A stretch of DNA of 20,791 nucleotides. Origin: Macrostomum lignano (lineage: Eukaryota). The position numbers were made by a program, and so were the translations under genes. The DNA lies in contig NIVC01002365.1 in assembly GCA_002269645.1 (NCBI GenBank), forward strand, positions 1-20,791, read 5' to 3'. Below the pieces are notes generated by a model. It was given only the letters and a program-made list of their open reading frames with translations. It ran no database searches and was not told the origin of the DNA. Below, one piece after another: positions 1-20,791 of this stretch. How positions within the stretch are numbered: position 1 is the first letter of the stretch; every line of letters starts with the position of its first letter.

Positions 1-77
1 ATAATTAGAATTGAAATTCAGCCATTCAAGAATTCAACCTTGCTTGGCCTTTCATTAAAAGCATTAGAAAAACTCGT

Positions 78-613
78 TTTTCGAATATTTAATACCTTTA
101 ACATTGAAGCAGCTACAAGAAAATTTACTTGTCTTCTTTCCAGATAATTACAAATATTTTGGCAAAAACGCGATTAAAATTGGTCAATCGGTTCGATCTC
201 TAGAGCGCTACACGAATACACGAATACTAACACAAATTCTGTTCGAGTGAACGTCACACGAAGCAGCTATGACATAATCAAATACGCAGGCAGTCAGTAT
301 CAGTCTAAATTAAAGTTTGCTATATGGTTACGCAATTTCTGCCTTTCAACTTGGCACAGTGTTTTCAAATTGTTGTGATGCAATCTTTATCAGAATCAGA
401 GTTCAGCCAGCCAGTTTTTTTCTCTAGCATTCGTATAGTGCACTTCAAATCGAAAGAGCTGCTTGACCTTTGCAAAAAAACATGTCTTTCGAATATTTAA
501 TCCCTTTAGCATTGAAGCAGATTTAAGAAATTTTAACCATACAGCTCTAGGCTGATTACAAATCTTTTGGCGAAAACGCGATCAAATCGTGAAGAATTGC
601 AATCTCTAGAGCG
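78..613. repeat. Degenerate ~130-bp direct repeat (78-207 and 487-613)
   Basis: Shared collinear blocks TTTCGAATATTTAAT, CATTGAAGCAG, ATTACAAAT..TTTGGC.AAAACGCGAT, ATCTCTAGAGCG about 409 nt apart. Confidence 0.75.
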
Positions 614-656
614 TTATGGACAAACATACAAACCTTAGAGATTTAGTATACTTAGA

Positions 657-684
657 CTAGCCATTTAGCCCCCCGCTGGGGAGC
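657..684 (-). mobile_element. Possible Helitron 3' terminus
   Basis: Minus strand: 17-nt GC hairpin GCTCCCC-AGC-GGGGGGC, 7 nt, then CTAG followed by T; 5' end not identified. Confidence 0.4.
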
Positions 685-1179
685 CTTGAAAATGACACCA
701 ATTGGTTTTTATTTTTGCATAAGAGTAACTTTACTATAATCGTCCAAAATATTGATTTCCATTAATCAAAAATTACCTTTTCTCATTTTGGCAGAAATAA
801 ATTGCCATTAATCCGAATTTCATTAGCCAAAAAAGTTTCCTTCATCAGCCCAAAACCCTTTCTAAATCAGCAAATAATGCTTATCCTTTCAAGCACAAAC
901 TCTTGATGGATATCGTCAATGGCCGGGGCATATTCTGATCCGCAGCAGGAGCTCAATATGCAAATCCCTGACGCCCTTAGACCCTCTCTCTATATTAGCC
1001 TAAATCAAAGGATCAAACCTTTAATGAATGCGCTGCTGGTATTTCCTTTTAGCATAAATCAGCATCACTTCTGTGTACTTTTTCATTATCTGAATTACAT
1101 GAGCTACTTGAGCCGTACTACCTGACTATCTGACAATCGCCTAACAACCTAACACCCCCCCCAACAATTCAGCCATCGT

Positions 1180-2476
1180 CCATGAGCCTTGAGATCTCAG
1201 CATTTCCCCAGTAAGCCTTTAGATCTCAGCAATTCCCCCAGTAAGCCTTGACATCCCAGTAATTCCCCCAGTAAGCCTTGACATCTCAGTAATTCCCCCA
1301 GTAAGCCTTGAGATCTCAGCAATTCCCACCGTAAGCTCTGAGATCTCAAAACTTTTCCCAGTAAGTCTTGAGATCTCAGCATTTCCCCAGTAAGCCTTAA
1401 CATCTCAGCAATTCCCCCAGTAAGCCTTGACATCTCAGCAATTCCCCCAGTAGGCCTTGACATCTCAGTAATTCCCCCAGTTAGCCTTGGCATATCAGCA
1501 ATTCCCCCAGTAAGTCTTGAGATCTCAGCATTTCCCCAGTAAGCCTTGACATCTCAGCAATCCCCCAGTAAGCCTTGACATCCCAGTAATTCCCCCAGTA
1601 AGCCTTGGCATCTCAGTAATTCCCCCAGTAAGCCTTGAGATCTCAGCGATTCCCCCCGTAAGCTCTGAGATTTCAAAACTTTTCCCAGTAAGTCTTGAGA
1701 TCTCAGCATTTCCCCAGTAAGCCTTGACATCTCAGCAATTCCCCCAGTAAGCCTTGACATCTCAGTAATTTCCCCAGTTAGCTTTGGCATATCAGCAATT
1801 CCCCCAGTAAGTCTTGAGATCTCAGCATTTCCCCAGTAAGCCTTAACATCTCAGAAATTTCCCCAGTAAGCCTTGACATCTCAGTAATTTCCCCAGTTAG
1901 CCTTGGCATATCAGCAATTCCCCCAGTAAGCCTTGACATCTCAGTAATTTCCCCAGTTAGCCTTGGCATATCAGCAATTCCCCCAGTAAGCCTTGAGATC
2001 CAAGTAAGCCTTTAGATCTCAGCAATTCCCCCAGTAAGCCTTGACATCTCAGCAATTTCCCCAGTAAGCCTTGACATCTCAGTAATTCCCCCAGTTAGCC
2101 TTGAGATCTCAGCGATTCCCCCCGTAAGCTCTGAGATCTCAAAACTTTTCCCAGTAAGTCTTGAGATCTCAGCATTTCCTCAGTAAGCCTTAACATCTCA
2201 GCAATTCCCCCAGTAAGTCTTGAGATCTCAGCAATTCCCCAGTAAGCCTTGACATCTCAGGAATAACCCCATTAAGCCTCGACATCGCAGCAATTAAACT
2301 CCAGCCTCGACATCTATGCAATTCTCCCAGCGCAGTAATTAGCCTTGACATCCCAACAACCCAACTCCCCTCTCCCAAGAATTCAGCAATCCCCTTATAA
2401 GCCTTGATAACTCAGCAATCCCCTTATAAGCCTTGACAACTCAGCTATTCCCGATGAGCTTAGATATCTTAGCAAG
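1180..2476. repeat. Minisatellite, 29-30 nt unit (CAGCAATTCCCCCAGTAAGCCTTGACATCT), about 40 copies, decaying to ~3120
   Basis: Directly visible tandem units with recurring variant blocks. Confidence 0.95.
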
Positions 2477-3216
2477 TCTTTAATTGATGGTTGACAGCAG
2501 TTAATCTATGATTGAACCAAAACTGACTCTAAGCCTCTAACCCTAACCCATAAGAAAATATTGGAATGTTAGCAATTTCGACAATGAGCCTTGAGCCTCA
2601 GCATTAAAGTAACTTCCTCATAAGCTTTTAAATCTAAATTTCATCGGAAGCCTTGACCTGTCAGTAATTCCCCGTAGAGCCAAAGCATTTAAGTAATTCG
2701 CCCCAAGAGCATTTAATCTTAGCAATTCCTCGATGGATCATTAATGATTGACACGACTATCGCTCTATAATTGAACCCTAAGCCTAACCCTTAACCTGCA
2801 GCAGAATTTCAGCAATTCCCCAATGAGCTTTGGAAATGTTAGTAATTTCCCCATGAGCCTGAAAATTGAGTGACTTTTGATACCTTTTGATATCCTGGCA
2901 CTTGCATTTCAACAATTTATTTCTGCAATTTCACAAATGAACCTTGAAATCAAAGCAATTCTCCCCAGAATGACAATTATAGCAATTCCCCTTGTGCCTT
3001 GAGATCTTATAAATCCTCCCATGAGTATTGATATATCACAGCAATTTTCCATACCAGCATTATGCTCGTAGCAATAGTCTTAGCAGTCTTAACAGTCTTA
3101 GCAATTCCCAATGAGACTTTTACTTTCGACAGGGCGCTTCTTTTATAATTGACATGATGATTCTTGTTCGTTTTTTCTTGCCTTTGCGTTTTCTTCTCTT
3201 TAAAAGAAGTTTTTAA

Positions 3217-3872
3217 TGAAATATTTTAAAATATATGTTACTGTTCTTCTTCTGGTCTCTCACTTCTATGGCTCTATGTCTACTTCAAATATCAATGTGA
3301 GAGCCAAATAACTGAGGCGGCGGATTCAACTGACTTTTCCTGATGATGCAAACACTTGATGGTAACTTACAGACCGTTGTATTTGATGGTCACAATCTCG
3401 AGATGTTTTCTCACAAAAATATAATGTCTAAGGTGGAATTCCAAATAAGAAGCTCGTTCGATTTAAGTCACAAGGTGTTTCTAGTTGTTCGGGTGAACCG
3501 AAGGTTCAGTCTATTGTAAAACGTGGATTGGGTGTTGGTTTAGCTTTAGTAAGTCAATTTATCAGTTTTGGTGTTTGGGTTGAGACCCTAACTATGTTAA
3601 TCAAAATTAGTCAAAAGGAGGTAGGCTGGGAGAAGGGCGAAGGAGAGAAAAGGGGAGGAGAGGCGGAGCGAGAAAGGGGGCGAGCTTCTTGCTTGGTTAA
3701 CATGAGCTTTTATAGTACTTTTCAGTCTTGATCGCATTGGATGGTACATAACTGTTTTTCATTGGTTGAGGTTGGGGTCGTGTCCTCAGCTTTTGCTATT
3801 TGGAGCGCATTCATTGGTTAAGATACATTCAATCTGGATGGGAACTTTCTTGAGTCAAAATGTATCACTTCA
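3217..3872 (-). repeat. 3' LTR (656 bp)
   Basis: Direct repeat of 17519-18175 with the same TG...CA boundaries; preceded on the minus strand by a purine-rich tract. Confidence 0.95.
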
Positions 3873-3887
3873 TTCGCTCTATTTTTC
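3873..3887 (-). promoter_or_regulatory. Polypurine tract (plus-strand primer)
   Basis: Minus strand GAAAAATAGAGCGAA (13/15 purines) abuts the TG of the 3' LTR. Confidence 0.7.
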
Positions 3888-4521
3888 GGGGAAGCGAGGC
3901 CCTCCGAGCGCATAAAAACAGAAAAAAGTATAGCAGGGGGTTAAAATTGATAAAATTGCAGAAAAAGATAACGCATTGTAGTGAACGAGAAAAGTTGTCG
4001 CAGAAAAAATAGTGCGCAGTGAATAATATTAGCAAAAATGTTTGAGTAAAAGGGAACCAATTTAAGCAAGGTAACATAGGTTAAAGTACAACATCAGTTT
4101 AAATAGCGAAAGAAGGGATAGCGCAGAGGGCCTTTAGTTAGGCGAAGCTAAACTAGCTAGCAAGGATGGAATAAAACGCAGCGAGGGTAACCAAAAAATC
4201 GATAAAATAGGTGTACAGAGCAAAATGGAGGTTTAGCGACGCAAGCTTAAAGTGAAAACGCGTTGAGTTAAAAGGAGGGTAATAAAAATCATTGTACAGC
4301 GAAAGTGGGGGGGTTAGCGAGGAACCGCGCAGCTACGAGTAATAAATCATGTACAAGGTAGAAGTTAAATTTTTTTTTTAACTGGGGAACGAAAGGGAGA
4401 TAAAAATTCGAGGAAAAAGTGTACAGTCCAAAGGGGTATATAACACAAAGCTTAAAATGGAGCAAGGCGAGTTAAGCGATTTTTTAACTGACGGTTAATA
4501 ATCAGGTAAATTCGATTCATC

Positions 4522-4782
4522 ATGAGCACAAGGAAGAACTTGCGGTTTTTGCTAGGCGACTTAGCAAAGCGGTCCCAAGATGATTGGGACCTTGGCGACA
4601 GGCGGTGGGCGATCACTCTCGTCCTTCTCGCTGTGCTGGGAGTGCTGGTGCTGCTGCTGCTGCTGTGCCAATGTTGCCGTTGCTGTCGTTGTTGTCGGCG
4701 CAACTGCTGCAGGTCGGGCGCGCCTGGAGCGTCGACTGCGGTAGCAGATGTAGAGGCGCCGCCAGCGGAGTCGGCGGTGTAA
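4522..4782 (+). CDS. Antisense small membrane protein (86 aa) with one TM helix and Cys/Arg cluster
   Basis: ATG 4522; hydrophilic 28-aa N-terminus, TM WAITLVLLAVLGVLVLLLLL, then CQCCRCCRCCRRNCCR; TATATAA at 4437-4443 upstream on the same strand. Confidence 0.6.
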   Translation: MSTRKNLRFLLGDLAKRSQDDWDLGDRRWAITLVLLAVLGVLVLLLLLCQCCRCCRCCRRNCCRSGAPGASTAVADVEAPPAESAV

Positions 4783-5102
4783 GAGCCGAGCTGCTTTGCT
4801 GGTTCGTCCGGCCTTCTGAACGCAACAACGGCCCTTTTCAGGGCCACCACCTGATGTGATACCGAAGTTGTCAGATGAGCAGACTGTGCAGTCATGAGAG
4901 AGCAGGCGTTATTGGGCCGTATGCTTTAGTGCTAGTTGGTTGACTTAGATGAAAGCAGCGCCAGGGACAGAGCGATTTGCAGAGACCAGGCATAGCGTAG
5001 GGCGATGGCTGCGTAGATCAAGGTTGTGGCTTGAATTTGGTTGAAGCAGCGCCAGAGACAGCAATTGGCAGTGACCAGGTAGAGAGCAGCAGTCATGTAG
5101 GT

Positions 5103-5156
5103 CAGGGTTGGACAGGGTTGAGCAGGGTTGAGCAGGGTTGAGCAGGGTTGAGCAGG
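5103..5156. repeat. 10-nt tandem repeat CAGGGTTGAG, about 5 copies
   Basis: One variant copy (5103) then four perfect copies (5113-5152). Confidence 0.9.
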
Positions 5157-5340
5157 CTAGTGCGTGAGGACTTTCGAAAAAGCAGTTGACAGAATAACAG
5201 AGAAAAATAGCGTAAGCTTTACACAAGTGAGCGTAAAAGAGCGGAGGAGTAATTAATAGGCAGATAAATGAAAAATATTTTTGAGTATTTTTGAACAATT
5301 TTTGTAGTGTTTCAGCGCTCAATATTGAAGAAAAAGCGGA

Positions 5341-6297
5341 TTAAAATAGTGAGCGATGATGGTGAATCAAGTCATAAAAAAGAGCATATGCCAGTCGAGC
5401 AAAATTAATATTAAGATCAGAAGGAGGAGAATGCTGAATACGCTTGATGGAGAAGGTATGAAGAGCGGCATACTCTGGCAAGGTGTTAGGATAGCCAACA
5501 AGATCATTTCGTATACTGTGAATATCGTATAAATATCGACGAAGCGGAGGACAAGAGAAAGGAAAGATAGTATGGGCAACTACCGAGCGAGAATAAAAAT
5601 CGATAATTATAAAAGCAAAGTTTCTTGAACGCGTTGAGAGAATGAAAACAGCGTGGGTAAAGAAAAAATTGTGCGGATACAAACGATTGAGCGTGCGTAT
5701 CATAGCTTTCTTAGTAGCACGAGGAGAAAATGGAGGAAAAATTTGATAAACATAAGGGGCGAGAGAATCGAAGGAGGTTAAATAATTTTGGAGCGTAGAA
5801 GTTAACTGCTGCGCCGAAAGATTAGCAGCATCATGGCGGAATTGTTGCCATGGGTAGCGCAGAGAGGAAAGCAACAGAGGCCAAGTGTCTTGGTTAAAGC
5901 GCATGCATGGTTGAGGGAGAGTAGAAGTAGAGAGTTGAAAGAAATCGTCGATAGACATATTAGGAGAAAAAAGAAAATGTAGGATTGGTACAAAGATGCG
6001 GCTGAGAACATCGTTCATAGTGGGAGAAAAGTTCTGTATACGTGGTCGTGAGTGAGTACGACGCAGCATACCAAATAGACTAATTCGTAGAACGCGGAGC
6101 ATTTTAGGATAAAAGCAATGGCAGCGGATAACATAAAAACGAGAGAAGAAAGCGGAGGCCATGCGTAGCCGTTGGGGTTCACCAATAGTTTCAGAATAAA
6201 ATATTGCTTCAGTGAACCAAGCAACAACGGTTGCGAGGCAAATAAGATCATGATTTAACTGTGGTCGGATATCCACTGGTTGCGGAAATGGATCCAT
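5341..6297 (-). CDS. Accessory ORF downstream of pol, unknown function (318 aa)
   Basis: Uninterrupted ATG-to-TAA ORF (MDPFPQPVDIRP...HHHRSLF), non-repetitive globular-looking composition, same strand as pol; no family recognised with confidence. Confidence 0.65.
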   Translation of the reverse strand: MDPFPQPVDIRPQLNHDLICLATVVAWFTEAIFYSETIGEPQRLRMASAFFSRFYVIRCHCFYPKMLRVLRISLFGMLRRTHSRPRIQNFSPTMNDVLSRIFVPILHFLFSPNMSIDDFFQLSTSTLPQPCMRFNQDTWPLLLSSLRYPWQQFRHDAANLSAQQLTSTLQNYLTSFDSLAPYVYQIFPPFSPRATKKAMIRTLNRLYPHNFFFTHAVFILSTRSRNFAFIIIDFYSRSVVAHTIFPFSCPPLRRYLYDIHSIRNDLVGYPNTLPEYAALHTFSIKRIQHSPPSDLNINFARLAYALFYDLIHHHRSLF

Positions 6298-6310
6298 AAG
6301 AGAAAGGAAA

Positions 6311-6442
6311 AAAGGAGAAAAGCAATAGATACACAAAATATTGTTTTAGCGTGCGAGCTCTGCAATGTAAAGAGGGAAAGGAGAAAAGCAATAGATACAC
6401 AAAATATTGTTTTAGCTTTTGCTCTGATGTAAAGAGGGAAAA
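6311..6442. repeat. About 66-nt tandem duplication between pol and the accessory ORF
   Basis: AAAGGAGAAAAGCAATAGATACACAAAATATTGTTTTAGC at 6311 and 6377; ATGTAAAGAGGGAAA also repeated. Confidence 0.85.
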
Positions 6443-6644
6443 GAGAGAAAGTTTTGTAGCTTTGTTGATAAAACGGAATGACAAAATGTTCGTGACTATA
6501 GTCACGGAAAGTGTCGCAATGCAGAGAAGAGCAAAAGCTAGAAAAGAAGGAAAGAAAAAAAGAAGAGAAAGAAAGGAAGAGAAAGCAATATTGTCAGTTA
6601 AGGAAAAGAAAGGAGAAAAGAAGTTTAGAAGGTTTTTTGATCAT

Positions 6645-9600
6645 TCACGACTTCTTGTTCTTTGATCTTAGGTTGTAGCCATGCGTCTGTGGCTGAACTG
6701 GTGGCTCATCAGTAGACGTGGTTTGCAGCGCGATGGACTTGCTCAATGGCGGCCGATGGTTGTGGTGGACCTGAATGTCATCAGTTGTGAACTCAGGTAG
6801 GTGACTAGGTCCAGCGCTGAGTCCATCTCCAGGCCATGGTTTCAGCTTGGAGGCATGCACCACGATTGGTCGTTCGCTTGGTCGGTTGACGTCAGAAATC
6901 AGTGCGTTCTGATCGGAGAGCCATGCTAATAGACGCATTGGGCCACGATAAGGATTGGAGAATTTTGTCTCCTTTGTTGCTGAGACATCCAAGTAGCATC
7001 GTGCACCTGGGCGTATGTAGCGGCGGTTGATCTTCTTGTCAGAGTTTTCAGCGCGCTGTTCAGCTGAGTTGTGCAGAAGTTCCTTGGCGACTTCTCTGGC
7101 AAGCAAAATAGCTGAACAGGTCAAATTGACTGGTTTAATAACGTCCATGTATGCAGTTGTCTGGTGTTCCATGATCCGTGCGTTGGGTGGCAGGAAGTCT
7201 CGAGCGAAGAACAAGTAGAATGGTGATTCATTCATCGTTGAGTGTGCGGCGGTATTGATTGCTAGTGTCACCGCAGGTAGGAAGTCAATCCAGAGATCTG
7301 GTTTGTCATGGACAAAGGCCGTAAGAGTTTGCTTCAGTGTCTTGTGTGCGCGTTCGACGAAGTTGCTGGATGGTTGGTACACCGAGGTGTAGATTAGATG
7401 GATTCCAAGGGCACCCATAAACTCTCGAAATTCTTGCGAGATGAATTGGGGTCCGTTATCTGAGATGATGTGTGCTGGTAGTCCTGCGAAGGCGAACACA
7501 CGGTTGAAGAGACTGTTGCAGATGGTTGCAGAAGTTGTCTCAGTTAGCGGGATTGTGAACAGGAATTTGCTAACGCCGCATTGGGCCGTGAGTATGTACT
7601 TGTAGACGTCGCGGCCGTGTGAAGCTGGTGGCAGTGGACCTACAAGGTCGATAGCCAAATGAGAGAAAACCTCGTTGAATTTGACGGCTTTGTGCAGCGG
7701 TCGCAGTCGAGGTGCTGTTTTCGCTTTGTGGCAGATTTCGCAGTTGTTAACGAAATTGAAGACGTCTTGCCGTAGTGTAGGCCAGTAGTAGAAATGACTG
7801 ATTTTGTCTGCTGTCTTTTGGTGACCTAGATGACCACCAAGGGCTGTCGAGTGGTTACTTGTCAAAAGAGCTTCACGGTAGCGTGTTGGTATCACGAGGC
7901 GGCTTCGTCCTTCGTCATCTTCAAAGTATAGAGTGTTTCCGTCCAGGAAATAACGTGCCAGGTGTCGGCGAACATATTGTTGGTCTTTCTTGGACAGCTC
8001 GTGAGTGGGTGATTTTTCCGATAGAAGTGCTTTGATTGTTGACAGTAATGGGTCTTGATCAATGGCATCCTGCAGTCCGTTGAATGTTGACAGCGATTGT
8101 ATCTGACAGACTTTGGGGATGCGCGAAAGGCAGTCCGCTACTACATTTGATTTGCCTTTCACATAGTTGAGAGTGAAGTTGTAATCTTGTAGCGCTAGAA
8201 TCCACTTCTGAAGTCGTTTTGAAATTGGCTGCTTGTCACTGAATAGACTCTTGAGTGGCTGGTGATCAGTGAAGACGTGGAACTGTTGGTAAGAAGCGTA
8301 GAGGAACACGTGTAGCTTCTTTATTGCCCAATAGATGGCGTATGCTTCGCGTTCAATCGGTGGATAGCGTTGTTCGGTTGGACTTAACGTCTTAGAATGT
8401 AGGCAACCGGGCGTTGGTGGTTGCTGTCGTCTAGCTGTGAGAGTACTGCTCCAATGGCGGTATCCGAGGCATCAGTGTGCAGGAAGTACGGTTTTCGCGG
8501 ATTTGGATGAACCAGTAGTATATCCGTAGAGAGAAGTTGTTTCAGCTTTTCAAAGGCTGTTTGCGCAGCGTTCGTCCAGACGAATTTGTTGGGTTTCGAA
8601 GATAATACTCAGAAGTGGCTGTACTACTCGTGAGTAGCCAGCAATGTGCGTTCGGTAGAAATTTGCAAGTCCAAGGAAAGATTGTAGTTGTTTAACCGTT
8701 TGAGGCACAGGAAAGGTCTTGATTTTCTCGATGAGGCTGGGGCTGGTCTAATGCCTTGAGCAGAAACAACAAATCCAAGATATTGTACCTCTGTTTTAGC
8801 AAAGATGCATTTTCGTAGTGAAATTCGCAATCCATGATGTCGTAACTTTTGGAAGAAGCGTTCGATTTCTTTGAGCATGCCGGTGAAGTCTTCGGCGATG
8901 AGCATGACGTCATCCAAGTAGGCAATCTGATTTGGAGAGTCAGCTGTTAACAATGCTACAAGACGGCACATTAAGCTAGGACTGGACTTGAGTCCTTGAG
9001 GTAGTCGATTGAATTCCCAAAGTAGGCCGTTGGGTGCAATGAACGCAGTGTATTTTGTGCTTTCTGGATCGATCCGAACTTGGTAGAAAGCATCTGCTAG
9101 GTCACAGAGTGTGTACAGTTTAGCGTTCTTCAATCGATGTAGCAAATCCGGAATCTTAGGAGGTCGGATGCTAGGAGCACGAATTAGCTTGTTCAGTTTT
9201 CGGTAATCCGTCACGAGTCTTAGTTGTCGGCGACCTTGAGCGTCGAGCGTCTTCTTTTCCACGAGAAGACATGGACTTGAGTATTCAGATTCACTCGGAC
9301 TGATGATTCCTTTTTGACGGAAGTTTTCGATGAGCTCATCAAACCGTTCTTGTAGTCCATGAGCGATTGGATAGGGTCTGGACGTGACTGGCTCAGAGTG
9401 TGGGTGTAGATGCAGGTGAGCCGTGTATTGGGTAGAGCAACCCATGTCGGTTGGCAGTAGTGCCAAGACGTCACGGTACTTGTTCATTAGAGTAACTAAT
9501 TGTTCACTCTGCTCGGTTGAGAGGTGCTGGTTGGCTTGTTTGAGTTGAGTACGGATCATGTCAGTCGTAGGTGCTTCTTGTTGCAGCGTGCGGAGACTGT

Positions 9601-10587
9601 TGATTTGAGCTGCTGGCGCACGATGTTGTAGTCAGACATGTTAGCCAGATTTCCAATGACTTGTTGAGGATGCAAGGTTTGCGTTGTCAGCGACGGGTTG
9701 GCAATTTCCACAGTGATAGTTTGTCCGTCCGGGTTGACAGAAACAAGGCAAGTTGGTATCATCAACTGGTGTTTCTGGATCGTGTGGTCCTTAGGGACGA
9801 ACAGGACAGGAATCGTTGGCTCATGTCGAGAAGAGAGTTTCAGCGTGACTTGGTGCGTTGTCTGTGGTGGTAACTCTAGCTTGTTTTGCATCACCGCAGA
9901 GGTTTCTTGCAACTGTTGGATGGAGTTGAGCATCGCAAATTGCTCATTGCCAAGCTTAGCTGTCGCTTTCGAGTAGTCGAATTGTAGTGGTATTCCCAGT
10001 GACTTAAAGGTTTCTACTCCTAAGAGCAAATCATAGTCAGCGTCGGGGGTGTCGAGCACAAAGGCCGATATCTTGTGGTTGCGTCCATCGATTTCGAGAT
10101 CAAAAGTAGCCTTTTTGTTGAGGTTTAGTTGTTGTCCTCCTGCACAAATGGCGTTCATGTTGGTGTCTTGTAATGGTACTCGAAGCTTTTTGGCGAATGC
10201 CGGTGAGATGCAGGAGATCGAGGCGCCGCTGTCAATGAGGGCGGTGCATCTGTGTCGAGTATGCGGTGCGTTGCGGCACCACAGGTTGATCATTGTTGCT
10301 GTTGTTAGGTGCTTCAAAACAAAGGCGTATGAGTAGTTTGCTGGCCATTTTGGAACTTTCGGTTCTGGTGGTGGTCTCCGTGGTGGCGGAAGGGTGGCAC
10401 GAAGTTCAATCGTTTCGATGGGTGCCGAAGGTGTTGGCGCTCGTCTGGTGGTATCAGTTGCTGTTGTTGGGAGTAGTCGTTTCGTGATTCCACTTGAGTT
10501 GGAGTTCGTTGTTGCCGCAGCACTTGTATAGTGTGCGTTCTGCCGTAACGGATGGTGCTGGCGACGCAGAGTCGGCCAAGATTGCAC
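6645..10587 (-). CDS. pol: Pol: aspartic protease, RT, RNase H, integrase; frame breaks near 9620, 8741, 8610, 8397
   Basis: ALIDSGAS (DSG 10233-10225) and DLLLG; DYRKLN, DLADAFYQ, LPQGLKSSP, YLDD (8920-8909), YLGF; LHTDASD, EREAYAI, TDHQPL; H-H-C-C zinc finger, IDLVGPL, SDNGPQF, VERAHKT; ends GYNLRSKNKKS. Confidence 0.96.
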
Positions 10588-13378
10588 ACGAAGATAATAA
10601 CGGCAATGTAGACGATTACAGCTGCTGTTAAGACGAACTTTTCTTGATAGTTTGCGACTAGTCGATCCCAGTTAAATATCGACGAAGACCATAGATTGAA
10701 GAGAGCTAGTTTTGAGTCCAGGAATGCACTGTCAGCATGGGCTGTCCTGTGTCGTGTTCGATTCGGAAGTTTGAAAACTGTAATCAGAAAATCGCGAGTT
10801 TGCATGAACTGGTGCATTAGGTCGGTCACCGTTATTGGGCTACGAAGTGAAGTATAATTGATATCTCCCATAGGTTTGAAGATGCTCTCGGAGACGGAAG
10901 TTTGCAAATCGGACAATCGATAGTTTTCATCGGATCTGACATTAGCGGTTGTAGGTTCAAACCTCGAAAAATTTAGTGTGGTCTTGAATAGCATCGATTG
11001 TTTAGGCAGGTAGTAGTGTGGGAAGGCGTCGCATGAGATTAGAGCTGGAGTAGCTGTGGAGACAATACGAGTCGTTGTATCCAAAAATCCAAGAACGGTA
11101 TAATTTTGTAGGCGGAATTCCAGTGGGGGCGCGTGAAGCATTGGTTCGTCTTGTACTTTGGTTGGACAAAGCGAAACTGATGTAGGGGTTTGCACTGGTA
11201 GACGAAGAGGTATCCAGCAATGGATCTAGCTCGCAAGAAAGGATCATTTAATAAGAGTCGAGCAGCGAGCGTTGGTTGTGTGTAGTATAACTGTCGATTG
11301 TACTTGAGATTAGTTGCGTACATCAGGCATTGAGTAGTTGCCAGCTGCCTCTGTACTTGGAGAAGATCTTTTCGAGCTTTACTAGCAGCTCCTTGTAGTT
11401 GTCCAGCAAGAAGTTCAGCGGATGCGAACGTTGATGAAAGTTGCGCAGTAGAGTTGCCTGAAGGGGCTGCGATGGTTTTGTCATCTGTGCTTCGCTTGTT
11501 GCGTGGTAGTAGTAGGAGATCCGGTTGACCACCTTGTGGTTCGTGATATGGAACTGCTAGATTCGTATGAATAGAAGCCAGTTGTGGATCTGTTGTTGTC
11601 GCTGGTGAGTTTGTCGTGAAGGTTGAGGTTGCAGACTTTGCTGGTGCACTGGTTGTGCTGCTAGAGGTTGAGGTTGTTGGCGGTAAAGTGGTGGTGGTAC
11701 GAGGTTGTGTCGTCACTTTTGTAGTCATCGTAGTTGAATCTGCTGTCGTTGTTGCTGCTGAGGTTGTAGCAGTGGTGGTTGTTGAAGTTGTCGGTGTTAC
11801 GGTTGTGGTAGGTATTGTTGTCGTTGTAGTCGGTGGCATTGTCGTCGTAGCTGGTGGTGTTGTCATTGTAGTCGGTGGTGTTGTCGTTGTAGTCGGTGGT
11901 GTTGTCGTTGTAGTCGGTGGTGTTGTCGTTGTAGTCGGTGGTGTTGTCGTTGTAGTCGGTGGTGTTGTCGTTGTAGTCGGTGGTGTTGTCGTTGTCAAAA
12001 TTGTAGTTGTTGGTGTTGATTTTGTAGTAGTTAGTATCGTAGTTGTTGGCGCCATTGTTGTAGAAGTGCTTGACGTCGGTGGATGATCAGGTCGCTCTTG
12101 TCGTAAAGGTTGCGGCGGTAGGAATTGTCGTGACTGAGTTGTCGTAGTGAAAGGATGTTGAGTCGTCGATTGCTGAACGGGTAATATTGTTGGTGGCGTT
12201 GGTAGTATCGCTGGTGGTGAACGACGTTTTTGTCTCGAAGAAGTGGTTTCTTCGCTAGTTTGAGGTTTTGGAGTAGCTTCTTCTAATGGGCTTCGTAAGG
12301 TGGCGAGAAATTCTGCTTCTTTGTTGTCGAGGATGTCTACGTATAGACCTTGCGTTGAAAGGTACAACGTCTTACGGACGCCAGTGCAGGTGAGAGTGTG
12401 AGTCGACGGCACTGGGTTGAAGGTTAGTCCCAATGTTTGATCATTAGTTAAGAACAAGCCTGAGTTTAAGTTGCCTTCAAGAGTACGAAATGGTTTTAAA
12501 GGACAATCAGCGAGTGGTGGAGGTGTCCAAATAAGATTTAGATGTCTTGGTCCTTTCACGTCAATTTGGTAGATTGCTTCAGTTTCCAAAGGATCCCAGG
12601 GGGATGTTAGTATTGGCAAAGGTAGGTTGAAAGCTCGCATTTCTTGTGCAGTTGTTTTAATTGTACAAAATTTGTCGGTGAGTTTGCAGTTGTCCATTGG
12701 GAAGGACAAAGATTCCATTTTTTGATCTGCTGTTGAGTAGGCTGGGATTCCGGTGATCACTGTTGTTACTATTTGTTCTGAATGGGAACCGGGAGTGCAA
12801 CGCACAGCATTTTGCGTGTTGAATGTCGATTGCAGGCGTTGGATAGACTGAGTTGACGCAGTCTTTAACACTAATGATCCATCAGGAGATAGCTTTGTTC
12901 GTGCCCAGTTTTCACAATCAGCTTGAGTGACTGGTTGCGGTTCCAACTCTACCAGGGCGGATGTCCAGGTTCTTATCACCGCCTTATCACATCTAATAGT
13001 GATTTTCTCGCGGAAACAGACAGTCATAACCAGGGAACTGGTTTCCACGTTTGTTGTGTAAAGTTCCAGTTTCAACGGGAGTGTCGGCGTTGTTTGGTGT
13101 TTGAGCTGTTCACAACGGATCTCATGTGGTATCGTGAAAATTCGTGGGATCTGGTTGTACGGACAGACCATTGGTGTGTCAATGAAGCCCTCGTGAGATT
13201 GTCTCTCAATCGATGGTGGAGTTGACGTCGTTACCGGCGTAGCGTTGGCTAGTGCGAAGAGTGAAGTTGCTAGGCACAGGAGAAAAAGTGTCAGTAGTGA
13301 TCGGCGAATTCCGACGGAAGCTTTCACGGTTTTCTCGCGGTTGTTGTTGCTGGTCGGTGGAGTGTAGGTGTCAGTCAT
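10314..13378 (-). CDS. env: Env-like class III (herpesvirus gB / chuvirus G-like) fusion glycoprotein; one -1 break near 11127
   Basis: Signal-like LLTLFLLCLATSLFALANA (13297-13241); Cys-spaced ectodomain; furin motifs RQKRR and RNKR; ATTQC...QPTLAARLLLNDPFLRARSIAGYLFVYQC...CFTRP(P)LEFR...GFLD...ISC resembles gB domains III-IV; sequons NST, NYT, NFS, NYT, NRT; TM FVLTAAVIVYIAVIIFVCNL (10637-10578). Confidence 0.85.
11868..11993 (-). repeat. Coding 21-nt tandem repeat (TTTPPTT) x6 in the env mucin-like domain
   Basis: GTAGTCGGTGGTGTTGTCGTT six perfect copies, with degenerate copies towards 11815. Confidence 0.95.
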
Positions 13379-15151
13379 TCTTTCAACCGTACAAAGGCGG
13401 ATAGAGTTGATAGTCGCAGAAGCAGTAGTCGGTTTTTTGAGTAAGGATTTCAGCTGCTTAGCGTCTCCAGAGTAGCGAATTTCGTTTCCAAAAGTCGGTG
13501 GGCGTTCATCAACTGTAGCAATGTGCATCAGTTGGGCAGACTCGGGAGCGTCGTGAGTCGTCCATCCAATCTGCGGCTGTTGATTCCATCCTAGGTGGGA
13601 CGTTTCAGGGTCCTGAGCAGTGATGGCGCGTATCGGTGGATATTGTTGTTGCGCAAATCTCGGAGGTTGTCGTTGATTGTTGGCGCCGTTGTATCGAGGC
13701 GGATAGCGTTGCTGAGGCCGGTTTCCATAGTCTTGACGGGGTGGAAATCGTGATTGTTGTGTCGCCGGTGGACCGTAGCCTTGTGTACGTTGGGCTCGTA
13801 GTCGGCACTGGTTAATAGAGTGTCCTGGTTTTCGGCAATAGTTACAGGTCAATCGTGGCGGTTCCTGCTGGTAACGATCCCGCGGGGCATCAGAGCCGTA
13901 TTGAGCTGTGTTCCTTCGATCGCTTGAGTTAGGTCGGAAGGGACGAGGTTGTTGGTCATTCCTTCGACGACAGTCGGCGGCATAGTGTCCAGGTCGACCG
14001 CAATGATAACAAGTGGGCTTCTGTTGCATATTAGCGATAGGTGGCTTGGTTTGTGTTTGCAGGGAGGCAACCACCTGCTGATTGGCTTCCTTCGTCGTTT
14101 TTTCTAAGGTAGTTAGACGCTCTGTGAGAGCTTTCAAGTCAGTGCCATCAGAGTCCATGGTGGAGTCGCGGATTTGTTCGGCGCGGATGGCCTTGTTGAT
14201 TAGCGTACTTTCCGTGGTGATATTTTGCTTCAAGAGTTCTCGTTTGATGTAGGGCAGTGCATTGTTGATAGTCGTAGCCATCAGGGTAGCAAGGAAGTCT
14301 CGGTTGCGCTGGTCGATGACAGCTTGGTTCGCGGGTGGTGTTTCCGGACCGGCACCTTCCGGAAATTCTTCCGGTATTTCCGGCATAGCTGACCTGAGCT
14401 TTCGACGAATGTCGGTGAAATAAGACAGGAACGGTTCGCCGTACTGTTGTTTCCGGGTTGTTGCATTATGCAGCGTTAGAGCCGAGCCAATGGTTACTTC
14501 CCGAAGGCGTTGAGATAGTGCCTTAATGGTGGCTGGATAAGAGGCTTGGACTACGGCAGAGAGGCGACTGTATTCGAGTTTAAGAAGGTCATTCAGTAGT
14601 CGCGGGAAGAGCCGAATCTTTGCGTTCTCCGATAGTCCAAAGGAGCGTGTGATCAAGTCGAACTCTTCAGTGAAGGAGCGGAAGTCATGCATTTGGTCGA
14701 TTCCTTTCAGGGATTGACGAATTTCAGCAAGAGCAGTAGCTGAGACGGGATGGTTTGATTGCAATTGCAGACTGCGGTTCATAACATCAGTAAGTTCACG
14801 GACAGCATTTGTCGCTGCAGCATCAACATGGGGAGCGCCGTCCTGATCAGCCATATCTAGAGTAGGTTCTTCAGCAATATCGTTTGGGGCCGGTTGAACT
14901 GTTTCGTCCGCGTCTGTTAGGATGGAACTGGGTGCTGGTGAGTGTGCACGGTTGTATTCAAAATGATCCGCGAGAGGGTTATTAAACTCAACGTTATCTG
15001 GTATAAACAGGTTAGGTACTGGTGAACTATTTCGTGGGAGCTGTTCACCTATTTGGCGGTCAGAAGTTTCTAAATTTTGTTCAGGGGGTCTGTTAATATT
15101 TGAGCTTTGAAAAACTGGTCCGGAACGTAAATCTCGGACAGGTGTGGTCAT
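13379..15151 (-). CDS. gag: Gag (capsid plus nucleocapsid); no stop, continues in frame into env
   Basis: First ATG 15151 (MTTPVRDLRSG); retrotransposon capsid-like segment (FTEEFDLI...RKQQYGEPFLSYFTDIRRKL); zinc knuckles CYHCGRPGHYAADC (14011-13970) and CNYCRKPGHSINQC (13846-13805); Q/P/R-rich tail. Confidence 0.92.
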
Positions 15152-15341
15152 TAACAAGAATTCAATCAATAATTTCAAGGCAACAATAGCACAAAAATGT
15201 AACTAATAGCAAAGTAGAGTGTCAAATTCAAAGTGAGCAAACGGCAGTGGCTTTCAGGGTTGCGGTTGGCGGACTGGCTGGGGAAGGGAGAGAAAGAGAG
15301 ACTGTGTGATTTTTTAACTGTTCTTTTGGAAACTGTGAATC

Positions 15342-15516
15342 TTTTGATCGGTTCTGAAACTTTGAATTTTGAAATTTTGAATTGAACTGCCGTTTTGATC
15401 GGTTCTGAAACTTTGAATTTTGAAATTTTGAATTGAACTGCCGTTTTGATCGGTTCTGAAACTTTGAATTTTGAAATTTTGAATTGAACTGCCGTTTTGA
15501 TCGGTTCTGAAACTTT
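15342..15516. repeat. 51-nt tandem repeat, 3 full copies plus a partial, in the 5' leader
   Basis: TTTTGATCGGTTCTGAAAC restarts at 15342, 15393, 15444, 15495. Confidence 0.95.
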
Positions 15517-16027
15517 TATTGAAACTGAATTTGATAAAGGAGCTCCTGAATGTTGGACTAGACGGACATCAGTGGTGGCCAATAAAATCGAATTTGTATC
15601 ATTGAAGTCGGCAGTATTCTTTTTCTTGAAGTCGGCAGTTTTCTTCTGAGAATTTGTTCTGGCTTTTTGAATTTCGAATTTGAATTTTGAACTATCTGAC
15701 GAGTTTCAGCTAGGGGGTTGATTTCATAATTTTAAGCAAACGTAGAGTAATGTTTTTGTAGTTTTATAAATTTGCTATTTTTTAATTTTTTTGAAAATTT
15801 TATAATTTTTTATTGATCGGACTGATCATTTTGTAACTTTAACATGATAAGAGCAGTACGGATTATACGAGATGAACTATAAGCAATGGTATTGTTTTTT
15901 TTGTGTTTTCAAATTTTATTATTTTTGCGATCTAATGGTTATTTTGAAGTAGTATTTTTGCAATGCAATTATAGACGTAACGAGGACAATGATAGAAAGA
16001 AAACCATGAACAAGAGACAAGGAAAGA

Positions 16028-17022
16028 TTATGGTACATGTATGGAGCTCGGGGAGTCGGTGCTGAGGAACACTAAACATGTATTGCCTTTGGCAATAGGG
16101 AGATGAGAGAAAAGTAGAAGTTGTTTGGATCTTAATCCATCATACAAAAACGGGAAATGGCTAGGAAAGGAAAAAAATTCCTGGGGAAATTGTTTATCAG
16201 AGATCGTGAAAAGGTCGCTGAACCGGAGAGTGAGTGGCAGGATGGAGCTGGCCTGGACAGTTTGATTAAGGAAAAGATTTTCTCGTGGGAAATGAAGTTG
16301 ATTGATGGCTTTAATTAAGAAAGGAGGTCTCTCTAGGAGATTAAGTATGCGCGCGAAGTCTGACTTGGGCAGCTTGTTTAAGATAAGGATTTGTTGGAGG
16401 GCACTGAAGCTGAATAAACACACAAGAAAATTCCCTAGCATCCTAATCTCTACATCAAAATGATCTATAAAGGGCAACCGCCAGAATCAGCAATCCGAAA
16501 AAACAAACTTGGGTCGATGAGGATTTGATGGATGGGGCTCGTGGGCTTTGCAAACAGTGAGTTTGGATTGTTTAATCAAGAAAAAGTGATGGAAGGCTAG
16601 GCAAGCGGTCTACGAAAATAAGCAAGGTTTTCCAGATGAAGCACGCAGGCTTGGCAAACAGCGAATCTTGGGCTTTAATCAAGGAAGATAATGAATGGTT
16701 AGACAAGCAACCTGTCTGATAAGCGAAAAAGTTTTCTGACAGCAAGAAAGTGGTGGCTCCAGATTTTGATTGATGTTTACTGTAGTGACTTGGTTGGAAT
16801 AGCTCGTCAGGTTTTTTTGCGTTTTCGTTCTTTCTTTCGGGCGCTTAACGGCGCAGAGAATCTAAGATAAGCCAGTTTTCTAGATGTGGCCACACACTGG
16901 GAAAAACCGAGGAGGAAATCGAATGGCTCAGTCGCTTTGGAGAGTTTCAAATATATATGAAGAAATCCAGAGCAGACTTTGCTATTCTGTGGAAAAGCAG
17001 TGAAGGAAGAGGCGTCCAACAT
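16028..17022 (-). other. Possible frameshift-broken ORF(s) in the long leader upstream of gag
   Basis: 71-aa ATG ORF (17022-16807) ending RKKERKRKKT, followed by open segments in other frames with recurring SLFAKP, LIKA and QILI peptides, then ORF 16477-16028; no homology recognised. Confidence 0.3.
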
Positions 17023-17503
17023 TAAATAAACTTGAACAATTGATGATGCCGCGGTCTTTTGAAAAATCGAAGCTTTGAAGCTTTAACAATTGAGGATCCG
17101 AATAACTGAATTGAATTTCTGCATTGAAGCTCTGAGGCTTGAGAATAAGAACTCGATATCAGACGTTCGACGACGTTTCTTGAATTGAAGTGAAATTGAA
17201 ATTGTAATTGTTCCGGAACGATAATTTATTGACTTTCATGGATCCTTTGAATTTGAAATAACTTGAATCAGGTCTCAGTGCACTGGACAAAACTTAGAAC
17301 CGATTTGAATTCTGAATTTGAATTTGAGAGCTCGTGATTTACGATTCATTCTTCGAATATGTATTATTGACAGTCTCGAATGCTCAAAGGGGAGGGGGGG
17401 GGGAAGCCAGTCCAACCGTTCACACCCATCAGCCACGCCTATAGCTGTCTACCCCATGCAGGGCATAGCGGCTATTGTGGTGAAAAGCATCGGAGGAAAA
17501 GTA

Positions 17504-17517
17504 CGGTCAGGGAACCA
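17504..17517 (-). promoter_or_regulatory. Primer-binding site complementary to tRNA-Glu 3' end
   Basis: Minus strand TGGTTCCCTGACCG starts 1 nt after the 5' LTR CA; it is the 14-nt complement of ...CGGTCAGGGAACCA, the 3' end of animal tRNA-Glu(CTC) as I recall it. Confidence 0.88.
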
Positions 17518-17518
17518 G

Positions 17519-18175
17519 TGAAATATTTTAAAATATATGTGCGTTATTGTTCTTCTTCTGGTCTCTCACTTCTATGGCTCTTGTTCTACTTCAAATATCA
17601 ATGTGAGAGCCGAATAACTGAGGCGGCGGATTCAACTGACTTTTCCTGATGATGCAAACACTTGATGTTAACTTACAGACCGTTGTATTTGATGGTCACG
17701 ATCTCGAGATGTTTTCTCACAAAATATAATGTCTAAGGTGGAATTCCAAATAAGAAGCTCGTTCGATTTAAGTCACAAGGTGTTTCTAATTGTTCGGGTG
17801 AACCGAAGGTTCAGTCTATTGTAGAACGTGGATTGGGTGTTGGTTTAGCTTTAGTGAGTCAATTTATCAGTTTTAGCGTTTGGGTTGAGACCCTAACTGT
17901 GTTAATCAAAATTAGTCAAAAGGAGGTCGGCTGGGAGAAGGGCGAAGGAGAGAAAAGGCGAGGAGAGGCGGAGCGAGAAAGGGGGGGCTTCTTGCTTGGT
18001 TAACATGAGCTTTTATAGTACTTTTCAGTCTTGATCGCATTGGATGGTACATAACTGTTTTTCATTGGTTGAGATTGGGGTCGTGTCCTCGGCTTTTGTT
18101 ATTTGGAGCGCATTCATTGGTTAAAATACATTGAATCTGGATGGGAACTTTCTTGAGTCAAAATGTATCACTTCA
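17519..18175 (-). repeat. 5' LTR (657 bp)
   Basis: Minus strand starts TGAAGTG and ends TATTTCA (TGAA...TTCA inverted termini); hand alignment to 3217-3872 gives about 20 substitutions and 3 small indels. Confidence 0.95.
18011..18120 (-). promoter_or_regulatory. LTR U3 promoter: three CCAAT boxes and TATAAAA
   Basis: Minus-strand CCAAT at 18120-18116, 18068-18064, 18043-18039, then TATAAAA at 18017-18011; all conserved in the other LTR (TATA 3714-3708). Confidence 0.7.
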
Positions 18176-18419
18176 CTACATGTACATTAGCTTCGACGAG
18201 ATCCTCATGCCTCTTACTAAATGGTGGGTTTTAGCTTGTTTTCATTTGATACTAGTCTGTACTAATTCTTGCAATGTTTTGTTCACTTAAAGTACAATGC
18301 ATCTGTATAGTGCATCTTGCAAAACGACAAAATATAAATGCAAAACTCATCTATACATTATATTATGTGCAATAAAATACTTTGATAAGCAAGACAGAAC
18401 AGATCGTATTTTTAATTCA

Positions 18420-20748
18420 TCAAAGCTTTGGCTGGAACAAAAACTCAATTTTTTTTCTGGCAGCCAGGCCGGCACTCAGGGCGGTCACTGCGCAGCCCAG
18501 CGATGCATTCGAATGCAGCAGGTAAATCTGAAAAATCAATAGTGCGCTTTCAAATCGAATGCTTGGTGAATTCTGTTAAACTTTTAAGAGAGGGGTTGGC
18601 AAACTTCGGCCCGCGAAGCCTCTCTTATCTGAGCCTCGGGTCCTGCGAAAATTCACGATAGAAATCCGGTCCGATCAAGGCCTGCGTCTGCTTTTTAGCT
18701 CTCTTCTCTCTAATAATATCTTCTATTTTCTTTCCTATTCTCTTCTCGTCTCTCCTCTCTCGTCTCTCCTCTCTCTTCTATCCTCTCTCCTCCCTTGTCT
18801 CTCGCCTCTCCTCTCTCCTCTCTCCTCTCTTGTCTCTTCTCTCTCCTCTCTCGTCTCTCCTCTCTCCTCTCTCGTCTCTTCTCTCTTCTCTCTCCTCTCT
18901 CCTCTCTCCTCTCTTCTCTCTCCTCTCTCGTCTCTTCTATCTCCTCTTTCATCTCTCTTCTCTCCTCTCTCCTCTCGTCTCCCGCCTCTCCTCTCTGCTA
19001 TTCTCCCTCGTCTCTTCTCTCTCCTATCTCTTCTCTCCTCTCTCGTCTCTTCTCTCTCCTCTTTCATCTCTCTTCTCTCCTCTCTCCTCTATCGTCTTTC
19101 CTCTCATCTCTTCTATCTCCTCTCTTCTCTCCACTCTCCTCTCTCGTCTCTCCTCTCCCTCTCTCCTCTCTCCTCTCTCGTCTCTTGTTTTTCTTCTCTT
19201 CTTTATTCCCTCGCATCTACTTTCTCCTATCTTTCTTCTCTCCTCTCTCCATAGATTCTCTATGTGGCCCTTGAAGTTAATAAAGTTTGCCTTTATATAA
19301 GAACGAAGCGCGGATGGCAATTCTCACCTCAGTTCCGTCTGGCTTAAGTTCGTTCAGCTCGGATTGCAGCAAATCTTGCAGCTGCAACAGAGAGGCAAAC
19401 AAGTTGCCACCGTAAGAAATCGCCATTGATTTGGGAAAAGTGACACCGTAGGAGCACTGGGCAATGGCTATGATGCTGTTTGCAATAGCTCTCGCATTGC
19501 GGCCCACAATGGCCTTACAGATTACAGCGATGCGGGACACATCGGCACGAGACAGGTTCTGGAGATCAAGGAGTCGACCAAGGTTCGCTGCCAGCTCCTC
19601 GTTAGGCGGACTCTTTTCGACATGCAGGGCGTCGAACAAAGTGAATACTTCGAAGCCTTTTGCTTGGTTTAGCGTCCAGTTCTCTCCAGCTGGTGACCAA
19701 GCATCGATCGCATTCGTTTTGATCAGAATGCGAATGCACCTTTCCAACAGGTGGGCAAACACGCGCCAGAGATAATGCACTCCAGTCGGAGCACCGCTTT
19801 CAGCTCATTCATTACACTTTTATCGAAAACATTCGCCAGATCATTGAGTTCGTTATTCTGCCGATGAAGAAGCCAGCCTCCGAGTTGACAACAACGCAGT
19901 GACCGTTACCCGTTGGTCTTCGGAGCAGCAGACGGTTGTCCAAGCTACACACTTCGAGGAAGTCTGGTCAGTTTCCAGGTAGGCCAGGTTGGCGCCAATC
20001 CGGTGGCACAGTACACCGATGGAACAGTCCGCACTGTTTCCGCCAAGAAATGCCTGATAAACGCCTGACAGCAGGGTGCCCACTGCGTATTATCACCGTA
20101 ACGATTTCTACGGTCAGGTCGATTCTCTTGAACGCTTCCTACAAATAATTTTTGGGAGATTTTACTGCACCATCTCTTGACTTCTGCAATTAGTTTTCAG
20201 GAAAATTCAGGCGAACGGAGATTTTTATGTGAACTTAAGCCTCGAGAAGGGAAGAGGAAAGCATAGGAAATGAAACTCGATCACAATTTCTAGAATGAAA
20301 GCATGCACTTGCATGAAACTTCAGTACGAAGTCGCTCCCACAAAGCCGGGCATTTGATAGCCCTTGGAAGCGGTCTGCACCGTTGCGCTGGCCGGCTGCC
20401 GCTGGGCCTCCACCCAGACGTCAAAGCCGGCTGCAACGCCCATGTAGACGGTGGCGGAGCCGCTCGTGCAGCCACCCGGTTGTCAACGAGCATCTGCTTG
20501 ATGCACAGAGCGACAAAGTCGGAGAACTTGCTCATCTGAGCTCGACGAAGCGACGGAGTCAGGACGAAGGCGCGCTCGTCAACCAGATTTAGCGGACTTC
20601 CGCGTTGAGCGACGCAGCACAATGACAGTTTAATGTAGTGATCGGAGCAGCCAAAGTCCATGGCTAAGCACGTGCCCGCGCCGCCGTGGTAAGTCGGCAA
20701 TGTCGGTACGTAGCACCAGCGGACTGGCAGCCTCTGCTGTTTCGCAGC
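18420..20748 (-). CDS. Divergent hexokinase-like gene, last three exons (20748-~20309, 20138-19328, 18527-18420); 5' end outside window; several frame breaks, possibly a pseudogene
   Basis: Ordered matches to hexokinase motifs: CLAMDFG (~FIALDLGG), FSDFVALCI (~LFDHVAECL), ASKGYQMPGFVGA (~WTKGF..GVEGA), VGTLL..CSIGV...GANLAYLE (~VGTMM..CEVGL..GTNACYME), VVNSEAGFF (~CINTEWGAF), LECIISG (~FEKMISG), VICKAIVGRNARAIA (~VCGVVSRRAAQL), SLGCAV (~SGKGAAL); acceptors TTGCAG, TTGTAG, TTTCAG and donor GTGAGA at 19327. Confidence 0.78.
18700..19255. repeat. Degenerate TC/GA microsatellite (polypyrimidine-polypurine tract) in the last hexokinase-like intron
   Basis: About 550 nt almost only C/T on the plus strand, built of TCTCCTC / TCTCGTC units. 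Confidence 0.95.
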
Positions 20749-20791
20749 CTGCAATTTACAGGATTTAATTCCGATAGTTATTGAACAACAG

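Follow-up and report, generated by a model that had tools for sequence, protein, structure and literature searches.

How does a retroelement maintain an excess of Gag and package its Pol when a passage through the membrane parts the one from the other? The question is raised by a 20,791-nt stretch of Macrostomum lignano DNA (hereafter the window), which carries on its minus strand, between 3217 and 18175, an env-bearing LTR element of the Ty3/gypsy type, that is, an errantivirus in the broad sense (Table 1). The explanation that accounts best for all the observations, and that we consider likely, is that gag, a gB-type env and pol form one frame of ~2830 codons encoding a polyprotein that would be threaded through the ER.

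Table 1. Features of the element in the window, in order of transcription; dN/dS values are from one pair of copies
Feature	Position	Strand	Basis or remark
5' LTR, TG...CA, 657 nt	17519..18175	-	96.1% identity to 3' LTR
Primer-binding site, complementary to 3' end of host tRNA-Glu	17504..17517	-	sequence match
2.4-kb leader with 20 upstream ATGs	15152..17503	-	sequence scan
Gag, with capsid region and a pair of CCHC zinc knuckles (14011, 13846)	13800..15151	-	zf-CCHC E=1e-7; capsid dN/dS 0.05
Gag-Env linker, open in frame; includes Met 13378 and two candidate sites for the element protease	13301..13799	-	dN/dS 0.38
Internal signal-peptide-like segment: basic residues, hydrophobic core, end ANA	13241..13300	-	hydropathy (Kyte-Doolittle 2.1 over 13297-13241)
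N-terminal part of Env ectodomain, resembling gB domain I/II in position	12236..13240	-	dN/dS 0.09
Thr/Pro/Ser-rich mucin-like insert between furin-like RQKR and RNKR, with 21-nt tandem repeat	11492..12235	-
C-terminal part of Env ectodomain, matching the long helix and crown of class III fusogens	10635..11491	-	dN/dS 0.10; break near 11130 in window copy
Predicted single transmembrane (TM) anchor	10578..10634	-	hydropathy (Kyte-Doolittle 2.7)
Cytosolic tail, TM to protease in frame	10291..10577	-	dN/dS 0.12; break near 10450 in window copy
Aspartic protease (DSG)	9960..10290	-	domain match; dN/dS 0.02
Reverse transcriptase (YLDD) and RNase H	8100..9340	-	domain matches
Integrase (H2C2 finger, core and a tail that we take to be GPY-like) and polyprotein stop codon	6645..7895	-	domain match
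Accessory ORF, 318 aa, no known family	5341..6297	-	copies compared
Purine-rich tract, just before 3' LTR	3873..3887	-
3' LTR	3217..3872	-	LTR comparison

The structural hallmarks of the Metaviridae are all found: LTRs bounded by TG...CA, a primer-binding site, a purine tract and, in other copies, 4-bp target-site duplications, which are missing from the chimeric window copy. The pol domains follow the order PR-RT-RNase H-IN, the RT has YLDD, a form of the YxDD motif of Ty3/gypsy elements, and the RT-RNase H region of a sister family (RT 80% identical) finds its best match in Ty3 (E=3e-64), ahead of caulimovirus, foamy virus and MLV entries. Membership of the Belpaoviridae is ruled out by YLDD, rather than YVDN, and by the location of env ahead of pol. 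The primer-site pattern has 32 matches in the genome, with tRNA-Glu genes at all three loci scanned. Two LTR pairs among the copies have 0 mismatches, and transposition has been recent.

The earlier note on this DNA read the order of coding regions in the window correctly as Gag, Env, TM, PR, RT, RNase H and IN. Its statement that gag runs into Env without a stop holds from the ATG at 15151 through the capsid, the knuckles, the signal-like segment and most of the ectodomain; it fails at the TM, which, as assembled, sits outside the Gag frame. Nor does the protease begin directly after the TM, as had been supposed, for ~116 residues lie between the end of the TM and the catalytic DSG. The assembled coding region is divided among five frames (15202 to 11042, 11225 to 10317, 10671 to 9559, 9631 to 8627 and 8471 to 6648), with breaks near 11130, 10450, 9620, 8740, 8600 and 8400 that are probably for the most part long-read assembly indels. 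A few lesions appear genuine, namely two stops, an 8-nt indel and, in copy L057, a 4.4-kb internal deletion whose ends are not of the splice type.

The window copy is itself a join of two insertions, the halves of which match different loci at >99.8%. This, together with LTRs 4% apart and the missing target duplication, could suggest that a one-off rearrangement or misassembly generated the gag-env-pol order. The switch between the two parents lies at ~9000-9500, however, inside RT and downstream of both env junctions, and the order recurs among the near copies as well as across three deeply separated RT lineages; this explanation is refuted and retains next to no probability. The stretch is found in 20 of the 24 sequencing runs listed, and none of the listed runs that contain it is an RNA run.

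Near copies were compared as a set of 22 (the window and L035-L055), a number that overstates independent insertions, some copies being allelic or nearly identical; L056-L060, two of them partial or internally deleted and three without a long match, lie outside these counts. The set contains 363 frame-breaking events, made up of 361 indels, 252 of which are single-base deletions, and 2 stops, where neutral evolution, judged by the 306 synonymous variants, would have left ~50 stops. Such breaks do not characterize the family as a whole, since sister copies break at scattered, differing sites: 125 of 184 sites are broken in one copy only, and the most widely shared in 7 of 22. The interval from Gag to the signal segment (13800-13210) is unbroken in 16 of 22 copies and that from tail to protease (10570-10230) in 12 of 21; neither contains an in-phase stop in any near copy, and the stop between gag and env, which the earlier note had named as evidence against its reading, is thus absent from all 22. 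Every one of the 22 near copies is broken somewhere along its length, and natural frames of 2086, 1753 and 1513 aa span TM-PR-RT.

More distant relatives extend the picture. Of the 127 matches that the Env protein has genome-wide, 17 lie in stop-free frames of 2370-2866 aa, and the arrangement seen in the window is therefore not due to chance. Ten of the 20 loci fetched from other families carry the full series (Gag, signal peptide, Env, one TM, PR, RT, RNase H and IN) within a single stop-free frame, 2370-2866 aa long, at RT identities to the window of 33-80%; both the gag-env fusion and its order are conserved there. A public protein of 2852 aa (P0006) has the identical gene order. No close relative lacking env, which would have told against the earlier note's reading, was encountered: Env is upstream in 32 of 33 clade RT loci. 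The 33rd locus stops at a contig edge. By pairwise RT identity the order spans three deep lineages in this genome, and the signal-like segment, a furin-like site and a single TM recur at corresponding positions across families, with 97-135 aa from TM to DSG; L106, in which the signal is in another frame, was left out of the signal comparison. Outside the genome, relatives are thinly sampled, a full HMMER search having returned 7 proteins only; those that are named are flatworm proteins. Homologue searches by shared words gave nothing useful (5 low-complexity matches in one, none in two others). The gag-env-pol order is real beyond any reasonable doubt, and we are highly confident that it forms a single frame.

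A programmed frameshift or read-through dividing Gag-Env from Pol might still be proposed, since TM and protease are in different frames in the window. The 12 of 21 copies that are unbroken there, the differing break sites of the rest, and the absence, at both junctions of 10 ORFs, of a 2A motif or any conserved slippery heptamer all argue against it; the stop-free frames of other families largely refute it, and we consider it most improbable. Selection, too, follows one frame: it is purifying throughout, and constraint on Env is as strong as that on integrase (Pol dN/dS 0.02-0.11, from the one copy pair). For an infectious endogenous retrovirus, whose enveloped particles would enter other cells, this selection on Env and the lack of an env-less close relative are at most indirect signs. 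The capsid has no Pfam match and is labelled from position and conservation.

What kind of protein is Env? Profile comparison and a predicted fold make it nearly certain that it is a class III fusogen of the herpes gB type. Its profile matches EBV gB (E=1.7e-11), PF24664 is detected in 8 of 11 Envs, and the alignment has 12 invariant cysteines. In Foldseek searches every top match was a herpes gB (E=7e-20), the query being a monomer model of the Env of another family (L099) with pLDDT 64, pTM 0.43 and whole-chain TM-scores of ~0.25. A distant homologue clusters with herpes gB and Monjiviricetes glycoproteins in the Atlas, where recognition was below threshold. The likeness to these glycoproteins therefore lies in sequence profile and predicted fold; Env shares only ~10-14% identity with them, is shorter, sits inside a retroelement polyprotein and, in the window's clade, has a mucin-like insert at the cleavage loop. 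That insert occurs in 3 of 11 aligned Envs and varies in length between copies. Two published features of gB-type errantiviruses, an env between gag and pol and a gB-type ectodomain flanked by a signal peptide or TM and by a TM, are seen here; signal and TM calls are from hydropathy alone.

The earlier note pictured a cytosolic Gag, a luminal Env and a cytosolic Pol on the Env tail. This fits the single frame, the signal-like segment and the presence of exactly one TM, and from these features it is quite probable that Gag and Pol lie in the cytosol, each tethered to the membrane, with a luminal Env between them. The strongest predicted splice-acceptor-like site of the element is at 15278, 126 nt ahead of the gag ATG, and all 23 copies that extend over the site retain its CAG. 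The mRNA would be trimmed at this acceptor and translated, Gag being made in the cytosol. The internal signal segment would then start ER translocation, and signal peptidase would release the Env N terminus while Gag stayed anchored in the membrane. Flavivirus and alphavirus polyproteins are analogous, with a capsid that is left on a membrane anchor, an internal signal, a luminal glycoprotein and a stop-transfer segment, followed in flaviviruses by cytosolic enzymes; the analogy is one of topology only, with no homology expected. The single TM would halt transfer, leaving PR-RT-RH-IN in the cytosol on the Env tail. A furin-like protease would cleave the ectodomain, and in the window's clade could excise the mucin-like insert, and the element protease would detach Gag from the membrane anchor and Pol from the Env tail.

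It would follow from such a mechanism that Gag and Pol meet on one membrane, not as a soluble Gag-Pol, in a nominal 1:1:1 ratio with Env. Ty3/gypsy capsids normally need an excess of Gag, far from 1:1:1, and the disparity points to a missing regulatory step. Pol may, as the earlier note suggested, enter particles via the Env tail, an idea to which we give somewhat less than even chances. More tentative still is the combined reading, in which a soluble Gag-Pol is never formed, Gag and Pol are each tethered to the membrane from the outset on opposite flanks of a class III fusogen, Env trimers gather Pol and thereby activate the protease, and Pol is packaged via the Env tail. If it were true, transposition would be coupled to budding into the secretory pathway, and a tractable flatworm would harbor agents resembling complex retroviruses, equipped in the window's clade with a mucin shield that can be excised and with an orphan gene of accessory type. 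We found no description of this packaging logic for reverse-transcribing viruses in the searchable literature.

Two other readings have to be weighed. Targeting may be leaky, the signal being used in part of the chains while the rest remain cytosolic as Gag-(unfolded Env)-Pol; Pol would then reach particles by way of Gag, as it does elsewhere among Ty3/gypsy elements. Some 500-670 residues of the chain precede the signal segment, on which constraint is weak (3 nonsynonymous versus 1 synonymous change in 20 codons), and candidate protease sites are found on both sides of Env. The four-residue pattern of the RNase H/IN junctions, which speaks for the favored mechanism as well, occurs, over 9 ORFs, 4 times in the linkers from nucleocapsid to signal (1.1 expected) and 3 times in the first 45 tail residues (0.56 expected), compared with 3 in the ectodomains (3.8 expected); these are small numbers, the pattern is absent from 4 of the 9 ORFs, and the families are related. 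However, ~600-870 unfolded residues would presumably have to survive in the cytosol, and the hydrophobic core is kept in every lineage examined, so that leaky targeting appears rather improbable.

Alternatively, the single frame may be real and the proteins may come mainly from sub-genomic RNAs made by cis-splicing or spliced-leader trans-splicing, with Env-Pol, Gag-only or Pol-only RNAs setting the Gag excess. Spliced-leader trans-splicing is described for ~30% of Macrostomum lignano genes, with a leader that ends in ATG (PMC8629364, PMC9851317), and is in that respect favorable. An Env-Pol RNA would start at Met 13378 or at the leader's own AUG. The AG directly before this Met is kept in 23 of 23 copies, and synonymous variation is low just upstream: the 50 codons of 13576-13429 in the linker have 1 synonymous-variable codon against 8.3 expected, a borderline value among ~110 overlapping windows that could reflect an RNA signal. 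An in-phase acceptor-like site at 10311 ranks 8 of 434. Against this, the site before Met 13378 ranks 43 of 434, the low-variation stretch folds no better than shuffles (z -1.1 and -1.7), the linker has no unusual RNA fold, and in other families no strong in-phase acceptor recurs before the signal segment (6 ORFs) or the protease (9 ORFs). The Met, residue 592, does lie 27 residues before the hydrophobic core, as the earlier note said. As a separate start for Env it is weak, because it is not conserved: 3 of 14 ORFs with a true signal (L095-L097, one lineage) have no Met in the stretch that precedes it, and elsewhere its distance is 12-56 residues. It keeps some plausibility because the spliced leader ends in ATG (PMC8629364). 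On balance, we regard sub-genomic RNAs as an unlikely main source.

How much of this is new? Novelty of the gene order, which the earlier note implied, does not hold: GAG-ENV-POL elements with a gB-type Env are described from Nematoda, Bryozoa and Platyhelminthes (Chary & Hayashi, eLife 2026, PMC13524379). The window family resembles these errantiviruses in its Ty3/gypsy pol, its gB-type env between gag and pol and its multiple copies, the nematode and bryozoan elements being matched by description. Nine platyhelminth elements are catalogued in PMC13524379, one from Macrostomum lignano with LTRs of ~863 nt and another primer site; because the window family has LTRs of 657 nt and a tRNA-Glu site, it appears to be uncatalogued. 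The main text of that paper has 0 matches for 'fused', 'single ORF', 'polyprotein' or 'frameshift', though its figures or supplements may show a single frame, and neither a mucin-like insert nor accessory ORFs are mentioned in its searched sections. In the text available of PMC12801592 and PMC5408684, the anatomy of a single-frame gag-env-pol is not described. Atlas virus and the belpaoviruses (PMC9094657) likewise have Env within one polyprotein of ~2800 residues, with no stop or intron; they differ from the window element in that Atlas virus belongs to the Belpaoviridae, has YVDN and the order Gag-Pol-Env, and bears a C-terminal class II phlebovirus-like Env, so that no membrane passage separates its Gag from its Pol.

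A literature search revealed no paper on Gag excess and Pol packaging where a membrane passage parts Gag from Pol. The endogenous retroviruses of nematodes are said to have a continuous gag-env-pro-pol ORF with extra ORFs, which would make their anatomy that of the window element. Those of Sacco et al. 2022, which have nematode hosts, unlike the window's flatworm, are cited in PMC13524379 for a reversed order of ENV and POL; common descent with them is not established, because GAG-ENV-POL elements are not monophyletic according to the same text. What is added beyond the known order comes from comparing, within one genome, numerous copies and three deep RT lineages, which together point to one obligatory frame and a fixed membrane topology; young copies in what is likely a laboratory flatworm make native RNA work and proteomics feasible for the question of Gag excess and Pol packaging.

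Several smaller ORFs lie outside the long frame. The leader ORF at 16028-16486 was rejected as a gene, since it survives whole only in the window and the 2 copies closest to it and is interrupted or incomplete in the remaining 12 of 14 loci, as was that at 4945-5340, which is not consistently open in 10 copies; the ORF at 4452-4925, inconsistently open in 10 copies, is doubtful. The accessory ORF is conserved, being full-length or nearly so and stop-free in 14 of 31 matches (pN/pS 0.25-0.43), and has no Pfam match, a predicted fold too poor to use (pLDDT 35), and no likeness to the 3' ORF of another family. A mucin-like insert between furin-like sites, together with accessory ORFs, suggests that these elements are closer to complex viruses than to simple retrotransposons. 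Related families bear tandem RING-finger accessory genes.

The gag-env-pol arrangement of this element is real, well supported and already known. The primer site of the window element matches the host tRNA-Glu, a purine tract is also found, and the coding region is spread over five frames. Pfam places a zinc knuckle in the first of these, followed by an aspartic protease, reverse transcriptase (RT), RNase H, integrase zinc finger and integrase core, the pol domains thus being in Ty3/gypsy order. The earlier note had described a gag-env-pol order with Env inside one polyprotein; the order stands, as does the stop-free passage of Gag into Env, whereas the transmembrane segment and protease of this copy, as assembled, lie in other frames.

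Features of the window element, its flanks and related loci (window positions unless a locus is named)
Feature	Position	Strand	Remarks
LTR element	3217-18175	minus	14,959 nt
LTRs	17519-18175 and 3217-3872	minus	96.1% identical
Leader tandem repeat	15342-15516		51-nt repeat
Near-invariant Gag-Env linker stretch	13429-13576	minus	50 codons
Signal-like segment	13297-13241	minus	between knuckles and protease
Cys-rich ectodomain			between signal-like and transmembrane segments; Thr/Pro-rich insert flanked by two furin-like sites
Mucin-like insert	11492-12235	minus	also in L091, L093
Transmembrane segment	10634-10578	minus	single
Orphan ORF	5341-6297	minus	318 aa; after pol; purifying selection
Minisatellite array	1055-2450		29-30-nt units; host flank
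CT-rich microsatellite	18660-19230		host flank
Two tandem Cys-rich ORFs	L100:8004-8669, 8808-9371		after pol
Two tandem Cys-rich ORFs	L102:8033-8680, 8610-9353		after pol
Three tandem 2-kb units	G000:C1753:202865-211759		L157-L159

A search of the genome (G000, 764 Mb) with the gag-env junction gave 28 matches. Twenty-six regions were fetched, and the counts that follow rest on 22 near copies (the window and L035-L055), L056-L060 being partial or unrelated and standing outside them. All 22 are broken, at positions that differ from copy to copy, and among the natural frames that span the transmembrane segment, protease and RT are ones of 2086, 1753 and 1513 aa. The 363 frame-breaking events comprise 361 indels, mostly of a single base, and two stops. 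They fall at 184 sites, 125 of which are present in one copy; the commonest, a six-base homopolymer, is broken in 7 of the 22, and a 21-nt repeat, where the alignment is noisy, accounts for 50 events. The same copies hold 306 synonymous, 121 nonsynonymous and 2 nonsense variants. Without selection some 900 nonsynonymous and 50 nonsense variants would be expected, and so substitutions have been strongly filtered. Decay is a poor explanation for so many indels, because both LTR pairs open to comparison are free of mismatches and the copies are therefore too young. We infer instead that the break pattern is the profile of an unpolished long-read assembly. The near copies include some allelic ones, and a few of the lesions look real.

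The window element is itself a join of two insertions: its 5' flank to ~9500 matches contig C1695, and the stretch from ~9000 through the 3' flank matches C3266. The join accounts for both the divergence of its LTRs and the absence of a target duplication. In a tandem pair on C172 both LTR types and their 4-nt flanks recur in reciprocal arrangement, which suggests a reciprocal mis-join or ectopic exchange. The loci compared on the three contigs are L142-L144, L165 and L168. The join lies within RT, and both env junctions are unaffected.

The arrangement extends well beyond these copies. For the N-terminal part of Env the genome search gave 127 matches, of which 17 lie within stop-free frames of 2370-2866 aa. 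Twenty loci of other families were fetched. In 10 of them capsid, knuckle, Env, transmembrane segment, protease, RT, RNase H and integrase share one frame; the remaining ten are broken or cut short, with the order of the parts present unchanged. These loci form three RT groups of 33-44% mutual identity and have a hydrophobic segment before Env, a furin-like site splitting the ectodomain and a single transmembrane segment 97-135 residues upstream of the protease motif. Where RT is at least 75% identical to that of the clade, an Env match lies upstream of it in 32 of 33 loci, and the 33rd stops at a contig edge. A public 2852-aa protein (P0006), whose cluster is labelled Macrostomum lignano, has the same anatomy, and this flatworm is accordingly taken as the probable host. 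Another public entry, the Gag-Env protein P0007, is annotated to a bacterial metagenome bin (Kangiellaceae) and probably derives from an animal retroelement contig that was wrongly binned.

A profile of the C-terminal ectodomain matches the class III fusion glycoprotein gB of EBV (E=1.7e-11) ahead of other herpes gBs, and PF24664 matches 8 of 11 ectodomains. The structure predicted for a related Env without the insert has a pLDDT of 64, and the top matches to this model were only gB (E=7e-20, whole-chain TM ~0.25). Twelve cysteines are invariant in the aligned Envs. In a single comparison, with the 93% subfamily, dN/dS was 0.09-0.10 for the ectodomain, 0.11 for integrase and 0.12 for the tail; the Gag-Env linker (0.38) and the mucin-like insert (0.32) gave higher values. 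This insert, limited to one clade, is found in 3 of the 11 aligned Envs, with a basic site on either side every time; the span across it varies from ~610 to 930 nt among copies, the two largest values coming from copies with a duplicated stretch. One stretch of the linker holds one synonymous and no nonsynonymous variant in the 22 copies.

The window family is a new addition to the GAG-ENV-POL elements, with its mucin-like insert and, after pol, an accessory ORF of no known family. A continuous gag-env-pro-pol ORF was reportedly described by Sacco et al. in 2022. According to the text of Chary & Hayashi (PMC13524379), the errantiviruses of Nematoda, Bryozoa and Platyhelminthes, in several lineages, have gB-type Env only and the order GAG-ENV-POL, the nematode cases being credited to Sacco et al. 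2022. Nine flatworm elements are catalogued there, one from M. lignano, which differs from the window element in LTR length and primer site. Figures aside, the words 'fused', 'polyprotein' and 'frameshift' do not occur in its main text, nor does the preprint mention splicing. In belpaoviruses a single ORF is known to encode a polyprotein that ends with Env (PMC9094657).

What remains of interest in such an element is its packaging logic. Under standard membrane biogenesis, one signal segment and one transmembrane segment would place Gag in the cytosol, Env in the lumen and Pol in the cytosol. Signal peptidase cleavage would leave Gag membrane-anchored, Env would be cut by a furin-like enzyme, and the element's protease would free Gag and Pol. 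A protease-site pattern derived from the RNase H/integrase junctions occurs four times in the linker (1.1 expected), three times in the early tail (0.56) and three times in the ectodomain (3.8), a modest enrichment in the first two that is suggestive only. The leader holds 20 upstream ATGs, and the top acceptor-like site among 434 falls 126 nt ahead of gag and is preserved in 23 of 23 copies; together these point to a probable trimming of the translated RNA at this site. Neither a conserved frameshift nor a 2A motif nor an internal acceptor was found, and the internal Met before the signal segment is not conserved. Gag excess is the usual condition. A 1:1:1 ratio conflicts with it and counts against a complete account of the mechanism, as do the unusually invariant linker stretch and the spliced leader of M. 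lignano, which can supply an AUG (PMC8629364, PMC9851317). Entry of Pol into particles via the Env tail is conceivable, though we would sooner bet slightly against it.

A pyrimidine-rich tract precedes the orphan ORF. In a third lineage (L096, L097) the equivalent place is taken by an unrelated ORF of 260 aa, and related gag-env-pol families carry the tandem Cys-rich ORFs (also in L101, L103 and L109). One of four such ORFs tested gave a RING-finger match above the cut-off (zf-C3HC4_3, E=4e-7), another a weaker one, and one RING-finger-like ORF starts with Met-Gly; these are possibly captured ubiquitin ligases. Besides the short tandem repeat in the window copy, the leader is ~2 kb longer in many other copies, one of which has a 167-nt repeat. 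Each of the tandem units on C1753 is ~82% like the element's LTR and leader.

Follow-up and report, generated by a model that had tools for sequence, protein, structure and literature searches.

An env-carrying Ty3/gypsy element of Macrostomum lignano with a gB-type class III envelope protein and a predicted membrane-tethered polyprotein

We analyzed the 20,791 nucleotides of contig NIVC01002365.1 of the flatworm Macrostomum lignano (assembly GCA_002269645.1; this whole stretch is called the window below) and found on its minus strand a 15-kb Ty3/gypsy LTR element with the order Gag-Env-Pol (table 1). In our judgment, this element is probably a recently active, env-carrying "errantivirus" with an anciently inherited gB-type class III Env, and it would be made as a membrane-tethered polyprotein and bud through ESCRT. 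More tentatively, we proposed that the ESCRT budding signal is borne by the tail of Env, not by Gag, so that a two-pass polyprotein would bring about its own release through ESCRT, and that the Env of the A/B families, including that of the window, was remodelled into a mucin-shielded, doubly furin-cut protein with almost aromatic-free loops, which nevertheless stays strongly conserved. If true, this would represent either an undescribed form of class III membrane engagement or a sharing of tasks among element families that reside in the same genome.

Organization of the element and of the window copy

The element has TG...CA LTRs, a tRNA primer site, a purine tract, and the PR-RT-RH-IN order with gypsy-type Pfam domains, all as in Ty3/gypsy elements. 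In particular, its integrase retained HHCC, DDE, and GPY/F-like parts, the named relatives of its RT were gypsy-type Pol proteins, and two M. lignano proteins shared 97% identity with the RT. Membership of BEL/Pao was rejected, as Pao-type Pfam families were absent from ten ORFs at E values up to 0.1 and Env lay ahead of pol. Gag and Env shared one frame (1387 aa, 15202-11039) upstream of pol; the initial annotation had named neither this arrangement nor the Thr/Ser/Pro-rich insert of Env. The M. lignano genome contained at least seven related families with very young insertions, and the LTR pairs within individual insertions were 99.8-100% alike. We also observed that the related families differ in loop aromatics, in the presence of the mucin insert, and in their 3' accessory genes.

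Table 1. Features of the element on the minus strand; positions are those of the window.
Feature	Position	Strand	Details
5' LTR	17519..18175	(-)	657 bp, TGAA...TTCA; alignment with 3' LTR
Primer-binding site	17504..17517	(-)	14 nt complementary to host tRNA-Glu 3' end + CCA
5' leader	15152..17503	(-)	2.4 kb; tandem repeat 51 bp x3.4 at 15342-15516
ORF inside 5' leader	16486-16028	(-)	152 aa
Gag	13340..15151	(-)	first Met 15151; PF00098; frame common with Env
Two Gag CCHC knuckles	14011-13970, 13846-13805	(-)	
Env	13340-10575	(-)	gB-type class III fold
Internal signal sequence	13241..13339	(-)	basic stretch, hydrophobic core 13309-13253, ANA before likely cut; putative cleavage
Env N-half	12239..13240	(-)	PH-type domain with inserted fusion domain; pN/pS 0.07
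Fusion loops (approximate)	loop 1 12991-12965; loop 2 12808-12782	(-)	predicted model
Mucin-like insert	11492..12235	(-)	239 aa, 21-bp repeat; pLDDT under 50
Furin motifs bounding the insert	RQKR 12235-12224; RNKR 11503-11492	(-)	
Env C-half	10638..11491	(-)	47-residue central helix, crown domain, C-terminal arm
Env transmembrane anchor	10575..10637	(-)	hydropathy
Cytoplasmic linker, anchor to protease	10327..10574	(-)	PSAP late-domain motif 10431-10420
Aspartic protease and spacer after it	9617..10326	(-)	DSG motif within 10242-10225; PF13975 E 2e-8
RT, RNase H, integrase	6645..9616	(-)	YLDD 8920-8909; PF00078, PF17917, PF17921, PF00665
Accessory ORF	5341..6297	(-)	318 aa
Purine-rich tract ahead of 3' LTR	3873..3886	(-)	
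3' LTR	3217..3872	(-)	656 bp

The 318-aa 3' ORF was conserved and under purifying selection, and it had no homologue among 705 candidates and no match in the PDB. Its model reached a pLDDT of 37.5, at which a fold search has no meaning; a lead in the ESM Atlas to clan CE protease-like proteins (0.82-0.84) marks a candidate only.

The window copy itself looks chimeric. Its flanks were mismatched (GTAG versus TTAA), and the reciprocal pair was found on another contig, which implies two insertions with 4-bp duplications. The two LTRs were identical at 635 of 652 aligned bases, and we discarded a dating from this 2.6% difference because they appear to derive from different insertions. The copy is also interrupted by four frame breaks, at ~11125-11130 in Env, ~10446 in the linker, ~9616, and ~8740 to ~8400 in the RT-integrase stretch, which are probably assembly errors. 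The first of these had been predicted in the initial annotation, near 11125-11129, and was confirmed: the shift follows CFTRP (11140-11126), and LEFR resumes at 11123-11112. Since none of 17 listed slippery heptamers was present there and the majority of copies cross the site uninterrupted (13 of the 20 top-scoring loci stay in one frame), a programmed frameshift was rejected. With its four breaks, the window copy fails the filter of uninterrupted ORFs used for a published catalogue of intact copies (PMC13524379), which is not a verdict on its family.

Fold and ancestry of the envelope protein

The initial annotation had recognized in this Env, from a set of short motifs, a class III fusogen carried by a gypsy element. 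Besides CFTRP and LEFR, the named motifs were all located on the minus strand: VCFREKITIRC (13021-12989), PVTQADC (12934-12914), QPTLAARLLL (11278-11249), ARSIAGYLFVYQC (11230-11192), and GFLD (11090-11079). Profile searches and AlphaFold/Foldseek comparisons confirmed the predicted gB-type class III fold, and the Pol domains supported the gypsy setting. A profile of ten related copies matched Epstein-Barr gB in the PDB at E=1.6e-14, with gB accounting for 24 of its 26 matches; a 90-sequence profile returned gB in 54 of 55 matches (best 2e-23), and for the C-terminal half of one natural copy alone the best six of 7 PDB matches were gB (best E 0.035). The profile homology spanned the N-terminal segment, domain II, the central helix, and the crown, and eight cysteines, invariant in the family, were aligned with gB cysteines in the profile alignment, the bonds themselves being predicted. 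The AlphaFold model, which has a fusion hairpin in a PH-type domain, a long central helix, and a beta crown, matched herpes gB with a Foldseek value of 1.8e-13 and Z scores of 9.4-12.1. The best superposition (Z 12.1) aligned 427 residues at an rmsd of 11.9, and the crown alone aligned 167 residues at an rmsd of 4.0 (Z 11.9); whole-chain TM-scores were 0.26-0.30 for this 847-residue model, of which about one third is disordered.

Both gB and nyamivirus G ranked above rhabdovirus G and gp64-type proteins, the latter two groups giving Z scores of about 6. Identity with rhabdovirus G was rejected, since it was absent from the PDB profile matches and Chandipura G (Z 6.2, 197 residues, rmsd 6.5) and rabies G (Z 5.8) scored below gB. 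The N-terminal stretch that had been likened to rhabdovirus G does correspond to the long hairpin of the predicted fusion domain, where Chandipura G does align, but the resemblance falls below that to gB. The label of "chuvirus-G type" likewise held in part: Pfam PF24664 (Monjiviricetes_fusion) was matched by 7 of 10 family members (best 2.9e-10), but the top predicted-structure match was Nyavirus midwayense G (rank 1, E 2.2e-19), and a chu-related G appeared at rank 27. Pfam and PHROGs scans with the window's own Env pieces gave no relevant family, and an ESM Atlas search with the Env N-half (best 0.82, families mixed) provided a lead only.

Env is under purifying selection, with pN/pS values over 7 copies of 0.07 in the N-half and of 0.12 and 0.04 in the C-half. 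Hydropathy windows reached 1.62 at the signal and 1.72 at the membrane anchor, and most sister families had a hydrophobic stretch at the position equivalent to the window signal.

Regarding ancestry, the Env and RT trees both gave the subgroups A/B, C/D, and E/F/G, and the two proteins co-diverge across families. The RT tree was built without family H, whose sampled locus had no RT stretch, and its window row runs out of frame at the end; the Env trees comprised 91 and 38 rows chosen for coverage from 150 listed matches, with five named viral G proteins and no herpes gB. These five viral rows formed their own side of the Env tree (support 99). Among the listed matches, the best outside ones were Gag-Env-Pol proteins, with E values down to 2e-37; those with names came mostly from nematodes, and the first named viral G followed at 4e-18. 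The initial annotation had proposed that the class III gene of this element was captured independently, and we consider a recent capture of this kind from a virus very improbable: capture within the window's family (the A/B branch) was rejected (AU p=0.006), and both the co-divergence and the closer matches to Gag-Env-Pol proteins argue against it. In its favor, placing the flatworm Env clade next to nyamivirus G caused no loss of likelihood (AU p=0.70), and the flatworm and nematode Gag-Env-Pol clades, each supported in the RT tree, were not joined with support, which is compatible with an ancient capture in the flatworm lineage. Thus, a capture at the flatworm base, separate from the nematode elements, may have occurred, the trees giving it neither support nor rejection.

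Polyprotein, late-domain motifs, and remodelled loops

A single frame from Gag to integrase (2458-2866 aa) was found in 6 of 19 sister-family stretches, and a natural copy of the window's family read in one frame from Gag through Env to protease; among the examined copies of this family, none was open from Gag to integrase, and the longest frame was 2086 aa. Splicing was examined on sister family G (L091), picked as a family without the long mucin repeat. Contigs from 4 runs covered all 30 bins of it and contained six joints; splice-type ends were seen at none of these, and no joint linked gag to pol. Such contigs can reveal what is present but do not prove absence. At least half of the element words occurred in 20 of 24 sequencing runs, none of which was recorded as RNA.

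Late-domain motifs were found in the linkers between the Env anchor and the protease. P[ST]AP occurred in 8 of 10 linkers, compared with 0.3 expected from shuffles and one match in the remaining 19,589 aa. [LI]YPx[LI] was present in 7 of 10 linkers (0.1 expected). The ten linkers represent about five independent lineages. Among 27 outside homologues, six carried PPxY (0.6 expected) and 17 had none of four late-domain motif patterns. Motifs of this kind are docking sites for TSG101 and ALIX, and their presence in the sequences suggests that these elements bud as enveloped particles.

We proposed the following route. One polyprotein would be made, with Gag folding in the cytosol; the internal signal would direct Env into the ER, where its N-terminus would be released by signal peptidase. 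The anchor would return the chain to the cytosol, and linker, protease, RT, and integrase would hang on the Env tail. Furin would cut before and after the mucin insert, and the two halves of Env would stay joined, like those of cut gB, through disulfides that link the N-terminal segment with the central helix and crown. Gag and Pol would thereby both be membrane-tethered, at 1:1:1, and PSAP on the Env tail would recruit ESCRT-I, by which an enveloped particle would be pinched off. The viral protease would free Gag and Pol, and Env trimers would merge the particle membrane with that of an adjacent cell, the element probably being carried towards germ or stem cells. It could be argued instead that movement of the element is confined to its own cell: Env would hold the polyprotein at the membrane of the ER or of endosomes, particles would bud inward, and no other cell would be infected. 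The single-frame design forces membrane tethering whichever route is taken, ESCRT acts at endosomes too, and the extracellular particle is itself a prediction from sequence. However, an ectodomain of ~580 residues and a furin motif were preserved in all ten families (23-46% identity to the window Env), which would be costly for a mere anchor, and we regard this alternative as improbable.

The Env of the window's family is unusual in its mucin insert and in its fusion loops. Its mucin insert, of which T, S, and P make up 68%, was found among the 91 homologue rows in only three flatworm rows, plus one shorter run. The two fusion-loop regions of the family contained one aromatic residue, whereas the median for the 81 homologues from outside was 7; families A and B2, with one each, were the lowest of the 91 rows, and families E-G had 7-8. 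Both loops are present in the model, with an uncertain alignment and a confidence there of 62-86. The aromatic-poor loops would fit a weak or altered fusogen. These counts, the rarity of the insert, and the abundance of sister families in the same genome would also suit an A/B (and C/D) Env that is a non-autonomous fusogen, namely a glycan-shielded attachment or budding scaffold whose fusion is supplied by an aromatic-rich sister Env (E/G/H) packaged into mixed particles or by a host fusogen. We consider such a change of function rather doubtful, since the loop-bearing N-half is strongly constrained with its cysteines preserved, and loop 1 retains V, I, and W, within the uncertainty given for the loops.

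Comparison with known systems

The initial annotation had regarded gB-like env genes as mainly a BEL/Pao trait, which is contradicted by the report that the gB type is as abundant as the F type in gypsy elements (PMC13524379, Chary and Hayashi, eLife 2026). The Gag-Env-Pol order is described there for flatworms, nematodes, and bryozoans; thus, a gB-like Env in a gypsy element of this order is already published, and a claim of novelty on this point fails. New relative to these elements, as features not found in the literature searched, are the mucin insert of 239 residues flanked by furin motifs, the aromatic-poor conserved fusion loops, the ESCRT late-domain motifs, and the conserved 318-aa 3' ORF. 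The main text of PMC13524379 mentions no polyprotein, single ORF, mucin, late domain, ESCRT, accessory gene, or aromatic residues, and five motifs of the window's family were not found in the available part of its supplements. The literature searched also yielded nothing on a Macrostomum lignano LTR retrotransposon envelope or on ESCRT late domains in gypsy env. The same paper notes in its discussion that herpes gB needs partner glycoproteins, and it poses the question of how gB-only elements enter cells; the differences between the M. lignano families touch the parts relevant to this question, in a laboratory flatworm open to RNAi and transgenesis.

Like the gB-type GAG-ENV-POL errantiviruses of PMC13524379, the window element has a Ty3/gypsy pol, a five-domain gB-type Env between gag and pol, and a flatworm host. 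The table of that paper lists nine Platyhelminthes elements, including one from M. lignano with an LTR of 863 bp. Sister families E and G have the same primer site as this listed element, and their Env proteins are 25-27% identical to that of the window; the window family differs from it in its tRNA-Glu primer site and 656-bp LTRs.

The nematode homologues (Meloidogyne, Globodera, Caenorhabditis tropicalis, Panagrolaimus, and Ditylenchus) are similar in that a single protein joins Env to a following Pol or to a preceding Gag. The nematode endogenous retrovirus NERV, from work by Sacco and colleagues dated 2022, reportedly has a continuous gag-env-pro-pol frame, extra ORFs, and an Env likened to Nyamiviridae G. 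The NERV-type nematode elements differ from the window element in their separate RT and Env clades, the lack of a mucin insert, and their aromatic-rich loops.

Among viral proteins, herpesvirus gB, in its postfusion form, is the best solved match by profile and predicted fold, with the eight aligned cysteines, and Epstein-Barr virus gB has a furin-cut Pro/Ser/Thr-rich linker at the equivalent place. However, structural identity to herpes gB is 8-15%, the window linker is far longer and has two furin motifs, and the gB partner glycoproteins are absent from the window element. The G proteins of nyamiviruses and other Monjiviricetes resemble the window Env through the predicted-structure match and PF24664, and differ in that the Env of the window's own family is without a Pfam match and the viral G rows stand apart in the tree. 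Finally, among BEL/Pao elements with class III or other Env proteins, such as Tas, the mosquito chuvirus-G captures, and Atlas virus (PMC9094657), Tas shares a class III Env with the window element, and Atlas virus has a single polyprotein with Env, as predicted here; these elements differ in belonging to the Belpaoviridae, with Env at the 3' end and of class II in Atlas, whereas the window Pol is gypsy-type.

Organization of the element and its copies

The element of family A, the family to which the window's own copy belongs, has the order Gag (with two CCHC knuckles), internal signal, Env, anchor, linker, protease, RT, RNase H, integrase, and 318-aa ORF, and a single frame of 1387 aa is common to Gag and Env in the window. 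The Pol domains were gypsy-type by Pfam, the Pfam scan of the element ORFs gave no match to a Pao-type family, and two Macrostomum lignano proteins were 97% identical to the element RT. Gag, Env, protease, RT, and integrase lie in one frame of 2458-2866 aa in 6 of 19 stretches from sister families of the same genome. At least 16 near-full-length Env matches of 93-100% identity were found in the genome (40 of 151 candidates scored), together with 131 protein matches to Env from at least seven families, with identity down to 22%.

Features of the element and its surroundings in the window
Feature	Position	Strand	Remark
LTRs	18175-17519 and 3872-3217	-	
Primer site			14 nt, tRNA-Glu
Purine tract			part of the element
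152-aa ORF	16486-16028	-	in 5' leader; no Pfam match
Env	13340-10575	-	
Env motifs of the initial annotation	13021-11079	-	all located
Mucin insert	12235-11492	-	
CFTRP	11140-11126	-	
LEFR	11123-11112	-	
Env membrane anchor	10637-10575	-	downstream of the Env motifs
318-aa ORF	6297-5341	-	behind integrase
30-bp satellite array and CT-rich simple repeat	1055-2500 and 18660-19230		flanking the element

The window copy contains four frame breaks, near 11125-11130, 10446, 9616, and 8740-8400; the frame in Env shifts between CFTRP and LEFR, and this site is read through in 13 of the 20 top loci. Since two other copies without any substitution relative to the window break at different positions, and the nine copies compared showed many frame shifts and one stop, the pattern is that of assembly indels, although the indels may be real. 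The flanks and LTR identities suggest a chimeric origin of the window copy, from two very young insertions that each made a 4-bp duplication. Its LTRs are flanked by GTAG and TTAA (18176+ and 3216-); contig C172 (loci L043-L046) bears a tandem two-copy, three-LTR array flanked by TTAA and GTAG, the first LTR of which is 99.8% like the 3' LTR of the window, the other two being 99.8-100% like the 5' LTR. Two insertions may have exchanged sequence reciprocally, or the arrangement may be an error of assembly. Contig C1695 (locus L041) also carries the 5' flank (18176-20713), and the likeness of 99.5% holds for 10 kb that take in the element; this locus was therefore assembled twice.

The 318-aa ORF is open in 14 of its best matches (91-100% identity), with pN/pS of 0.24-0.41 (10 copies), and no relative was found among candidate homologues or PDB sequences. 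A weak Atlas lead pointed to clan CE proteases; the model places His and Asp on adjacent predicted strands, and a clear catalytic Cys was not seen. Behind the integrase of sister families E and G lie two Cys-rich ORFs judged RING-like by eye (L081:1507-2920, L083:8994-7587, L091:284-1655), one of which begins with a myristoylation-like MGNA, and family C carries a different 266-aa ORF; joints deleting the RING-like region were seen in several sequencing runs. A truncated relative of the 318-aa ORF, 70% identical, lies near sister-type RING-like ORFs (L085:5392-4880, L086:4785-4273), hinting that 3' regions may have been exchanged between element families.

Homology and predicted fold of Env

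The initial annotation had read Env as a class III fusogen of gB/chuvirus-G type with some likeness to rhabdovirus G. For the C-terminal Env half of a natural copy alone, gB accounted for the best six of seven matches to PDB sequences (best E 0.035). When ten related Env sequences of this genome were aligned (A1) and used as a profile, 26 PDB matches were obtained at E up to 1, of which 24 were gB, with EBV gB first (E 1.6e-14), and the eight invariant family cysteines fell on gB cysteines. With a 90-row profile, which takes in one named nyamivirus G, 54 of 55 matches were gB. As judged from these alignments, the Env-gB resemblance is beyond chance.

The AlphaFold2 query was a natural copy without substitution relative to the window across the Env region, and the input was the 90-row alignment. 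In the model (mean pLDDT 68.6, with 321 of the 847 residues reaching at least 90), the insert is disordered, residues 51-85 form a long beta hairpin, a second loop lies near 128-136, and residues 591-637 make up a 47-residue helix. The 30 best Foldseek matches listed from PDB were herpes gB only, with a best E of 1.8e-13 and TM-scores, taken by query length, of 0.26-0.30; among predicted viral structures, Nyavirus midwayense G came first (E 2.2e-19), gB was at rank 7, and chu-related G at rank 27. An independent structural aligner ranked gB first to sixth (top Z 12.1, 427 aligned, rmsd 11.9; crown domain Z 11.9, 167 aligned, rmsd 4.0), followed by PH domains and then by the G proteins of Chandipura virus (Z 6.2) and rabies virus (5.8) and the glycoprotein of Bourbon virus (5.5). 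These fold matches to gB and Nyavirus G indicate that Env is, by its predicted structure, a class III protein of gB/nyamivirus type; the class III and gB parts of the original reading stand, the chuvirus part holds only in part, nyamivirus G being the better match, and the rhabdovirus likeness is retained only at a level below gB.

Ancestry of Env

The Env profile retrieved 505 proteins with E of 0.001 or less; among the 150 best, which were listed, many have a zinc knuckle before Env and a protease after it in one chain. Names were looked up for 30 relatives. Those with a useful name were elements of nematodes (Meloidogyne, Globodera, C. tropicalis, Panagrolaimus, Ditylenchus), the G proteins of two viruses, a ctenophore protein, and two proteins with bacterial labels; the others of the 30 carried none. 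Five close lineage relatives come from metagenome records (proteins P0004, P0005, P0007, P0130, P0159), some labelled Kangiellaceae or Gammaproteobacteria; such bacterial labels probably reflect animal DNA in those bins.

The RT tree grouped the flatworm families in one clade (98) and nematode-type elements in a second (96); the fork that connects these clades was open. The Env tree likewise united the flatworm families, with one metagenome protein, in one clade (98) with subgroups as in the RT tree. When five viral G rows were included, retroelement Envs were separated from viral G (99). An origin of Env by capture inside the A/B branch was rejected by the AU test (p=0.006), and a flatworm Env clade next to the viruses was not rejected (p=0.70). 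A fresh capture of Env is very improbable given the rejection within the A/B branch, and the independent capture advanced in the initial annotation does not hold for that branch. The shared subgroups and AU tests argue that Env is older than the radiation of the flatworm element families, with one or two ancient captures.

Putative life cycle and comparison with known elements

Seven diverged copies were each compared with the window, so that pairs are not independent; pN/pS was 0.07 in the N-half of Env, 0.12 and 0.04 in pieces of the C-half, 0.28 at the Gag end, and 0.52 in the mucin insert. The insert comprises 239 residues (68% Thr/Ser/Pro) bounded by RQKR and RNKR. Its length between anchors was 664-771 nt in the window and eight of nine copies, the ninth lacking one anchor, with in-frame variants of 690, 693, 735, and 771 nt. 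Among 91 aligned Envs, a comparable stretch occurred only in families A, B, and B2, besides one shorter run; the equivalent position of EBV gB is occupied by a short Pro/Ser/Thr linker that contains a basic site. The two loop regions of family A Env, whose alignment is uncertain, held one aromatic residue, tied lowest of the 91, and the 81 outside rows, under the same uncertain alignment, had a median of 7 and none below 2. With these loops on one side and the low pN/pS of the Env halves on the other, a non-autonomous or non-fusing Env in the A/B lineage seems unlikely.

The linker that joins the anchor to the protease contains P[ST]AP in 8 of the 10 representatives of the families, where 0.3 were expected, and [LI]YPx[LI] in 7 (0.1 expected). 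Of 27 outside Gag-Env-Pol proteins, 6 had PPxY (0.6 expected) in the same linker, 3 had P[ST]AP (0.3 expected), and 17 had none of the four motif patterns. We take these motifs to be ESCRT late-domain motifs. Purely intracellular use of the element appears quite improbable. From the fold, gene order, single frame in relatives, selection, and motifs established here, we consider it fairly probable that the polyprotein crosses the membrane twice, with Gag cytosolic, Env lumenal, and linker-Pol cytosolic. Signal peptidase would release lumenal Env, furin would cut out the mucin while the Env halves stay disulfide-linked, the Env tail would drive ESCRT budding, the protease would mature the particle, and fusion with a neighbouring cell would follow.

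A continuous gag-env-pro-pol frame was reportedly described by Sacco et al. in 2022. Passages of PMC9094657 describe the single-polyprotein Atlas virus and Tas, and M. lignano LTR families are classified in PMC12801592, passages of whose text gave no match to glycoprotein; family A may be in its supplements. gB-like env had been held to occur chiefly in BEL/Pao elements, a view not supported by passages of PMC13524379, which report Env of gB type from across the gypsy elements, place it between Gag and Pol in elements of Nematoda, Bryozoa, and Platyhelminthes, and count 51 ENV regions in ENV-POL order in M. lignano, with one element named. The primer site of that element is as in families E and G, not as in family A. 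The observation is right and its kind already described; family A is apparently unlisted, and a variant that stands apart by its mucin insert, its loops, the motifs of its tail, and its accessory gene.

What the first reader, a model, noticed from the sequence alone, without database searches (positions are those of the whole stretch)
11492..12235. Mucin-like Thr-rich domain bracketed by two furin sites
Seen: RQKRR (12235-12221) and RNKR (11503-11492) enclose 243 aa dominated by T/P/S, including six identical 21-nt units, which suggests recent expansion. Known: many gB proteins are furin-cleaved in the domain II-III linker; RSV F releases a peptide by double furin cleavage; filovirus GP uses a mucin shield. 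Inference: an excisable or length-variable O-glycan shield or secreted glycopeptide placed in the gB linker.
Basis: partly seen in the sequence, partly recalled or inferred. Interest (0 to 1): 0.7.

Follow-up and report, generated by a model that had tools for sequence, protein, structure and literature searches.

The report
Cut-out mucin in retroelement envelope protein
A virus-like jumping gene of an invertebrate animal has an envelope protein whose flexible hinge has grown into a long, probably sugar-coated stretch with a likely protease cut site at each end, an enlarged version of a hinge already known from herpesvirus envelope proteins.

Summary
Confirmed. RQKRR (12235-12221) and RNKR (11503-11492) enclose 243 aa. 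The core is 42% Thr, 18% Pro, 8% Ser, has no Cys, and includes a perfect 130-nt run of 21-nt units. They are the only two strict furin motifs in 706 aa of in-frame env (shuffle P about 0.005).

The host element is a decayed 15-kb Ty3/gypsy LTR element in gag-env-pol order with a herpes-gB-type env, a described class. A profile search (EBV gB, E 1e-13) and an AlphaFold model place the insert exactly between domain II and the domain III helix.

An unbroken Macrostomum lignano relative (P0001) has the same layout: RQSR, 170 aa Thr-rich, RIRR. Its core does not align with ours. Four other relatives have 35-82 aa linkers with only the distal site. So the distal site is the ancestral gB cut, and the mucin and proximal site are lineage-specific additions. 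The proximal site is strict only here.

Most likely an O-glycosylated spacer cut out in the Golgi. Retention as a shield and a neutral expansion remain open. Short PST patches and double cleavage in gB loops are known; this size was not found in my searches. New variant of a known kind; cleavage, glycosylation and function are untested.

The parts
17519..18175 (-). 5' LTR (657 nt, TG...CA)
   Evidence: 95.8% identical to 3217-3872 over 660 columns
17504..17517 (-). Primer-binding site, 1 nt inside the 5' LTR, starting TGG
   Evidence: Sequence. Assignment to tRNA-Glu is recalled; the motif was not found in the paper's PBS table
13967..15151 (-). Gag part of the Gag-Env ORF, up to the first CCHC knuckle (a second knuckle follows at aa 436-449)
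   Evidence: Pfam zf-CCHC aa 380-395, E 1e-7; Cys positions; 45% identical to P0001 gag
13247..13315 (-). Internal hydrophobic signal/anchor (aa about 613-635) that would put Env in the secretory lumen
   Evidence: Only hydrophobic 19-mer region above 1.5 in the ORF; matching stretch in P0001. Role inferred
12257..13183 (-). Env N-terminal subunit: DIV/DIII N-terminal strands, domain I and PH-like domain II (aa about 657-965)
   Evidence: Model pLDDT mostly 60-90 for residues 22-325; Foldseek top hits herpes gB; PH-like span about 50-329, HCMV gB chain 4ot1_A 119-435 to model 52-308; 40% identical to P0001
12221..12235 (-). Proximal furin-type motif RQKRR (aa 973-977), 8-15 residues after the end of domain II
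   Evidence: similar context in P0001 (SSRQSR-SLP versus SSRQKRRSPP)
11504..12220 (-). Thr/Pro/Ser-rich mucin-like segment, 239 aa, no Cys, predicted disordered
   Evidence: Composition; pLDDT under 50 over model 325-607
11802..11995 (-). 21-nt tandem array coding (TTPPTTT)n; perfect core 11866-11995
   Evidence: TRF 9.2 copies, 90% matches; unit table
11492..11503 (-). Distal furin motif RNKR (aa 1217-1220), the position of the canonical gB cleavage site
   Evidence: R-X-X-R at this position in 6 of 6 sequences; weak phmmer match to HCMV gB from chain residue 456 of 8vyn/8vym (E about 1)
11279..11437 (-). Domain III core helix (aa 1239-1291)
   Evidence: Helix 603-655 in the model; profile match to EBV gB from residue 460, E 1e-13
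10317..11129 (-). Rest of Env (domains IV-V, transmembrane helix 10649-10593, tail) in another frame; gene broken near 11127
   Evidence: tblastn with P0001 changes frame here; hydropathy
6648..10329 (-). pol (PR-RT-RNase H-IN), broken into several frames
   Evidence: Pfam PR and RT; tblastn with P0001: PR 44%, RT 78%, RH-IN 64%
5341..6297 (-). Extra 318-aa ORF between pol and the 3' LTR, unassigned
   Evidence: no Pfam hit; no informative Atlas hit
3217..3872 (-). 3' LTR, preceded on the minus strand by a purine-rich tract (about 3873-3887)

Best explanation
The segment is a lineage-specific mucin-like expansion of the hypervariable domain II-III loop of a gB-type (class III) Env in a gag-env-pol Ty3/gypsy element. 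Proposed steps: (1) the internal signal at aa about 613-635 puts Env in the ER lumen (inferred); (2) the roughly 120 Ser/Thr are densely O-glycosylated in the Golgi (inferred from composition); (3) furin-type convertases cut at the ancestral distal site RNKR and, probably less efficiently or later, at the added proximal site RQKR/R (motifs shown, cutting inferred); (4) the fragment of about 244 aa (25 kDa before glycans) has no Cys and is shed, while the two Env subunits stay joined through disulfides between the N-terminal Cys663/Cys680 and the C-terminal Cys1320/Cys1275 (pairing inferred from herpes gB). The mucin would thus act as a transient, removable spacer on the precursor. It would cover or restrain the hinge that inverts during fusion until late in secretion, and then leave a compact mature fusogen. 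This describes the element family; the copy in the window is broken and could not make a membrane-anchored Env as assembled.
For: Position between DII and DIII shown by model and searches. The only two strict furin motifs in 706 aa sit at the two edges of the disordered segment. P0001 repeats the layout (RQSR, 170 aa with T 31%, P 14%, S 9%, no Cys, RIRR). Its core gives no significant alignment with ours, yet both ends look alike by eye (SSRQ.R..S.P..L; L.[VI]PY.H..Q..P.L before the distal site). Among the six linkers, a second R-X-X-R occurs only in the two long Thr-rich ones. The four flanking Cys are present in every row of A4 that covers them. KSHV gB has the equivalent disulfides C85-C484 and C68-C528 and a DII-DIII inversion of nearly 180 degrees during fusion (PMC11852774). 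Precedents for released pieces: RSV p27 (PMC10320223) and the CCHFV mucin-like domain (PMC11324950).
Against: The proximal motif is strict in 1 of 6 sequences only. In P0001 it is minimal R-X-X-R, and two such motifs arise in 2.9% of shuffles of that linker. In the window, a cut after RQKR leaves Arg at P1', and a cut after RQKRR lacks P4 Arg and has Pro at P2' (furin preferences recalled). O-glycans next to a site can block furin (PMC11139210), and the proximal site is surrounded by Ser/Thr. RSV p27 is often only partly removed. Four relatives manage with 35-82 aa linkers and one site, so the mucin is not needed for the fold. Only two long examples were found, one of them a decayed copy. No expression or processing data exist.
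Confidence: 0.45

Rival explanations
1. Retained shield. Only the ancestral distal site is cut efficiently. The mucin stays as the O-glycosylated C-terminal tail of the N-terminal subunit, like the Ebola GP1 mucin domain or an enlarged KSHV PST patch, and shields the particle or binds mucus or lectins.
For: The distal site is the conserved one (6 of 6). P0006 has a short Thr-rich stretch and only a distal RHGR. KSHV gB has a 14-residue PST patch just before its single furin site. The proximal site is weak in P0001 and sits among likely glycosylated residues.
Against: The window has a strict R-X-K-R exactly at the N-terminal edge of the mucin, and there are only two such motifs in 706 aa. The similar proximal context in P0001 is hard to explain if the site is never used.
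Confidence: 0.28
2. Neutral tolerated expansion. The DII-DIII loop accepts almost any insertion. Slippage during reverse transcription amplifies in-frame Thr-rich units, and the proximal site is chance or was kept only because it discards the excess. The mucin itself has no function.
For: Linker lengths of 35, 41, 46, 82, 247 and 309 aa with no core conservation. A perfect 21-nt array. Herpes gB loops are highly variable in length and sequence. The element carries another perfect tandem array in its 5' leader (51 nt x 3.4).
Against: Thr richness extends well beyond the array and uses several Thr codons. P0001's linker is Thr-rich without any short period, so the composition is shared at protein level by elements that are 40% identical in DI-II. 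The ends of the fragment look conserved.
Confidence: 0.22
3. Artefact or post-insertion decay. The array length or the motifs arose in this dead copy or in assembly.
For: The copy has about six frame changes relative to P0001, LTRs 4% apart, and no target-site duplication.
Against: The frame is open from gag through the whole linker into DIII. An unbroken single-ORF relative has the same architecture.
Confidence: 0.05

Closest known systems
HSV/gB-type errantiviruses with GAG-ENV-POL order (Chary and Hayashi, PMC13524379; nematode elements of Sacco et al. 2022, seen only as a citation)
   Same: Ty3/gypsy pol, LTRs and PBS, gB-type env between gag and pol; reported from Nematoda, Bryozoa and Platyhelminthes including one M. 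lignano element. P0004 resembles the bryozoan C2b DI-II rows by eye.
   Different: The main text has no 'mucin', 'threonine' or 'disordered' and says only that the furin site is not always conserved. The DI-II rows I saw mostly stop at the end of DII, before the linker. This copy is broken and has an extra ORF.
Herpesvirus gB DII-DIII cleavage loop (KSHV, EBV, HCMV, MuHV-4; EHV-1 with two sites)
   Same: Same position, same distal furin site, disordered and length-variable, PST-rich patch expected to be O-glycosylated, sometimes more than one convertase site (the EHV-1 paper was seen as a title in a reference list only).
   Different: The KSHV loop is 39 aa with a 14-aa PST patch. Here the linker is about 300 aa with a 239-aa mucin and a site at each edge.
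RSV F p27
   Same: Two furin sites bracket an internal peptide that can be released or partly retained.
   Different: Class I fusogen; 27 aa; the second cut exposes a fusion peptide. Here no hydrophobic peptide follows RNKR and the fold is class III.
Filovirus GP mucin-like domain
   Same: Long O-glycosylated segment in the N-terminal subunit of a furin-cleaved fusogen, acting as a shield.
   Different: Class I; a single site in Ebola GP, so the domain stays on GP1.
CCHFV GPC mucin-like domain / GP38
   Same: Mucin-like domain separated by furin and secreted.
   Different: Part of the secreted non-structural products of a bunyavirus precursor, not an insert inside the fusogen (N-terminal position and class II fold recalled).
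Tardigrade Hduj_errantivirus_6 Env (supplementary file 2 of PMC13524379)
   Same: Long segment after DII with two R-X-K/R-R motifs (read by eye).
   Different: The segment between the motifs is acidic and helical-looking rather than mucin-like; I saw no comment on it in the paper.

Membership tests
gB-type errantivirus (GAG-ENV-POL Ty3/gypsy) | Ty3/gypsy pol in order PR-RT-RNase H-IN | tested here: met
   best PDB match of the family profile is Ty3 Gag-Pol
gB-type errantivirus (GAG-ENV-POL Ty3/gypsy) | Flanking LTRs with PBS | tested here: met
   no target-site duplication found
gB-type errantivirus (GAG-ENV-POL Ty3/gypsy) | env between gag and pol, flanked by signal peptide or TM and a C-terminal TM | tested here: met
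   (simple hydropathy only)
gB-type errantivirus (GAG-ENV-POL Ty3/gypsy) | Class III fold, domains I-III | tested here: met
   global pTM is low (0.37) and VIA Z values are 5-7, so domain identity, not their arrangement, is supported
gB-type errantivirus (GAG-ENV-POL Ty3/gypsy) | Complete domains IV-V and trimer | tested here: inconclusive
   Only the in-frame piece was folded; partial DIV match to PRV 5ys2; the profile matches EBV gB up to residue 663
gB-type errantivirus (GAG-ENV-POL Ty3/gypsy) | Uninterrupted ORFs (the paper's criterion for an intact element) | tested here: not met
   About six frame changes versus P0001; P0001 itself is one 2852-aa ORF
gB-type errantivirus (GAG-ENV-POL Ty3/gypsy) | Placement in the published POL tree and cysteine class (C2b) | not tested
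   Published sequences could be read but not loaded; resemblance to bryozoan C2b rows by eye only
Mucin-like domain | Long Pro/Thr/Ser-rich, Cys-free, disordered segment in a secretory-lumen protein | tested here: met
   68% PST over 239 aa, no Cys; pLDDT under 50
Mucin-like domain | Dense O-glycosylation | not testable with these tools
   No O-glycosylation predictor or proteomics available
Doubly furin-excised peptide (RSV p27 type) | Two convertase consensus motifs bracketing the segment | tested here: met
   Two strict motifs in the window
Doubly furin-excised peptide (RSV p27 type) | Both motifs conserved among relatives | tested here: inconclusive
   Distal 6 of 6; proximal strict 1 of 6, minimal in 1 more, absent in the 4 short linkers
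Doubly furin-excised peptide (RSV p27 type) | Actual cleavage at both sites and release | not testable with these tools
   Needs bench or proteomic data
Doubly furin-excised peptide (RSV p27 type) | Second cut exposes a class I fusion peptide | tested here: not met
   No hydrophobic window after RNKR; class III fold. It may work like p27 in being removed but is not a member
Filovirus-type GP mucin shield | Class I fusogen with the mucin retained on GP1 | tested here: not met
   Class III fold; retention itself not testable

The most novel reading that the evidence does not exclude
A clade of flatworm-associated enveloped retroelements has turned the gB hinge into a removable mucin pro-domain. 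It works as a glycan safety cap on the precursor and is then secreted as a free, repeat-length-variable glycopeptide of 170-240 aa with its own role (decoy for lectins or helper in mucus). That would be a released mucin from inside a class III fusogen, and evidence that these retroelements face selection on an extracellular, infectious stage in an animal without antibodies.
Probability: 0.25. Interest if true: 0.65.

Novelty: new variant of a known kind. Interest (0 to 1): 0.4.

Why it matters
Whether invertebrate env-carrying Ty3/gypsy elements are really infectious is mostly inferred from intact folds. A mucin with processing sites, present in two diverged elements, is the kind of surface feature expected only if Env passes through the Golgi and meets an extracellular environment. 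It also shows how far the class III DII-DIII hinge can be enlarged, from about 35 to about 300 residues. The broad class and the short version of the feature are already known, and the copy here is dead, which caps the interest.

Tried and rejected
1. Word-indexed search with the env N-part (415-1322 aa proteins): no hit among 2145 candidates.
2. Profile search of proteins of 586-2000 aa: only P0004 among 7995 scored, and it missed P0005/P0006 in range, so it is insensitive.
3. Single-sequence fold: mean pLDDT 35, unusable.
4. Alignment A3: mis-registered the mucin against domain III and pol and was discarded. P0003, a chimeric-looking gene model, was left out of A4.
5. Pfam on the window's own env pieces: no significant hit (best PF24664 E 0.048). 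The ESM Atlas gave PF24664 at 0.83, a lead only.
6. GTDB scan with an RT alignment: 290 pattern matches, none confirmed.
7. P0007-P0013 (33-37% RT identity) were not used. Only P0011 was read, and no env was seen by eye.
8. Class I or RSV-like fusion-peptide exposure was rejected.
9. A pure DNA microsatellite origin of the Thr richness was rejected as the whole explanation.
10. The 141-aa open stretch in another frame over the array (12086-11664) is taken as a by-product of the repeat.
11. VIA-align gave no Z of 8 or more.
Sister copies, raw reads and eukaryotic assemblies could not be examined; viral and metagenome contig collections and cluster membership stayed unchecked.

Full report
Observation. 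The minus strand carries a 1370-aa ORF at 15151-11039. RQKRR begins at aa 973 (nt 12235) and RNKR at aa 1217 (nt 11503-11492); the stretch after RQKRR through RNKR is 243 aa. The 239 aa between the motifs are 42% Thr, 18% Pro and 8% Ser with no Cys. A 21-nt array spans 11802-11995 with 9.2 copies. Its perfect core is 130 nt (6.2 units), giving five or six identical units by phase. The two motifs are the only strict R-X-K/R-R in env aa 640-1345; shuffles give two or more in 0.5% of 20,000 trials (post hoc). The array explains only part of the Thr richness, since self-similarity covers about 300 of 729 nt and the flanks use several Thr codons. A recent expansion is plausible, but the LTR divergence (21 mismatches, 3 gaps in 660) still allows a perfect 130-nt run 9-12% of the time.

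Context. The feature lies in a 14,959-nt LTR element: LTRs at 17519-18175 and 3217-3872, 95.8% identical, a PBS at 17517-17504 and a purine tract before the 3' LTR, with no target-site duplication. Gene order is gag (CCHC knuckle), an internal hydrophobic signal at aa about 613, env, PR, RT, RNase H and integrase, then an unassigned 318-aa ORF. A search of 1.84 billion representatives with the 125 aa after RNKR returned four proteins. The best, P0001, is one 2852-aa Gag-Env-Pol ORF that NCBI names from Macrostomum lignano. Against it the window is 45% identical in gag, 40% in env DI-II, 54-67% in env DIII-TM and 78% in RT. It changes frame about six times between 11130 and 8390, once inside env just after the feature. 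The window is therefore a decayed member of a related family. A flatworm host is likely but is only inferred from this relative. An RT-region search added P0005 and P0006 (59% and 58%) among ten hits; the other seven, at 33-37%, were not used.

Where the insert sits. The window's post-RNKR piece alone gives a weak phmmer match to HCMV gB (E 0.32). A profile of eight C-terminal pieces matches EBV gB at E 1.3e-13 from residue 460, and all 44 PDB matches are herpesvirus gB. Relatives hit Pfam PF24664 and PF00606 below their curated cut-offs, except P0004 (PF24664, 31 bits versus 27). An AlphaFold model of aa 637-1340 built on a seven-row alignment is ordered over model residues 22-325 and 608-690 and unordered over 325-607 (mean pLDDT 54, pTM 0.37). 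Foldseek ranks herpes gB first in the PDB (E 2e-6) and rhabdo-, nyami- and herpesvirus glycoproteins in BFVD (E 1e-9). VIA-align shows a split PH-like domain over about 50-329, with HCMV gB chain 4ot1_A 119-435 matching model 52-308 and PRV domain IV matching 23-691, though all Z are under 8. RQKR is model 337-340, just after domain II; RNKR is 581-584, just before the domain III helix at 603.

Comparison of linkers. Six sequences cover the linker (P0002 starts downstream). Measured between the same anchors, the lengths are 309 (window), 247 (P0001), 82 (P0006), 46 (P0005), 41 (P0003) and 35 aa (P0004). All six have R-X-X-R at the distal position, five strict (P0006 has RHGR). A second, proximal motif occurs in two of six: strict RQKR in the window and minimal RQSR in P0001. 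In P0001 it encloses 170 aa of 31% Thr, 14% Pro and 9% Ser without Cys. The two mucin cores do not align significantly and P0001 has no short period. The ends resemble each other by eye, and P0005 has a similar TR-SLPDVL without a P4 Arg. Results against the excision reading: the P0001 proximal site is weak, two minimal motifs arise in 2.9% of shuffles of its linker, and four relatives have no mucin. So the distal site is ancestral, and the mucin and proximal site are additions seen in two elements.

Mechanism. Shown: position, motifs, composition, absence of Cys, conservation of the flanking Cys. Inferred: lumenal topology, O-glycosylation, cleavage, and disulfide linkage of the subunits by analogy to KSHV gB C85-C484 and C68-C528. 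My preferred reading (0.45) is a removable glycosylated spacer on the hinge that inverts during fusion, shed as a fragment of about 25 kDa plus glycans. A retained shield after a single distal cut (0.28) and a neutral tolerated expansion (0.22) are the main rivals; artefact is unlikely (0.05). As assembled, this copy cannot make an anchored Env, so the mechanism concerns the family.

What is known. PMC13524379 describes gB-type errantiviruses in GAG-ENV-POL order in nematodes, bryozoans and flatworms. I saw the outline, section 5 part 1, section 6, section 22, passages, searched rows of supplementary files 1, 2 and 4, and part 1 of file 2. Its figures could not be read, and Figure 5-figure supplement 1 may show linkers. 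Its text has no 'mucin' or 'threonine'. One tardigrade row has two furin motifs around a non-mucin segment. PMC6784293 (section 5 and passages) says the gB loop is highly variable and can hold more than one site; the EHV-1 paper was seen as a reference title only. PMC11852774 (passages) describes a 39-aa KSHV linker with a 14-aa PST patch. PMC3807390, PMC11139210, PMC11324950, PMC10320223, PMC7150890, PMC12649860 and PMC12801592 were seen as passages. Sacco et al. 2022 was not held; that its elements form one continuous ORF is recalled. Searches found no report of a long mucin bracketed by two furin sites in a class III fusogen or retroelement Env. The library lacks most subscription journals, so this is weak evidence of absence.

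Verdict. The feature is real, correctly placed and repeated in a diverged relative. It is an extreme version of a known gB hinge in a known class of element: new variant of a known kind, interest 0.4.

Noticed in passing
P0001 (whole), P0005, P0006; window 15151-6648: Gag, Env and Pol are one continuous ORF in P0001, and Env runs in frame into PR-RT-IN in P0005 and P0006. This implies a polyprotein that crosses the membrane twice (cytosolic Gag, lumenal Env, cytosolic Pol). A continuous gag-env-pol ORF is recalled for nematode elements.
   Followed up: partly
window 5341-6297 (-): Extra 318-aa ORF between integrase and the 3' LTR. No Pfam hit, no match among stored proteins, and Atlas hits under 0.9 with low recognition, some to C48/C57 peptidase clusters. 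Unexplained.
   Followed up: partly
window 15152-17503: Unusually long (about 2.35 kb) 5' leader with a perfect 51-nt tandem array of 3.4 copies at 15342-15516.
   Followed up: no
window 3205-3216 and 18176-18187: No target-site duplication and LTRs 4% apart. The element may be a recombinant of two insertions, or the flank was rearranged or mis-assembled.
   Followed up: partly
P0005 residues about 35-63: A short linker has TR-SLPDVL, resembling P0001's proximal RQSR-SLPDLL, about 25 residues before RRRR. The proximal context may predate the mucin expansion.
   Followed up: partly
PMC13524379 supplementary file 2, Tardigrada Hduj_errantivirus_6: A long post-DII segment with two strict furin motifs, possibly an independent doubly cut linker.
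   Followed up: no
BFVD hits: Several class III glycoproteins are unusually long (885, 955 and 1034 aa) and may carry similar inserts; their sequences were not seen.
   Followed up: no
window 4452-4930 (-) and 5103-5156: Low-complexity GC-rich open stretch with CAG-like runs and a 10-nt repeat of 5.4 copies between the extra ORF and the 3' LTR.
   Followed up: no
window 1185-2452 and 18744-19248: Flanking host repeats: a 30-nt satellite of about 37 copies and a CT-rich microsatellite.
   Followed up: no
window 6311-6416: Exact 40-nt direct repeat, 66 nt apart, just upstream of the extra ORF.
   Followed up: no
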